Part shown: positions 1-64,000 of the stretch, piece after piece
Layout of the letters: every line of letters starts with the position of its first letter
Position numbering within the stretch: the stretch's first letter is position 1
Assembly (NCBI GenBank): GCA_946617625.1
Contig: CAMOKF010000002.1
Location: 1,354 to 65,353, forward strand
Direction: 5' to 3'
DNA from: an uncultured Bacillota bacterium
Lineage (GTDB): Bacteria; Bacillota_I; Bacilli_A; RF39; UBA660
DNA length: 64,000 bases
Program-made: the position numbers and the translations under genes
The notes under the pieces: generated by a model
What the model saw: the letters and a program-made list of their open reading frames with translations, nothing else
What the model was told of the DNA's origin: nothing
The model's database searches: none

Positions 1-198
1 ATAGGAGATGGTTTCTTTTCTTTAAATGAGAAAATTGATCCGTATTTTCCAAAATTGAAGAATTATATTAATAGTGCTTTTGGAAGTAGAATGGATGTTA
101 CTAATAAAATGATTGAGGTGATTAATAATAATGCTAGAAAAAATTATGAAAATGAACCTTCAAAAGATGAAGAAGTTGCAAGTGGTAAAAGAAAATGA
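1..198 (+). CDS. 3' end of an upstream gene (partial, product unknown)
   Basis: Frame 1 is open from the window edge to TGA at 196-198 (65 codons), which is notable in a stop-rich AT-rich background. No motif recognised. It overlaps the 5' part of ORF 131..463, so one of the two extents is wrong. Confidence 0.25.
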   Translation: MGDGFFSLNEKIDPYFPKLKNYINSAFGSRMDVTNKMIEVINNNARKNYENEPSKDEEVASGKRK

Positions 199-463
199 TT
201 CAGACTTTGTATTAAAAGATGAGAATGGTAAAATATATGAATTTAATATTAGATTTATAGGAAATTATGATATTAAAAATGTTAAATATTTTTATTTTTT
301 TAATGAATTATTAGATGAAAATTATATAGAATACTCTAAAAAATACCTTTTTGGAGATGTAAATTCTTGTTATGGGAGAAAAATTAATAAAAAAACTCTT
401 CAAGATTTGATAAAAATAGAATATAATAATGAGAAATTATTTTTGAAGAGATTTTATGGTTAA
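131..463 (+). CDS. hypothetical small protein
   Basis: 110-aa ORF from the track. The true start is probably an internal Met (146/152/167) because of the overlap with the upstream frame. No recognisable domain. Confidence 0.4.
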   Translation: MLEKIMKMNLQKMKKLQVVKENDSDFVLKDENGKIYEFNIRFIGNYDIKNVKYFYFFNELLDENYIEYSKKYLFGDVNSCYGRKINKKTLQDLIKIEYNNEKLFLKRFYG

Positions 464-522
464 ATGCCTTGAAAGGAATTATTAAAATTGATATAATTAA
501 GAGGTAGGATGGAGTACTGCTT

Positions 523-1875
523 ATGATTAAGAAGAATAAAAAGAATAATAAAAAGAAGAAAAAATTAATTCCATATGGTAAAAAGGAATTAATTTTTAAT
601 GTATTGAGTTTAGTTATTGCTATTGGTGTTGGCTTATATTTTGGAGGTAGAAGTTTCTATTATTATAGTAAACAAGCTTTTAAAATTGAAAAGGATAGTG
701 TGACGTTAAATGGTACTATTACTAATAGTAATTATACTGTTACTGAAGGAGATGGTTTACATCAGGATACTGATGGATACTATTTTAAAGGTAATGTAGA
801 TAATAACTATGTAACATTTGCTAATAGGACTTTTAGAATCATTAGAGTTAATAACGATGGTAGTGTTAAAGCAATTACTGATTCTATTGCTACAGAATTT
901 ATGTGGGGAGAAGATAGTAATTATGTTAATTCTAATCTAGATAATTGGTTAGATAAAAAAGAAAAGATTGAAGGTAGTGGAGTATATTATGATACAATAC
1001 CTTATGTATCTGATTTCTTAGTTAAGACTGAATATAATATACCTACTTTTGATGGTAAGAGTGTTACTGCTGGAGAAGAAAAACTTAGTAGTTATGTTAG
1101 TACTTTAAGTATAAAAGATTATAGTAATGCTAATGGTAAAAATAGTTTTTTAAATATTTCAAAATATTTTTGGTTAATTGGTGTTAATGAAAGTGGAAAT
1201 AATTTATATGTTTCAGAGGATGGTTCATTATTAGATGGTAATTTATATGAATCATATGGTATTAGACCTGTTATTACTTTTAAACCTGATTTATTAATAT
1301 CAAGTGGAGTTGGAACTAAAGATGATCCTTATGTTGTTGATCAAGGTGAAAAAGTTAACATGGTAGATAATTATGTAATGATTGGTAATGATAAGTGGAT
1401 AGTTTACTATGATAAAGGTAATTTAGTTAAAGTTGTATTTGCAGGTTTTGTTGGAGATAAAACTGTTAGTTATAGTAATACTAATAGTGAATATGATCCA
1501 ACTGATAAAAAGAGTGCTGCTCATTATTTAAATAGCTTATTTAATAATTATCCCTATAAAAAATATTTTAATGATTTAACTTTATATACTGGAGAAGTAA
1601 GTAGTGATACTTCATTAGATTTTACTAATATTTATTCTTCATATGTTACTGTAGGTTGGGGTATGCCTAATTTATTCGATTATAATAATTCTGGTAATGA
1701 TGAGTATTACTTATCTAATACGGTATCTACTGTAGGTAGTAACGTATTAGTTTATCGTAATTATGGATTACTTGAAGAAGCTTCTGTTAAAGATATAAAG
1801 AATATTGCTCCTATAGGATGCATATCTAAAGATAAAATAGAAAAAGATAAAAAAGGTATATATAGAGTGAGGTAA
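523..1875 (+). CDS. membrane-anchored extracytoplasmic protein, function unknown
   Basis: Lys-rich N-terminal tail and one TM helix (LIFNVLSLVIAIGVGLYFGG), then a ~400-aa Asn/Tyr/Ser-rich domain. First gene of a tightly packed three-gene envelope cluster. Confidence 0.6.
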   Translation: MIKKNKKNNKKKKKLIPYGKKELIFNVLSLVIAIGVGLYFGGRSFYYYSKQAFKIEKDSVTLNGTITNSNYTVTEGDGLHQDTDGYYFKGNVDNNYVTFANRTFRIIRVNNDGSVKAITDSIATEFMWGEDSNYVNSNLDNWLDKKEKIEGSGVYYDTIPYVSDFLVKTEYNIPTFDGKSVTAGEEKLSSYVSTLSIKDYSNANGKNSFLNISKYFWLIGVNESGNNLYVSEDGSLLDGNLYESYGIRPVITFKPDLLISSGVGTKDDPYVVDQGEKVNMVDNYVMIGNDKWIVYYDKGNLVKVVFAGFVGDKTVSYSNTNSEYDPTDKKSAAHYLNSLFNNYPYKKYFNDLTLYTGEVSSDTSLDFTNIYSSYVTVGWGMPNLFDYNNSGNDEYYLSNTVSTVGSNVLVYRNYGLLEEASVKDIKNIAPIGCISKDKIEKDKKGIYRVR

Positions 1876-1879
1876 ATCA

Positions 1880-2950
1880 ATGAAAAGAAAAGAAAAGAAA
1901 GAAAAGAAAAAACGACATGTTCATAAATTTACTTTTGGTGTTATATTCTTAGACTTAGTAGTAATTGCTGCTTTAGTTGTTATTAACACATCTGAGTTTA
2001 AAGCTTTTTGGATTCCAACTGCAATGACTACTATGACTCATAAGTATTTAGCATATACTTTATATGATGAAGATACTGTTAATAAAGTTATGAGTGAAAA
2101 CTATATTGAACAGAATACTGATGAAGTAAATTTAGATGATGTTGTAATTGGTGATACTTCTAATAAGACTCATTTTGTAAGTAAATATGAAGAAGATCTT
2201 TATACTAGAACTCCTGGAAATGAAGTTTATAAAATTATTAGATTAGAAGAAAAGAAATTTAAAGGTTATTTAACAGTTATTTATGATCCCGCAGATGTTG
2301 ATTTAGCTATTCCTCAAAAACTTGGTAAAGCTGGTGAAAGTGTTAATACACTTTGTAAGAAGAATGGTGGATTAGTTGGAATCAATGGTGGTGGATTTGA
2401 AGACCTAGATGGTTGGGGTAATGGATCTATACCATATGGTGCTATTATAAATAATGGTGAACTTGTTTGGACTCATTCAGGTGGATCTGGACAATTAATT
2501 GGTTTTACTAAAGATCATAAATTATGGTTAACAAATGATGATCCTGCAACTGCTATTAGTAAAGGAATGGAAGATGCTGTTGAGTTTGGACCTAATTTAA
2601 TCGTTAATGGTAAAGTATCTAAAATCCATGGTGATGGTGGATGGGGTACTGCACCTAGAAGTGTAATTGCTCAAAGAAGAGATGGAATTGTTTTATTCTT
2701 AATAATTGAAGGTAGATTACCTGGATATAGTATAGGTGCTACTATGAATGATGTTATAGAAATGTTACTTAGATATGGAGCATATAATGCTGCTAATTTA
2801 GATGGTGGTGCTTCTTCTACTATGTCTGTAAATGGTAAATTATATAATAAACCTAGTGCAGGTGGAGAATATGGTGGTAGAACTGTATCAAATGCATGGA
2901 TTGCTACTAATAAAACTAGAAAAGCCTGTGAAGGTTGTATAACATATTAA
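1880..2950 (+). CDS. phosphodiester glycosidase family protein (DUF2233/NAGPA-like)
   Basis: Lys-rich tail plus TM anchor. GINGGGF and ANLDGGASSTM motifs are typical of this family. Starts 4 nt after the previous stop. Confidence 0.7.
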   Translation: MKRKEKKEKKKRHVHKFTFGVIFLDLVVIAALVVINTSEFKAFWIPTAMTTMTHKYLAYTLYDEDTVNKVMSENYIEQNTDEVNLDDVVIGDTSNKTHFVSKYEEDLYTRTPGNEVYKIIRLEEKKFKGYLTVIYDPADVDLAIPQKLGKAGESVNTLCKKNGGLVGINGGGFEDLDGWGNGSIPYGAIINNGELVWTHSGGSGQLIGFTKDHKLWLTNDDPATAISKGMEDAVEFGPNLIVNGKVSKIHGDGGWGTAPRSVIAQRRDGIVLFLIIEGRLPGYSIGATMNDVIEMLLRYGAYNAANLDGGASSTMSVNGKLYNKPSAGGEYGGRTVSNAWIATNKTRKACEGCITY

Positions 2951-2962
2951 TAGGAGACTAAT

Positions 2963-4225
2963 ATGAAAAAGAGAAAGAAATTTTTAGTAATTATAATTTT
3001 TATTCTAATTGCTTTAGGTACTTTTTCTTTTTTTGTTTATAAAGAACATAAAGAAGAAGTTGATAAGCAATTAGTTTTAGCTAAGCAAAAATTATTAACA
3101 AAAGATATTAAAAGTCATTTTAGTAATAAAGTAATAGTTAGTAAAGATGCAAAACTATATAAGAAAAATGATAATAAATACGAAGAAATAGGTATTGTTT
3201 ATAAAGATACAAAGTTAGTTTTAACTAATAAGAATAACGAAAGTATAGATTATAATACAAAGTATTTTTATATAGAAAGTATAGATCTTTATATTAGTTA
3301 TAAAGATGTTTCAAAATATGATGAAGATATAACTATAGATGATAGATATAAAAAATATTTATTGTTTGATTTAAATATTAAGACTAATGATAGTGTTACT
3401 TTATATAATAAAGATAAAACTAAAAAGGAATATAAATTAAATTATTCATTAGATTTACCTGTAATAATAAAAGATGATGATGGTGTTTTTGTTGAATACT
3501 TTAATAATTTATATTTTATTAATAATAGTGATATAGCTTCAACTTATGAAAAAAGTAATAATCAAGAAATAGAAGCAAATAGTATTCCTGTTACTTGTTA
3601 TCACTTTATATATTTCCCTGGAGATACTAGTTGTAATGAAATAATATGTCATAGTGAAGAGCAGATAAGATCTCATTTTAATTATTTATCTTCTAATAAT
3701 TATTTTACTATTAATACTACTGAGTTAAGATTATTTATTGAAGGTAAACTTAGATTACCTAAGAATACTATTTTAGTTACTATTGATGATGGAGCTAGAG
3801 CTGAAAAATTTATTCCTTTACTTGAAGAGTATAAATTAAATGCTACTTTATTTTTAGTTTCTTCATGGTATCCTAAAGAAACATTTGCTTCTCCTTATAT
3901 GGAAATTGCTTCTCATACACATGATTTACATACTGGTGGTAAATGCCCTGGAGGACAAGGTGGTTGGATTAAATGTTTAGAGCATGATGCTTTATTAGCA
4001 GATTTTAAAAAGAGTAGAGAAACATTAGATAATACTGAGGCTTTTTGTTATCCATTTTATGAATACAATAATTATACTATTAGTGTATTAAAAGAAGCTG
4101 GATTTAAAATGGCATTTGCTGGTGGACAAAAGAAAGCTACTAGAGGTATAGATTTATTCCAAATACCTAGAATTACTATTCATAATAGTACTACATTAAA
4201 TGAATATATTAATTATATTAGTTAA
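2963..4225 (+). CDS. polysaccharide deacetylase (NodB-homology) with N-terminal membrane anchor
   Basis: TM anchor; C-terminal VTIDDGARAE (NodB motif 1 Asp-Asp) and ASHTHDLH histidine motif. Followed by a terminator at 4225-4247. Confidence 0.8.
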   Translation: MKKRKKFLVIIIFILIALGTFSFFVYKEHKEEVDKQLVLAKQKLLTKDIKSHFSNKVIVSKDAKLYKKNDNKYEEIGIVYKDTKLVLTNKNNESIDYNTKYFYIESIDLYISYKDVSKYDEDITIDDRYKKYLLFDLNIKTNDSVTLYNKDKTKKEYKLNYSLDLPVIIKDDDGVFVEYFNNLYFINNSDIASTYEKSNNQEIEANSIPVTCYHFIYFPGDTSCNEIICHSEEQIRSHFNYLSSNNYFTINTTELRLFIEGKLRLPKNTILVTIDDGARAEKFIPLLEEYKLNATLFLVSSWYPKETFASPYMEIASHTHDLHTGGKCPGGQGGWIKCLEHDALLADFKKSRETLDNTEAFCYPFYEYNNYTISVLKEAGFKMAFAGGQKKATRGIDLFQIPRITIHNSTTLNEYINYIS

Positions 4226-4247
4226 CAGAGTTTTACTCTGTTTTTTT
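4225..4247 (+). terminator. intrinsic terminator
   Basis: ACAGAG/CTCTGT stem plus T7. Confidence 0.7.
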
Positions 4248-4298
4248 GTATATTTTTATTTTATTTAGTATAATTATTATAGTTAGGAGAATAATGAT

Positions 4299-5309
4299 AT
4301 GAATGAAAATCAAGATGTTATAAATATTGTTGAATCTGGTGTGTTAGGTTTTGTAGTAGGAGATGCCTTTGGAGTACCAGTAGAATTTACTATAAGAAGT
4401 CAAAGAAAAAGAGATTTACTTACTGAAATGATAGGTAATGGTAGTCATCCTGTTCCAGAAGGTACATGGAGTGATGATAGTTCAATGACTATAGCAACAT
4501 TAGACTCTATTCGTGAATGTGAAAATATTAATTACGACGATATTATGAGTAAGTATTGTGATTGGGTATTTAATAAAAAATATACTGCTACTGATGAAGT
4601 ATTTGATGTTGGTTCTACTACAGGATATGCTGTTGATAATTATTATAAGAATAAAATGCACCCAGTAGATTGTGGTGGGAAAGATGAGATGTCTAATGGT
4701 AATGGATCACTTATGAGAATGTTACCTATAGCTTATTATCTACATTTTAGTAACATTGATTATTCTACAAAGGTTGATATAGTTACTAATTATTCTTCAT
4801 TAACTCATGGACATGAAGTTAGTATATTAGGTTGTTTGATTTATAATGATTATATGAATAATCTTTTGAATGGTATGAGTAAAGAAGATGCTTATTATGA
4901 TTTAGATATTGAAAGATATAGGTTACATTTTTCTGAAGAAACTGTTGAAAAATATAGAAGAATTCTAAAACATGAATTAAAAGAGTTAGACGAAGATTCA
5001 ATAAAATCTACTGGTTATGTTGTTGATACATTAGAAGCTAGTATGTGGACTTTACTTAATACAAATAGTTATGAAGAAGCAATAGTTGAAGCTGTTTCTT
5101 TAGGAGATGATACTGATACTGTAGCAGCTATAACAGGTAGTATGGCTGGTACTATATACGGTGTTAATTCTATTCCAGAAAGATGGTTATCTAAAGTTAG
5201 AAAAGTGGATTATATTAAAAATATTGTTACTGGATTTTGTGATGTTATTAATAAGAACAACTCTAAAGTATATGGATTTATTAATAAACCAGAATTTTTT
5301 GATTTATAA
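4299..5309 (+). CDS. ADP-ribosylglycohydrolase family protein
   Basis: GDAFGVPVEF, WSDDSSMT and GDDTDTVAAITG motifs of the DraG/ARH fold. AGGAG RBS upstream. Confidence 0.85.
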   Translation: MNENQDVINIVESGVLGFVVGDAFGVPVEFTIRSQRKRDLLTEMIGNGSHPVPEGTWSDDSSMTIATLDSIRECENINYDDIMSKYCDWVFNKKYTATDEVFDVGSTTGYAVDNYYKNKMHPVDCGGKDEMSNGNGSLMRMLPIAYYLHFSNIDYSTKVDIVTNYSSLTHGHEVSILGCLIYNDYMNNLLNGMSKEDAYYDLDIERYRLHFSEETVEKYRRILKHELKELDEDSIKSTGYVVDTLEASMWTLLNTNSYEEAIVEAVSLGDDTDTVAAITGSMAGTIYGVNSIPERWLSKVRKVDYIKNIVTGFCDVINKNNSKVYGFINKPEFFDL

Positions 5310-5314
5310 AATAA

Positions 5315-5347
5315 GCGATTAGTATTTGTCTAATCGTCTTTTTTTTT
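5315..5347 (+). terminator. intrinsic terminator
   Basis: CGATTAG/CTAATCG stem plus T-run. Confidence 0.7.
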
Positions 5348-5403
5348 ATTGTTATTTGTTATATAATTAATACAGTTGAGATATAGATATAGGAGGTTTT
5401 TAC

Positions 5404-8400
5404 ATGAAGAAAATTATGGATGGTAACGAGGCAGCTGCTTATGTCTCATATAACTTTACTGAAGTAGCTGGAATATATCCTATTACTCCAGCATCTCCAA
5501 TGGCAGAGCTTACTGATAAATGGAGTAATGAAGGTAAATTAAACTACTTTGATACACCTGTTAAAGTGGTAGAGATGGAGAGTGAAGCTGGTGCAGCTGG
5601 AATGGTACATGGATCTTTACTATCTGGATGTTTGACTACTACTTATACAGCTAGTCAAGGATTATTATTAATGATTCCTAATATGTATAAGATAGCTGGT
5701 GAATTATTACCTTGTGTTATAAATGTAGCAGCTAGAAGTTTAGCTACACATGCTTTATCTATTTTTGGAGATCATCAAGATGTATATGCTGCTAGAAGTA
5801 CAGGTTTTGCAATGCTTGCATCATCTTCAGTACAACAAGTAATGGATTTAACAGGAGTAGCACATTTATCTGCTATAAAGTCTAGTGTACCTTTTATTAA
5901 CTTTTTTGATGGTTTTAGAACAAGTCATGAATTACAAAAAGTAGATGTAATTGATACTGAAAAATTAAAAAAACTAATTGACAAGAAAAAATTAGATGAA
6001 TTTAGATCAAAAGCTTTAAATCCATATAATCCAATGACTCATGGTGCTGCTCAAAATGAAGATGTTTATTTTCAAAATACAGAAGTAAGAAATAAATATT
6101 ATGATGAAGTTCCAGATATTGTTAATGCTTATATGGAAGAAGTTAGTAAAATAACTGGAGAAGACTATAAGCCTTTTAATTACTATGGAAGCCCATCTGC
6201 TACTAAAGTTATTGTTGCAATGGGATCTGTTTGCGAAACAATAAAAGAAACAATTGATTATTTAGTTGAAAAAAGAGGAGAAAATGTTGGTTTAATAGAA
6301 GTTCATTTATATAGACCTTTTAGTACTAAATATTTCTTAAAAGCTTTACCTAAGACAGTTAAGAAGATTGCTGTATTAGATAGAACTAAAGAAGCTGGTG
6401 GAAATGGAGAACCATTATTCTTAGATGTTGTTAAAACTATTAAAGAAGTAGATGCTAAAGTAAGTGTATATGGTGGTAGATATGGTTTATCTAGTAAGAA
6501 TACTACTCCAGCTATGATAAAAGGATTATTTGATATTCTAGATACTAGAGATATGCATAATAATTTTACTTTAGGTATTAAAGATGATGTTACTAATTTA
6601 TCTATTCCTTATGATAATAAATTTTATATTCCTACAAATAATATAGAATTCTTAGTATATGGTTATGGTAGTGATGGTATGGTAAGTGCTTCTAAAGATT
6701 TAATGAAGATTACTGGTACTTATACTAATGCTTATGTACAAGGTTATTTCCAATATGATTCTAAGAAGAGTGGTGGAGTTACTATATCTAATTTAAGATT
6801 TAGTAAGAAACCTGTAAGAAGTACTTATTATGTTGAAAAAGCTACATTAATTGTTTGTACTAAAGATTCTTATTTAAAGAAACTAAGAATGCTTGAGAAG
6901 ATTAAAGATAAGGGAATATTTATAATTAATACTAATAAAAATCATGATGAAGTTTTAAGTATGATGAGTAATCATGATAAAAAAATATTACAAACTAGAA
7001 ATATTAAAATATTTACTATAGATGCTAATAAGATTGCTAATGAAGTAGGGCTTAATGGTAAAATTAGTACAATTATGGAAACATTAATTTTTAAGATGGG
7101 TAAAATAATTGAATTTGACTTTGCTGTTGGAAAGATTAAAGAGAATTTAACTACTAAATTTGCTAATAAAGGTGGAGATATAATATCTAAAAACATTAGA
7201 GCAATTGATTTAGCTTTAGATGGTTTATCTCCTTTAAAACTTCCTTATGTAGATTTTGATGAAGATTATGGTAATAAGAAAAATATGTATCAAATTATTG
7301 ATTCAATGGAAGGTGATACTTTACCTGTTAGTAGCTTTGTTAAAATGGCTAATGGTGAGATAGAAGCTGGAACTAGTAGTTATGATAAACGTGATAGTAG
7401 TGATGTTGTACCTAGTTATTGTTCAGAAAATTGTATTTCATGTAATTTATGTAGTTTAGTTTGCCCTCATGGAGTTATTAGACCATACTTATTAAATGAA
7501 AAAGAGGTAATAGATGCTCCTGATAGTCTAAATAATAATTTGATTAATGCAAATATTAAAGATAAGGATTATAAATTCTCTATTGGTGTTAGTACTGCTG
7601 ATTGTACAGGTTGTGGACTATGTAGTGAGATATGTCCAGGTAAGAAGGGTGCTAAAGCACTTGTTATGAAGATGAAAGAAGAGTTAAAAGCTTCTAAACA
7701 AGATGTTGATTACAAATATTTAATTGAAGAAGTAAGTGAAAAAGAAAATGTAATGCCTACTAATACAGTTAAAGGTAGTCAATTTGTTTCTCCTAAATTT
7801 CAATTTCCAGGTGCTTGTGCAGGATGTGGAGAAACTCCTTATTTAAAATTAGTTAGTCAATTATTTGGAGATAGGATGGTAGTTGCTAATGCTACTGGAT
7901 GTTCATCTATATATAGTGCAAGTATGCCATCTATGGCATGGAAGACTCCATGGAGCAATTCTTTATTTGAAGATAATGCTGAATTTGGTTATGGTATGAA
8001 AATAGCTGATATAGCTATGAAGAATAGAATAGTGACAATTATTAATAATAATATTAAAGTAGTTAAAAAGAGTGAGCAACCTATATATAAAGCTTATGCT
8101 GAAAATATTACTGAAGAAACAGCTAATGAATTAATGAAAGTAATTGATGAAACTAGATTAGAAGAATTATTAAAATTGAAAGATTTTATAATGCCTAGAA
8201 GTTATTGGTTAATAGGTGGTGATGGTTGGGCATATGACATTGGTTATAATGGAATAGATCATGTCTTAGCTAATCACGAAAATATTAATATTTTAGTTTT
8301 AGATACTGAAGTATATTCTAATACTGGTGGACAAGCTTCTAAATCAACTAGAACTGGTGCTGTTGCTAAATTTGCTAGTGCTGGTAAAAATATTGCTAAA

Positions 8401-8832
8401 AAGGATTTAGCAAAAATTGCTTTAACATATCCACATGTTTATGTTGGCACTATATCTTTAGGAGCTAATCCTGGACAAGCTATTAAAGTATTAAAAGAGG
8501 CTGAGGCTTATGATGGCCCATCTATTATAATTGCTTATAGTCCTTGTATAGCTCAAGGTATTATTAAAGGAATGAAAAATAGTATTAATGAAGAAAAAGC
8601 TGCTACAGCTTCTGGCTATTTCCCATTATTCCACTTTAATCCAGCAACTAATGAATTTAAGCTAGATAGTGGTGTTGATTTTTCAAAATATAAAGAATTT
8701 ATCTTAGGTGAAGATAGATATAAATCTTTATCTAAATTAAATAAAAACTATAAAGAAATGTTAGATGAAAATCAAAAGAATGCAGAAGAAAGATATAAAT
8801 ATTATGAATCTTTAGCTTTTAATAAAAAATAA
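5404..8832 (+). CDS. nifJ: pyruvate:ferredoxin (flavodoxin) oxidoreductase
   Basis: 1142 aa. N-terminus MDGNEAAAYVSY..YPITPASPMAE. Two 4Fe-4S motifs (CISCNLCSLVCP, CTGCGLCSEICP). TPP-binding GGDGWAYDIG. Confidence 0.95.
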   Translation: MKKIMDGNEAAAYVSYNFTEVAGIYPITPASPMAELTDKWSNEGKLNYFDTPVKVVEMESEAGAAGMVHGSLLSGCLTTTYTASQGLLLMIPNMYKIAGELLPCVINVAARSLATHALSIFGDHQDVYAARSTGFAMLASSSVQQVMDLTGVAHLSAIKSSVPFINFFDGFRTSHELQKVDVIDTEKLKKLIDKKKLDEFRSKALNPYNPMTHGAAQNEDVYFQNTEVRNKYYDEVPDIVNAYMEEVSKITGEDYKPFNYYGSPSATKVIVAMGSVCETIKETIDYLVEKRGENVGLIEVHLYRPFSTKYFLKALPKTVKKIAVLDRTKEAGGNGEPLFLDVVKTIKEVDAKVSVYGGRYGLSSKNTTPAMIKGLFDILDTRDMHNNFTLGIKDDVTNLSIPYDNKFYIPTNNIEFLVYGYGSDGMVSASKDLMKITGTYTNAYVQGYFQYDSKKSGGVTISNLRFSKKPVRSTYYVEKATLIVCTKDSYLKKLRMLEKIKDKGIFIINTNKNHDEVLSMMSNHDKKILQTRNIKIFTIDANKIANEVGLNGKISTIMETLIFKMGKIIEFDFAVGKIKENLTTKFANKGGDIISKNIRAIDLALDGLSPLKLPYVDFDEDYGNKKNMYQIIDSMEGDTLPVSSFVKMANGEIEAGTSSYDKRDSSDVVPSYCSENCISCNLCSLVCPHGVIRPYLLNEKEVIDAPDSLNNNLINANIKDKDYKFSIGVSTADCTGCGLCSEICPGKKGAKALVMKMKEELKASKQDVDYKYLIEEVSEKENVMPTNTVKGSQFVSPKFQFPGACAGCGETPYLKLVSQLFGDRMVVANATGCSSIYSASMPSMAWKTPWSNSLFEDNAEFGYGMKIADIAMKNRIVTIINNNIKVVKKSEQPIYKAYAENITEETANELMKVIDETRLEELLKLKDFIMPRSYWLIGGDGWAYDIGYNGIDHVLANHENINILVLDTEVYSNTGGQASKSTRTGAVAKFASAGKNIAKKDLAKIALTYPHVYVGTISLGANPGQAIKVLKEAEAYDGPSIIIAYSPCIAQGIIKGMKNSINEEKAATASGYFPLFHFNPATNEFKLDSGVDFSKYKEFILGEDRYKSLSKLNKNYKEMLDENQKNAEERYKYYESLAFNKK

Positions 8833-8859
8833 AAGGAAGTTGTGCTTCCTTTTATTTTT
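8833..8859 (+). terminator. intrinsic terminator after PFOR
   Basis: AAGGAAG/CTTCCTT stem plus T-rich tail. Confidence 0.75.
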
Positions 8860-8888
8860 GTTTATAATAATAACTTATGGAGGTTCTT

Positions 8889-9851
8889 ATGAAAAAGTTA
8901 TTATTTATTTTTATTATATTATTAGTTCCAATTACTTGTTTTGCAAGTGATGATATAGAAGTATCTGTTAGTACTAAAAAGGGTTTATATGTTAGAAGTA
9001 GTGCTAGTACTAAATCATCTATTGTAGGTGGATTAGTTTATGAAAAAGAAGTATCTGTATTACCTAATACTTATGAAGGATATGGTTGTAGAGATGGGTT
9101 TTATAAAATAACTTCTGGAGTATATAAGAATAATTATATTTGTAGTACTTATACTAAAGTTATTAGTAGAGTCGATGAGGATACTTTAGAAGAATTTAAT
9201 GAAAAGATTATTAGTGTTAATACTCCATTAAATCTTAGAGAAAAACCTAATAAAAACTCTAATAAATTAACTACTTTATCTAAAGGTAAAAACTACGTAG
9301 CAACTGAAAGAGTATATGATAATAATTCTGGATGTAAGAATAATGTTTGGTATAAGATACAAGTTAATGAATATTCAGGATATGTTTGTTCTTACTATGT
9401 AAAAGATGGTGCTTCTACTGATAAATATGTTTATTCATGTAATGATAGAGTAAGTGAATCTAAGGCAAATGAATTAGGAGTTAATACTGATGAAACTTTT
9501 GTAGAAGTTGATACTACTGAACAGTTACTTACTTTTTATATAGATGGTATTTGTCATTTAAAAGCATCTACTGTTACTGGTAAGGAAGATAAAGATAGAG
9601 ATGCGATTGAGACTATTCCTGGTAATTTTAGAATAACTGAAATGGTTAGAAATAAGTATTTTAAATCAAGTAATGTTTATTCTAATTATTGGATGAGATT
9701 TAACTTAGGAATGGGATTACATGATGCAGATAATTGGAGAAGTAAATTTGGTTATAAAGCTTCTCATGGATGTGTTAATTTACCTTTATCTGCTACTAAG
9801 ATAATATATGATAATGTTAGTGTTGGAACTAAAGTGATAGTACATAAATAA
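8889..9851 (+). CDS. L,D-transpeptidase (YkuD domain) with SH3b-like repeats
   Basis: Signal peptide, two SH3b-like repeats (LYVRSSAS.., LNLREKPN..) and the C-terminal catalytic motif SHGCVNLP. ATG 8889 sits behind a GGAGG RBS and is preferred to the track start 8877. Confidence 0.8.
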   Translation: MKKLLFIFIILLVPITCFASDDIEVSVSTKKGLYVRSSASTKSSIVGGLVYEKEVSVLPNTYEGYGCRDGFYKITSGVYKNNYICSTYTKVISRVDEDTLEEFNEKIISVNTPLNLREKPNKNSNKLTTLSKGKNYVATERVYDNNSGCKNNVWYKIQVNEYSGYVCSYYVKDGASTDKYVYSCNDRVSESKANELGVNTDETFVEVDTTEQLLTFYIDGICHLKASTVTGKEDKDRDAIETIPGNFRITEMVRNKYFKSSNVYSNYWMRFNLGMGLHDADNWRSKFGYKASHGCVNLPLSATKIIYDNVSVGTKVIVHK

Positions 9852-9890
9852 AAAAAGAGATAGGCGGCATTCCTATCTCTTTTATTTTTT
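9850..9890. terminator. bidirectional intrinsic terminator
   Basis: AGAGATAGG/CCTATCTCT 9-bp stem flanked by an A-run and a T-run. Confidence 0.8.
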
Positions 9891-9991
9891 ATCTAAGAGG
9901 CCGTCCCCCCTGAGAGGCGGCCCCCAAAAAGAATAAAAAGGGGTTGGCTAGTGTGATACTAGCGACCAATTCGCCTAATACCGAATTGGTG
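9850..9991 (-). ncRNA. candidate small RNA (~140 nt) between the L,D-transpeptidase gene and recG
   Basis: Minus-strand promoter: TTGACT (10026-10021), 17-nt spacer, TAGTAT (10003-9998). Three GC-rich hairpins: 9965-73/9982-90, 9947-52/9958-63, 9899-9903/9918-22. Ends at the bidirectional terminator 9856-64/9872-80, with a T-run on the minus strand. Confidence 0.4.
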
Positions 9992-10123
9992 ATTCTTATA
10001 CTAATGCAAAAGGCATAAAAAGTCAATAAAAAAGTTAAAAAAAATTAAAAAATAATTTTAGTGTTTTTTCTTTGGTAGAAATTGAAAAAATATGATATAA
10101 TATGCAAGAAGGAAGTGGTAATA

Positions 10124-12118
10124 TTGGGTGAATTAAAAGACGTAAAAGGTATTGGACCTAAATCTCTTTCTTTATTGAATAAAATAGGTATAAATACAAT
10201 AGAAGACTTAGTTACTCATTACCCATTTCGCTATGATATATTAGAAAGAAATAATTTAAGTGAAGTGGAAGATGGTAATAGGATTGTAATAGATGGAAAA
10301 GTAGAAAGTGTTCCTATGCTTATGAGATTTAAAGCAGGACTTAATAAGATGAATTTTAGATTAGTTACTCCTTCTGGAGTAGTAGGTGTATCTATCTTTA
10401 ATAGAGCTTTTCTTAAAAGCCAACTTACAGTTGGTACTGGTATTACTGTTATAGGTAAATACGATAAATTAAAAAATGTAATTACTGCTAGTGATATAAA
10501 GATGGGTGTTTTAACTAATAAAGTTAAAATTGAGCCTGTATATCATTGTACTACTGGATTAACTAATAAAAATTTATCTACATATATTAATATGGCATTA
10601 TTATTATATGGAAAAGATATTAATGATTATATTCCTGATAAGTATATTGATAAGTATCATTTTTTAAATAAAAAGACTTCTTTAAATATTATTCATAATC
10701 CTAGTACTGCTGAAAAATTAAAGGAAGTAAAAATAAGACTTAAATATGAAGAATTCTTTGAATTTATGTTTAAGATTAATTATTTAAAATATCAAAATAA
10801 AAAGGAACGTACTGGATTAACTAGAAATATTGATAGATCTTTAATTGATAAATTTATTGAGACTATTCCTTTTCAATTAACTAATGATCAATTAAAGGCT
10901 GTTGATGATTTAGTTAATGACTTAAATAGTCCTTATCGAATGAATAGGTTATTACAGGGTGATGTTGGTAGTGGAAAAACTATTGTTGCTTTTATAGGTA
11001 TGCTTGCTAATCATTATAGTGGATATCAATCTGCTTTAATGGCTCCAACTGAAATACTTGCTACACAGCATTATAATAATTTAAAAGGTTTTTTAAAGAA
11101 GCAAAAGATTAGAATTGAATTACTTACTGGTTCAACTACTAAGAAAGAAAAACAAGATATTTATAAGGGCCTAAAAGATGGTAGTGTAAGTATGGTTATT
11201 GGTACTCATGCTTTAATTCAAGATGAAGTAGAATATAATAATTTAGGTTTAGTTATTACTGATGAACAACATAGATTTGGAGTTCATCAAAGAGCAAATT
11301 TACAAAATAAGGGTATTAAACCTGACGTTTTATATATGAGTGCTACTCCTATACCTAGAACATATGCATTAACTATTTATGGTGATATGGATGTATCTAT
11401 TATTAAGGAAAGACCTAAAGGAAGACAGAAAATAGATACTTATGTAAAGAAAAATAGTGAAATTAAAGATGTTTTAGAAATGATGTATCAAGAGTTAAAG
11501 AAAAAACATCAAGTTTATGTTATTGCTCCACTAATTGAGGATAGTGAAAATTCTGATTTGACTACTGTTTGTAGATTAAGAGATCAGATGAAACTTGCTT
11601 TTGGAGAACATTATAGAATAGATATTGTTCATGGTAAAATGGCTAGTCAAAGTAAGGATTTAATAATGGAACAATTTAAAAATAATGAAGTACAAATACT
11701 TATTTCTACTACCGTTATTGAAGTTGGAGTAGATGTTCCTAATGCTACTACTATGGTTATTTTTGATGCAGATAGATTTGGTTTATCAACACTACATCAA
11801 TTAAGAGGTAGAGTAGGTAGAGGAACTTCTAAATCACAATGTATATTAATAAGTGATTCTGATACTGCTAGACTTAAAGTAATGGAAACAGTAGATGATG
11901 GATTTATTATAAGTGAAGAAGATTTTAAATTAAGAGGTCATGGAGATTTATTTGGTACCAAACAATCTGGTGATATGTCTTTTAAAATAGCAGATATTAA
12001 AAATGATTATAAAATATTACTTCAAGCAAAGAAAGACTCTGAAGAGTATTTATTAGATAGTACTACTGATTCAGATGAACTTAAGAAAAAATTTATATCT
12101 TCAATTACAAAAGGATAA
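10124..12118 (+). CDS. recG: ATP-dependent DNA helicase RecG
   Basis: GDVGSGKT Walker A, TDEQHRFG (DEQH box), QLRGRVGRG motif VI, N-terminal wedge region. TTG 10124 behind AGGAAGTGG is preferred. The track start 10082 lies upstream of, and its first codons run through, a TGnTATAAT box (10093-10101). Confidence 0.9.
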   Translation: MGELKDVKGIGPKSLSLLNKIGINTIEDLVTHYPFRYDILERNNLSEVEDGNRIVIDGKVESVPMLMRFKAGLNKMNFRLVTPSGVVGVSIFNRAFLKSQLTVGTGITVIGKYDKLKNVITASDIKMGVLTNKVKIEPVYHCTTGLTNKNLSTYINMALLLYGKDINDYIPDKYIDKYHFLNKKTSLNIIHNPSTAEKLKEVKIRLKYEEFFEFMFKINYLKYQNKKERTGLTRNIDRSLIDKFIETIPFQLTNDQLKAVDDLVNDLNSPYRMNRLLQGDVGSGKTIVAFIGMLANHYSGYQSALMAPTEILATQHYNNLKGFLKKQKIRIELLTGSTTKKEKQDIYKGLKDGSVSMVIGTHALIQDEVEYNNLGLVITDEQHRFGVHQRANLQNKGIKPDVLYMSATPIPRTYALTIYGDMDVSIIKERPKGRQKIDTYVKKNSEIKDVLEMMYQELKKKHQVYVIAPLIEDSENSDLTTVCRLRDQMKLAFGEHYRIDIVHGKMASQSKDLIMEQFKNNEVQILISTTVIEVGVDVPNATTMVIFDADRFGLSTLHQLRGRVGRGTSKSQCILISDSDTARLKVMETVDDGFIISEEDFKLRGHGDLFGTKQSGDMSFKIADIKNDYKILLQAKKDSEEYLLDSTTDSDELKKKFISSITKG

Positions 12119-12147
12119 AGTATGATTTTTTTTTCATACTTTTTTTG
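12119..12147 (+). terminator. intrinsic terminator after recG
   Basis: AGTATGA/TCATACT stem plus T-run. Confidence 0.7.
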
Positions 12148-12188
12148 TTGATATATAAAGAGATTAAAATTTATTAATTTTTTAATGA

Positions 12189-12218
12189 TTGACAATAGTA
12201 AAAAAAGATGTATATAAT
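12189..12218 (+). promoter_or_regulatory. sigma-A type promoter of the 12350 leader
   Basis: TTGACA (12189-12194), 18-nt spacer, TATAAT (12213-12218). Confidence 0.65.
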
Positions 12219-12224
12219 TAAGGT

Positions 12225-12349
12225 GCATGATGATAGAAAATATCTCATGCCGATATCTCTCATAATTTAAACTTTGAGAGTATATTCAACCGAACCCCCT
12301 GAAGAGCCAACGGACGTATGTTGGCTCATTTTGTTATAAGGAGATAATT
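12225..12349 (+). promoter_or_regulatory. structured 5' leader with terminator-like hairpin (orphan riboswitch/attenuator candidate)
   Basis: Three hairpins: 12225-35/12241-50, 12257-62/12275-80, and GAGCCAAC/GTTGGCTC 12304-11/12320-27 followed by ATTTTGTT. Locally GC-rich segment CCGAACCCCCTGAAGAGCC. Confidence 0.4.
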
Positions 12350-12658
12350 ATGAAAAAATTGTCTTTACAGAATAAATTATTAATTATTTTTGGCTTTATT
12401 ATAATTTTTATTATTGTTTATATAATTATTAGACCTTCTAATACTGTAGAAAGAGCAACAGAATTGATTATTAATAAACCTTCTAAGGTGTTTAGAGATG
12501 CTGGAATGGAAACTACAGATATTGAATGTAGGCTTATTAATGATGAACATCATTATAAATGTACATTTGGAGTTTATAATGATGGTGAACTTATCACTTA
12601 TAAATATGATGTGTATTTAAATGGATTCAAGAGTGAATATCATTTAGTAGAGGAATAA
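12350..12658 (+). CDS. small membrane-anchored protein, unknown function
   Basis: 102 aa with one N-terminal TM helix (LLIIFGFIIIFIIVYIII). AAGGAG RBS. Preceded by a structured leader. Confidence 0.5.
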   Translation: MKKLSLQNKLLIIFGFIIIFIIVYIIIRPSNTVERATELIINKPSKVFRDAGMETTDIECRLINDEHHYKCTFGVYNDGELITYKYDVYLNGFKSEYHLVEE

Positions 12659-12688
12659 AAAAAAGTAGGTATAAACCTACTTTTTTTA
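12657..12688. terminator. bidirectional terminator between convergent genes
   Basis: AGTAGGT/ACCTACT stem flanked by an A-run and a T-run. Confidence 0.75.
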
Positions 12689-13882
12689 GTCATTTGATAA
12701 GTTGTCAAAGTAACCCTGAATATATACTACAGGTGTTCCTTTGTCACCACTACCACTTGTTAAGTCACATAATGATCCAATTAAATCTGTTAATCTTCTA
12801 GGAGTAGTTCCTTGAGTAATCATTTGTCCTTTTAGATTAATATCTTTATTTCTTATTTCTTCTTTAATAGCTTCTTTTAATTCATTACCTTTTAAATCAG
12901 GGAATTTATTATCTGATACAAATTTTAGTTTAATTTCATTAGGAGTACCATTTAATCCTTCAGTATATGCTGGAGATACTACTGGGTCTGCTAGTTCCCA
13001 TATTTTTCCTACTGGATCTTTGAATGCTCCATCTCCATATACCATTACTTCTATTGTTTTACCAGTTAATTCTTTAAATCTTCTTTGAATGTTTTCTACT
13101 AATTTTTGTCCTGTTTGAGGAAATAATTTTAATCTTTCTTCTGTGGATTTATTTGATCCTAGAAGACCATATTTTTCATTATATCCGCTATTATTAACTG
13201 GTTTATTTAGTATTTCATATAAACCAATAACATTAGCATTATTATCACTTAATAGTTTCTTTGTTTTATATCTTGTATGAATGTCACAATTAATAACGTT
13301 ATTAGTATATTTTAAAATATCTAATGCATTATTAGATAAAATAAATATAGGTTCACATCCTTGTTCTTTTATTAACTCTCGATAGAAGTCTATCATGTTT
13401 ATTCCTGTAAATGGATGTATCCAAGTTCCAAATGTCTTTTTATATTCTTCTTCTGTAATTACACTTCCTAAATTATAATTACTATTATCAAAAATATCTT
13501 CATCTAATATTCCATTTCCAACTTCATCAGATGGGAAAGATAGTAGTACATATAATTTTTTTGTACTTCTAGCAATTCCTTTTAATATAAGAGAAAATCT
13601 ATTTCTACTTAGAATTGGAAATACTATTCCTAAATCTTCTGGACTATTTAGTTTATTCTTTATATCTTGTGCAATATCATCTACAGTTGCATAATTTCCT
13701 TCACTTATTCCTACAACTGCTTCAGTAATAGCAATAATATCTTTATCTTTGAAGTTAAATCCTTCCTCTTGTTTTGCTTCCATTACTGAGTTTATTACTA
13801 TGTCTTCTAGATTGTCATTTTCTTTAATTATTGGTGTACGTATTCCACGTACTACTGTTCCGACTGTTCTCAAAATTACCAT
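12686..13882 (-). CDS. F420-0:gamma-glutamyl ligase (CofE)-like family protein
   Basis: From Met51 of the track ORF: MVILRTVGTVVRGIRTPIIKENDNL..IAITEAVVGISEGN resembles the CofE-like family. AAAGGA RBS before ATG 13882. The longer track ORF would overlap the divergent gene. Confidence 0.65.
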   Translation of the reverse strand: MVILRTVGTVVRGIRTPIIKENDNLEDIVINSVMEAKQEEGFNFKDKDIIAITEAVVGISEGNYATVDDIAQDIKNKLNSPEDLGIVFPILSRNRFSLILKGIARSTKKLYVLLSFPSDEVGNGILDEDIFDNSNYNLGSVITEEEYKKTFGTWIHPFTGINMIDFYRELIKEQGCEPIFILSNNALDILKYTNNVINCDIHTRYKTKKLLSDNNANVIGLYEILNKPVNNSGYNEKYGLLGSNKSTEERLKLFPQTGQKLVENIQRRFKELTGKTIEVMVYGDGAFKDPVGKIWELADPVVSPAYTEGLNGTPNEIKLKFVSDNKFPDLKGNELKEAIKEEIRNKDINLKGQMITQGTTPRRLTDLIGSLCDLTSGSGDKGTPVVYIQGYFDNLSND

Positions 13883-13976
13883 CCTTTCATAATATAATTT
13901 TAGCAGATTATTGTTTTTATGAAAATAATTTATAATAATTTTAATAAATGATATACTTAATATGGTGGTGATTAGT

Positions 13977-15212
13977 ATGCAGGACAATGATTGGTATAAA
14001 CTCGATAATGTAGGTAAATTTTTTGCAGCCACTGCAACTAATACTATTCCTAATGTTTTTAGATTTTCTGTTGTCTTAACAGAGAAGATAGATAAATTGA
14101 TTTTACAACAAGCTTTATATAATACTATTGAGATATTCCCTAATTTTAATGTTAATTTAAAAAAAGGATTTTTTTGGTATTATTTAGAAGAAACTAAATT
14201 GATACCTAATGTACATTTAGAAACATTACCTATATGTTATAAACTTTATAATGATTCAGATGATTATTTATATAGAGTTAGTTATTATAATAATATTATT
14301 AATTTAGAGGTTTCTCATATATTATCTGATGGTAGAGGTAGTTGTGAATTTTTTAAGACTTTAATAAGTTATTATTTAAAAATAAAGTATAAAATTAAAA
14401 TTAGTATTTCGACAATAAGTTCTAAGATAGAAAAATCAGAAGATAGTTTTGATAAATATTATAATAAAGGTCTTACTTCTAAGAGTCTTAATAAAAAGAT
14501 ATACTTGTATAAGGGTAAAAAGAATTATAAAAATAATGTTAGATTTATGGATATGCATTTAGATGTATCTAAAGTCTTGGAATTATCTCATAAATATAAT
14601 TGTACTTTAACTGAATTTTTAGTTTCTGTACTTATTTATTCTATTAGAGATGAAATAAGTGTTAAAGATATTGATAAATATATAAAAATAGATATTCCAG
14701 TTGATTTGAGAGCTTATTTTCAATCTTTAAGTTGTAGAAATTTCTTTGGACTTGCTTTTATCTATTATAAGTTTAAAAGTAAAAATGATTCTTTAGAAGA
14801 AATAGTAGAGGAAGTAAAAAAACAATTTAAAGAAAATATTAATCAAGAAAAACTTGCAGAAAGAGTTAATAAAATGATGTCTTTTGAAAAAAATGTTTTT
14901 TGTAGATTTGTACCTATAGGTATAAAGAATATAGTTATTAAAATGGCCGATAAATATTCTCAACAAAAAGGAACTACTTCTACTTTATCAAATATTGGAA
15001 TTATTAAACTAAATAGTAAACTGGATAAGTATATTAAATATATAAATGTATTAAATTCTACTAGTAGTTTTCAATTTGTAATTTGTTCTTATAAAAATGA
15101 TTTGTCTATAGGTATATCAACTGTATATAAACATAATAATATTATTAAGAATTTTTGTAGATATTTTTCAAATTATACAGATGTGGTTATTAATGTTAGT
15201 GAGGTTAAATAA
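13977..15212 (+). CDS. HxxxDG acyltransferase (condensation/alcohol acetyltransferase-like)
   Basis: VSHILSDGRGS matches the HxxxDG active-site motif of the condensation / alcohol acetyltransferase superfamily. ATG 13977 behind GGTGGTG; 13962 is also possible. Confidence 0.55.
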   Translation: MQDNDWYKLDNVGKFFAATATNTIPNVFRFSVVLTEKIDKLILQQALYNTIEIFPNFNVNLKKGFFWYYLEETKLIPNVHLETLPICYKLYNDSDDYLYRVSYYNNIINLEVSHILSDGRGSCEFFKTLISYYLKIKYKIKISISTISSKIEKSEDSFDKYYNKGLTSKSLNKKIYLYKGKKNYKNNVRFMDMHLDVSKVLELSHKYNCTLTEFLVSVLIYSIRDEISVKDIDKYIKIDIPVDLRAYFQSLSCRNFFGLAFIYYKFKSKNDSLEEIVEEVKKQFKENINQEKLAERVNKMMSFEKNVFCRFVPIGIKNIVIKMADKYSQQKGTTSTLSNIGIIKLNSKLDKYIKYINVLNSTSSFQFVICSYKNDLSIGISTVYKHNNIIKNFCRYFSNYTDVVINVSEVK

Positions 15213-15868
15213 TGAAGAAGTGTGTTAGTTGTAATATACAATTTAATACTAAGGATAAGTATTGTCCTCTTTGTAATAATAAACTAGAAGGTAAATATAA
15301 AGATAATATTTATCCAGTTAATATTAGAAAGAATAAAAGTAATTTAATATTAAAAGTAATACTATTTATATCTGTTGTAATAGCAGTAATATCTGTATTT
15401 GTTGAATACCATAATCTTAAAAAGATCGAGATTAGTCTTTATATCATTCTTATTTTATTAACTAATATTTGTGTTATTAAATATATTTTTAGTAGTTATA
15501 AAAATATTATTAAATTATTTGGAAGATATGGTTTTATTATTGATGTATTATTACTTATATGGTTTTATTTTACCAGAGCTTATGTAATTACTAATATAAT
15601 AATACCTTTTGTAGCAATAGTAGAGTTAATATTTAATTTTATTGTGGGTATTGCTTTAAGAGATAGTTATTTTACTAGATATTCTGACTTGATAGTATTG
15701 AATCTATTAATCTCTATTTTACCTTGTATATTAGTATTACTTGGACTGACTACTTATAATTTAGTTTCTTGGATTTGTTTTTTAATTTCAATAATTATTA
15801 TTTCATTTTTATTTATATTCTTTTATAGAGAAACTAGAGATACTATTTATAAAAAATTAAATTTCTAA
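15212..15868 (+). CDS. zinc-ribbon polytopic membrane protein
   Basis: N-terminal CxxC..CPLC zinc ribbon (CVSCNIQ..CPLCNN) followed by about 5 TM helices. TAATG overlap with the preceding acyltransferase gene. Confidence 0.6.
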   Translation: MKKCVSCNIQFNTKDKYCPLCNNKLEGKYKDNIYPVNIRKNKSNLILKVILFISVVIAVISVFVEYHNLKKIEISLYIILILLTNICVIKYIFSSYKNIIKLFGRYGFIIDVLLLIWFYFTRAYVITNIIIPFVAIVELIFNFIVGIALRDSYFTRYSDLIVLNLLISILPCILVLLGLTTYNLVSWICFLISIIIISFLFIFFYRETRDTIYKKLNF

Positions 15869-15900
15869 AAAAAGTAGACTTATGTCTACTTTTAATTTTT
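15867..15900. terminator. bidirectional terminator between convergent genes
   Basis: AGTAGAC/GTCTACT stem flanked by an A-run and a T-rich tail. Confidence 0.7.
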
Positions 15901-17139
15901 TTGTATACTATTTAAATTGTCATTTGCTATATTTACTGATATTTTTGAACTATCTCTTTTCTTTACTGATAATTCTTGTTTATCTCCTAAATAACTAAAT
16001 ACATGTTCTACATATTTAGAGTCACCTGCATTAATATGTGATCTATATTTTAACCATTTATTGTTTGTTGGGTTATTTTTCATTGTACTTACTTGGATAT
16101 TTTCTAAACTACTACAACTATTTAATACTTTACTCATATTTCCTGGACCCATATTATATGTTTGGATTGCTAGTGGAATATTATAGTTAGCATTTTCTAT
16201 ATATCCTCTAAGTATCATAGTTCCTATTTTTATGTTTGTATCTACATCATTTAATTTATCTTGTGTTACTTGTACTGTTTCTACTTTTCCTGTTTCAAAA
16301 TTATATGCTGATACTGAGTGTCCTATATGAACTGCTTTTTCTATTTGCATTATTCCAGCTGCTGGTTTTGTATCTCTTAGGTTATTATAATGTTCTCCTG
16401 AACTTTCTTGAGCTGCCATTGCTATAAGTAAATCTTTATCTACACCATATCTATTAGCATATTTTTCAAATATATCTTCATATCTTTTTGCTTGTTTAAC
16501 ATTAGTAGATGCTGATCTATCTTCATAGGAGTAGTGAAATGCATCCTTTTGTAACATTGATTCTATTTGAGCTTGTTTTTCTTCTTTAACTTCTTTCTTT
16601 TCTCCTTGAACTGCTATTTCTTGTTTAACTTCTTTTGCTTCTTCTTTTTGTTCTTCTTCTTTATTAGTAATCTCATCTACATATTCATCTAAATCTATAT
16701 CTTCTGTAGTAGTTATATTTGTTGAATCTATATTTTGAGATGTTGAAGTTTTAGTAGTAATTTCTTCTTCTGAATAAGCTAAACTAGTATTCTTTTTATT
16801 ACTCATTCCATTTACAGCAATTATTGCTAGTATGGTTGCAGCTATTACAGCTTTTCCTAAAGTTTTATTTTTACGTGATACTTTCATATTATTAGTTATA
16901 TTACCTAATACTTTAAGCCTTTGTTTTCTTCTCATATATTTATCAAAGTCTTTAGTAATATCTTGTGCATATCTTGTTAGTGTTCCTTCACTTTGTATGT
17001 TATATCCATAATCTTGAGCTATTTCTAATAATTTTAATATATTTTTTTCTTGCTTTATTCTTTTATATTTACCATCTTTATGTATTTCTGCTGTAAATTT
17101 ACCTTCATTATCAAAATAAAAATTTATATAGTTTTTCAT
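15892..17139 (-). CDS. lytic transglycosylase (SLT domain) with membrane anchor and Glu/Lys-rich linker
   Basis: AMAAQESSGEHY (catalytic Glu-Ser), AGIMQIEKA and AIQTYNMGPGN motifs. TM helix AVIAATILAIIAV. AGGAGG RBS. Confidence 0.7.
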   Translation of the reverse strand: MKNYINFYFDNEGKFTAEIHKDGKYKRIKQEKNILKLLEIAQDYGYNIQSEGTLTRYAQDITKDFDKYMRRKQRLKVLGNITNNMKVSRKNKTLGKAVIAATILAIIAVNGMSNKKNTSLAYSEEEITTKTSTSQNIDSTNITTTEDIDLDEYVDEITNKEEEQKEEAKEVKQEIAVQGEKKEVKEEKQAQIESMLQKDAFHYSYEDRSASTNVKQAKRYEDIFEKYANRYGVDKDLLIAMAAQESSGEHYNNLRDTKPAAGIMQIEKAVHIGHSVSAYNFETGKVETVQVTQDKLNDVDTNIKIGTMILRGYIENANYNIPLAIQTYNMGPGNMSKVLNSCSSLENIQVSTMKNNPTNNKWLKYRSHINAGDSKYVEHVFSYLGDKQELSVKKRDSSKISVNIANDNLNSIQKN

Positions 17140-17284
17140 AGAACCTCCTATTATTTATACCTTTATTATTTTAATTATAGCATATTTATTATTTTTAAAT
17201 AAAAATATGTAAAGTTATTGTACTAATCTTTTATTTAAAAAAAAATTATAATATACTTTAAGTATAGGATATGGAGTGGTTCAC

Positions 17285-17349
17285 ATGAATAAATTTGTAT
17301 CTGTTAAAATAGTGATTAGATAACATGTTTTGGTGTGTTATCTTTTTTT
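17285..17349 (+). promoter_or_regulatory. leader uORF (12 codons) plus intrinsic-terminator-like hairpin upstream of the metallophosphoesterase pair
   Basis: GGAGTGG RBS, then ATG 17285..TAA 17323 encoding MNKFVSVKIVIR. The stop codon lies inside stem AGATAACA (17318-25), which pairs with TGTTATCT (17336-43) and is followed by a T-run; 13 nt separate the T-run from ATG 17363. Confidence 0.4.
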
Positions 17350-17362
17350 GTGGGAGAGGTAT

Positions 17363-18361
17363 ATGGAAAAAAAAGATGAGTTAAGAGAAAAACTTCTTGA
17401 GTTAATAAAGAAAGAAAGTAGTCTTGAAAAAGTATGTGAAATGCTTGAACTAAATGAATATGAAGCATTGGCTTTGGTCAAGTATATTCAAGATAGTGGT
17501 ATAAATATTGTTGTTAATGCTCGAGATGATGATATTTATATGATTAATAGAGGGGATTTTGAATTAGAAGATAATAAGCCTTATGAATTCCATACTGATA
17601 AGAATAATGAGTTTAAGTTCGTTGCTATAGCTGATACTCGTTTTGGATCTAAGTATCAACAATTATCTATTCTTAATGATATTTATGAGAAAGCTGATGA
17701 ATTAGGATATAAAAATGTGTTCTTGTGTGGAAATATTTCAAATGGATTATATGATATTTCTAATATGTATAGTGAAACCTCTTTCTTAGATGATACTCAA
17801 AGACAAATTGATTATATTCTAGAGAATTATCCTAAAATTGATGGAATGAAAACATACTTAGTAAATGGTAAAACTGATTCTAAGCATTTAAAGAAAAATA
17901 TTACTTCTATAGGTAAAAAGTTAGCTGAAGGAAGAGATGATTTTGTATATCTTGGAAATTTATCAGCTAATGTTAAGATTGATAATGTAAATATGCAAAT
18001 ATTGGCACCAAATTTGAGTAAGACTTATACAGTTTCTTATAGGCCTCAACAACAAATAGATTCATATCGTAGTGAAGATAAACCTGATATTTTACTAATG
18101 GGTGGATATTTACAAATGGAAAAATTTACATACCGAGGTGTAACTGAAATATCAGTTCCATCTGTATGTGCTACTACTCCTAAAATGAATGATAGACGTT
18201 ATTCTAATACAGTAGGTGCTTGGTATGTAACTGTTGAGACTGATTTAAAGGGTAATTTACTGAGTGTTAATGCTATGAGTTCTCCTTATTATCTTACAAA
18301 GAAAGATGATTATAAGACTGCTAAGGTTTTAAAGAAAGGAGTTGTTCGTAATGACAAGTAA
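17363..18361 (+). CDS. metallophosphoesterase paralog with degenerate catalytic motifs and extra ~90-aa N-terminal region
   Basis: Collinear with the next gene, but the metal-ligand motifs are replaced: ADTRFGS (vs SDTHFGS), CGNISNG (vs GDMVDGN), VNGKTDSKH (vs LGSHDETH), MGGYLQ (vs IGHYH). ATG 17363 sits behind GGGAGAGG. Confidence 0.6.
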   Translation: MEKKDELREKLLELIKKESSLEKVCEMLELNEYEALALVKYIQDSGINIVVNARDDDIYMINRGDFELEDNKPYEFHTDKNNEFKFVAIADTRFGSKYQQLSILNDIYEKADELGYKNVFLCGNISNGLYDISNMYSETSFLDDTQRQIDYILENYPKIDGMKTYLVNGKTDSKHLKKNITSIGKKLAEGRDDFVYLGNLSANVKIDNVNMQILAPNLSKTYTVSYRPQQQIDSYRSEDKPDILLMGGYLQMEKFTYRGVTEISVPSVCATTPKMNDRRYSNTVGAWYVTVETDLKGNLLSVNAMSSPYYLTKKDDYKTAKVLKKGVVRNDK

Positions 18362-19355
18362 ATTAAGTTTGGAGCACACTAATAAATTATTTCGTTATAT
18401 GAAAGATGGAAGTAGTGTTGAAGAATTCTTATATAGATTTGATCTTTCTAGAAAAGAATTAGATGGTGTTTTAATGGCTTGTAGAATCTATGGAAAAGAA
18501 ATAGATATTATAAAACAAGGCGATAAAGAAGTGTTTGAGCGTATTCCTGTTAAAAAGTATTCTTTAAAGAAGATGAGTCCTCTTGATGGTAAAATGATTC
18601 ATAATCAAATATGTGTAGTATCTGATACACATTTTGGTAGTATTCATAATCAATTACATTTATTAAATAGAGTTTATGAAGAATGTGATAAAAGAGGAAT
18701 AAAAATAGTTTTACATGTTGGAGATATGGTAGATGGTAATTATCCAAATAGACCAGAAAACCCTAGACAACAATTTTTACATGGCTTTGATGAACAAGCT
18801 AGATATGTATGTGATATGTATCCACAAGTAGATGGTATTACAACTTATTATATTTTAGGTAGTCATGATGAGACTCATTATAAAAATGGACAATCAACAC
18901 TTAGTGAATGGATTCCTAGATGTAGAAAAGATATGAAATATATTGGTCAAGATTGTGGAGAGTTTAATCTTGATGGAGTAAAAATATTTATGGATCACCC
19001 TGGTGGAGGAAGTGCTGCATCTTTATCATATAAACCACAAAAAAGAATTGAATTATTAGAATCACAACATAAACCTAAAATACTATTAATTGGTCATTAT
19101 CACAAAAGTTATGCTTTTTCTTATAGAAATGTTCAATGTGTATTAGTTCCAGCATTATGTGATAAAACACAGTTTCAACAAAAACAAGGATTAAGTAATG
19201 CTTTAGGAGCATACTTCTTAGATATTTATTCTGATAAAAAAGGTAATATACAGTATTTTACACCAGAAGAAATATTATTTAAAAAAGAAGATATTTGGGA
19301 TGAAGTTGGTAAAGATAAAGCAAAAGTTAAGCAATTAGTAATAAAAAAAAGATAA
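18351..19355 (+). CDS. calcineurin-like metallophosphoesterase with extra ~90-aa N-terminal region
   Basis: Full motif set: VVSDTHFG (DxH), VGDMVDGN (GDxxD), LGSHDETH (GNHD/E-like), MDHPGGG, LIGHYHKS (GHxH). ATG 18351 behind AAGGAG, overlapping the upstream gene by 11 nt. Confidence 0.75.
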   Translation: MTSKLSLEHTNKLFRYMKDGSSVEEFLYRFDLSRKELDGVLMACRIYGKEIDIIKQGDKEVFERIPVKKYSLKKMSPLDGKMIHNQICVVSDTHFGSIHNQLHLLNRVYEECDKRGIKIVLHVGDMVDGNYPNRPENPRQQFLHGFDEQARYVCDMYPQVDGITTYYILGSHDETHYKNGQSTLSEWIPRCRKDMKYIGQDCGEFNLDGVKIFMDHPGGGSAASLSYKPQKRIELLESQHKPKILLIGHYHKSYAFSYRNVQCVLVPALCDKTQFQQKQGLSNALGAYFLDIYSDKKGNIQYFTPEEILFKKEDIWDEVGKDKAKVKQLVIKKR

Positions 19356-19383
19356 TAACTCTAAATAATTAGAGTTATTTTTA
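19354..19383 (+). terminator. intrinsic terminator after the metallophosphoesterase pair
   Basis: AATAACTCTAA/TTAGAGTTATT stem plus T-run. Confidence 0.75.
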
Positions 19384-19422
19384 TGTTATAATTATTTAAG
19401 TTGAAGATGGGAGTGTGGTAGA

Positions 19423-20181
19423 GTGCCTTCTTTTATAGTACATAGTGTAGCTGGTAGAGAAATATCTAAATATTTGAAATTAAAAGGTGACGATAAAACT
19501 AAGTTTTTTATAGCTAATTTATTACCTGATTGTAATCAAGTAGAAATAGACGATAAATGGGATGATACTGAGTTAAGAAGACAAATACAAAGAGGAAAAA
19601 GAATAACTCATTTTAGAACAGAAATCGACTCAACTATAGAAGCTCCTGATATAGATTATTTTTTAAAGAAATATAAAAATAAAATAAAGATGGATATAGT
19701 AGCTTTTGGATATTTCTTTCATCTTTATACTGATTATTATTATTTTACTCAGTTTTTGCCAAAAATGATTACCTTTCTAGATAAAGATTATAATGTTACT
19801 TCTAGTAAGAAAGATAATGTTTATATTAAAGTAAATAAAACTGGGAAAGTACTTAAACTAATGGAATTTTGGGGTAAACATAGTGATGAAGGTTTATATG
19901 GAGATTATAATAGATTAAATAAATATATAATTGATAAATATAATTTTAAATATAATTTTTATAAATATAAAAAATTCTTAGATAGTGGAGAATTTCATGT
20001 ACCTATAGAAGAAATTAATCCAACTAAGATTTATACTTTGTTAAGAGAATTAAATAATTTTTATAAGATATCTTTTAGTAGTAAAATAGAAGAATTTAAA
20101 ATATTTAAAGAAGAAGATGTAGATAAGTTTATTGAAGATGTTATTGACAGTTTTCTAACTACTTATAGTGAGTATTTATAA
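19423..20181 (+). CDS. hypothetical protein, possible metal-dependent hydrolase (PLC/S1-P1-like)
   Basis: An N-terminal His in MPSFIVHSVAG and the His/Asp-rich FFHLYTDYYYF resemble zinc phospholipase C-like proteins. This is a weak, by-eye call only. Confidence 0.3.
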   Translation: MPSFIVHSVAGREISKYLKLKGDDKTKFFIANLLPDCNQVEIDDKWDDTELRRQIQRGKRITHFRTEIDSTIEAPDIDYFLKKYKNKIKMDIVAFGYFFHLYTDYYYFTQFLPKMITFLDKDYNVTSSKKDNVYIKVNKTGKVLKLMEFWGKHSDEGLYGDYNRLNKYIIDKYNFKYNFYKYKKFLDSGEFHVPIEEINPTKIYTLLRELNNFYKISFSSKIEEFKIFKEEDVDKFIEDVIDSFLTTYSEYL

Positions 20182-20203
20182 AACAATGGTATAATTAAGT
20201 TAG

Positions 20204-20923
20204 GTGAAGAATATGATTAAGATAGTTGGTAATTATATTATAAATAATCCTCTTTTTTGGATTTTATTAGTATTAATAATTTTATTTATTATCTTTTATA
20301 GAGAATTAAAGAAAAATACTAGTATTAATAAAGCACTTAAAAGATTGGATAAAAAGAGCTATATTGTTTTAAATGATGTTATTATTAACTCATCTAGAAA
20401 AGAATATGCTTTTGATACTATTATTATTTCTAAGTATGGAATATTTATAATAAAATATGTTGATTATGATTCTAAAATTTATGGTGATGATAGAGAATTA
20501 CAATGGATTCAATTAAAGAATAATAAAAAGATATACTTTGATAATCCTGTTAGAGATTTACATAGTAATGTTAGAGTTATATCTGAATTATTAGATTTAA
20601 ATGAAAAGTATTTTATTCCGATAGTATGTTTTACTAAGGAAGCGACTTTATCTCTTGATATTAAGGATAAAGTTACACAGGTAGAATTTTTAGATGATGT
20701 AATTAGATCTTATAAAAAAGAAATAATAAAATATGGGTTAATGGAAATTAAGGATACTATTCTTACTAGTAATAAAGTTAATACAAATATTAGAGTTATA
20801 GAAAAAGAAAGTATTGATAAGTGTCCTAGATGTGGAAATAAACTTATTGTTAGAAATGGTAAATATGGTGATTTCTTAGGATGTAGTAATTATCCAGATT
20901 GTAAATATACGAGAGAGTTATAG
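20204..20923 (+). CDS. NERD domain protein with C-terminal topoisomerase-type C4 zinc finger
   Basis: TM helix; NERD-like core (VLNDVII..EYAFDTIIISKYGIFIIKY); C-terminal CPRCGNKLIVRNGKYGDFLGCSNYPDCKYT. Confidence 0.75.
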   Translation: MKNMIKIVGNYIINNPLFWILLVLIILFIIFYRELKKNTSINKALKRLDKKSYIVLNDVIINSSRKEYAFDTIIISKYGIFIIKYVDYDSKIYGDDRELQWIQLKNNKKIYFDNPVRDLHSNVRVISELLDLNEKYFIPIVCFTKEATLSLDIKDKVTQVEFLDDVIRSYKKEIIKYGLMEIKDTILTSNKVNTNIRVIEKESIDKCPRCGNKLIVRNGKYGDFLGCSNYPDCKYTREL

Positions 20924-20946
20924 GAAACATTTGTTTCCTTTTTTAT
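20922..20946 (+). terminator. intrinsic terminator
   Basis: GGAAACA/TGTTTCC stem plus T-run. Confidence 0.75.
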
Positions 20947-20979
20947 TTAAAGTGTTATAATAGGGAATAGGTGATTTTT

Positions 20980-22332
20980 ATGAGAATACTAATTGTCGGT
21001 ATTGGGAAGCTGGGAGAGTATTTAGCTAAACAGTTGGTAAAAGATGATAATGAAGTTACTATTTTAGATAAAAACTTTTCTAATAAAAGGGATATTATTA
21101 ATAATTTAGATTTAGATTACGTGGAAGGAAATGCACTTGATTCTAATACTTTATTAGAAGCTGGTGTATCATCTGTTGATTTACTTATTAGTGTTATGGA
21201 TAAAGATGAGTCTAATATTATGTGTTCATTAATTGGTAAAAAATTAGGTGCTAAACATACTATTGCAAGAATTAGAACTCCTGAATATTCTAATTCTATT
21301 AACTTATTAAAAGATGATTTAGGTCTTAGTATGGTAATTAACCCAGAGCAAATGACTGCTTCAAGTATTGTTAGAACTTTAAATATTCCTAGTGCTTTAG
21401 ATTCTCATACTTTTTTAAAAGGAAGAATAGAGGTTGTTAGTTTAAGAGTTAAAAAGGGTAGTAAATTGATACGACTAACAATAGATTCTTTATCTAAAAA
21501 GTTAAATATCAATTTAATAGTTTGTGCGATTGAAAGAGGTAAAGAAGTTATAATTCCTAAAGGGAATACTACATTACTTGAAAATGATAAGATTCATATA
21601 ACTGGTACTAGAAAAGATTTAAATACTTTGTTTAAGTACTTGAATTTATTTTCTCATAAAATTCATAATGTTATGATTGCTGGTGGATCTTCTATATCTG
21701 TTTATTTGGGTAAAATGTTAGTAGATATGGGGATGAATGTAAAAATCATTGAGATTGATAAAAAAAGATGTGATGAATTAAGTGAATTATTACCTAAAGT
21801 AGCAATTGTAAATGGTGATGTTTCTGATCAAGAAGTATTATATGAAGAAGATATAGAAAAGTGTGATGCCTTTATTGCTCTTACAAGTATAGATGAAGAA
21901 AATATTGTTTATTCAATGTTTGCACATTCACTTAATGTTCCTAAAGTAATTACAAAAGTTAATCATATTAAATTAGATGGTGTTGTTGAAAAATCTAATA
22001 TTGATGCTGCAATAGCTCCACATAGAATTGCTAGTGATCAAATTGTTCAATATGTTAGAGCAATGGAGAATTCTGGTGGAAGTAGTTGTGAAGCTATTTA
22101 TAACCATGAAAATATATTTGAAATGGTTGAATTTAATGTACTTAATGATTTTAAGAAAATAGGAGTAAGATTAAAGAATTTAGATTTAAAGAATGGCATA
22201 ATTATTAGTGCTATACAAAGAGAAAAAAATATAATATTCCCAGATGGTAATGATGAGATATTAGATGGTGATACTGTAGTAGTAGTTAATTCTAATAATA
22301 AATTAAGGGATATAAATGATATATTGAGGTAG
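20980..22332 (+). CDS. trkA: Trk potassium uptake system NAD-binding subunit
   Basis: Two RCK/Rossmann repeats (ILIVGIGKLG and VMIAGGSSISVYLG), each with a C-terminal TrkA-C-like segment. ATG 20980 behind AGGTGA. Confidence 0.9.
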   Translation: MRILIVGIGKLGEYLAKQLVKDDNEVTILDKNFSNKRDIINNLDLDYVEGNALDSNTLLEAGVSSVDLLISVMDKDESNIMCSLIGKKLGAKHTIARIRTPEYSNSINLLKDDLGLSMVINPEQMTASSIVRTLNIPSALDSHTFLKGRIEVVSLRVKKGSKLIRLTIDSLSKKLNINLIVCAIERGKEVIIPKGNTTLLENDKIHITGTRKDLNTLFKYLNLFSHKIHNVMIAGGSSISVYLGKMLVDMGMNVKIIEIDKKRCDELSELLPKVAIVNGDVSDQEVLYEEDIEKCDAFIALTSIDEENIVYSMFAHSLNVPKVITKVNHIKLDGVVEKSNIDAAIAPHRIASDQIVQYVRAMENSGGSSCEAIYNHENIFEMVEFNVLNDFKKIGVRLKNLDLKNGIIISAIQREKNIIFPDGNDEILDGDTVVVVNSNNKLRDINDILR

Positions 22333-22335
22333 AAT

Positions 22336-23754
22336 ATGAGAAGGAAAATTGCTTTTAAATTTATTGGTAAAGTTTTAGTTGGATTTTCTATATTATTTTT
22401 ATTTCCAAGTATAATTGCAATTATTTATAGAAGTAGTTTAATACCTTTTATAATACCTCAAGCAATTAGTTTAATAATTGGATTACTATTAAATAGAATA
22501 AAAGTAGAAGAAAAAAACTTTTTTGCTAAAGACGGATTTTTTATAGTATCATTGTCATGGATTTTAATTAGTATTATAGGGTGTTTACCTTTTGTTATAA
22601 ATGGTGATTGCAAGTTTATTGATGCTTTATTTGAGACTGTTTCTGGTTTTACTACTACTGGAGCAACTATTTTTAAAAATGTTGAAGCTTTAGATAAGAG
22701 TATATTGTTTTGGAGAAGTTTTTCTCATTTTATTGGTGGTATGGGTGTACTTGCTTTTGTTATGACTATTATACCTTTAGCAAGTAATGATAAGTCTATG
22801 CATTTATTAAAAGCTGAAATGCCTGGACCTAAAGTAGCTAAATTAGTTCCAAATATGAGAACTACTTTGTTATATTTATATTTAATTTATATTGGATTAA
22901 CATTTATAGAATTTATTTTACTACTAATAGGTGGAATGAATGTATTAGATAGTTTGTTAATATCCTTTGGAACAGCTGGTACTGGAGGTTTTTCAGTTCT
23001 TAATAATTCTTTAGCTAGTTATTCTGTATTTAGTAAAGTTGTTGTTGCTTTATTTATGTTTTTATTTGGAGTTAACTTTAATGTTTATTATTTGATACTA
23101 ATTAAGAACTTTAAAAGTGCTTTTAAAAGTGAAGAACTAAGAGTTTATGCTTTATTGTATTTTTTAGCTGTTATATTAGTTATTATTAATACTTTGCCTT
23201 TGATTGGTAATATAGGTGAGACTATTTTACAGGCTGTTTTTCATGTAAGTAGTTTTATGACTAGTACTGGCTATAGTATTGGTGATGTTAATATTTATCC
23301 TACTAATTGTAGAGTAGTTGTATTATTATTAATGCTTATTAGTGCTTGTGCAGGAAGTACTTGTGGAGGATTCAAAATATCAAGGTTAGTTATCTGTGTT
23401 AAATGTATAATAAGAGATTTAAGAAAAATTATTTATCCAAATAGAGTTGAAGCTATAAAATTTGAAGGTCAGATAGTTAGTGAAGAAGTTGTTAAGAGTA
23501 CTAATGTATTTTTATTTTTATATGCTATTTTAATTATTTTAATAATGTTTGTAGTTAGTTTTGATGGGTATTCTTTAGAAACTACGATGAATGCAGTATT
23601 TACTACTTTTGCTAATGTTGGTTTAAGTTTTAAAATTAATAATTTTAGTATTTTTAGTGATTTGTCTAAAATAGTTATGAGTCTTGGAATGTTATTAGGA
23701 AGATTAGAAATATTTCCTCTTATATCTTTATTTATTGATTTTAAAGGTAAATAA
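22336..23754 (+). CDS. trkH: Trk-type potassium transporter membrane subunit
   Basis: Polytopic membrane protein with repeated selectivity-filter-like motifs: SGFTTTGAT, GTAGTGGFS, MTSTGYS, CGGFKISR. Starts 3 nt after trkA. Confidence 0.9.
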   Translation: MRRKIAFKFIGKVLVGFSILFLFPSIIAIIYRSSLIPFIIPQAISLIIGLLLNRIKVEEKNFFAKDGFFIVSLSWILISIIGCLPFVINGDCKFIDALFETVSGFTTTGATIFKNVEALDKSILFWRSFSHFIGGMGVLAFVMTIIPLASNDKSMHLLKAEMPGPKVAKLVPNMRTTLLYLYLIYIGLTFIEFILLLIGGMNVLDSLLISFGTAGTGGFSVLNNSLASYSVFSKVVVALFMFLFGVNFNVYYLILIKNFKSAFKSEELRVYALLYFLAVILVIINTLPLIGNIGETILQAVFHVSSFMTSTGYSIGDVNIYPTNCRVVVLLLMLISACAGSTCGGFKISRLVICVKCIIRDLRKIIYPNRVEAIKFEGQIVSEEVVKSTNVFLFLYAILIILIMFVVSFDGYSLETTMNAVFTTFANVGLSFKINNFSIFSDLSKIVMSLGMLLGRLEIFPLISLFIDFKGK

Positions 23755-23797
23755 TTTGACTAATTCTAAAAAAATGATATAATTTTCACGGAATGGG

Positions 23798-24574
23798 GTG
23801 TATATGATGATTACAATTAAAAGTCCTAGAGAAATTGAATTAATGAGACATGCTGGTAAACTTGTTTCTTTAATGCATCAATTTATTAAACCATATATTA
23901 AAGAAGGAATAACAACTAAAGAATTAGACAAGTTATGTGAAGATTTTATTAGAAAGAATGATGCAGTTCCTACTTGTAAAGGTTTTGAAGGATATCCTGC
24001 AACTTTGTGTACTAGTGTTAATGATACTGTTGTACATGGTATTCCAGATAACTACAAATTAAAAAATGGTGATATTATTACAATAGATGTTGTTATTGGT
24101 TATAAGGGTTATCAGGGAGATGCTGCCTGGACTTATGCAGTAGGTGAAGTAGATGATAATAAGAAATATTTAATGGAGCATACTGAGAAAGCTTTATATG
24201 AAGGAGTTAAAATGGTTGCTCCTGGAAATAGAATTGGTGATATTTCTTATGCAGTACAAAAATATGCTGAAGAACATAATTTGGGTGTTGTAAGAGAATT
24301 GTGTGGACATGGTATTGGTCGTGATATGCATGAAGATCCTGAAGTTCCTAATTATGGTACTCCTGGAACAGGTCCTAAATTAAAAGAGGGAATGGCTATT
24401 TGTATTGAGCCAATGTTAACTTTTGGACATAGAAATGTTTATCTTATGGATGATGAGTGGACTGTTAAAACATTAGATGGGTCTGATGCTGCTCATTATG
24501 AACATACTATTTTAGTAACAAGTGATGGCTATGAAATATTGACACCTAGATTAGATGGGGATAATAATGAATAA
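23798..24574 (+). CDS. map: type I methionine aminopeptidase
   Basis: IKSPREIELMR, the metal-ligand context DVVIGYKGYQGDAAWT, GHGIGRDMHE and EHTILVT. The start may be 23804/23807. Confidence 0.95.
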   Translation: MYMMITIKSPREIELMRHAGKLVSLMHQFIKPYIKEGITTKELDKLCEDFIRKNDAVPTCKGFEGYPATLCTSVNDTVVHGIPDNYKLKNGDIITIDVVIGYKGYQGDAAWTYAVGEVDDNKKYLMEHTEKALYEGVKMVAPGNRIGDISYAVQKYAEEHNLGVVRELCGHGIGRDMHEDPEVPNYGTPGTGPKLKEGMAICIEPMLTFGHRNVYLMDDEWTVKTLDGSDAAHYEHTILVTSDGYEILTPRLDGDNNE

Positions 24575-24833
24575 TAAGTTGAGTAAAGAACAAAATGAAA
24601 TTATTGAAAAGATAGATAATAATCTTACATTGTTACTTAGAAATATGAAGTATGAAGATTATTTATCTTTTTTAAAAAGTAATGATTATTTAGAAACATA
24701 TGATGATGTTTTAGGATACTGTGAAATAAACTATCTTCCAGATGCGTTTTTATCTGGACTTACAGTAGAGTTCTTAAATAAAGTATTAAATATTACTAAA
24801 GATAAAATAAGTGAATTAAATATAAAAGAATAG
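24555..24833 (+). CDS. hypothetical small protein
   Basis: 92-aa ORF overlapping the map 3' end by 20 nt, followed by a terminator. No motif recognised. Confidence 0.4.
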   Translation: MGIIMNNKLSKEQNEIIEKIDNNLTLLLRNMKYEDYLSFLKSNDYLETYDDVLGYCEINYLPDAFLSGLTVEFLNKVLNITKDKISELNIKE

Positions 24834-24892
24834 TATCTATTCTTTTTATTATAGTAATATGTTATAATACATGTAATCGGTTGGAGGTTATT

Positions 24893-25375
24893 ATGAAGAA
24901 AAGATTAATTATTTTTTATTCTTATTCTAATCATACTAGAGAAATTGCCAAAAAAATAAAAGAAAAATATAATTATGATTGTATTGAAATAAAACCAGTA
25001 GAGGAATATTCTGATGATTATGATAAGGTAGTTCAAACTGAGGAAAAATTAGTTCCTTTAGATTATCAACCTGATATTCTACCTATTGAGGTAGATTTTA
25101 ATAATTATGATGAAATAATATTATGTACTCCAGTATGGTGGTATAGTGTAGCTAGTCCTGTAAATACTTTTATTCATTCTTATGATTTAAAAGGTAGAGT
25201 AGTTATTCCTGTAGCAACTAATGGTGGATATTTAGGTAGAACATTTGAAAATATTGAAAAAGTTACTGGATGTGTAATAGATAGGCCATTATCTTTGAAA
25301 TATGATGGAGATATTTTAACTAATCCATATGAATTTGAAGATTGGTTGAATAATTTAGAAGAAGTTGTAGAATAA
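24893..25375 (+). CDS. flavodoxin-like protein
   Basis: MKKRLIIFYSYSNHTREIAKKI N-terminus is typical of short flavodoxin-family proteins. ATG 24893 behind GGAGG. Confidence 0.7.
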   Translation: MKKRLIIFYSYSNHTREIAKKIKEKYNYDCIEIKPVEEYSDDYDKVVQTEEKLVPLDYQPDILPIEVDFNNYDEIILCTPVWWYSVASPVNTFIHSYDLKGRVVIPVATNGGYLGRTFENIEKVTGCVIDRPLSLKYDGDILTNPYEFEDWLNNLEEVVE

Positions 25376-25459
25376 TATGTAAAGTACTTGTAAAAATAAT
25401 AAGTACTTTTCTTTTTATTCTTTTTTTTATGTTAGTATATTAAGTCATGAGGTGATAAT

Positions 25460-26428
25460 ATGAAGCTAATTAATTATATTTTAAGTTTTTTATTTGTCTT
25501 AGTTTCATTGTTATCACTTTATCTTTATTTTCCTACATTTATGAATTATATAAATAGTAAAGATATTAAAGATAATATTATTAAGAGTATTAGTTTAGAT
25601 AATATTGTACCTGTTAGTGGTATAGGTAGTTTAGTTAATGATAGTGATAATAATTATAAAATTGGTTATACAGGTGATGAATATGACTTTGATACTTTAT
25701 ACTATCCATATTATGGATTATTAGGGGATGAGTATAAAAAATTATATAGACAGATATACGCTAATGTAGTTAACTATAATACTGATTTTAAACCTATAAT
25801 AGATATTAATAATGATGATATTTCTTTAGTTATTGAATCTGTTATATATGATCATCCTGAATTATTTTGGTTAGATAATAGTTTTTCTTATAAATATAAT
25901 AATTTATTTAAATGTATTCAAATAAATTTAAAATTTAATAACTTATATGATGATATTGAAAATAATAAAGTAATATTTGAAAGTGAAGTTGAAAAAATAG
26001 TTGATTTAACAAAAAATGCTACTAATGATTATGACAAAGAAAAGATAGTTCATGATTATTTAGTAAAACATCTTAGTTATGATGAAAAATCTATAAATAA
26101 TCAAAGTGCTTATAGTGCTATTGTTACTAAGAATTCTGTTTGTGCAGGTTATTCTAAAGCTTTTCAATATATACTTCAAAAAATAAATATTCCTTGTTAT
26201 TATGTAACTGGTTATTCTTATGGTGATCATGCTTGGAACATGGTTAAAATAGATAATAGTTATTATAATGTAGATGTTACATGGGATAATACAGGTAATA
26301 ATAGTTATTATTATTTTAATAAGTCTGATAGTGATTTTGAAAGTTCACATACTAGAAGTGATCTATCTAATTTATTACCTAAATGTTATAGCGTTAATTT
26401 ATATTATAGAGAATCATATGCATACTAA
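25460..26428 (+). CDS. transglutaminase-like (papain-fold) domain protein, membrane anchored
   Basis: N-terminal TM helix. Cys-His-Asp context: VCAGYSKAF .. GDHAWNMV .. NVDVTWD. Confidence 0.7.
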   Translation: MKLINYILSFLFVLVSLLSLYLYFPTFMNYINSKDIKDNIIKSISLDNIVPVSGIGSLVNDSDNNYKIGYTGDEYDFDTLYYPYYGLLGDEYKKLYRQIYANVVNYNTDFKPIIDINNDDISLVIESVIYDHPELFWLDNSFSYKYNNLFKCIQINLKFNNLYDDIENNKVIFESEVEKIVDLTKNATNDYDKEKIVHDYLVKHLSYDEKSINNQSAYSAIVTKNSVCAGYSKAFQYILQKINIPCYYVTGYSYGDHAWNMVKIDNSYYNVDVTWDNTGNNSYYYFNKSDSDFESSHTRSDLSNLLPKCYSVNLYYRESYAY

Positions 26429-26459
26429 AAAAGATATTTCATTTGAAATATCTTTTTTT
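26427..26459. terminator. bidirectional terminator
   Basis: AAGATATTTC/GAAATATCTT 10-bp stem flanked by an A-run and a T-run. Confidence 0.8.
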
Positions 26460-27054
26460 ATTTAAATAAATTTATTATTGTATTTATAACTATTTCTGTC
26501 ATTTCTTCATAATTCATATTTTTGTGTTTATGATATATTATTTCGTGACATAAGTTATCTATCATACCTAACATTATATGTACTTTTTCAGTTAAATTAT
26601 TGTCTTTAAAATTATTTGCAATTAGTATATTTTTAATTTGTTCTGTTGTTTCTAGCTCTCTTTTATAATAGTATTTAGCAACCTCTTCATCTGAATGAAC
26701 CATTGATATTATTTCTTCATGAGCTATTTTAGAAACTTTATGATTTTTTACATATGTATTAATCATATTTTTCATTAGCGGTTTTATATTTTTTATATCT
26801 ATCATTTGGTTATTATAGTTTAGTAGTGGAAAAAATATTTCTTCTCCGTAAGTATTTAATCCTTCTATAAATATATCATGTTTATCTTCAAAATATTGAT
26901 ATACAATTCCAGTTGATACTCCAGCTTCTTTGGCAATTTCTGCTGTATTAGTATTGTAGTAACCATTTTTACATATTAAATTAAAACCTGCTTTTATTAT
27001 TTTTTCTTTTTTTTCTATAGCTCTTTTTTGCTTAGGTTCTCTAATATTATTCAT
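26458..27054 (-). CDS. TetR/AcrR family transcriptional regulator
   Basis: N-terminal HTH (GYYNTNTAEIAKEAGVSTGIVYQYFEDK). Divergent from the ABC exporter, with palindromic operators in the shared intergenic region. Confidence 0.85.
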   Translation of the reverse strand: MNNIREPKQKRAIEKKEKIIKAGFNLICKNGYYNTNTAEIAKEAGVSTGIVYQYFEDKHDIFIEGLNTYGEEIFFPLLNYNNQMIDIKNIKPLMKNMINTYVKNHKVSKIAHEEIISMVHSDEEVAKYYYKRELETTEQIKNILIANNFKDNNLTEKVHIMLGMIDNLCHEIIYHKHKNMNYEEMTEIVINTIINLFK

Positions 27055-27090
27055 AATATCACTTCCAAAGAATATTATAACATATTATTA

Positions 27091-27108
27091 TATGAATTAA
27101 ATTTCATA
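27091..27108. promoter_or_regulatory. palindromic operator 1 (putative TetR site)
   Basis: TATGAATTAAATTTCATA: inverted repeat TATGAA-N6-TTCATA, just upstream of the -35 box. Confidence 0.6.
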
Positions 27109-27112
27109 TTTA

Positions 27113-27141
27113 TTGACTATTATTTTTTACTGTATTATAAT
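27113..27141 (+). promoter_or_regulatory. sigma-A type promoter of the ABC exporter operon
   Basis: TTGACT (27113-27118), 17-nt spacer, TATAAT (27136-27141). Confidence 0.7.
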
Positions 27142-27144
27142 TTA

Positions 27145-27162
27145 TATGAAATAAGTTTCATA
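27145..27162. promoter_or_regulatory. palindromic operator 2 (putative TetR site)
   Basis: TATGAAATAAGTTTCATA: the same TATGAA-N6-TTCATA palindrome, immediately downstream of the -10 box. Confidence 0.6.
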
Positions 27163-27178
27163 TTTAGAAAGGGATATT

Positions 27179-27883
27179 ATGAAAGATAAATTTATTGAAT
27201 TAAAAAATGTTAAAAAAAGTTATATAGTTGGAGAAAAAAAATTTAATGCTTTAGATGGTGTTAATCTAAGTATTAATCAAGGTGAATTTGTAGTAATCTT
27301 AGGACCATCTGGAGCTGGTAAGTCTACTTTATTAAATTTATTAGGTGGTATGGATAAGGTTACTTCTGGTTCTATTAAGATTGGTGATAATGAAATTAGT
27401 AAATATAGTGATAAAGAACTAACTAGATATAGAGCTAATGAAGTTGGATTTATATTTCAGTTTTATAATATTATGCCAACTCTTACAGTAGAGGAGAATA
27501 TTAATTTAATTAAAGATGTTACTAATACTTCTAAGGATTCTAAAGAGGTTTTAAAGAGCGTTGGATTACTTAGCCATGCTGATAAATTTCCATCAGAATT
27601 ATCAGGTGGGGAACAACAAAGAGTTAGTATTGCTAGGGCTATAATGAAAAATCCTAAAGTTTTATTATGTGATGAACCTACTGGAGCACTTGATTCTAAA
27701 ACTGGTGTTGATGTTTTGAAATTACTTAGAGAACAAGCTGATAATGATACTACTGTCATTATCGTTACTCATAATTCTTTAATTGCTGAAATAGCTGATA
27801 GAATTATTAGAATTAAGAATGGTAAAGTAGAATCTAATGAATTGAATAAACATCCAAAAAATATAGATGAGGTTAAATGGTAA
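27179..27883 (+). CDS. ABC transporter ATP-binding protein (MacB/FtsE-type)
   Basis: Walker A GPSGAGKST, signature LSGGEQQR, Walker B LLCDEPTGALD. Confidence 0.9.
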   Translation: MKDKFIELKNVKKSYIVGEKKFNALDGVNLSINQGEFVVILGPSGAGKSTLLNLLGGMDKVTSGSIKIGDNEISKYSDKELTRYRANEVGFIFQFYNIMPTLTVEENINLIKDVTNTSKDSKEVLKSVGLLSHADKFPSELSGGEQQRVSIARAIMKNPKVLLCDEPTGALDSKTGVDVLKLLREQADNDTTVIIVTHNSLIAEIADRIIRIKNGKVESNELNKHPKNIDEVKW

Positions 27884-27884
27884 T

Positions 27885-30254
27885 ATGCTAAGAAAAAAGA
27901 TGTTTAGAGATATTAAGAATAATTTATCTCAATTTATAACAATATTTTTAATGGTTATGATTGGTGTAATGGCTTATTCTGGTATTGAAGCATATATGGA
28001 TGGTATGACTGAAACTGGAAATAAGTTTTATACTGAAAATAACTTACAAGATTTAAATGTAATGGGTACTAATTTTTCTAATGATGACTTAGTAACTATA
28101 AAAGATATAAAGCATGTTAAAGATGCCGAAAGAAAGTTATCTGTTACAGCTTTAACAGACAATGATAAAACTTTATTATTAAATTTTATTGAATCTAATA
28201 ATATTTCTAAGTTTTATGTATTTGATGGAGAAAAGTTTGATTCTAATAAATCAGGTGTATGGTTAGACTATTTTTATGCATTAGAAAATGATATAAAAGT
28301 TGGAGATACAATTCTTGTTAAGTATGAAGATTTAAATCTTAATGAAGAAGTCTTAGGTCTTGTTAATATACCAGATCATCTATATGATGTTAGAGATGAA
28401 TCTGAATTATATCCTGATAGAAAAGAGTTTGGATTTGCTTATTTATCTATTAATGAAATAAGTGAGGATTATATTAAGAATAAAGTAATGAAAGAATTAA
28501 ATATTACTGATATAGATGTTTTTAATAGAGTAATGCCTAACTTTAATTATAAAGATTATCTAATATTTAATAGTGTAATGGTTGATGTAGATAATAATGA
28601 TTACAGAGATGATGTTAAAAATACTATAGAAGATAAAGTAAAAAATGCATTAGCTATTATTAATATTGAAGATACTTCTTCTTATGTAACTTATCAAGGA
28701 GAAATAGATGAAGGTAAGACTTATGTTGGAGTGTTTTCTGGACTATTCTTATTTATCGCAATGTTATCAGTTATTACTACTATGACTAGAGTAGTTAAGA
28801 ATCAACGAATTCAGATAGGTACTTTAAAAGCTTTGGGATTTAGTAATAGAAAAGTTTTATTTCATTATATTGGATATGGATTTTGGATATCTATAGTAGC
28901 TTCTATAGTAGGTTTAATTTTAGGATATTTCTTTATAGGTAATGTTTTTATTAATCTCGAGATGGAATTCTTTGAAATACCTAATGGTCATCCAGTATTA
29001 AATAGTAATAGCTATTTAGTTGCTATATTAGTTGTTCTTGTAATAGCTATTATTACTTATTTTACTGGAAGAAGTATATTAAAAGATAATCCTGCTGAGA
29101 CTTTAAGAAATACAATACCTAGTGTTAATAAAAAATCATTGAATATAACTACTAAAGGTATATTTAAAAAACTTAGTTTTTCTTCTAAATGGAATATTAG
29201 AGATATGTTTAGAAATAAGATGAGAACATTTATGGGTATTGCTGGAGTAGTTGGATGTTGCATGCTAATTGTTTGTGCTTTAGGTATGCTTGATTCTATG
29301 AATCATTTTGTAGATTTACAGTTCTCTAAACTATATAATTTCGATTATAAATTAAATATCAAAAGTGATATTAGTGATGAATCATTAGCTGATTTAAAAA
29401 ATAAATATGGTGATAAGACTTCTATGTCTTTAGGTATTGAGATTAAAAATGGTAGTAAAAGAGAATCTAATAATATATTTGTAACAGATGCAGATAATTA
29501 TGTACGATTTGTTGATAAAAAAGATAATTATACTAAAGTTGACTCTAATGATGGAGTATATGTTACATATAAGTTAGCTTCTACTAAAGGTTATAAATTA
29601 GGTGATAAAATATCATGGCATATTTATGGTGATGATAAGTACTATACTTCAGAAATAATTGGATTTAATAAAGATCCACAAAATCAAAATATTACTATGA
29701 CTAGAGAATATTTAGAGTCATTAGATATAGAGTATAAACCTGATTCTTTATATACAAATTATGATTTAAGTAAAATAAAAGAAATTACTGGTGTTGAAAA
29801 TATTCAAGACATTGAAAGTTTAAAAGAAGGAATGACTGGAATGCTTTCTATGATGAAAACTATGTTAGTTTTAATAATTGGAATAGCAGTATTATTGGGA
29901 GCTATTATTATATATAATTTAGGTATTCTTTCTTATACTGAAAAGCAATATCAATTTGCTACTTTAAAAGTCCTTGGGTTTAAGGATGATCAAATTAAAA
30001 AAATCTTTATAAAACAAAATGATTGGATTGCAATTGTTTCTATAATAATTGGTTTACCTTTAGGTTTTTATTTAACTGATTGGTTATTTAAAACTGCTAT
30101 TGAAGAACATTATGATTTTGGAGCTTTTATTACAATTAGAACTTATGTTATTTCGGCTATAGGTACTTTTATTGTTAGTTATTTAGTATCTAAATTATTA
30201 GCTAGAAAGATAAATAAGATAGATATGGTTTCTAGTTTAAAAGGTAATGAGTAA
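27885..30254 (+). CDS. FtsX-family ABC transporter permease (double FtsX module)
   Basis: ~790 aa with two TM clusters and large extracytoplasmic domains, as in FtsX/MacB permeases. ATG 27885 preferred; the track start 27867 overlaps the ATPase gene. Confidence 0.8.
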   Translation: MLRKKMFRDIKNNLSQFITIFLMVMIGVMAYSGIEAYMDGMTETGNKFYTENNLQDLNVMGTNFSNDDLVTIKDIKHVKDAERKLSVTALTDNDKTLLLNFIESNNISKFYVFDGEKFDSNKSGVWLDYFYALENDIKVGDTILVKYEDLNLNEEVLGLVNIPDHLYDVRDESELYPDRKEFGFAYLSINEISEDYIKNKVMKELNITDIDVFNRVMPNFNYKDYLIFNSVMVDVDNNDYRDDVKNTIEDKVKNALAIINIEDTSSYVTYQGEIDEGKTYVGVFSGLFLFIAMLSVITTMTRVVKNQRIQIGTLKALGFSNRKVLFHYIGYGFWISIVASIVGLILGYFFIGNVFINLEMEFFEIPNGHPVLNSNSYLVAILVVLVIAIITYFTGRSILKDNPAETLRNTIPSVNKKSLNITTKGIFKKLSFSSKWNIRDMFRNKMRTFMGIAGVVGCCMLIVCALGMLDSMNHFVDLQFSKLYNFDYKLNIKSDISDESLADLKNKYGDKTSMSLGIEIKNGSKRESNNIFVTDADNYVRFVDKKDNYTKVDSNDGVYVTYKLASTKGYKLGDKISWHIYGDDKYYTSEIIGFNKDPQNQNITMTREYLESLDIEYKPDSLYTNYDLSKIKEITGVENIQDIESLKEGMTGMLSMMKTMLVLIIGIAVLLGAIIIYNLGILSYTEKQYQFATLKVLGFKDDQIKKIFIKQNDWIAIVSIIIGLPLGFYLTDWLFKTAIEEHYDFGAFITIRTYVISAIGTFIVSYLVSKLLARKINKIDMVSSLKGNE

Positions 30255-30258
30255 TTGC

Positions 30259-30286
30259 TTGACATAATAAAATTTGGTTTTATAAT
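30259..30286 (+). promoter_or_regulatory. sigma-A type promoter of the metK leader
   Basis: TTGACA (30259-30264), 16-nt spacer, TATAAT (30281-30286). Confidence 0.7.
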
Positions 30287-30296
30287 ATAGATATAT

Positions 30297-30447
30297 ATGT
30301 TATCAAGAGCGGACGAGAGAATCGGCTTTATGACTCCGCAGCAACCTATTAAGTTAGGTGCTAATACCGACAAAGTAGAAGTACTTTGAATGATGATTAT
30401 TAAGTTATTAATAGTTAAAGTTCATGTACTACATGAACTTTTTTTTA
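30297..30447 (+). promoter_or_regulatory. SAM-I (S-box) riboswitch with intrinsic terminator
   Basis: TTATCAAGAGCGGACGAGAGAATCGGCTTTATGACTCCGCAGCAACC...GGTGCTAATACCGACAAAG matches the S-box core. Terminator AAGTTCATGT/ACATGAACTT (30418-30440) plus a T-run. Located upstream of metK. Confidence 0.9.
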
Positions 30448-30481
30448 TACTTGATACATATATGATAGGAAGGAGTTTTTT

Positions 30482-31591
30482 ATGAAAAGATTATTTACAA
30501 GTGAAAGTGTGACAGAAGGTCATCCTGATAAATTATGTGATTTAATATCTGATAGTTTATTAGATGAATATTTAAGGGGAGATAGTAATTCTAGAGTAGC
30601 TATTGAAACTGTTGCTGGTAAAGATACTATTTTTATTACTGGAGAAGTTACTAGTAAAAGTGAAGTAGATGTAGAAAAAGTAGTTAGAGAAACTATTAAA
30701 TCTATTGGTTATTTTGGTGATTGTGATATTAATTATGAAACATGTAATATTATTATTAATATGACTACACAGTCTCCTGATATTTCTTTAGGTACTAATG
30801 ATTTAGTAGGTGGAGCAGGTGATCAAGGGATAATGTTTGGATATGCATGTTCTGAAACAGAAGAGTTAATGCCTTTACCTATTATGTTAGCTCATAAATT
30901 ATCTAAAAGACTTAGTGAAGTTAGAAAAAACAATATTGTAGAAGGAATTGGTCCAGATGGTAAAACTCAGGTTACTGTTTTATATGATGAAGACAAAGTA
31001 ATTGGAATTGATACTATTTTGATTTCTACTCAACATAGAGATAATAAAGATGTTGAGCTACTAAAAAAAGAAATTATTGAAAATGTTATTAACTATGTAG
31101 TTGATAATAGTTTAATAATGGATTCTACTAAAATTTTAATTAATCCTACAGGAAGATTTGTTATTGGAGGACCTTTAGGAGATTCTGGTTTAACTGGTAG
31201 AAAGATTATTGTTGATACATATGGAGGCTATGCTAGACATGGTGGTGGAGCCTTTTCTGGAAAAGATCCAACTAAAGTAGATAGAAGTGCTGCATATATG
31301 GCTAGATTACTTGCTAAAAATGTTGTATGGAATGGATATGCAAAAAAATGTGAAATACAATTAAGTTATGCTATAGGTATTCCTGAACCAATCTCTATAT
31401 ATATTGAAACATTTAATACTAATACTATTAGTGATGAAGAAATAATTGAAAAAATAAAGAGTAAGTTTGATTTAACTCCTAGAGGTATTATTGATTATTT
31501 AGGATTAAGAGAACCAATATATAAGACTACAACTAATTATGGTCATTTTGGTAAGAATGACCTTCCATGGGAGAGAAAAGTTGAATTTTAA
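30482..31591 (+). CDS. metK: S-adenosylmethionine synthetase
   Basis: [35 protein letters not shown] motifs. Preceded by a SAM-I riboswitch. Confidence 0.95.
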
Positions 31592-31620
31592 GCTATTTTG
31601 TGATATAATATGTCCAACTA

Positions 31621-32319
31621 TTGGGGATGGTTGGATTGAAAATAATAAATTTTGAGTGTGATAAAGATTTACTTAACTTTATTAAGAAAAACTCTATAAA
31701 GTTTGTTGGTAGTGGTGCAGAAGGATCTTGTTATCAGGGAAAATACAATAATGTATATAAGTTCTTCGAATTTAGTACAAAAAATAAATATAATTTAAAA
31801 GATATTATTACAGAAGATGAAGTAAAAAATGACTCTTTTGCTTTTCCTACTGAATTATATTCTGTTGGAGATACTTTAGAAGGATATAAAGCTAGATTTA
31901 TTAGTAAAGATTATTTTTCTATAGATAATACTTTTGAGATTAGAACTATTAGTAAATTTAATTTTGAAAATTTTTCTAAAGCATATAAAGTGTTTTTAAA
32001 AGATTTATTAAAATTATCTAAGGAAAATATTTTAATTTATGACTTACCTTTTAACATTATGTTTGATGGAGAAAAAATGACTGCTATTGATACTTGTGGA
32101 TATAAAAAAGTAGATAAAGATCCTACAAAAGATAATATTAGCAGTTTAAATGGTGCTATGGAATTATTATTTGAACAATGGTTTTCTAATTCTAAAAAAG
32201 TTGAATTTCAACTTAAAGATAATAATATAGATAATTTTATCAATGATGTTTATAGTAAGTTACCGCTTACATTAAAGCGAAGAGTCAGTATGAATAATAA
32301 TTATAAATTTAAAAAATAA
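31621..32319 (+). CDS. hypothetical protein with possible minimal protein-kinase-like fold
   Basis: GSGAEGSCYQG (Gly-rich loop-like), VYKFF (Lys), IYDLPFNIMF (D..N) and AIDTCG (DFG position). By-eye resemblance only. Confidence 0.35.
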   Translation: MGMVGLKIINFECDKDLLNFIKKNSIKFVGSGAEGSCYQGKYNNVYKFFEFSTKNKYNLKDIITEDEVKNDSFAFPTELYSVGDTLEGYKARFISKDYFSIDNTFEIRTISKFNFENFSKAYKVFLKDLLKLSKENILIYDLPFNIMFDGEKMTAIDTCGYKKVDKDPTKDNISSLNGAMELLFEQWFSNSKKVEFQLKDNNIDNFINDVYSKLPLTLKRRVSMNNNYKFKK

Positions 32320-32388
32320 AACTATTTGTAAAAAAAACAGATAGTTTTTTATTTTATTGTGCTATAATCTTTTTTATGGGTGATTTTT

Positions 32389-32775
32389 ATGAAGTTTAAT
32401 AGTCTTATTCCAGAATTATCTGTTTCTAATCTAGAGGAAAGTTTATCTTTTTATTTGTCTATTGGTTTTACAATCGCTTATAGAAGAGAAGAAAATAACT
32501 TTTGTTTTATTGAGTTAGAAGGTAACCAGATAATGCTAGATCAATTAAATGATAACTGGGATGTTGGCCCATTGGAGAAACCATTTGGTAGAGGTATTAA
32601 TATAAGTATGAGTGTTTCTGATATTGAAAAATTATATAAGAAAGTATTAGATAATAATATTAGTATTTTTAAAGAATTAGAAACTCATTCTTATAGAGTA
32701 GATGATATAGTTTATCATGATAAAGAGTTTTTAATACAAGATCCAGATGGATATTTACTTAGATTTAATAACTAG
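32389..32775 (+). CDS. VOC (glyoxalase/bleomycin-resistance) family protein
   Basis: IPELSVSNLEESLSFYLSIGF and C-terminal LIQDPDGYLLRF are typical of VOC-fold proteins. ATG 32389 preferred to GTG 32380. Confidence 0.7.
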   Translation: MKFNSLIPELSVSNLEESLSFYLSIGFTIAYRREENNFCFIELEGNQIMLDQLNDNWDVGPLEKPFGRGINISMSVSDIEKLYKKVLDNNISIFKELETHSYRVDDIVYHDKEFLIQDPDGYLLRFNN

Positions 32776-32785
32776 AGGTGATATA

Positions 32786-33520
32786 ATGAACTTCATTCTT
32801 TATGAAGATGAAGAAGTATTTGTAAACATTTATGAAGAAGTAATTAATAAGTTAATGTTAAATCATAGAATAGATTATAAAATTCATAAGATAAATAGTT
32901 ATGATGATACTACTATTAATAATATTAATTCTATTAAAGGTAATAAAGTTTTCATTTTAGATGTAGAAGTTCCAGGTAAGAATGGTATTGATTTAGCTAG
33001 GAAGATTAGAAAAAGTGGAGATTGGATTAGTCCAATTATAGTTGTCACATCACATGAAGAGTTTAAAGTAGTAGGCTTTACGGGAAAAATATTAATGTTA
33101 GATTTTATTAGTAAGAATAAAGAACTAAGTAATAATTTATTAAGTGCTTTATTAGTTAGTCTTGAAATTAATTCATCTAAACCATCATATAATTTTTCTT
33201 ATAAAGGTGATTATTTTTCTTTACCATATGATGACATAATATATTTTGAAAAAAGTTTTAAAGATAATTCTAGTATAGTAGTATGTGAAAATGATGATTA
33301 TGTTGTTAGAAAGACTATATCTGAAATAGAAGAAGAGCTAAAAAATACTAACTTTTTTAAAACTCATAGAAGTTGTATTGTAAATTTAAATAAAATAAAA
33401 AGAATCAATTACGATGATGGTATTATTTACTTTAATAATGAAGAAATAGACTTATTATCTAGAAATAATAAAAAGATATTGAAAGAGAAAATGGAACAAT
33501 TAAATGGAAGTACTTCTTAG
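32786..33520 (+). CDS. LytTR-family response regulator (AgrA-like)
   Basis: Receiver domain (YEDE acidic pocket, FILDVEVPG phospho-Asp, VVTSH, DFISK). C-terminal LytTR domain (FFKTHRSCIVNLNKI). ATG 32786 behind AGAGGTGA. Confidence 0.85.
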   Translation: MNFILYEDEEVFVNIYEEVINKLMLNHRIDYKIHKINSYDDTTINNINSIKGNKVFILDVEVPGKNGIDLARKIRKSGDWISPIIVVTSHEEFKVVGFTGKILMLDFISKNKELSNNLLSALLVSLEINSSKPSYNFSYKGDYFSLPYDDIIYFEKSFKDNSSIVVCENDDYVVRKTISEIEEELKNTNFFKTHRSCIVNLNKIKRINYDDGIIYFNNEEIDLLSRNNKKILKEKMEQLNGSTS

Positions 33521-34811
33521 TTTTATAATATCTTTTATTAATATGATATATGCTTATCATTCGAGTTTGATTATTTTTAAGCAAAAGAAAAGGAATATTA
33601 AAGAAATATTTTTGCCTTTTCTTTTATATTGTTTATTTTATTTTTTTATAATTTTCTTTATGGATTCTACTTATTCTATGTTCTTTATTAGTATTATGTA
33701 TATTCCTTTAATAAAAATATTATTAAAGCGTAATTTAGTGGAGACTATTACTTTATCTTTGATACTATATTTTACTGTTTTAATATTTGAATTTTTAATT
33801 ACTAGTATTATTTCCAATAGTATGATTGATGCATATTTAAAAGTATATGATTATAATATGGTAAAACTTATAATTGATTTTTTGGCTGTAATTCTTAGTA
33901 AATTTACTATTTTTATATTTAGTAAGTACTATAGAAAAACGGTTACTAGAATTTGTAATTATAAATATGTGAACATTGTATTAGTTATATTATTCTATAT
34001 AAATATAATTGTTTCTATTGTAACTAGGTATAGATATATTGAACTTAATAATTCTACTATTGCTGATTGTATAGTTATTATTACTTTAGTATTTGTATTT
34101 GTTTATTCTATGGATAAGAATGATAAATTACAATCTCTTAGTAATTGTTATAATGAAATATGTGATTATTCAAAATCTAGTGAAGAATTAAATTATGATT
34201 ATAGAATGAAAATTCATGAGAATAAAAATCAGTTATTACTTATTAGAGGTATGGTGAAAAAGAATAATAATAAATTACTTAAATATATTGATAATCTATT
34301 AGATTTAAGTGATAGTGATGTAGATAATAATTATTTATCTTTATTAGATAGAATAAATATTCCTGGACTAAAGAATTTTATTAATTATAAATTAATGATT
34401 TTAAGAAAAATGAATTCTCAAATAGAGTTATTCGTTAGTGAAGATATTTCATTAATAAATGTTGATGTGATTAGTGATACTGATTATTATAATATGACTA
34501 CTATAATTGGTGTTTTACTTGATAATATAATTGATTGTTTAAGAAATCAAAAGAATAAGTTAGTTAGTATTATTATTTATGTTAATAATGATAATTTATG
34601 TTTTAAATTTGCTAATAATATAGAAAAACAAGTAGATTTAGATTGTATATATAATAAAGGATTTAGTACGAAAGGTTCTAAAAGGGGAGTAGGATTAAAT
34701 CTAATAAAGGATATTGTTGATAATAGTAAAAGATTTGAATGTAATACAAGTATAGTAGATGACTTTTTTGTTCAAGATGTTATTATTAAAATACCAAAAA
34801 TCATTTTTTAA
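33504..34811 (+). CDS. AgrC-like (HPK10-type) sensor histidine kinase
   Basis: About 6 N-terminal TM helices. C-terminal GHKL ATPase boxes (LLDNIIDC, NKGFSTKGSKRGVGLNLIKDIV). Overlaps the regulator gene by 17 nt. Confidence 0.75.
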   Translation: MEVLLSFIISFINMIYAYHSSLIIFKQKKRNIKEIFLPFLLYCLFYFFIIFFMDSTYSMFFISIMYIPLIKILLKRNLVETITLSLILYFTVLIFEFLITSIISNSMIDAYLKVYDYNMVKLIIDFLAVILSKFTIFIFSKYYRKTVTRICNYKYVNIVLVILFYINIIVSIVTRYRYIELNNSTIADCIVIITLVFVFVYSMDKNDKLQSLSNCYNEICDYSKSSEELNYDYRMKIHENKNQLLLIRGMVKKNNNKLLKYIDNLLDLSDSDVDNNYLSLLDRINIPGLKNFINYKLMILRKMNSQIELFVSEDISLINVDVISDTDYYNMTTIIGVLLDNIIDCLRNQKNKLVSIIIYVNNDNLCFKFANNIEKQVDLDCIYNKGFSTKGSKRGVGLNLIKDIVDNSKRFECNTSIVDDFFVQDVIIKIPKIIF

Positions 34812-34904
34812 TTACTTTTAATCACGCAATTAATTTTTAATTATTTTTTAATGCTAATATTCTTTTTGTACATATTATTGTATAGAAGAAAGAGAGGTTA
34901 AAAA

Positions 34905-35114
34905 ATGATTGGTAAAGTTAAGTGGTTTAATAATGAGAAAGGATACGGATTCATAAAGTATAAAGAGTATGATGATATTTTTGTTCATTACTCTGCTATT
35001 AATATAGATGGGTATAAGACTTTAAAAAGTGATGAATTAGTACAATTTGAATTAATAAATACACCTAAAGGTTTACAAGCTAGAGAAGTATGTCAACTAG
35101 GAGCTAATTTTTAA
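34905..35114 (+). CDS. cspA: cold-shock protein (CSD)
   Basis: GKVKWFNNEKGYGFI (RNP1) and DIFVHYSAI (RNP2). Confidence 0.95.
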   Translation: MIGKVKWFNNEKGYGFIKYKEYDDIFVHYSAINIDGYKTLKSDELVQFELINTPKGLQAREVCQLGANF

Positions 35115-35116
35115 AA

Positions 35117-35148
35117 AATACAAGTTTATGTAGTCTTGTATTTTTTTA
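35117..35148 (+). terminator. intrinsic terminator after csp
   Basis: ATACAAG/CTTGTAT stem plus T7. Confidence 0.75.
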
Positions 35149-35187
35149 TTCGTTTTTATGTTAAAATTATTATGTTAGAGGTAGTAT

Positions 35188-36072
35188 ATGAAGAAGAATG
35201 ATGAAATTAAAATTGCTGGATTATTAGGTATAATTGGAAATATATTTTTATTAGTTATAAAAAGTATTGTCAGCATTATTTCTAATAGTCAATCTATGTT
35301 AGCTGATACGTTTAATAGTGCAAGTGATATATTTGCTTCTGTTATGACTTATATTGGTAATAAAATTGCTAGTAAGAAAGCTGATGATGATCATAATTTA
35401 GGACATGGTAAGGCTGAATATGTTTATTCATTACTGATTAGTGTTATTATGTTTTTACTTGCTTATAAAGTATTAAAATCATCTATTATGTCTTTTTTTG
35501 GTAATAGTGAATATATTTATTCTAATTGGTTATTAGTCGTATGTATTATTACTATAGTTACTAAACTTTGTTTATTTATTTATACAAGGTATGTTTCAGT
35601 TAAATATCATAATATGTTAATAAAAAGTAATAGTATAGATCATATTAATGATTGTTTATTAACTGGATTAAATTTATTTGCATGTATTATGAGTAGATTT
35701 GGATTTAATTATATTGATGGTGTTGTTGGAACTTTTATATCTTTATGGATTATCTATCAAGCTTTTAAGATATTTGTTGAAAGTTATGATGTTTTAATGG
35801 ATAAAGCTATAAGTGATGAGATTAAAAATCGTGTATATGAAATAATAAAAACATATCCTGAAATAAAAAAAGTAATTCATTTTAACTCTACTCCTGTAGG
35901 GTATAGATATCAAATTTCATTTACTATTTATGTGGATGGTAAGATGTCTACATATGATAGTCATTTTATAGCAAATAAATTGGAAAAAGAAATTGATAAG
36001 AAAATAGATGAAATATATTTAACAGTTATTCATGTTAATCCTATAGAGGAGGATAAAGATGATATTCGCTAG
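35188..36072 (+). CDS. cation diffusion facilitator family transporter
   Basis: Six TM helices. LADTFNSASD and DDDHNLGHGKAEY motifs, plus a C-terminal cytoplasmic domain. Confidence 0.85.
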   Translation: MKKNDEIKIAGLLGIIGNIFLLVIKSIVSIISNSQSMLADTFNSASDIFASVMTYIGNKIASKKADDDHNLGHGKAEYVYSLLISVIMFLLAYKVLKSSIMSFFGNSEYIYSNWLLVVCIITIVTKLCLFIYTRYVSVKYHNMLIKSNSIDHINDCLLTGLNLFACIMSRFGFNYIDGVVGTFISLWIIYQAFKIFVESYDVLMDKAISDEIKNRVYEIIKTYPEIKKVIHFNSTPVGYRYQISFTIYVDGKMSTYDSHFIANKLEKEIDKKIDEIYLTVIHVNPIEEDKDDIR

Positions 36073-36613
36073 TAACAATAAATCAAAGTTAAAAGAAATA
36101 AGAGCAATTTTAGGAAATGATATTAAGTCTTTAAAAGATGTTAATGTTGATATTGATGTAGTAGAAGATGGAGAAACATTTTATGATAATGCATTAAAAA
36201 AAGCTATCGAAATATATGATATTGTTCATGAACCAGTTATTAGTGATGACTCTGGCTTATCAATTGATTGTCTTGATGGATTTCCTGGGGTACATTCAAA
36301 AAGATTTTTGGGTTATGATGCTTCTGATAAGGAAATAAATGATTATATTTTAGAAAAGATGAAAAATATTTCCAATAGAGAATGTAAAGTTATTTGTACA
36401 TTAGTTTATTACGATGGTAAAAGAACTTTGAGAGCTGATGGCATTTTAAATGGGCGTATTTCTTATGAAGAACGTGGTACAAATGGATTTGGATTTGATT
36501 CTATTTTTGAATTGGATGATGGTAGAACTATGGCAGAACACACACAAGAAGAAAAAAATAATATGAGTGCAAGATATTTAGCTGCATTAAAGTTGAAAAA
36601 TATATTAAAATAA
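36059..36613 (+). CDS. rdgB: non-canonical purine NTP pyrophosphatase (RdgB/HAM1)
   Basis: MIFASNNKSKLKEI, SDDSGLSID and GTNGFGFDSIF motifs. Overlaps the CDF gene by 14 nt. Confidence 0.85.
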   Translation: MIFASNNKSKLKEIRAILGNDIKSLKDVNVDIDVVEDGETFYDNALKKAIEIYDIVHEPVISDDSGLSIDCLDGFPGVHSKRFLGYDASDKEINDYILEKMKNISNRECKVICTLVYYDGKRTLRADGILNGRISYEERGTNGFGFDSIFELDDGRTMAEHTQEEKNNMSARYLAALKLKNILK

Positions 36614-36673
36614 CTTAGTTTTTACTAGGTTTTTTTATTTTTATGATATAATCTACATTGAGGAGTGAGAGTA

Positions 36674-37630
36674 ATGGCTAATGAAGAATTTGATATAAAA
36701 TCAAAAAGAATTAAAATGCTTAATACTTATGGAGAAAATTTTCAAGATAAAGAATATATTACTAATCCTGCTATTGGTAGAGATGAACAAATAAAACAAT
36801 TAATTTTAATCTTACTTACACCAGATAAAAGTGCTGTATTAGTTGGTAAACCTGGTGTTGGTAAAACTGCTACTGTAGAAGGTTTAGCTTATCGTATACA
36901 AAAAGGTTTAGTTCCAGATGTATTAAAAGGATATAGTGTTATAAAGATAAATACTTCTTCACTTCTTGGAGTAGATCCAGTAACTGGTGAAGCTAAAGTT
37001 CAAACATTACTTGATGAATTAAAAAATCAAAGTAAATTAATTTTATTTATTGATGAAATACATACTTTAATGGGTTCTAAAGGAGAAGCTTTAGATTTTG
37101 CGAATATGTTTAAGCCTGCTTTGGATAGAGGAGATATTAAAGTAATAGGTGCTACTACTACTGAAGAGTATGAAAGATATATTTTAAGAGATAAAGCATT
37201 TGTTAGACGTTTCCAAAAAGTAGAAATATCTGAACCTACTAGAAATGAAAATATTCAAATACTAATGGGTACTCTTCCTAAAATAGAAAAAAGAACTGGT
37301 GTTAAAATGAACTATACTTCTTACGTTATTCGTAAAATGATGGAGTTTATTACTGATATAACTTCTGAATATAAAAGAATATATGAAATAGGTTCTAGAT
37401 ATCCAGATGTTTCATTAACACTTGTACAAGAAGCTTTTTCTAATGCTTTATTTAATAATAGAAATTATGTAAAAGCTGAAGATTTTAGAAATGCTATTGT
37501 TAATAGTAAGAATATATATCCAGATGTTATTAGAAAAGCATTACCTGAATTTGATACTATTTTTGCAGAACAACTTAATAGTGAAACTGGTGATGTAAAG
37601 ATAGACAGATTAGATGATGCAGTAGAATAA
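36674..37630 (+). CDS. stand-alone Clp/Hsp100-type AAA+ module (D1-like only)
   Basis: GRDEQIKQLILIL, Walker A GKPGVGKTA, Walker B ILFIDEIHTL and GATTTEEYERYILRDKAFVRRFQKV, as in ClpA/B/C D1. It is only ~318 aa, with no N-domain, M-domain or D2. It has its own RBS and terminator. Confidence 0.75.
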   Translation: MANEEFDIKSKRIKMLNTYGENFQDKEYITNPAIGRDEQIKQLILILLTPDKSAVLVGKPGVGKTATVEGLAYRIQKGLVPDVLKGYSVIKINTSSLLGVDPVTGEAKVQTLLDELKNQSKLILFIDEIHTLMGSKGEALDFANMFKPALDRGDIKVIGATTTEEYERYILRDKAFVRRFQKVEISEPTRNENIQILMGTLPKIEKRTGVKMNYTSYVIRKMMEFITDITSEYKRIYEIGSRYPDVSLTLVQEAFSNALFNNRNYVKAEDFRNAIVNSKNIYPDVIRKALPEFDTIFAEQLNSETGDVKIDRLDDAVE

Positions 37631-37660
37631 AATGTCTCTTTAAAAGAGACATTTTTTTTA
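37631..37660 (+). terminator. intrinsic terminator after the Clp-like AAA+ gene
   Basis: AATGTCTCTT/AAGAGACATT 10-bp stem plus T8. Confidence 0.85.
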
Positions 37661-37684
37661 TTTTTTTATTTTATAATTAATTCA

Positions 37685-38284
37685 TCAATTGATTAATGTT
37701 CTTTGATTTGTAAATTAAGAACTATGTGAAAAACTACCACAAAGTAGCATAGATGTTATCTCGCTCTTGCTAGTTAATAGGAGACTATTAATGGATCGAG
37801 TGTAATCTATTAGTGATAATAGATTTGAGAGTGGTTACCACGAAAGAGATAATAGTAGTCTTATATAAGAGTGTAAAGGTAGGGAGACAATCGGGTTAAT
37901 CTTCGAAAGACCATTAGTAGAAATACAAAGTGGGTTAGTAGAACAACTTAAATAGTATCTGTGGTGGGTACAGTTGATGTTGAAGACCATAAAAACCTTA
38001 AATTAACTTGCAGTTGAGGTATAGCGATATACTATAAGATTGAATCCCCGTTTTCTGGCACAAATCTGCAATAGTAAGATAATGAATGAGTAATTATTTG
38101 TATCCTAGTGTGTGTTGGAAATGTTGGTATTATCCCAATGCAGTTTAAGAGCTTTGGCTTAGGTAAGAGCGGAAAAAGAGTCGCTATCTTTCAGGACTTT
38201 TACTTACTGGTGACTGAATATGCATGTTTATATATGATTAATGTGAGGAACATCTTAATTTACTAATCAAAGGGCACTAATTGA
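37685..38284 (+). ncRNA. candidate large structured non-coding RNA (~600 nt), family unidentified
   Basis: 765-bp gap with no ORF of 60 aa or more in any frame. Hand counts give 30-40% G+C per 60-nt block, with G well above C on the + strand. 37701-37720 pairs with 38254-38273 (19/20), and TCAATT 37685-90 pairs with AATTGA 38279-84. Internal helices: 37804-11/37818-25 (8 bp perfect), 38008-13/38066-71, 38020-24/38032-36, 38162-67/38203-08. Strand assignment is tentative. Confidence 0.5.
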
Positions 38285-38395
38285 CTGATTAGTAATTTTA
38301 TGATAAAATTAATGCGATTTAGAAATTTTTTAATCTAAATTCTAGAAAAAGACAATCTCTCATGTAGGAAATGTATTAATAATGGAGGGATTAAT

Positions 38396-38767
38396 ATGAA
38401 TATAGAATTAAAAAAATATCTAGATCAAACAAAAACAGTTAGTTTTAAAGATTTACTTTATTTCTTTCTTGAAAGAAATGGTGAGTCAAACTCAACTGTA
38501 TATAATCGTGTAGACATTGACAGAAGAGTTTTTTCTAAAGTTTTTGGTTATAAACCTTATAATTTAGGAAAAAGCAATATTTTAAAATTATGTTTATCAC
38601 TTAAGCTTGACTTGAGTGATTCATCAAAATTACTAAATAGTGCAGGGTATTCCCTTAGTACTACAAGTGATTTTGACTTAATTATAAGATATTGCATATC
38701 AAATAAAATCTATGATTTTAATACTGTCAATGGTTTACTATACGATTATGCGAAGACTACTTTCTAG
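38396..38767 (+). CDS. hypothetical small protein (possible HTH-like)
   Basis: 123 aa with GGAGGGA RBS and a terminator. The segment NSTVYNRVDIDRRVFSKV..LLNSAGYSLS resembles short DNA-binding proteins. Weak call. Confidence 0.4.
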   Translation: MNIELKKYLDQTKTVSFKDLLYFFLERNGESNSTVYNRVDIDRRVFSKVFGYKPYNLGKSNILKLCLSLKLDLSDSSKLLNSAGYSLSTTSDFDLIIRYCISNKIYDFNTVNGLLYDYAKTTF

Positions 38768-38793
38768 TATTAACTTGAAGTAGTCTTTTTTTG
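38753..38793 (+). terminator. intrinsic terminator
   Basis: AAGACTAC/GTAGTCTT stem with a large loop, plus T7. Confidence 0.6.
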
Positions 38794-38865
38794 TTTATTT
38801 GCTTTTTTTATTATTTTATGCATATAATAATATTAGAATGTTAATAGAAAGGTTGTAATAACATT

Positions 38866-39025
38866 TAAGCGCCTGGAGTAATTTTAAAAATATCTTACTT
38901 GACGAGGTTGGTAGTGATCGAAAGATTCGGCGGATGCTACTGCGGATAAGTGGTTCGTTAGATATATAGTAAAAAGTAAAATCAAAATTACAACAAAGTA
39001 TATATCCTCACTAATTGTTTTAATA
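38866..39025 (+). ncRNA. glmS ribozyme/riboswitch
   Basis: A|GCGCC cleavage-site context (A38868|G38869) and core CTTGACGAGGTTGGTAGTGATCGAAAGATTCGGCGGATGCTACTGCGG, closely matching the Bacillus-type glmS ribozyme. Immediately upstream of glmS. Confidence 0.85.
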
Positions 39026-39039
39026 GTGGAGGAAAATAT

Positions 39040-40791
39040 ATGTGTGGAATAGTTGGATATGTTGGTGAGCAACATCCAGAAAAAGTTTTAATTGACGGTT
39101 TAAAAAAATTGGAATATAGAGGTTATGATTCTAGCGGTATAGCTTTAATGGGACAAAAAGATGTTCAAATAATTAAAAGTGTAGGTAGAATTATTAATCT
39201 TGAAGAGACTTTAAAGAAATCTAAAATAATTGATTCTAATATGGGTATAGCCCATACTAGATGGGCTACTCATGGAGGAGTAACAGAAGCTAATGCTCAT
39301 CCTCATAAAATAGGTAAAGTTACATTAGTTCATAATGGTATTATTGAAAATGCTAATGTATTAAGAGAAGAGTTAAAAAAAGAAAAAGTTAAATTTAATA
39401 GTGAAACTGATACAGAAGTTGCAGTTGCATTAATAAATAAATACTATGATGGAAATGCTTTGTATGCTATTAAGAAAGCTACTTCTAAACTAAAAGGAAG
39501 CTATGCTTTTGCTATTATGTTTGATGGTGATGATAAGCTTTATGCTATAAGAAAAGATTCTCCATTAATTATTGGTTATGGAAAAGGTGAAAATTTTATT
39601 GCTTCAGACATAGCTGCAATTATTAATTATACAAAGGATTATAGTTTACTTGCTGAAGGTGAAATTGCAATTCTTGATAAAGAAAAAATAGAAGTATTTA
39701 GTGATGGTGAAATTATAAAGAAGAAAATTATTCATTCTAATATTACTTCTTTAGATGCTGATAAATGTGGATATGATCATTTTATGTTAAAAGAGATTAT
39801 GGAAGAGCCTAAAGTATTAGATGGATTATTTAAAAGATATAGTGATTTTTCTTTATTACCTGATATAACAAAGTATAAAGAAATACATATAGTAGCTTGT
39901 GGATCTGCTATGTATGCAGGAATTGTTGGAGCTAGTTTAATTGAAGAAAAGTGTAATATAAAATGTTATGTAGAATGTGCATCAGAATATCGTTATAAAA
40001 AAGTTATTTATGACAGGAAAACTTTGGTTATATTAATTTCTCAATCAGGAGAGACTGCTGATACAATTGCTGCAATGAGAAAAGCAAAGGATGAAAAAAT
40101 AGATACACTTGCTATTGTTAATGTTGAAACTAGTACTATTGCTAGAGAATGTGATAAGGCATTATTTATTGGAGCTGGAGTAGAGGTTGCAGTAGCTACT
40201 ACTAAAGCATATATTTTACAAGTAGCAATGCTTTCTTTATTAGTAATTAGAGCTACAAATGATAAAAAAGCTATGGAAGAAGCTAAAAAAATACCTGGAG
40301 AAGTAAATAATATTTTAGGTGAAAGAGAAATATTTGAGGGTGTTGCTAAAGATATTTATAAAGCTAGAGATGCATTCTTTATAGGTAGAGGAATTGATTA
40401 TGCAATGTGTATGGAAGGAAGTTTAAAATTAAAAGAAGTTTCTTATATACATAGTGATGCTTTTCAAGCTGGTGAATTAAAACATGGAACAATTTCTTTA
40501 ATAGAAAAAGGTGTACCAGTTTTTGCAATTATTACAGATGAAAGAATTAAGGATAAGACTGAATCAAATGTTGTAGAAGTTGAATCACGTGATGCGTTTG
40601 TATATACAATAACTAATGATCCTGAAGTACCTAATCATAGATTTAGATATGTTGTACCTAAGGTAAGTCCTTATTTTCAAGCTTTATTAGTTGTTCCTGT
40701 ATTACAATTAATAGGGTATTATACTGCTAAATTTAAAGGACTAGATATAGATAAGCCTAGAAACTTAGCTAAATCCGTTACAGTAGAATAG
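39040..40791 (+). CDS. glmS: glutamine--fructose-6-phosphate aminotransferase
   Basis: MCGIVGY N-terminal nucleophile, two SIS domains (ISQSGETADT), C-terminal KPRNLAKSVTVE. Preceded by the glmS ribozyme. Confidence 0.95.
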   Translation: MCGIVGYVGEQHPEKVLIDGLKKLEYRGYDSSGIALMGQKDVQIIKSVGRIINLEETLKKSKIIDSNMGIAHTRWATHGGVTEANAHPHKIGKVTLVHNGIIENANVLREELKKEKVKFNSETDTEVAVALINKYYDGNALYAIKKATSKLKGSYAFAIMFDGDDKLYAIRKDSPLIIGYGKGENFIASDIAAIINYTKDYSLLAEGEIAILDKEKIEVFSDGEIIKKKIIHSNITSLDADKCGYDHFMLKEIMEEPKVLDGLFKRYSDFSLLPDITKYKEIHIVACGSAMYAGIVGASLIEEKCNIKCYVECASEYRYKKVIYDRKTLVILISQSGETADTIAAMRKAKDEKIDTLAIVNVETSTIARECDKALFIGAGVEVAVATTKAYILQVAMLSLLVIRATNDKKAMEEAKKIPGEVNNILGEREIFEGVAKDIYKARDAFFIGRGIDYAMCMEGSLKLKEVSYIHSDAFQAGELKHGTISLIEKGVPVFAIITDERIKDKTESNVVEVESRDAFVYTITNDPEVPNHRFRYVVPKVSPYFQALLVVPVLQLIGYYTAKFKGLDIDKPRNLAKSVTVE

Positions 40792-40815
40792 TAGAAATAC
40801 TATTCTCTTTTTTTA
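40785..40815 (+). terminator. intrinsic terminator after glmS
   Basis: AGAATAGT/ACTATTCT stem plus T-run. Confidence 0.7.
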
Positions 40816-40852
40816 TTTTGTGATATACTTTTTTTGTTTTGGAGGAATTAGT

Positions 40853-41752
40853 ATGTGGTTTTTATGTACATTGTTAACATTTATTTCTTGGGGAGTAGCT
40901 GATTTATTTTATAAGATTGGAAACAGAGGAAACAATAAATATGACCATTTAAAAACTGGTATTGCAGTTGGAGTAGTAATGGGTATTCATGCAACTATTT
41001 ATTTACTAATTAATCATGTTAATGTTAATTTGATTGATATTATTAAATATTTACCTGTATCATTTTGTTATATTGCTAGTATGGTTATTGGATATAAGGG
41101 ACTTAAATATTTGGAATTATCTATATGTAGTCCTATTCAAAATACTAGTGGAGTTATAACTGCTATTCTTTTGTTAATTTTTTTTAAAGAGACATTAAGT
41201 ATACCTGCATATGTAGCAATATTATTAATATTTGTTGGTATAGTAATGTTATCAGTAATACAATTGAATGAAAATAAAGATGAAAGAAATGAATATAAAA
41301 AGAATAATACATTTAAGAAGATATTAACTTTAACTATTATATTTCCACTTGCATATTGCTTTATTGATGGGTTAGGTACTTTTTTAGATGGAATATATCT
41401 TGATTATGGTTCTTTAATTAGTGAAGATGCTGCTTTAGTATCTTATGAGTACACTTTTTTAATATATGGTATTATTACTTATTTATATTTAAAAACTAAG
41501 AATGAAAAGGTTGATCTATTAAATGAAAAAAGTAAAATATTTGCTGCTATATTTGAAACTATTGGACAATTCTTTTATGTTTTTGCAATGAGTGGTTCTA
41601 GTGTTATAGCTGCTCCTATTGTAGGTTCATATTGTATTTTATCAATGTTATTATCTAGAATATTTTTAAAAGAGAAGCTAACAAAAAAAGAATATGTAGC
41701 CATATTCTTAGTAATTATTGGAATTGTTATTTTAGGAATATTAGATATTTAA
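40853..41752 (+). CDS. DMT-superfamily (EamA/GRP-like) transporter
   Basis: 10-TM profile in two similar halves. ATG 40853 behind GGAGGA; the track start 40820 lies in the promoter/terminator region. Confidence 0.65.
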   Translation: MWFLCTLLTFISWGVADLFYKIGNRGNNKYDHLKTGIAVGVVMGIHATIYLLINHVNVNLIDIIKYLPVSFCYIASMVIGYKGLKYLELSICSPIQNTSGVITAILLLIFFKETLSIPAYVAILLIFVGIVMLSVIQLNENKDERNEYKKNNTFKKILTLTIIFPLAYCFIDGLGTFLDGIYLDYGSLISEDAALVSYEYTFLIYGIITYLYLKTKNEKVDLLNEKSKIFAAIFETIGQFFYVFAMSGSSVIAAPIVGSYCILSMLLSRIFLKEKLTKKEYVAIFLVIIGIVILGILDI

Positions 41753-42291
41753 CTTTGTTTATATAATGGGATATTACCAAAATTTATATTATTTTCATTA
41801 TAATCTAGAGACATATAATTTATTTCTTCTTTTTTTTCTATTTTTATATTATCTGGAAGTACACAAGTAAATTTATTATCTTTATCTAAACATCCAGCTT
41901 CTACTTTTAGTATTATTTTATTTTCTATTATTTCATATGTACCAGTAAAGGAGTCTGTTGAATAATATTCATCAATATTCATAACATATCTTCTATCTCT
42001 GGTACCCATTTCTCCATTTGAGAACGCTCTAAAGTTACTAGTAAGTATAAGATAATACTTGTAATCATTACTATAGTAGAAAGATGCTTTATCATCTGGT
42101 TTACTGACATCTTTATATGTATTTGAATTAGTATCTTTATTAACATCTTCATTATTTGTTTCTATTATATTAGTAGTATTTGTATTGGTATTATTTCCTA
42201 AAGATAAGTTTTTAGCACCAATACTTATTATTATAAATAGTATAGCTAAAAATATAATAAAAAGAATTATTCTTTTACCTAAGTCTTCCAT
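41749..42291 (-). CDS. membrane-anchored hypothetical protein
   Basis: N-terminal TM helix, an Asn/Thr-rich linker and a ~110-aa C-terminal domain. No motif recognised. Confidence 0.5.
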   Translation of the reverse strand: MEDLGKRIILFIIFLAILFIIISIGAKNLSLGNNTNTNTTNIIETNNEDVNKDTNSNTYKDVSKPDDKASFYYSNDYKYYLILTSNFRAFSNGEMGTRDRRYVMNIDEYYSTDSFTGTYEIIENKIILKVEAGCLDKDNKFTCVLPDNIKIEKKEEINYMSLDYNENNINFGNIPLYKQS

Positions 42292-42373
42292 TTTAATCCC
42301 CTCTAACGTTGCATATTATATCATATAAATTTACTTTTATCAAATTTTATATTATATTAGAAATGGTGATAAA

Positions 42374-42802
42374 ATGAAAAAAATAATGATAATATGTAGT
42401 AGTAATTTTTATGATAGAATTCCATCTATAAAGGATATATTAGAAAAAAAGTATGATCTTATTATGCCTAATGGTTATGGTGAAGAAGAAAATGACGAAG
42501 AATATTCTAATATGACTGATGAAGAATATATGGCGTTTTTTAAAGAAATGTTTCATATGAGTAGAAATAAAATTAAAGATGTAGATGCTTGTTTAGTTCT
42601 TAATTTTGATAAAAATAAGAGAGGTACAACATATTATAATTATATTGGAGCATCTACTTTTTTAGAAATGTATGAAGCCTTTATGGGTGATAAGAAAATA
42701 TATTTATATAATGATTTACCTGATAAGAATAATATGTTATATGATGAGATTAGGGGATTTAATCCTGTTATATTAAATGGTGATTTAGATAAAATTAAGT
42801 AG
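42374..42802 (+). CDS. hypothetical protein, possibly nucleoside 2-deoxyribosyltransferase-like fold
   Basis: The pattern IICSSNFY .. DACLVLNFDK .. YIGASTFLEMYEAF..KKIYLY resembles the Rossmann-like deoxyribosyltransferase-like superfamily. By-eye only. Confidence 0.35.
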   Translation: MKKIMIICSSNFYDRIPSIKDILEKKYDLIMPNGYGEEENDEEYSNMTDEEYMAFFKEMFHMSRNKIKDVDACLVLNFDKNKRGTTYYNYIGASTFLEMYEAFMGDKKIYLYNDLPDKNNMLYDEIRGFNPVILNGDLDKIK

Positions 42803-42810
42803 GTGATAAT

Positions 42811-43170
42811 GTGAAATGTCCTAAGTGTGAAAAAGAAACAAATGATGACTTGAAATTTTGTTCTAATTGTGGATATGACTTACATGTTACTGAAGATAAG
42901 ATAAAATTTGAAAATATTATTTTAATTATTACTTTAACTATTAATACTATACTTTTACTATATTCTTTTATTACTAGGAATACTTTTCTTCTTATTATGA
43001 TATTAATAGTTTATATTTTTACTTTTATTATTACTTTATCAGAATCAAGGTTTGTTAAAATTGTTAGTTTTATTATATGTGCACTTATTCTAGCTTTTTT
43101 TGCATATGTATATTACTTTTTATTAAGCTGTGAATCTGATTCTATTAATTTATTAAAAGGCTGTGAATAA
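42811..43170 (+). CDS. zinc-ribbon membrane protein
   Basis: CPKC..CSNCG zinc ribbon followed by three TM helices. GTG start behind AGGTGA. Confidence 0.55.
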   Translation: MKCPKCEKETNDDLKFCSNCGYDLHVTEDKIKFENIILIITLTINTILLLYSFITRNTFLLIMILIVYIFTFIITLSESRFVKIVSFIICALILAFFAYVYYFLLSCESDSINLLKGCE

Positions 43171-43867
43171 TGTGTTTGATACTAGTTTTAATTTTTATGG
43201 TTTCTTTATTATTTTATCTTTAATAATACCATTGTTTTTTATTTCAATAGAATTATATAAAAAGAATGTTAAGTTAGAGGAAATACTTTTTTTAATATTT
43301 TTAGAATTATTATGTATTTTATTTTTTGGTAAGTTAATTAACTATCTAATGAATTATAAAACTACTAAAAGTAATCTTTTAACTATAGGTTTATCTTCTT
43401 ATGGAGGAGTTACTGGATTAGTTATTTCTTTATTATTATTTTGTAAAATGTTTCATTATAGTTTTATACATTATTTAAAGAAACATATTATTTATGTACC
43501 TCTAATGTATAGTATTAGTAAACTTGGATGTTTCTTTGTAGGATGTTGTTATGGAATTAAATATAGTGGTATTGGTAGTATAATTTATAATTATTCTTCA
43601 ATGGCACCTAAAGGAGTAAGTTTATTTCCTATACAATTTGTAGAGACTTTAGTTTTTTTAATTATTTTTACATTTATATTTAAAAATAGAAATAAGAGTA
43701 ATATTATTTCTTATACTTTTATAATTTGTGGATTATCTAAATTTTTATTAGATTATTTAAGATATAGTCATATTAATGAAATAATATCTATTAATCAAAT
43801 TATTAGTATTATTTTTGTACTTTTAGGAATAATAGTTTTATATAAAAATAAAAAGCTTAGTAATTAA
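43163..43867 (+). CDS. Lgt-family (prolipoprotein diacylglyceryl transferase-like) membrane protein
   Basis: Polytopic. SSYGGVTGLV and KLGCFFVGCCYG motifs resemble the Lgt-like family variant seen in clostridia. Not the canonical GNFxNxE motif. Confidence 0.5.
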   Translation: MNNVFDTSFNFYGFFIILSLIIPLFFISIELYKKNVKLEEILFLIFLELLCILFFGKLINYLMNYKTTKSNLLTIGLSSYGGVTGLVISLLLFCKMFHYSFIHYLKKHIIYVPLMYSISKLGCFFVGCCYGIKYSGIGSIIYNYSSMAPKGVSLFPIQFVETLVFLIIFTFIFKNRNKSNIISYTFIICGLSKFLLDYLRYSHINEIISINQIISIIFVLLGIIVLYKNKKLSN

Positions 43868-44604
43868 GCTTTTTTTGTTTGTACTAATTTAGCATGTAGT
43901 ATTGTTCTTTCATTATTGTATCCAGAACATGTATAAAGAGTTATTATTTTTTCAGTGCTTGATAAGTCTATTTCTTTATTGATATCACTTTTGTCATATA
44001 TTGTAGTTAAGTAGTTTTTAAAGTCTTCATCAGATTTAAAATTAATTGCATTAATAAAATCATTTACATTTATTGTATATACAGAGAATACTTCATAAGT
44101 GTTCATTGTATCTAAAGTGTTATAGTAAATATAATTATTATTTTTGTACCATTCTTCATTTAATGTATTTTTTAATGTTCCGAACATTGATTCATCTAAT
44201 CTATTGTGAGCATACAGTAGAGTATTAGTATCTAAGTTTTTACTATCATTTCTATAATCCATAAAAACCCATCCTGCTGAATTATCTTGATCATTAAAAT
44301 TGTGAGTTAAATAAAAATCATTATCAGTTGTTTGTAAGACTGGATAATTAATATTAGTATTAGGTACTTGTATCCATCCTACAGTTTTATTATTTTCTTT
44401 TAGTAGTTTTTTAAAATCAGTTTTTATATATGGATATTTATCTTTTTCTTTTTCTTCAACTATATTAGTAATACTTACAGTGTGTTCTATAACATTATCA
44501 TTTGATTTATTTTCTAGTATCCAGTCTACTATTAAGTATCCAGAATATAGTAATAATATAATTGAAGTTATATAAAAGATAAATATGTATTTGTTAGTTT
44601 TCAT
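43864..44604 (-). CDS. srtB: class B sortase
   Basis: GWIQVPNTNINYPVLQTTDNDFYLTH, LYAHN (His) and ITLYTCS (TLxTC Cys). ATG 44604 behind AGGTGA. Confidence 0.85.
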   Translation of the reverse strand: MKTNKYIFIFYITSIILLLYSGYLIVDWILENKSNDNVIEHTVSITNIVEEKEKDKYPYIKTDFKKLLKENNKTVGWIQVPNTNINYPVLQTTDNDFYLTHNFNDQDNSAGWVFMDYRNDSKNLDTNTLLYAHNRLDESMFGTLKNTLNEEWYKNNNYIYYNTLDTMNTYEVFSVYTINVNDFINAINFKSDEDFKNYLTTIYDKSDINKEIDLSSTEKIITLYTCSGYNNERTILHAKLVQTKKA

Positions 44605-44718
44605 ATAATCACCTATTTTAAGTATACTAATTTTTTTCTGTTTTATCAAAATATATCTTATTGATTGACATGATTTATGATGAATTTTATAATTATTATA
44701 GAGAAACTAGGTGATAGG

Positions 44719-46248
44719 ATGAAGAAAATTACTTATGTATTTGTTACTATAATTCTTTTTGCTGTTATCTGTTTTAGTGCTGTATTTTTTCGAGATAGTT
44801 TAGCTGTTTCTGATAATGATGATAATTCAAAAATAATAGGAGAGGTTTCCTTATTAGAAAATTATGCTAAAGAGTATATTTCTTTAAATAATGTTAATAT
44901 TTCTTCTTCTGAACTTGTTTTTCAATATATAAGAAGAAATAGGTATAATGATAATTATTGGAATACTCTTTTAGGTACTATAGATTCAAATTTTGTCGAT
45001 TATGTATCTTCTAAAGGTGGAGTAGATATTAATGATCAATCTACTATTATTGATTTAGATACATATAAAGATGTAGATTTTATACATTTAATGGCTGTAT
45101 TAAACTGTTATTATAAATATGGTGATAATGTTTCTACTTTAATAAGCTCTGATTATGCTGGATATGGTGGAGACTTATTAACTTTTTTAGAAGAAATTAC
45201 TAATTACAGAATTAATAATTCTATTACTGATAAGGATGCTTTAGTTAATTATGCAATTAGTTTGTTAGGTACTAATAAGAATAGTACATTCACTAGTAGT
45301 GATATGTATGCTGATTTAGATGCTATTAATATTTATAGAAGTAGTGATATTGATTTAGAAAAGATTAGTGAATCTTTAGAAAAGTACTATATATTAGCTT
45401 CTTCTAATTATAATTATAAAAATAGAGTTAGTTCTGCTAGAACTTATATTGGTGATAATGAGAGTTCTATTAAAGAAAAAGCTAAAAATATGATGCAAAA
45501 TACTATGATTCAAAGTATGTTAGTTCCTTCATTATCTTCTAAGGTTACAACTTTAGATTATGAAGTAGTTAGTCAAGCATTTGCTGATTATATGTTAGAG
45601 AAGCCTTATTTAGTTGCTACTTCAAATAGTGGTAGTATGACTGTTGGAGATAGGGCTATAACTGTTCAATTATATGAAAGTAATTTAGGTTTACCTAAAA
45701 TAACACTAACTCATGAAATATGTGATATTGAAATAGTAGATGATGTTATGTATATAACTGCTACTAATGCTGGTACTACTGATATTACTGTGTCTTCTAA
45801 TAATGGTTTAGCTTCTATTACGTATAGATTGACTTCTACTAATGTAGCTCCATCTATTATTACTAACTTATCTAAAGAATATGATTTTTTTAGTGAAATG
45901 GATAGTTCAATTAGTATTGATGCTTTAGGAACTAATAATACTTATACATGGTATATATCTGATAGTATAGATGGTCAGTTTACTAAAATGGGTGTTACTG
46001 TTACTCCTAAATATACTTTTAAACCTACTATGGATTACGATAAAAAATATATTAAGTGTGTTATAAGTAATGAAGGAAATAATAGTGTAATAAGTAATAT
46101 AGCTTTGCTTAGAGTTAAAAATGTATCTTTAGGTGATATTGTTAATACTGGTGATATTACACTTATGCTTGCTTTTTCTATTACATTTTTAGTACTAAGT
46201 GCAAATTTTTTGATGTTTGTTTTGAGAAAAAAGAAATTAATTAAATAA
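44719..46248 (+). CDS. secreted surface protein with C-terminal cell-wall-sorting-like signal
   Basis: Signal peptide. C-terminus DIVNTGD + hydrophobic helix (ITLMLAFSITFLVLSANFLMFVL) + RKKKLIK. Divergent from srtB. Confidence 0.65.
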   Translation: MKKITYVFVTIILFAVICFSAVFFRDSLAVSDNDDNSKIIGEVSLLENYAKEYISLNNVNISSSELVFQYIRRNRYNDNYWNTLLGTIDSNFVDYVSSKGGVDINDQSTIIDLDTYKDVDFIHLMAVLNCYYKYGDNVSTLISSDYAGYGGDLLTFLEEITNYRINNSITDKDALVNYAISLLGTNKNSTFTSSDMYADLDAINIYRSSDIDLEKISESLEKYYILASSNYNYKNRVSSARTYIGDNESSIKEKAKNMMQNTMIQSMLVPSLSSKVTTLDYEVVSQAFADYMLEKPYLVATSNSGSMTVGDRAITVQLYESNLGLPKITLTHEICDIEIVDDVMYITATNAGTTDITVSSNNGLASITYRLTSTNVAPSIITNLSKEYDFFSEMDSSISIDALGTNNTYTWYISDSIDGQFTKMGVTVTPKYTFKPTMDYDKKYIKCVISNEGNNSVISNIALLRVKNVSLGDIVNTGDITLMLAFSITFLVLSANFLMFVLRKKKLIK

Positions 46249-46296
46249 TTTCTTTTTTCTTTTAATTAATATATACTTAAAGTGAGGAGTGATATT

Positions 46297-46533
46297 ATGA
46301 ATAAAAATAAGTTATGGGGAGCAATTATTTCAGCATCTGTATTAATTCTTTATTTTGGATTTTTATTTATATTATTTACATATGCGAGTGTATCAACAGG
46401 AGACATACCATTACTATTATTTGTTGTATTATCACTTTTTATAGCACTTCCACTTGTAGGAATAATTCTAGCTTTAGTTTTTAGAGTTAAAGAATTAAAA
46501 TCTGGAGAAGAGGAAGAAGCTAAGAAATATTAG
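46297..46533 (+). CDS. small two-TM membrane protein
   Basis: ~78 aa with two TM helices and an acidic C-terminal tail. GAGGAG RBS. Confidence 0.5.
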   Translation: MNKNKLWGAIISASVLILYFGFLFILFTYASVSTGDIPLLLFVVLSLFIALPLVGIILALVFRVKELKSGEEEEAKKY

Positions 46534-46542
46534 GAGGTAAAT

Positions 46543-46857
46543 ATGTTACTTGTATCAACTGAAGAAATTAAAGGAAAAGAGATTCAGGAATCTTTAGGAG
46601 TAGTTAAAGGAGAGGTTGTTCAATCTAAAAACTTTGGTAGAGATTTTATGGCTGGAATGAAAACAATAGTTGGTGGAGAAATTAAAGGATACACTGAAAT
46701 GATTAGAGAAGCTAGACAAATAGCTACTAAGAGAATGGTTGATGAAGCTACTAGTTTAGGTGCAGATGCAGTAGTTGGAATTCGTTATGGATCATCTGCT
46801 GTAATGCAAGGAGCAGCAGAAATTATAGTTTATGGTACTGCAGTTAAATTAAAGTAA
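46543..46857 (+). CDS. YbjQ/UPF0145 family protein
   Basis: 104 aa. GVVKGEVVQSKN..GGEIKGYTEM..REA..RM..A..LGADAVVGIRY is typical of YbjQ. Confidence 0.85.
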   Translation: MLLVSTEEIKGKEIQESLGVVKGEVVQSKNFGRDFMAGMKTIVGGEIKGYTEMIREARQIATKRMVDEATSLGADAVVGIRYGSSAVMQGAAEIIVYGTAVKLK

Positions 46858-46886
46858 AGAATGAAAAGTTCTTTACTTTTTATTTT
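46854..46886 (+). terminator. intrinsic terminator
   Basis: GTAAAGAA/TTCTTTAC stem plus T-rich tail. Confidence 0.7.
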
Positions 46887-46938
46887 CTTTGTTATATAAT
46901 CGTTTTGACGTTTTTGCAAAAGAGCTAGATGACTTATA

Positions 46939-46967
46939 CCCCGTGTATATAGACATGTGGCTTTTTT
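46939..46967 (+). promoter_or_regulatory. terminator-like hairpin in the leader of the ABC-2 operon
   Basis: CCCCGTGT (46939-46) pairs with ACATGTGG (46953-60), 7/8 including one G-U, followed by CTTTTTTG. Lies between TATAAT (46893-98) and the RBS. Confidence 0.35.
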
Positions 46968-46994
46968 GCGTTGGAAAGGAGTGTGAAATAAAAA

Positions 46995-47975
46995 ATGTCA
47001 TTCATCGAGGTTAAGCAGATATCGAAAACTTTCAAAGTTGCTAAGAAAAAGAGTGGACTTAAAGAGTCTATAAAATCTTTCTTTAAGAGAGAGTATATAG
47101 ATGTGAAAGCAGTAGAAGATATTTCTTTTTCAATCGAAAAAGGAGAAATTGTTGGATATATTGGCCCTAATGGAGCAGGTAAATCTACTACTATTAAAAT
47201 ACTTAGTGGTATATTAGTACCTGATTCTGGACAGTGTAAGATCAATAATATGACTCCATGGAAAGATCGAGTGAAATACGTTAAAAAAATTGGTGTTGTC
47301 TTTGGACAAAGAAGTCAATTGTGGTGGGATATTCCAGCTGAGGATACATTCGACTTATTAAAAGATATTTATGAAATACCTGAAAAAGAATATCTTGAAA
47401 CTAAGGAAGATTTAATAAAAAAATTAAATCTTCAAGATATCATAAACATTCCCGTAAGGCAATTAAGTCTTGGACAGAGAATGCGCTGTGAGATTGCGGC
47501 TAGTTTACTACATAATCCTGAATTATTATTTTTAGATGAACCAACAATAGGATTAGATGCAGTATCTAAGCAGGTAGTAAGAGATTTTATTAAAAAACTT
47601 AATAAAGAAAAGAAAACAACCGTGATTTTGACTAGTCATGATATGGCTGATATTACATCACTTGCTAAAAGAATTATTCTAATTGGTAAAGGTCATGTAT
47701 TATATGATGGAAGTTTAAAAAAACTTCAAAATAAATACGAAACAGAAAAATATGTTTCTATTAAAACTAATGATAAATTAGCAATTAGGAATAAAGGAGT
47801 AAAAAGTAAAACAAAGACAAAAGAAGGATACGATTTAGTAATTGATACTAGGGAAATTAGTATTTCTGAATTATTAAATAATATTTCTAAGAAGATTACA
47901 ATTGAAGATATTGAAATCGATCATGAAGGAATAGATAATATAATTGTAAAATTATATGAGGACTATAAGATTTGA
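46995..47975 (+). CDS. ABC transporter ATP-binding protein (ABC-2 type)
   Basis: Walker A GPNGAGKST, signature LSLGQRMR, Walker B LFLDEPTIGLD. Confidence 0.9.
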   Translation: MSFIEVKQISKTFKVAKKKSGLKESIKSFFKREYIDVKAVEDISFSIEKGEIVGYIGPNGAGKSTTIKILSGILVPDSGQCKINNMTPWKDRVKYVKKIGVVFGQRSQLWWDIPAEDTFDLLKDIYEIPEKEYLETKEDLIKKLNLQDIINIPVRQLSLGQRMRCEIAASLLHNPELLFLDEPTIGLDAVSKQVVRDFIKKLNKEKKTTVILTSHDMADITSLAKRIILIGKGHVLYDGSLKKLQNKYETEKYVSIKTNDKLAIRNKGVKSKTKTKEGYDLVIDTREISISELLNNISKKITIEDIEIDHEGIDNIIVKLYEDYKI

Positions 47976-48775
47976 GAGCATATTTAACTTATTTTAAACT
48001 AAAGTTTATAAGTAGTCTTCAATATCGTACTGCTGCTTGGGCTGGTATTGCGACTCAATTCTTTTTTGGATTTGTTTATATCATGGTTTATGTAGCATTT
48101 TATGAGTCTGGCGGTAAAAATTTACCTATGGAGCTTCCTCAATTAGTGACATATCTTTGGTTAAATCAGTCACTATTAGCTTTAGTTAATCAATTTAGTA
48201 GAGATCAGGAATTATTTAAATTAATTAAAGAAGGTGGAATCTCCTATGAACTAACTAGACCAAAGAATCTATATTTTATGTGGTATTTTAAAATAATTGG
48301 ACAAAGGCTTGCAAATGTAACGCTTCGCTTTATTCCTTTAGTTCTTGTTACATCACTTTTACCTGATCCATTTCATTTTGGACTTCCAGCTTCTTTTGTA
48401 CATTTTATTTTCTTTATTTTATCTCTTTCTTTAGGAACACTTCTAGTTACTGCATTATCTGTATTTTATCCTATAGTAACCCTTACTACTATGAGTGAAA
48501 AAGGAATTGTAAATATTATTATTACTATAGCTGATATATTATCTGGTATAGTTGTACCAATTCCATTTTTTCCAAAGTTTTTACAAATAATCTCTTCATT
48601 TTTACCTTTTCAATATATTAGTGATTTACCATTTAGGCTTTATGTTGGAAATGTAAATTTAGCAGATGGAGTTTTCGGTATGTGTATCCAATTAATTTGG
48701 ATAATTATATTTATTTTGATAGGAAATATTATGATGAATAAAAATATTAAAAGAGTAGTTGTTCAAGGAGGATAA
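47972..48775 (+). CDS. ABC-2 family transporter permease
   Basis: 6-TM profile. 4-nt overlap with the ATPase gene. Confidence 0.7.
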   Translation: MRAYLTYFKLKFISSLQYRTAAWAGIATQFFFGFVYIMVYVAFYESGGKNLPMELPQLVTYLWLNQSLLALVNQFSRDQELFKLIKEGGISYELTRPKNLYFMWYFKIIGQRLANVTLRFIPLVLVTSLLPDPFHFGLPASFVHFIFFILSLSLGTLLVTALSVFYPIVTLTTMSEKGIVNIIITIADILSGIVVPIPFFPKFLQIISSFLPFQYISDLPFRLYVGNVNLADGVFGMCIQLIWIIIFILIGNIMMNKNIKRVVVQGG

Positions 48776-49552
48776 ATGAAAATTTATTTTGAATCACTTG
48801 CTATGCATCTAAAAGGAGAATTAGAGTATCGAGTGAATTTCATTTTATCTTTTCTATCCCAAATTTTAGTATTTTTTACTTATTATTTTATAATAATTGC
48901 ATTATTTACAAAGTTTGATCATATTAAAGGATTTACTATGTATGAAGTATTATTATGCTTTAGTATCATACAATTTGGTTTTTCTTTTAATGAAGTTTTT
49001 GCAAGAGGAGTTGATCATTTTGATCAATTAATTATTAGAGGAGATTTTGATAGACTTTTATTAAGACCTCGTAACATTATTTTACAAGTATTATGTAGTG
49101 ATAGTGATTTTGTTAAAACTTCAAGACTTATTCAAGCAATAATTGTTTTAATTGTTGCAATAGTAAACTTAAATATAAAGTGGTCTATTTTAAAATTAGT
49201 TACATTACTTTTAATGCTTGGATCAGCATGTGTAATCTTTTTCGGTATATTTCTAGCTGCTGCAGCATACTGTTTTTTTACCGTACAGGGGTTAGAAGTA
49301 CGTAATGTTTTTACTGATGGTGGAAAACATATGGCACAGTATCCGATAGGAGTATTTAAGAAAGGATTTGTTTGGTTTTTTACTTTTATAATTCCATATG
49401 CTTTTGTAAATTATTATCCTTTATTATATTTTTTAGGTAAGAAGGAATCAGTATTATATGCTTTTTCTCCTTTATTAGTAGTGTTTTATTTGATTCCATG
49501 TATATTAGTTTTTTACTTTGGAATGAAAAGATATACAAGTGTAGGTTCTTAG
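48776..49552 (+). CDS. ABC-2 family transporter permease
   Basis: 6-TM profile. Starts immediately after the previous stop. Terminator at 49539-49570. Confidence 0.7.
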   Translation: MKIYFESLAMHLKGELEYRVNFILSFLSQILVFFTYYFIIIALFTKFDHIKGFTMYEVLLCFSIIQFGFSFNEVFARGVDHFDQLIIRGDFDRLLLRPRNIILQVLCSDSDFVKTSRLIQAIIVLIVAIVNLNIKWSILKLVTLLLMLGSACVIFFGIFLAAAAYCFFTVQGLEVRNVFTDGGKHMAQYPIGVFKKGFVWFFTFIIPYAFVNYYPLLYFLGKKESVLYAFSPLLVVFYLIPCILVFYFGMKRYTSVGS

Positions 49553-49570
49553 AATCTACACTTTTTTTTA
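49539..49570 (+). terminator. intrinsic terminator after the ABC-2 operon
   Basis: GTGTAG..CTACAC extended stem plus T8. Confidence 0.75.
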
Positions 49571-49628
49571 TTTTTATATAAAAATAAATATTTCAATGGT
49601 ATAATAATAATTGTAAAGGAAGGGTAGT

Positions 49629-51242
49629 ATGAATAAAATTAAAAATAATGTTTCTAATTTCAATAAAATACTTATAATTTTAATATTTTTAATTGTTGTA
49701 TTTAAGATATTTAGTTTTCTAGATAATGGAACGTATAGTAATTTGTTTAATGATTCTAAGAATACTCTAAATATTTTATCGTCTTATGAGAATTCTTCTA
49801 TGGAAAATGAGATTACTAATTATGCTTATAAGATGGGAAAAACAGTTAATTTTATTTATAAGGGTGATTTAGAGATAGTTGATGAACTAAATAATAATTC
49901 GTCTAAGTATGATGCTGTATGGATTTCTAATTCTATGTGGTTATATTTATTAGATAATACTTATTTAACTAGTGATTCTAAATCTATTTCTATAAGTCCT
50001 GTGGTATTTGGAATTAAAAAGAATAAGGCTAAAGAATTAAATCTTATAGATACTGATGTTACTAATAATACTATTTTAGATTTAATTAAGAATAAGAAAA
50101 TAAAATATGTAATGTCTTCTGTTACTCAAACTAATACAGGGGCTACTGCATATTTAGGATTTTTATCATCATTAGCTGGTAATCCAGAAGTTTTAACTGA
50201 AGAAATGATTAATGATGAAAAGTTAGAAGAAGATTTAATTAGTTTATTTTCTGGTGTTGAAAGAGTTAGTGGAGATGAAGACTATTTAAAAGATATGTTT
50301 TTGAATAGTAATGATTATGAGGCAGTTATAGCTTCTGAATCTTCATTGATTGAGATTAATAAGAAATTAGTAGCTGATAAAAAAGAACCTTTATATTTAA
50401 TATATCCATCTGATGGTGTCGCTATTAATGACTCTACATTTGCATTTATAAATAATGATAGTACAAAAGAAGAAATGTTTTTAGATATTCAATCTTATTT
50501 ATTAAGTGATGAAGGTAAAAAAGAATTAACTAATAGTGGTTTACGTACATGGTATGGTGGAGTTAATGATAAAAGTGATAAAAATATATTTAATAGTGAT
50601 TGGGGAATTGATACTACTAAGTATTTAAATGTTACTAAATTTCCATCTAAAAAAGTAATTTCAGCTGCATTAAATCTATATGTTGAAAAACTTAGAAAAC
50701 CAACTCATGTTGTATTTTGTTTAGATTATTCTGGTAGTATGTCTGGTGAAGGAGAAGAAGAATTAAATGCTGCAATGAACTATATTTTAGATTATGAGAA
50801 AGCTAGCGCTGATAGATTACAATTCTCTAAGAATGATAAAATAACAGTTATAACATTTAGTTCTAGTGTTAGAGATGTATGGTCAACTGATAGTGGCTAT
50901 GAAACACAAGAATTAATAAATAATATTAATAATATGTATTCATCTGGTTCTACTGCTTTATATGATGCAGTTATGAAAGGATTGATCATTCTTGATAAGG
51001 AAAGTGATGATTATACTAAAACTATTATTGCTATGACTGATGGAATGATTAATGAAGGTTCATATAGTAGTTTGGAGAGAAAATATAGATCATTAAAAAG
51101 TAATGTTCCAATATACAGTATCACATTTGGAAGCGCTTCTGAATATCAATTAGAAGAGATAGCAGAATTATCTAATGCAAAGGTATTTGATGGTAAAACT
51201 GATTTATTAAAAGCATTTAAGAAAGTAAGAGGTTATAACTAA
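49629..51242 (+). CDS. membrane-anchored PBP-like domain + von Willebrand factor A domain protein
   Basis: TM anchor. C-terminal vWA MIDAS motifs: VVFCLDYSGSMSG (DxSxS), STALYDA (Thr), IIAMTDGM (Asp). Confidence 0.8.
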   Translation: MNKIKNNVSNFNKILIILIFLIVVFKIFSFLDNGTYSNLFNDSKNTLNILSSYENSSMENEITNYAYKMGKTVNFIYKGDLEIVDELNNNSSKYDAVWISNSMWLYLLDNTYLTSDSKSISISPVVFGIKKNKAKELNLIDTDVTNNTILDLIKNKKIKYVMSSVTQTNTGATAYLGFLSSLAGNPEVLTEEMINDEKLEEDLISLFSGVERVSGDEDYLKDMFLNSNDYEAVIASESSLIEINKKLVADKKEPLYLIYPSDGVAINDSTFAFINNDSTKEEMFLDIQSYLLSDEGKKELTNSGLRTWYGGVNDKSDKNIFNSDWGIDTTKYLNVTKFPSKKVISAALNLYVEKLRKPTHVVFCLDYSGSMSGEGEEELNAAMNYILDYEKASADRLQFSKNDKITVITFSSSVRDVWSTDSGYETQELINNINNMYSSGSTALYDAVMKGLIILDKESDDYTKTIIAMTDGMINEGSYSSLERKYRSLKSNVPIYSITFGSASEYQLEEIAELSNAKVFDGKTDLLKAFKKVRGYN

Positions 51243-51865
51243 TGAAGAATAGTGAAGTTATTTCTGCTGTTGTAGGTGGTGCTTTCTTTGCAGTTCCTTA
51301 TTTGGCATTATCAGTCCCTATACTTCCTTCTTTAGCTATAGGTGCTACTGCTTTTGTAGCTGGGGAATTGGTATTTAAAAAAGATACTATTATAAGTTTA
51401 AAAGAAACTAATATTGATTTATATAAGACTCTAGAGAGAGCTAAATCTCAAAATAAACACATATTAGATATGATACCTATGATAGAAGATAAAGATATTC
51501 AAATGAATCTTAATGAGATAAATGAATCAGTAAATAAGATTATAAAAACAATAGAAAAAAATCCTGAAAAAGAGAAAAAATTAAAGAACTTTTTTGATTA
51601 TTATTTACCTGTTACTGTTAAACTAGTTGATAGATTTGATGAAATAGAAAATCAAAAATTATCTTCTAGTGATACAAAAAAGTTTTATACTACAACTAGT
51701 AAGACAATTAGTGAAATAAATGATGTTTTTAAGAAATTCTTAAATAATTTATATGAAGCAGATATGCTAGATGCTAATGTAGAAATGAAAGTTTTAAATT
51801 CTATGTTAAAATCTGATGGACTAGATAAAAATTCTTTGAAAGTAGAGGAGGATAAGTATGAATAA
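51242..51865 (+). CDS. XpaC-like (5-bromo-4-chloroindolyl phosphate hydrolysis) protein
   Basis: Two N-terminal TM helices and a helical C-terminal region. TAATG overlap upstream. Position next to telA matches the known xpaC-telA/yaaN pairing. Confidence 0.55.
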   Translation: MKNSEVISAVVGGAFFAVPYLALSVPILPSLAIGATAFVAGELVFKKDTIISLKETNIDLYKTLERAKSQNKHILDMIPMIEDKDIQMNLNEINESVNKIIKTIEKNPEKEKKLKNFFDYYLPVTVKLVDRFDEIENQKLSSSDTKKFYTTTSKTISEINDVFKKFLNNLYEADMLDANVEMKVLNSMLKSDGLDKNSLKVEEDKYE

Positions 51866-53054
51866 GAAAAAGATTATTGGTGTAATTATCTTTGTAGTTC
51901 TTATTTTATTAATCGTAGGACTTAAGTTTTTATTCAATGGAGAAACTGGAACTATAAGTGGTAATTATACTACTGTTTATGTTGCAACCGGTGGAGGAAA
52001 AGAAGATTTTATAGCAGATGAAGATGTTAATAAGATTTTAAAGAAAAAATATAAGATCGAAGCTGTATATGATTCTTGGAGTAATGGTAAGACAATTACT
52101 TTACCACTTATTAGAGAGTCAGTTGGATTAGGTAGTCAAAGTATTATTGATAGATTATCTAATAAAGAATCTATTTCTATTAATACAGAAGGTGTATCTA
52201 AATATGATGCATTATTTACTTCAGATCAAAGATTCTATGATTATTATAAATTATCTCCAAATAAAGATGCTGGAGAATCTGATCGTTATACAGTACTAGA
52301 TGGTGGATTAACTCTTAATACTCCTATAGTTATATATTCTTGGAAAGATGTAGCTGATAAATTGATCGAACAAGAGATAGTTACTAAAGAAGAAGATGGA
52401 GTTTATTATATAACTAACATGAATAAGTTAATGAATTATATCTTAGAAGGTAAAACATGGGCAGATATTGGATTAAATGATTTATATGGAAATATTAATA
52501 TAGCATCTACTGATCCAGTTTCATCATCACCTGGAGCAACATATTATGGATTATTATTATCAATACTTGGAAATGGTCAAATTACTGATGAAGGATTGGA
52601 AGATAATTTATCTAAATTAAAACAATTCTATCAAAAGTCTGGATATATGAATAATACTCCTGCAGATTTGTTTGAAAGATATTTAAAAACTGGAATGGGT
52701 GGAGAACCTATGATAGTTGATTATGAAAAGAGTTTAATTGATTTTGCTAATTCTAATCCTAATGGATTTAATCAAGTAAAAGATGATATAGTAGTTTTAT
52801 ATCCAAAGCCAACTATTTGGAATAGTCACTGTTATGCAGCGTTTAGTGATAATGGAAAGAAATTATACAATGCATTACAAGACGAAGAAATTCAACAAAT
52901 TGCATGGGAAAAATATGGATTTAGAACAGGTATTACAGGAGGAAATTATGATGTTTCTTCTGTTGATATAGCAATTCCAAAAACTATTAAATCTACTGTT
53001 ACTAGTTTAAAAATGGATTACTATAATAAATTAATAGATTATTTAAAAAATTAG
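51858..53054 (+). CDS. membrane-anchored periplasmic-binding-protein-like protein
   Basis: TM anchor. Shares a motif with the N-terminal domain of the vWA protein: SSSPGATYYGLLLSILGNG vs TNTGATAYLGFLSSLAGN. 8-nt overlap upstream. Confidence 0.5.
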   Translation: MNKKKIIGVIIFVVLILLIVGLKFLFNGETGTISGNYTTVYVATGGGKEDFIADEDVNKILKKKYKIEAVYDSWSNGKTITLPLIRESVGLGSQSIIDRLSNKESISINTEGVSKYDALFTSDQRFYDYYKLSPNKDAGESDRYTVLDGGLTLNTPIVIYSWKDVADKLIEQEIVTKEEDGVYYITNMNKLMNYILEGKTWADIGLNDLYGNINIASTDPVSSSPGATYYGLLLSILGNGQITDEGLEDNLSKLKQFYQKSGYMNNTPADLFERYLKTGMGGEPMIVDYEKSLIDFANSNPNGFNQVKDDIVVLYPKPTIWNSHCYAAFSDNGKKLYNALQDEEIQQIAWEKYGFRTGITGGNYDVSSVDIAIPKTIKSTVTSLKMDYYNKLIDYLKN

Positions 53055-53064
53055 GAGGAAAATT

Positions 53065-54213
53065 ATGGCTGTTTTAGAAATGAAAGTAAAAGCTAAAGAA
53101 GATGAAAAGGTTACAGAGTTAGTAGAAAGTGATGTAAAAAAAATAACTGAGGAAAAAATAGAAAAATCATTAAATTATGATGAATTAACTGAAGAAGAGA
53201 AAAGAGCAGTTGATGAATTTAATGAAAAAATTGATGTATTTGATTCTACTCAAATACTTCAGTATGGTGCTCCTGCTCAAAGTAAAATTTCTGAATTTTC
53301 TGATTCTATTTTAGAGGGAGTTAAAACTAAAAATACTGGAGATGTAGGTGAATTACTTGCTGATTTAGTTGGACAAATTAAAAGTTTTGATGCTTCTATA
53401 GATGGTAATAATAAAGGATTATTCAAAATATTTAGTAATGTTAAGAAAGAAATTAATACTTTAATTGCTAAATATAGTAAGATTGAGACTAATATTAATA
53501 CTATTGAAAAAGGATTAGATAAAAACAAGATTCAATTATTAAAAGATATTTCTACATTTGATGAAATGTATGATAAAAATTTAGAATATTTTAAGGAAAT
53601 ATCTCTTTATATAATTGCTGGAGAAAGAAAACTAGATGAATTAAGAAATGTAGTTTTACCTGAATTAAAAAAGAAAGCAGAAGAAACTGGAGAACAATTA
53701 GATGTTCAAAAAGTTCAAGATATGGAAGCTCAAATTAATAGATTTGAAAAGAAAATATATGATTTAAAAACTACTCGTATTATTTCTATTCAAATGGCTC
53801 CACAAATTAGATTACTTCAAAATAATGATGCTGAATTAGTTGAAAAGATTCAAAGCTCAATTACTAATACAATTCCTTTATGGAAGAATCAAATGGTTTT
53901 GGCTTTAGGAATTAATAATGCTAAAAAATCTTTAAAGGAACAACAGGCCGTTTCTAATTTAACTAATGAAATGTTAAAGAAGAATAGTGAGACACTAAAA
54001 CAAGGTACAATTGATATAGCTAAAGAAAGTGAAAGAGCTATTGTTGATATTGAAACACTTAAGAAAACTAATAAAGATTTAATAGAAACTTTAGATACTG
54101 TAATTAAAATTCATGAAGATGGACGTGCTAAACGTGCTGAAGCTGAAGTAGAATTACAAAATATTGAAAAAGAATTAAAAGAAAAAATATTAGAAATTAA
54201 CGTAAAAAAATAA
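53065..54213 (+). CDS. telA: TelA-family toxic anion resistance protein
   Basis: 382 aa. ILQYGAPAQSKISEFSDSILEGVKTKNTGDVGELLADLVGQIK matches the conserved TelA N-terminal region. Long coiled-coil remainder. Confidence 0.8.
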   Translation: MAVLEMKVKAKEDEKVTELVESDVKKITEEKIEKSLNYDELTEEEKRAVDEFNEKIDVFDSTQILQYGAPAQSKISEFSDSILEGVKTKNTGDVGELLADLVGQIKSFDASIDGNNKGLFKIFSNVKKEINTLIAKYSKIETNINTIEKGLDKNKIQLLKDISTFDEMYDKNLEYFKEISLYIIAGERKLDELRNVVLPELKKKAEETGEQLDVQKVQDMEAQINRFEKKIYDLKTTRIISIQMAPQIRLLQNNDAELVEKIQSSITNTIPLWKNQMVLALGINNAKKSLKEQQAVSNLTNEMLKKNSETLKQGTIDIAKESERAIVDIETLKKTNKDLIETLDTVIKIHEDGRAKRAEAEVELQNIEKELKEKILEINVKK

Positions 54214-54237
54214 AAGCATTTTAAATGCTTTTATTTT
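54212..54237 (+). terminator. intrinsic terminator after telA
   Basis: AAAGCATTT/AAATGCTTT stem plus T-rich tail. Confidence 0.7.
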
Positions 54238-54248
54238 AGGAGGTTTTG

Positions 54249-55826
54249 ATGAATAATAGACAGATATTGGAAGATGTTTATAAAGACTTTTTTGCTGATA
54301 GATCATTAGTTGGTGAGAAAGATACTCCTTTAGTTGAAAATAAATCAGAAGTATTAGATGATGAAAAGTATTCTATTGATTCATTATTTATTGATGATGA
54401 GTCTAAAGATTTATTAAAAAAAATTATTAAATATATGGAAGATTATAGTAAAGGAATAGAAAGTAATTATCTTACTTTTAACTTTACTATTGAATCTAAT
54501 GATAAAACAATTATAGATTCAATTTGTAATCTAATTATGTATTATTCAAATAAATATAATTATATTTCTAATAAAAAGATGTTTAATTTATCTTTACTTA
54601 AGTTAGATAAGTGTGAAGACTTAGTTAACTATTATAAAGATAATGGAGTAATGGTTTATTCTAATATAGATGCTTTAGGAATGCAGGATGTAATGTTTCA
54701 TAAAAAATTCTTTTATAATTTATTTGAACTTTGTAAAGATAAAACAATTAGTATTATTACTGGTAAGAAAGATGTTTTAAATAGTTTTATGTTAGAAGAT
54801 ACTAATTTAAAAAATACTTTTTGTTTTTCAATAGTAGGTGTTTCTCCTTCTATTAATGATGTTTATAATGAAATTATTTCAAAAATTAATTTAAGTGAAG
54901 AATTAAATATTAAAGTTTTAGATTATATAACTGAGTCTTATCCAAAAAGTGAAGATAGTTATTCTGTTTATGTTGATAATCTTTATAAATATATATCTTT
55001 TAATAAAGATGTTCCTAAATTGGATGAAGTTAAATCTGTTGATTTAGTGTTTAAGGAATTAGATGAATTAGTTGGACTTGAAAAGGTAAAGAAATCATTA
55101 CATGATCTAGTTGATTTAATTACTTTAAAAAATAAAACTAAGGATGATTTAAAAATAAATAATGTAAATCTTCATATGGTATTTTTAGGTAATCCTGGTA
55201 CTGGAAAAACTACTGTTGCTAGAATGATAAGTAGTATATTATATGATTTAAAATATATTAAACAGAATAAATTGATAGAGGTTAGTTCTAAAGATTTAGT
55301 TGCAGAGTATGTTGGGCAAACTGCAGTTAAGACAATGAATGTTGTTGAAAAAGCAATGGGTGGTATTCTATTTGTAGATGAAGCTTATGCTTTAGCTGAT
55401 AAGAATGGTGAAAATACATATAATGGGGAAGCAATTGCAACTCTTATTAAAGCTATGGAAGACTATAGAGATGATTTAGTTGTTATTTTTGCTGGGTATA
55501 CAAAAGAAATGCAAGATTTTCTTGATTCTAACTCAGGCATTGTTTCTCGTATTGGTTATACATTAGAATTTGATGATTATACAAATAAAGAATTGATTGA
55601 TATTTTTAAAGGTATGGTTACTAAAGCTGGATTTATTCTAGATGATGATTGCATTCCAGTAGTTGAGGATTTAATTAATCAAAATCGTAATACTAAGAAT
55701 TTTGGTAATGCTAGATTCATTAGAAATATGTATGAAAAAACAGTTATTAAACATGCTACTAATACTAAGAATAATAAGAGTAAAAAGATACTTAAGACAA
55801 TTACGAAAAAAGATATTACATTGTAG
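54249..55826 (+). CDS. AAA+ ATPase, SpoVK/CbbX type, with unknown ~270-aa N-terminal domain
   Basis: LHMVFLGNPGTGKTTVARM (Walker A), GGILFVDEAYAL (Walker B), VIFAGY, SRIGYTLEFDDY. Confidence 0.85.
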   Translation: MNNRQILEDVYKDFFADRSLVGEKDTPLVENKSEVLDDEKYSIDSLFIDDESKDLLKKIIKYMEDYSKGIESNYLTFNFTIESNDKTIIDSICNLIMYYSNKYNYISNKKMFNLSLLKLDKCEDLVNYYKDNGVMVYSNIDALGMQDVMFHKKFFYNLFELCKDKTISIITGKKDVLNSFMLEDTNLKNTFCFSIVGVSPSINDVYNEIISKINLSEELNIKVLDYITESYPKSEDSYSVYVDNLYKYISFNKDVPKLDEVKSVDLVFKELDELVGLEKVKKSLHDLVDLITLKNKTKDDLKINNVNLHMVFLGNPGTGKTTVARMISSILYDLKYIKQNKLIEVSSKDLVAEYVGQTAVKTMNVVEKAMGGILFVDEAYALADKNGENTYNGEAIATLIKAMEDYRDDLVVIFAGYTKEMQDFLDSNSGIVSRIGYTLEFDDYTNKELIDIFKGMVTKAGFILDDDCIPVVEDLINQNRNTKNFGNARFIRNMYEKTVIKHATNTKNNKSKKILKTITKKDITL

Positions 55827-55847
55827 ATGCTTAGGCATCTTTTTTTG
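55825..55847 (+). terminator. intrinsic terminator
   Basis: AGATGC/GCATCT stem plus T7. Confidence 0.75.
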
Positions 55848-55938
55848 TAGTATAATCAATTTAGATAATGTGCAACTTTAAGATGATAGACTTTTTTCTT
55901 TTTATATCATATGATGTTGTATGTAGAGGAGAAATAAT

Positions 55939-58176
55939 ATGATTAGATTAAAAAACGTTTCTAAGTATTATTATAGTAAAGGTGTAGTTGCTACTGGCTT
56001 TTCTAAAATTAATTTAGAGTTAAATTTAGGTGAGTTTGTCGCAATTACTGGTGAAAGTGGATCAGGTAAAACCACATTACTTAATGTTATATCTGGACTT
56101 GATACTTATGAAGATGGTGAAATGTATATAAATGGTGAAGAAACTAGCCATTATATAGAAAAAGATTTTGAAGATTATAGAAGAAAAAATATTGGTAATA
56201 TTTATCAAAACTTTAATTTGGTTAATAGTTATACTGTTTATCAAAATATTGCTTTAGTTTTAATGCTTAATGGTGAGAAGAATATTAAACCTAGAGTGTT
56301 AGATCTAATTAAAAAAGTAGATTTATATAAATTTCGTAATACTAAAGTTTCTAAATTAAGTGGGGGACAAAAACAAAGAGTAGCGATTGCTAGAGCTCTA
56401 GCTAAAGATGTTCCTATTATTATTGCTGATGAGCCAACTGGTAATCTAGATAAAAAGAGTGCTTTAAGTATTATGAAATTACTTAGTGAATTATCTAAAG
56501 ATAAATTAGTTATTGTTGTAACTCATAATTATGAACAAGTGGAACCTTATGTTACTAGAAAAATTACTATGCATGATGGAAGAATATTAGAAGATGTTAA
56601 GCTAAAAGATACTGAAAAAGTAAAAAATAATTATTTAACTAAAGTAGGTAAAATATCATTAGTTAATAAAATTAGATTAGGTTTTAGAAATACTTTTAAT
56701 GTTGTTCCTAAGTTTATTTTATTATTCTTTGTATTTGCTTTTATAGTAGGTTCTCTCTTAGGTGAATACTCTTCATTTAAGAAAGAAGAAGTATTATCTA
56801 AAGAGCAAGGTAATAATTATATTTTTAATACTACTAAGTTAAATAGAATAATAGTAAAGAACAATGATAATTCTTTATTTACTGAGGAGCAACTTAGTAA
56901 AATAAAAAATATTAATAATGTAGATTATATTATTGAGAATGATAGTTTATTAGATGAAACTAGAAGTATAAAAGATGAGGATAATAAGTATTGGATACAA
57001 TCTTATACATTACCAATTAACTCTTTTAGAGGTGAATTATCATTAGGTAGAATGCCTGAAAATGATAAAGAGGTAATATTTGAAATTAGTAAAGATAGTT
57101 ATTTATTTAATGGAAATGCTGAACAAATATTAAATAAGAATTTTTATTATATAGATGATAATAATTATGATGCTTTAAATGAAGATTATAGAGTAAACAT
57201 AGTTGGTATTAAATATACTGATTCATCTAATTATGATATTGTTAGTGTTTATACTTCAGATAATATTATTTCTAAGTTAAGATATCAGAATCATTTAAGA
57301 TACTCTAATGTATTTGTTAGATTTCAAGGTAAGAAATATAAATCTGATGTTTATAACATTATGTATCAAGTAAATCCTAGTAATAAAGTTCCTAATGGAG
57401 AAGCATTTATATCAGATAGTTTTAATTATAGTTGTCCTAAATATAATTGTTTATGGTCTCCTATAGATATAATTAATGAAAATTTATATTTTACTGATAC
57501 TAAGAATTTAGTTGTTAGTAAAACTTATAATAAAGATAATTATAATAAGATATTTGATGTTTCTAATTATAAAAAAGATACTTTTGATTATGAATATGAT
57601 GGAAGAATCTTTATAAGTGAAGCTGACTATAAATCTTTATTTGATAAAGGTACTTATCAAATAAGTGTGTTTACTAAAGATAAAGATAATGTAGATAATG
57701 TTTCCAAAGAACTTGATAATATGAATTATAAGACATTAAAAATAAAAGATACTTTAGTTAATGATGGTTTAGGAGAATTCGTAAGAGTTATAAAAACTGT
57801 TGTTACTATAATTCTAGTAATCACTTTATTCTTTATATCTTATTTCATAATAAAAATAATATTAAAGAGTAGAAATAGTTATTATTCAATTATTCGTATG
57901 TTAGGTGGTACTAAGAGTGTTACTAGAGATTTATTATTAATTGAATTATTTGTAGTAGCAAATATTGCTTTCTTCTTATTTATGTTGTTAATATATTTAG
58001 ATTTTATTGGTATTACTACTATAGATGTAGTAAAAGATGTTTATGAATATTTAACTATAAATGATTATATTCTTTTATATTTAATAATTACTGGTATGTC
58101 TATATTAAGTAGTTTAAGATATTCTAGAAAACTATTTAAAAATAGTGTAATGGTATCTTTTAGAGAGGAGGTTTAA
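55939..58176 (+). CDS. MacB-type ABC transporter, fused ATPase-FtsX permease
   Basis: N-terminal NBD (GESGSGKTT, LSGGQKQR, IIADEPTGNLD), TM1, a ~350-aa extracytoplasmic domain with LGRMPENDKEV, and three C-terminal TM helices. Confidence 0.85.
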   Translation: MIRLKNVSKYYYSKGVVATGFSKINLELNLGEFVAITGESGSGKTTLLNVISGLDTYEDGEMYINGEETSHYIEKDFEDYRRKNIGNIYQNFNLVNSYTVYQNIALVLMLNGEKNIKPRVLDLIKKVDLYKFRNTKVSKLSGGQKQRVAIARALAKDVPIIIADEPTGNLDKKSALSIMKLLSELSKDKLVIVVTHNYEQVEPYVTRKITMHDGRILEDVKLKDTEKVKNNYLTKVGKISLVNKIRLGFRNTFNVVPKFILLFFVFAFIVGSLLGEYSSFKKEEVLSKEQGNNYIFNTTKLNRIIVKNNDNSLFTEEQLSKIKNINNVDYIIENDSLLDETRSIKDEDNKYWIQSYTLPINSFRGELSLGRMPENDKEVIFEISKDSYLFNGNAEQILNKNFYYIDDNNYDALNEDYRVNIVGIKYTDSSNYDIVSVYTSDNIISKLRYQNHLRYSNVFVRFQGKKYKSDVYNIMYQVNPSNKVPNGEAFISDSFNYSCPKYNCLWSPIDIINENLYFTDTKNLVVSKTYNKDNYNKIFDVSNYKKDTFDYEYDGRIFISEADYKSLFDKGTYQISVFTKDKDNVDNVSKELDNMNYKTLKIKDTLVNDGLGEFVRVIKTVVTIILVITLFFISYFIIKIILKSRNSYYSIIRMLGGTKSVTRDLLLIELFVVANIAFFLFMLLIYLDFIGITTIDVVKDVYEYLTINDYILLYLIITGMSILSSLRYSRKLFKNSVMVSFREEV

Positions 58177-58177
58177 T

Positions 58178-60607
58178 ATGATTCGTATTGAAAAAGTTAA
58201 TAAATACTTTAATAGGTTTAGAAAAAATAGTAATCATGTTATTAATAATACAACTCTTACTCTTGAAGATACTGGTTTAGTTGCTTTACTTGGACCTAGT
58301 GGTTCTGGTAAGACTACTTTATTAAATGCTATTGGTGGATTAGATAAGATTAATAGTGGTAAGATTTACATAAATGATAAAAAGATTAGTGGTCATAATA
58401 TTTATAGAATTGATAAACTTAGAAATTTAAATATTGGTTATATATTTCAAGATTATAAACTAGTTGATAATATGTCTGTATATGATAATGTTGCTTTATC
58501 ACTTAGAACTATTGGTGTTAAAGATAAAAAAGAAATTGACAAACGTGTTTCTTATGTTCTTGAACGTGTCGGAATGTATAGATATAGAAAAAGACCGGCT
58601 TCTATGTTATCAGGTGGAGAAAGACAAAGAGTAGGTATTGCTAGAGCAATAGTAAAGAATCCTAATATTATAATTGCTGATGAACCTACTGGTAATCTTG
58701 ATAGTAAAAATTCATTAGAAGTTATGAATATTATAAAGAAGATAAGTGAAGATAGATTAGTTATATTAGTTACTCATGAAGTTAATTTAGCTAAGTTCTA
58801 TGCCTCTAGAATTATTGAAATAGAGGATGGTAGGGTTGTTAATGATTATATTAATGACCATGAAGATAACCTAGATTATTCTATAGATAATAATATCTAT
58901 TTAAAAGATATTAAGAATAATACAAAAGATAATAAATTAGGTATAGATGTTTATAGAGATAAAGAATCTAATTTAAATATTCAAATTGTTCTTAAAGGAA
59001 ATAATATATTTATTAAAAGTTTAGATGATAGAAAAATAGAAGTAGTTGATGATAATTCTTCTATAGAATTTATTGATGATCACTATAAGACATTAGCTAA
59101 AAAAGATTTAAACTCTATTGATTTTGATTATAATGTTTTAAAGCATAATTCAAGAATTAGATATTCATCTATATTTAATCCTATTACATTTATTACTAAT
59201 GGATTTAAAAAAGTATTAGAATATTCATTAATAAAAAAATTATTATTAATTGGATTTTTCTTAAGTGGATTCTTTATTATGATGAGTGCATCTAGAATAG
59301 CAGCTAATTTAACTATTCATGATAAAGACTTTGTGGATACAAATAAAAATTATTTAAAAGTACATGTAGAAAAAATAGTATATGATGATTATTATAAACT
59401 AAAGAATAATCCTAATGTTAATTATGTAATACCTGGTAATAGTAAAGTTACTTTTAAATTAAAAGTAGATGATTTTTATCAAACTGCACAAACTAATTCA
59501 ACGATAACTGGTAGTTTATCTTCTGTTAGTATGCTAAATAGTAATGATATTATTTTAGGTAGAATGCCTGAAAATGATAATGAAATAGTTATTGATAAAA
59601 TGGTAATAGATCAATTAAAGAAAGCAATGAATATCACTAAAATGATCGGTTTAAATAAGAATAAGGATTTTTTAAATAGGGATGCTATTATTACTAACGT
59701 ACCTAATTTTAAAATTGTTGGTATTACTGATTTAGAAAGTCCATCTATTTATGCAGATGAATCTAAATTTATTAATATTTTATATAACAATGTTAATGAA
59801 AATAATTATGACTACACTGGTGATTATGAAGAAGACTATACTAGTGATTATCAAGAGTGGAGTTTATTTACTGATAAAGTATATATAAAAGAAGGTAGAT
59901 GGCCATTATATGATTATGAAGTTGTTGTTAATGTTAGAAATAAAGAAGAAATGAAATTGAATAAAGAGATAAATAAAAAAATAAATGATAGAAAATTAGT
60001 TGTTGTTGGTTATTATGATAGTGAAGAAAATATTGATAAAAATTTAGTTAATGATAATATGGTTAGGTTCTTGCTTTTAAAGAAATCTAAAAATATAATG
60101 GTTTATCCTAAAGATAAAGATATTATTGTTGATGAATTAACTAACGAAGGTATTAATGTAGAAGATTCTTATCTAGCTAGTAAAACTAAATATTTAAAAG
60201 AGCGTGAAAATGGTACTAAAGTTGCTATTACTAGTAGTTTAATAGTACTTGGTATATCATTAATTGAAATAATATTAATGCTTAGAAGTTCATTCTTATC
60301 AAGAATTAAAGAAGTTGGTATTTATAGAGCAATTGGTTTAAAGAAAAAAGATATTTATATAATGTTTAGTGGTGAAATAATCGCAATTACAACATTAACT
60401 AGTTTACCTGGAATAATACTTAGTGCTTATATATTTAATAGAATTAGTCATATGCCTTTATTAGGTAGTGAATTCTTAGTAAATCAAAGTATTGTAGTTT
60501 TAGCAGTAGTATTAATATATATTTTTAATCTAATATGTGGATTGTTCCCTGTGTTCTTTACATTAAGAAAAAGACCTGCTCAGATATTATCTAGAACTGA
60601 TATTTAA
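58178..60607 (+). CDS. MacB-type ABC transporter, fused ATPase-FtsX permease (paralog)
   Basis: NBD (GPSGSGKTT, LSGGERQR, IIADEPTGNLD), an extracytoplasmic domain with LGRMPENDNEI, and three C-terminal TM helices. Starts 1 nt after the previous stop. Confidence 0.85.
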   Translation: MIRIEKVNKYFNRFRKNSNHVINNTTLTLEDTGLVALLGPSGSGKTTLLNAIGGLDKINSGKIYINDKKISGHNIYRIDKLRNLNIGYIFQDYKLVDNMSVYDNVALSLRTIGVKDKKEIDKRVSYVLERVGMYRYRKRPASMLSGGERQRVGIARAIVKNPNIIIADEPTGNLDSKNSLEVMNIIKKISEDRLVILVTHEVNLAKFYASRIIEIEDGRVVNDYINDHEDNLDYSIDNNIYLKDIKNNTKDNKLGIDVYRDKESNLNIQIVLKGNNIFIKSLDDRKIEVVDDNSSIEFIDDHYKTLAKKDLNSIDFDYNVLKHNSRIRYSSIFNPITFITNGFKKVLEYSLIKKLLLIGFFLSGFFIMMSASRIAANLTIHDKDFVDTNKNYLKVHVEKIVYDDYYKLKNNPNVNYVIPGNSKVTFKLKVDDFYQTAQTNSTITGSLSSVSMLNSNDIILGRMPENDNEIVIDKMVIDQLKKAMNITKMIGLNKNKDFLNRDAIITNVPNFKIVGITDLESPSIYADESKFINILYNNVNENNYDYTGDYEEDYTSDYQEWSLFTDKVYIKEGRWPLYDYEVVVNVRNKEEMKLNKEINKKINDRKLVVVGYYDSEENIDKNLVNDNMVRFLLLKKSKNIMVYPKDKDIIVDELTNEGINVEDSYLASKTKYLKERENGTKVAITSSLIVLGISLIEIILMLRSSFLSRIKEVGIYRAIGLKKKDIYIMFSGEIIAITTLTSLPGIILSAYIFNRISHMPLLGSEFLVNQSIVVLAVVLIYIFNLICGLFPVFFTLRKRPAQILSRTDI

Positions 60608-60609
60608 TA

Positions 60610-60640
60610 AAAGTACATTTATATGTACTTTTTTATTTTT
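60610..60640 (+). terminator. intrinsic terminator after the MacB pair
   Basis: AAGTACAT/ATGTACTT stem plus T-run. Confidence 0.75.
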
Positions 60641-60751
60641 TTATATATAATAATGGTAAATGCAACTTAAAATATACAAAATACAACTAAAAATTGGTAG
60701 AGTGCAACCAGTTTATTTTGTATGATTTAGTCATGAAAAGGAGGAAATTTC

Positions 60752-62101
60752 ATGAATTTAAGTGAAAATTTAAAAAAATTTAGAAAAGAGAATAATCTAA
60801 GTCAAGAAGAGTTGGCTGAAAAGTTAGGTGTTTCTAGACAGAGTGTATCTAAATGGGAAAGTAACTCTGCTTATCCAGAAATGGATAAATTAATTCAAAT
60901 ATCTAATATGTTTAATATAGGTATAGATGAATTATTAAATAAAGATGTAAGAGAGGTTAGAGAAAAGGTAGAAACCAAAAATACTATTAATAAGTATATT
61001 GATGATTTTTTAATCTTTATGTCTAAATCTATAGATATGTTTCTTAATATGAATTTTAAGCAAAAAATAAAATTTATAATTGAAGAGTTATTCATAGCTT
61101 TTATACTTTTTATTGGTTTTAATATTATTGGTTCAATATTAAGTGCTATTTATTATGATTTATTTAGTTTTGCTAATTGGAGAGTTATTAATGTTATAAA
61201 AAATATTTTTGATGCTATATATTTAGCAATTACTATAGTATTTGGTGTTATTATAATACTTCATATTTATAAAACTAGATATTTGGATTATTATGAGATT
61301 GTTGATAAAGATGATCTTAAAAAAAGTGATTTAGATAATAAAAATGATAATATTATTCCAGATAAAAGAGAAAAAATAATAATTAGAGATCCTGATCATT
61401 CTAGTTCTAGATTTATTACAGGACTATTAAAAATGTTATTAATAATGATTAAATGTTTTGCTGCTTTCTTATTTGTTGGTGGTGCTTTTACACTTATAGG
61501 TCTTGTAATATGTTTAGTATGTTCTTTCTTGATTGCTAAGACAGGACTATTCTTTTTTGGAATACTTTTATCTTTGATTGCATCTATTTCTATTGCTATT
61601 ATTATATTATCAGTTTTATTTAATTTTATTATTGGACATAAGAATAAGTTTGGATTAATATTTATTATTTTTATATTAAGTTTATTAATTTTAGGTAGTG
61701 GTATAGGTTGTACTTCTATAGGTTTTACTAAATTTGAATTTAAAAATGATTTAACTCAAACTAAAGAAGAAGTTATTGAAATGAAAGAAGATCTAGTAAT
61801 TGATTATTTTGGTAATCAAAGAGTTGAATATGTAGAATCTGATAATGATGATGTAAAGATAGTTGTTAACTATTCTGAAGGAAGGGAATGCTATATTGGT
61901 AAAGGTCATTTTGATACTGATAATATACTTCATATTAATTTAATTAATAATGGTGGTTCTTTTGAAGATTTAAAAAGACAAATAGATTATTTAAATAAAG
62001 GAATTATAAGTGATTCTGATTACTATGAAATTCATATTTATACTAATAAAGAAAATATTGATAAATTGAATAATAATTATTCAGATTTTTTTAATAGGTA
62101 G
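60752..62101 (+). CDS. XRE-family HTH protein fused to polytopic membrane and C-terminal domains
   Basis: LKKFRKENNLSQEELAEKLGVSRQSVSKWESN HTH, then at least 5 TM helices and a ~110-aa C-terminal domain. Confidence 0.8.
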   Translation: MNLSENLKKFRKENNLSQEELAEKLGVSRQSVSKWESNSAYPEMDKLIQISNMFNIGIDELLNKDVREVREKVETKNTINKYIDDFLIFMSKSIDMFLNMNFKQKIKFIIEELFIAFILFIGFNIIGSILSAIYYDLFSFANWRVINVIKNIFDAIYLAITIVFGVIIILHIYKTRYLDYYEIVDKDDLKKSDLDNKNDNIIPDKREKIIIRDPDHSSSRFITGLLKMLLIMIKCFAAFLFVGGAFTLIGLVICLVCSFLIAKTGLFFFGILLSLIASISIAIIILSVLFNFIIGHKNKFGLIFIIFILSLLILGSGIGCTSIGFTKFEFKNDLTQTKEEVIEMKEDLVIDYFGNQRVEYVESDNDDVKIVVNYSEGRECYIGKGHFDTDNILHINLINNGGSFEDLKRQIDYLNKGIISDSDYYEIHIYTNKENIDKLNNNYSDFFNR

Positions 62102-62111
62102 AGTCTATTTG

Positions 62112-62148
62112 AAAGAGACAATTTGTCTCTTTTTATTTTTTTTTAATT
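62112..62148 (+). terminator. intrinsic terminator
   Basis: AAAGAGACA/TGTCTCTTT stem plus long T-rich tail. Confidence 0.75.
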
Positions 62149-62189
62149 TAAATGTGGTATTATTAATGTAGTTCTTGAGGTGATAATAT

Positions 62190-63848
62190 ATGAAAATTAG
62201 AGTAAATGGAATTTTTGATAGATACAATAATGAAGTTGATGTCGATAAAAAATGTAATATTTTAATTGGTGAAAATGGAATAGGTAAGAGTACAACTTTA
62301 AAAATAGTTAAAGCCTTTTTATCTGGTGATTTTGTTGAATTATTAAATTATTATTTTAACTCTATTGAAGTAATTGATCATAATAAAAATGTAAAAATTA
62401 ATTATGTTGATTTATTTCCAAAAGCTAATGATATTTTGAATATTACTAATGAATATGTTATTGACTCTTCTTTAGAAAAAGAATCAAGTTGGATTAATTA
62501 TAATAAACGTGACATAGAAAAATATAATTATAAATTATTAGGTTTAGTAGAAGAAAATCCTAATTGTTATCAACATTTAATTAGAAATGTAATTAATGAT
62601 GGTAATAAGTTTTCTATGGATGGTTTTAGAGAAGAATATAATATAACAAATAATAGTGATTACTTGAGAGATGCTAGTTATATTTTAAATATATTTTACT
62701 TACGTTTTATTAATGTAAAAGATTACAATAATATAAGATATATTGATAATACTGAGTTTTCTAAAAATGAATTGTATAAAACTTTTGATGAGATATTAAA
62801 AAATTATAATAGAGTATTTTTAATTTCTGCAGTAAAAGAAATAGATATTGTTAATGATGTTTTTAATATTCCTAATAAATATTTTTCTATTAATGATGAT
62901 TTTCGTATTTTAGATAGTTATAAAAAAGAAGAAAAAGATATATTAAAAAGAGTTCCTAGAGATATTCGAAAGAGGGAAGATTTTGAGAATAAATCTGTTC
63001 ATTTAAGTGTAGAAGAAATGGAAAGGTTTTATAATGAGTTATTTAATAAATATAGTGTTGAAAAAATAATAAATAATACTATTTATGAAAATATATATAA
63101 AGATTATGATGTTTATAAAGATCTTGGTGGTTTTAATAATTCATATAAACCATCTATTGATATTAAAAAAATACTATTTAAAAACTATTATAGTGAAGAT
63201 GTATTAAGAAAGTTTACTAGAGACTATTATACTATGCTTAAAAAGATGGTTAATAGAGAATATAGTGCACAAGAATTAGATTTAGAGTTATGCTTTGATA
63301 ATCCTGATATTATGAATAAATACTATATTTTTATGGAACCTCTTATACCTAGATATTCATTCTATAGATCATTCTTATTAGGAAGCAATAAAACAAGTTA
63401 CTATTCTTATGAAGCTCAAGTATTTAATAAATTTATTCTTGATAATTTAGATTATTATGTAAATTATGAGAATGATAAAATTAAAATCTTAAATTATCTT
63501 TTAAGTGAATATTTTAAAAATAAAAAGATTTATTGTTCTCCAAATGGATTAATTATTTCTGATAATAAAGATTTTAAAAATAGATATAATTTTAAATACT
63601 TATCTGAAGGTGAGAAAAAAGTAATATTATTATTGATTATTAGTGTATTTAATGATAATGATGTTTTAATACTTGATGAAGTTGAAACTTCTTTATCTGT
63701 AATTTGGCAAAAGAGATTAATTAATGATTTATTAAAAGAAGGAAATATAGATCATTTAATAGTTTCTACTCAATCACCTTTTATTGTTGATGATGATACT
63801 TTATTTGAAAATGTAGTTTGTTTACCGGGAGATGTAAATTATGAATAA
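62190..63848 (+). CDS. ABC/OLD-type ATPase, AriA-like (PARIS-like system)
   Basis: Walker A GENGIGKST, ABC signature-like YLSEGEKKV, Walker B VLILDEVETSLS with a long insertion between them. Overlaps the downstream DUF4435-like gene by 8 nt. Confidence 0.6.
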   Translation: MKIRVNGIFDRYNNEVDVDKKCNILIGENGIGKSTTLKIVKAFLSGDFVELLNYYFNSIEVIDHNKNVKINYVDLFPKANDILNITNEYVIDSSLEKESSWINYNKRDIEKYNYKLLGLVEENPNCYQHLIRNVINDGNKFSMDGFREEYNITNNSDYLRDASYILNIFYLRFINVKDYNNIRYIDNTEFSKNELYKTFDEILKNYNRVFLISAVKEIDIVNDVFNIPNKYFSINDDFRILDSYKKEEKDILKRVPRDIRKREDFENKSVHLSVEEMERFYNELFNKYSVEKIINNTIYENIYKDYDVYKDLGGFNNSYKPSIDIKKILFKNYYSEDVLRKFTRDYYTMLKKMVNREYSAQELDLELCFDNPDIMNKYYIFMEPLIPRYSFYRSFLLGSNKTSYYSYEAQVFNKFILDNLDYYVNYENDKIKILNYLLSEYFKNKKIYCSPNGLIISDNKDFKNRYNFKYLSEGEKKVILLLIISVFNDNDVLILDEVETSLSVIWQKRLINDLLKEGNIDHLIVSTQSPFIVDDDTLFENVVCLPGDVNYE

Positions 63849-64000
63849 TGAATTTTTAGATGAATTTACATCTTCTAGGAAAAACCAACCTAATTCAAAA
63901 ATGTTAATAGAGTTTAATCAAAGAAGAAACTATTTAGATGAAGGAACTTATGTTGGATTTGTTGAGGGACCTGATGATAGAAATTTCTATAGTTCTATTA
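63841..64000 (+). CDS. DUF4435/TOPRIM-like protein, AriB-like (5' partial, runs off the window)
   Basis: My translation: MNNEFLDEFTSSRKNQPNSKMLIEFNQRRNYLDEGTYVGFVEGPDDRNFYSSI. The VEGxxDxxFY motif is the N-terminal signature of DUF4435 TOPRIM-like nucleases. Confidence 0.5.
   Translation, partial: MNNEFLDEFTSSRKNQPNSKMLIEFNQRRNYLDEGTYVGFVEGPDDRNFYSSI

Follow-up and report, generated by a model that had tools for sequence, protein, structure and literature searches.

Large cage-forming RNAs of the ROOL family

Only a few natural RNAs are known to form protein-free cages that exceed the ribosome in size, and ROOL is one of them. ROOL and GOLLD RNAs both tend toward tRNA-associated and prophage locations. 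The ROOL family (Rfam RF03087) was treated by Weinberg et al. (2017; PMC5737381) and Cousin et al. (2017), and its members also occur in regions unlike prophages (PMC5737381). ROOL RNAs assemble into cages in the absence of protein (PMC12286853, PMC12990946, PMC12515178). Octamers were observed by cryo-EM for env-120 (9MDS), E. faecalis (9J3T), and Firmicutes CAG:227, and a hexamer for L. salivarius (9J6Y), the last being hexameric instead of octameric because of a small difference in secondary structure. In the ROOL cryo-EM structure the linker is disordered and points into the cage, and the RNA is stand-alone and abundant (PMC12286853). The pseudoknots of the family have been given as three (Weinberg 2017) or as P10 and P13 (Kretsch 2025).

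The window, that is, the whole 64-kb stretch of DNA that was analysed, comes from an uncultured, AT-rich bacterium of the Bacilli/'Tenericutes' type and has its closest genome records among metagenome-assembled genomes labelled Bacilli, Mollicutes, Erysipelotrichaceae, and Candidatus Faecimonas, originating from the rumen and from the gut of rabbits, chickens, and humans; assemblies whose record names contain SHIW14 and STEW19 carry the same sequence. The best explanation for nt 37684–38289 (+) of the window, with a probability of about 0.93, is that they constitute a ROOL RNA gene which has its own promoter, would form a cage by homology, and arose as a lineage-specific insertion. The segment belongs to the ROOL family, possesses a conserved structure, and stands alone between its neighbours, while its cage-forming ability and stoichiometry are extrapolated by analogy. 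It is a new member, in a chromosomal context free of phage genes and tRNA genes, of a family that was itself already known.

Identification of the ROOL gene

Between the stop of a gene for an AAA+ protein (nt 37630) and the ATG at nt 38396 lies a gap of 765 bp in which no ORF reaches 60 aa; the two longest encode 51 aa (nt 37835–37990, −) and 52 aa (nt 38108–38266, +), and eight near-identical metagenome contigs, on which genes had been called independently, likewise have no gene in this gap. An earlier note, made from the sequence, had singled out the same ORF-free interval as a candidate large structured noncoding RNA of the size class of OLE, ROOL, and GOLLD. Its remark that the interval is richer in G+C than the flanks was borne out (33–36% inside the element versus 23–26% in the flanks). 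The excess of G over C on the plus strand, which it had also reported, is real but not specific to the element, since the GC skew is positive over the entire 36–40 kb stretch. The folding energy was −150 kcal/mol for the plus strand (z = −3.4) and −110.7 kcal/mol for the minus strand (z = −2.7).

When nt 37550–38450 (901 nt) were scanned against all Rfam 15 families with relaxed filters, nt 37698–38272 (+) matched ROOL (RF03087) with 125.2 bits and an E-value of 3.1e-27, the gathering score being 99.1. The match spans model positions 1–574 of 574 and is therefore full-length and not truncated; the next best family reached an E-value of 0.88. The other models that had been proposed for comparison (GOLLD, OLE, HEARO, raiA, and the group I/II introns) gave no match at E-values up to 10 on either strand of the same 901 nt, and the family left nameless in the earlier note is ROOL. 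The element measures 575 nt as the Rfam core and 606 nt with the extended closing helix P1 described below.

The match was unreported under faster settings. Rfam scans in gathering mode with fast filters returned only the glmS ribozyme and the SAM riboswitch for the whole window, and only the glmS ribozyme for a 2.2-kb segment. An E-value-mode scan with relaxed filters, run on 27 kb at once, likewise missed a 139-bit ROOL on the viral contig L097, so that a negative Rfam scan of eight loci with large gaps is uninformative. These misses are a filter problem and not the result of a weak match; both ROOLs came up only in relaxed-filter scans of ~0.9 kb.

The closing helix P1

The two ends of the element are complementary. 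CTTTGATTTGTAAATTAAGA (nt 37701–37720) pairs with TCTTAATTTACTAATCAAAG (nt 38253–38272) at 19 of 20 positions, with a T-T mismatch at 37709/38264. A 20-bp closing helix had been described before with this number of matches; the helix stands, but its 3′ arm lies one base below the position then given (nt 38254–38273). A repeat search identified the longest inverted repeat of the region as nt 37675–37720/38253–38298 (46 nt, 76%). Within it, the full P1 runs ungapped in the register i + j = 75973, with a 5′ strand at nt 37684–37720 (+) that comprises the Rfam part from nt 37704, the CTTTGA/TCAAAG pairs, and an ungapped extension. The 3′ strand, including the extension, occupies nt 38253–38289 (+), as indicated by the inverted repeat, the model mapping, and the fold; the minimum-energy fold of the plus strand closes with exactly this helix. 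P1 of the window holds four G-U pairs, which would be A-C mismatches if the minus strand were transcribed.

Ungapped continuation of P1 for 6–12 bp past the Rfam model was observed in all eight copies of the RNA, with differing flank sequences. Examples are GTT/GGC in the window, ATAATAGT/ATTATTAT in L086, and, after a one-base bulge, TTAAGCAA/TTGCTTAA in L048a. An alternative extension through TCAATT (nt 37685–37690) and AATTGA (nt 38279–38284), put forward in the earlier note, has its positions right and is possible with an asymmetric 10/5 loop, but the ungapped register is better supported. A hairpin at nt 38257–38269/38286–38298 was considered as a terminator competing with P1 and was dropped, as L001, the one copy inspected by eye, has no complementary downstream arm.

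Internal helices and covariation

Mapping the 159 pairs of the Rfam consensus onto the window gave 122 canonical and 19 non-canonical pairs, the remaining 18 being lost to deletions; at model positions ~220–235, a hairpin of the model is replaced by an insertion of 30 nt. The hairpin at nt 37804–37825 (+), earlier read as a perfect 8-bp hairpin (37804–11/37818–25), has a 9-bp stem (37804–12/37817–25) capped by a GUGA tetraloop. It is a helix of the ROOL model (helix 8), 6 of whose 11 pairs change on both sides. The pairing of nt 38162–67 with 38203–08, also seen previously, likewise is a helix of the model.

Related copies were available from species genomes (L001, L002, and L048, the last with two copies), Logan contigs (L082 and L086), and the viral contig L097. 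In a 5-row clade alignment, 86.1% of the cells were paired, compared with 40–48% when the partners were slid by 1–3 columns, and 36 pairs had changed on both sides, compared with 5–11. In an 8-row alignment that included the phage copy, 83.2% of the cells were paired versus 39–50% after the same sliding, and 55 pairs had changed on both sides versus 12–22; these alignments hold 6 independent sequences beyond that of the window, and some cells are counted twice because the cores of L048a and L048b are identical. None of 500 shuffles reached the observed values in either alignment. The consensus helices of ROOL are maintained by compensatory substitutions in the related copies.

UUGCAG (nt 38008–38013, +) can pair with CUGCAA (nt 38066–38071, +), the latter lying within the invariant block GCACAAATCTGCAATA. 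This complementarity had been noticed as one of several nested helices; it is present, and since it crosses the consensus helix 37882–93/38040–51, it would be a pseudoknot. Both halves of the candidate are invariant in all eight copies, and covariation is thus impossible; the Rfam consensus letters aligned to them (uuGcc/Ggcaa) are also complementary. The least conserved part of the RNA is an indel-rich linker with approximate limits at nt 38073–38106 (+), falling at columns ~431–500 of alignment A2 and in the large loop of the model. By its position in the model, this linker probably corresponds to the disordered, inward-facing loop of the solved ROOLs.

Transcription signals and the adjacent gene p123

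The AAA+ gene ends at an intrinsic terminator, nt 37629–37665 (+), with a 12-bp stem (nt 37629–37655), a 3-nt loop, and a T run. A strong terminator had been claimed at this place, and it was the sole terminator-like site in nt 37550–38450; ROOL is set apart by it from the transcription unit that precedes. TATAAT at nt 37672–37677 (+), 7–8 nt before the extended P1, was read from the sequence as the putative −10 box of ROOL, with no good −35 element. The hexamers aligned at columns 10–17 of alignment A1 in five copies are TATAAT, TATAAC, TATAAT, TATAAT, and TATAGT. The box was not listed by a promoter scan because the −35 is poor.

Downstream of ROOL, the gene p123 (nt 38396–38767, +) is preceded by a sigma-70-type promoter at nt 38281–38309 (+), composed of TTGACT, 17 nt, and TG-n-TAAAAT (TGATAAAAT; 10 of 12 matches, with the TG present). 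This promoter abuts the 3′ strand of P1, its −35 overlapping the 3′ strand of the extension, and it is conserved in all relatives, including the ROOL-less locus L003 (alignment A5). ROOL stands alone as a unit, with a terminator before it and the promoter of p123 after it.

ROOL and p123 have the same orientation, no terminator-like site was found between them in the scan of nt 37550–38450, and in all loci of the clade, with three flanking contexts, ROOL is succeeded by a homolog of p123. Such an arrangement would be expected if ROOL were a cis-acting leader of p123, that is, a very long 5′ UTR or regulatory RNA, and not an independent RNA gene. This is very improbable, as p123 is served by a conserved promoter of its own, located after ROOL and kept where ROOL is missing, ROOL is found without p123 in phage L097 and as the first of the two tandem copies in L048, and other ROOLs are abundant RNAs that stand alone (PMC12286853).

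As an independent RNA gene, ROOL would be transcribed on the plus strand from its own −10-dependent promoter (nt 37672–37677), with a start predicted at about nt 37685 (range 37684–37686), which would be the first base of the extended P1.

The product predicted for p123 is an all-helical protein of 123 aa with a divergent helix-turn-helix (HTH) of the Cro/C1 (XRE) type, as indicated by profile matches of the family and by the fold. The p123 of the window itself had no Pfam or NCBIfam match, while 5 of 9 family members matched PF13443 (best E-value 1.1e-5). The AlphaFold model had a pLDDT of 76, and the top Foldseek hits were the XRE/Cro regulators C.BclI, C.AhdI, HipB, and 434 Cro, with target-normalised TM-scores of 0.60–0.77 but E-values of at least 0.07; a profile search against PDB sequences gave nothing meaningful. 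The suspicion voiced earlier that a small HTH protein is encoded downstream agrees with these matches. The family is tiny, with 6 clusters among 5.8 billion proteins, and at the two sites where the contig extends upstream of them, all homologs of at least 58% identity retrieved by protein search were located right after a ROOL.

The ROOL-p123 pair is flanked by the AAA+ gene and glmS or by the AAA+ gene and a histidine kinase gene. In a third context, found by a metagenome motif scan (L121 3660–4217, −; L123 1473–2030, +; and L119), an HD protein gene and a 222-aa ORF precede the pair, and genes for an APH-type kinase, a HAD hydrolase, and a histidine phosphatase follow it. The two genes do not occur as a pair in L003, which has p123 without ROOL, or in phage L097, which has ROOL without p123. 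The leader of p123 contains the conserved motif GATTTAGAAATTT with an imperfect inverted repeat, ATTTAGA-N10-TCTAAAT, at nt 38316–38344 (+), a candidate operator for an HTH protein. An 18-bp near-palindrome, ATTCATCAATTGATTAAT, was also observed at nt 37680–37697, over the predicted start of ROOL. From their sequences, both sites are possible HTH operators; palindromes are common in DNA as AT-rich as that of the window. That ROOL and p123 form a two-gene module is unlikely, and their adjacency may simply have been inherited from a common ancestor of a single clade; that the two are functionally linked is a lead and not a finding.

Genomic setting and the AAA+-glmS slot

No tRNA gene was found in the 64-kb window, and no phage gene lies within ~13 kb of ROOL, the neighbours being housekeeping genes. 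Upstream are a SAM riboswitch (S box; nt 30297–30399, 72.1 bits) preceding metK (nt 30482–31591), a LytTR two-component pair, and genes for a cold-shock protein, a CDF transporter, RdgB, and the AAA+ protein. After ROOL and p123 come a glmS ribozyme (nt 38857–39015, 77.1 bits) directly upstream of glmS (nt 39040–40791) and genes for EamA, Lgt, a sortase, and ABC transporters. The glmS ribozyme was present at the same place in 7 of 8 related loci scanned.

The AAA+ protein (nt 36665–37630, 321 aa) stands alone, and its match to the ClpA/ClpB/ClpV models is confined to their D1 region (positions ~150–410 of 734–853), in agreement with its first description as a stand-alone Clp D1-type module. 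Its identity is 75–89% among 80 species of uncultured Bacilli from gut and rumen, in which its gene is almost always a neighbour of glmS. About 76 of the 80 species keep the order AAA+ then glmS, most of them without ROOL. The slot between the two genes contains nothing beyond the glmS leader in about 36 loci and one ORF in about 35 loci (mostly 350–417 aa, a few shorter); a 217-aa secreted protein with p123 is encoded there in one locus (L003), and ROOL with p123 in the window, L002, and L048. In L001, ROOL and p123 follow the AAA+ gene, with a histidine kinase gene downstream in place of glmS. With its changing content, the slot (nt 37631–39039 in the window) is a cargo hot spot in these ~76 species; in L024, the only one whose slot ORF was scanned, the ORF begins with a zinc ribbon.

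Iterative nhmmer searches of the 80 genome loci detected ROOL only in L001, L002, and L048, its absence from the large-gap loci resting on nhmmer and on gaps being short or filled with ORFs. That ROOL and the AAA+ protein are functionally linked was considered and rejected, since the AAA+ gene is present with or without ROOL. ROOL is a lineage-specific occupant of a variable slot and not a partner of the AAA+ protein. In L048, two tandem copies of 573 nt (5017–5589 and 5696–6268) are 100% identical and 106 nt apart; their flanks differ, and each copy is provided with a separate −10 box and with a P1 extension whose two strands complement each other. The tandem arose by duplication very recently, or else it is an artefact of assembly.

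Presence and absence at one site among related species, the two identical copies in L048, and ends that form a long inverted repeat are also features of a MITE-like non-autonomous mobile element, an alternative that the earlier note had itself raised, in which terminal inverted repeats would have been read as a closing helix. The window contains a single copy in 64 kb and shows no target-site duplication, the only flanking direct-repeat candidate being 11/13 identical and located inside the AAA+ gene, which argues against such an element. Each related locus likewise has one copy at the same place. Moreover, the internal helices covary throughout and not at the ends alone, the terminal G-U pairs are valid on one strand only, and the match to the ROOL model is full-length. 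A MITE-like origin is hence extremely improbable. A decayed protein-coding gene, or a chance match of AT-rich DNA to a long covariance model of low information, is suggested by the large composition correction of the match (bias 40.7 bits) and its nonappearance in standard fast-filter scans but has practically no probability, given that 125.2 bits is the score after that correction, that structure-specific covariation lies far above the slid and shuffled controls, that the gap has neither an ORF of at least 60 aa nor a gene call, and that the RNA sequence is conserved where the flanking proteins are only 50–89% identical.

Proposed assembly and significance

Taken as a ROOL RNA gene, the locus would have arisen by lineage-specific insertion of ROOL into the variable AAA+-glmS slot, either along with the HTH gene or beside it. 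Its transcript would fold into the multi-junction ROOL architecture as a flat monomer, in which the very long P1 (~37 positions with 4 mismatches) is predicted to zip both RNA ends together. By analogy with the solved structures, the RNA would then self-assemble without protein into a hollow homo-oligomeric cage, a hexamer or an octamer, with the linker directed inward.

The copy in the window adds no new kind of RNA, and its value lies in the presence/absence series, the HTH neighbour, and an annotation blind spot. The ~76 species that share the AAA+-glmS locus, most of them lacking ROOL, provide a natural comparison of presence and absence. The constant position of ROOL beside a very rare HTH gene offers a testable lead to a regulator or partner; should p123 control or sense ROOL, a ROOL RNA would for the first time be linked to a protein that regulates it or acts as its partner. 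As the speed filters of Rfam can miss ROOLs scoring well above threshold in AT-rich genomes, the family is probably under-annotated among Mollicutes-like lineages and Bacilli of the gut and rumen. A chromosomal setting without phage genes or tRNAs was already noted as possible by the describers of ROOL (PMC5737381).

Comparison with known systems

The window copy differs from the frequent setting of the ROOL family in having no nearby tRNA genes or prophage; since ROOLs are known outside prophages (PMC5737381), this neighbourhood does not exclude membership. Published suggestions on the role of ROOL, including phage and tRNA links and encapsulation, are speculative, and the locus studied here gives the phage/tRNA link no support. 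Searching with blastn, the ROOL of the window had no match among GenBank phages or PLSDB plasmids, and it is therefore a distant relative at the sequence level.

A phage counterpart was nevertheless available for comparison. Exact-motif scans of viral contigs yielded 24 loci, among which ROOL was found in L097 only (IMGVR_UViG_3300033463_004103; nt 1600–2224, 139.3 bits). This copy has the invariant blocks TGCAGTTGA and GCACAAATCTGCAATA in common with that of the window, and its helices covary with those of the latter. In contrast to the window, it lies directly upstream of the genes for the small and large terminase subunits, ROOL and these genes together occupying nt 1600–4198; its linker is ~50 nt longer, and no p123 homolog accompanies it.

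GOLLD and OLE resemble ROOL as large ornate bacterial or phage RNAs forming RNA-only homo-oligomers, but they have different sequences and secondary structures, and their models do not match here. Relative to the Rfam model of ROOL, the window copy has a P1 that is 6–12 bp longer and an insertion of 30 nt in place of one hairpin. In other respects it resembles the family: a multi-junction architecture closed by P1, hairpins capped by GNRA-type loops, a hypervariable linker loop, a core of 575 nt against a family mean of 581, and a host of the rumen/gut Firmicutes type. Belonging by covariance model to the same family as the ROOLs solved by cryo-EM, the RNA would be expected, by analogy, to share with them a flat monomer, an inward linker, and a hollow cage.
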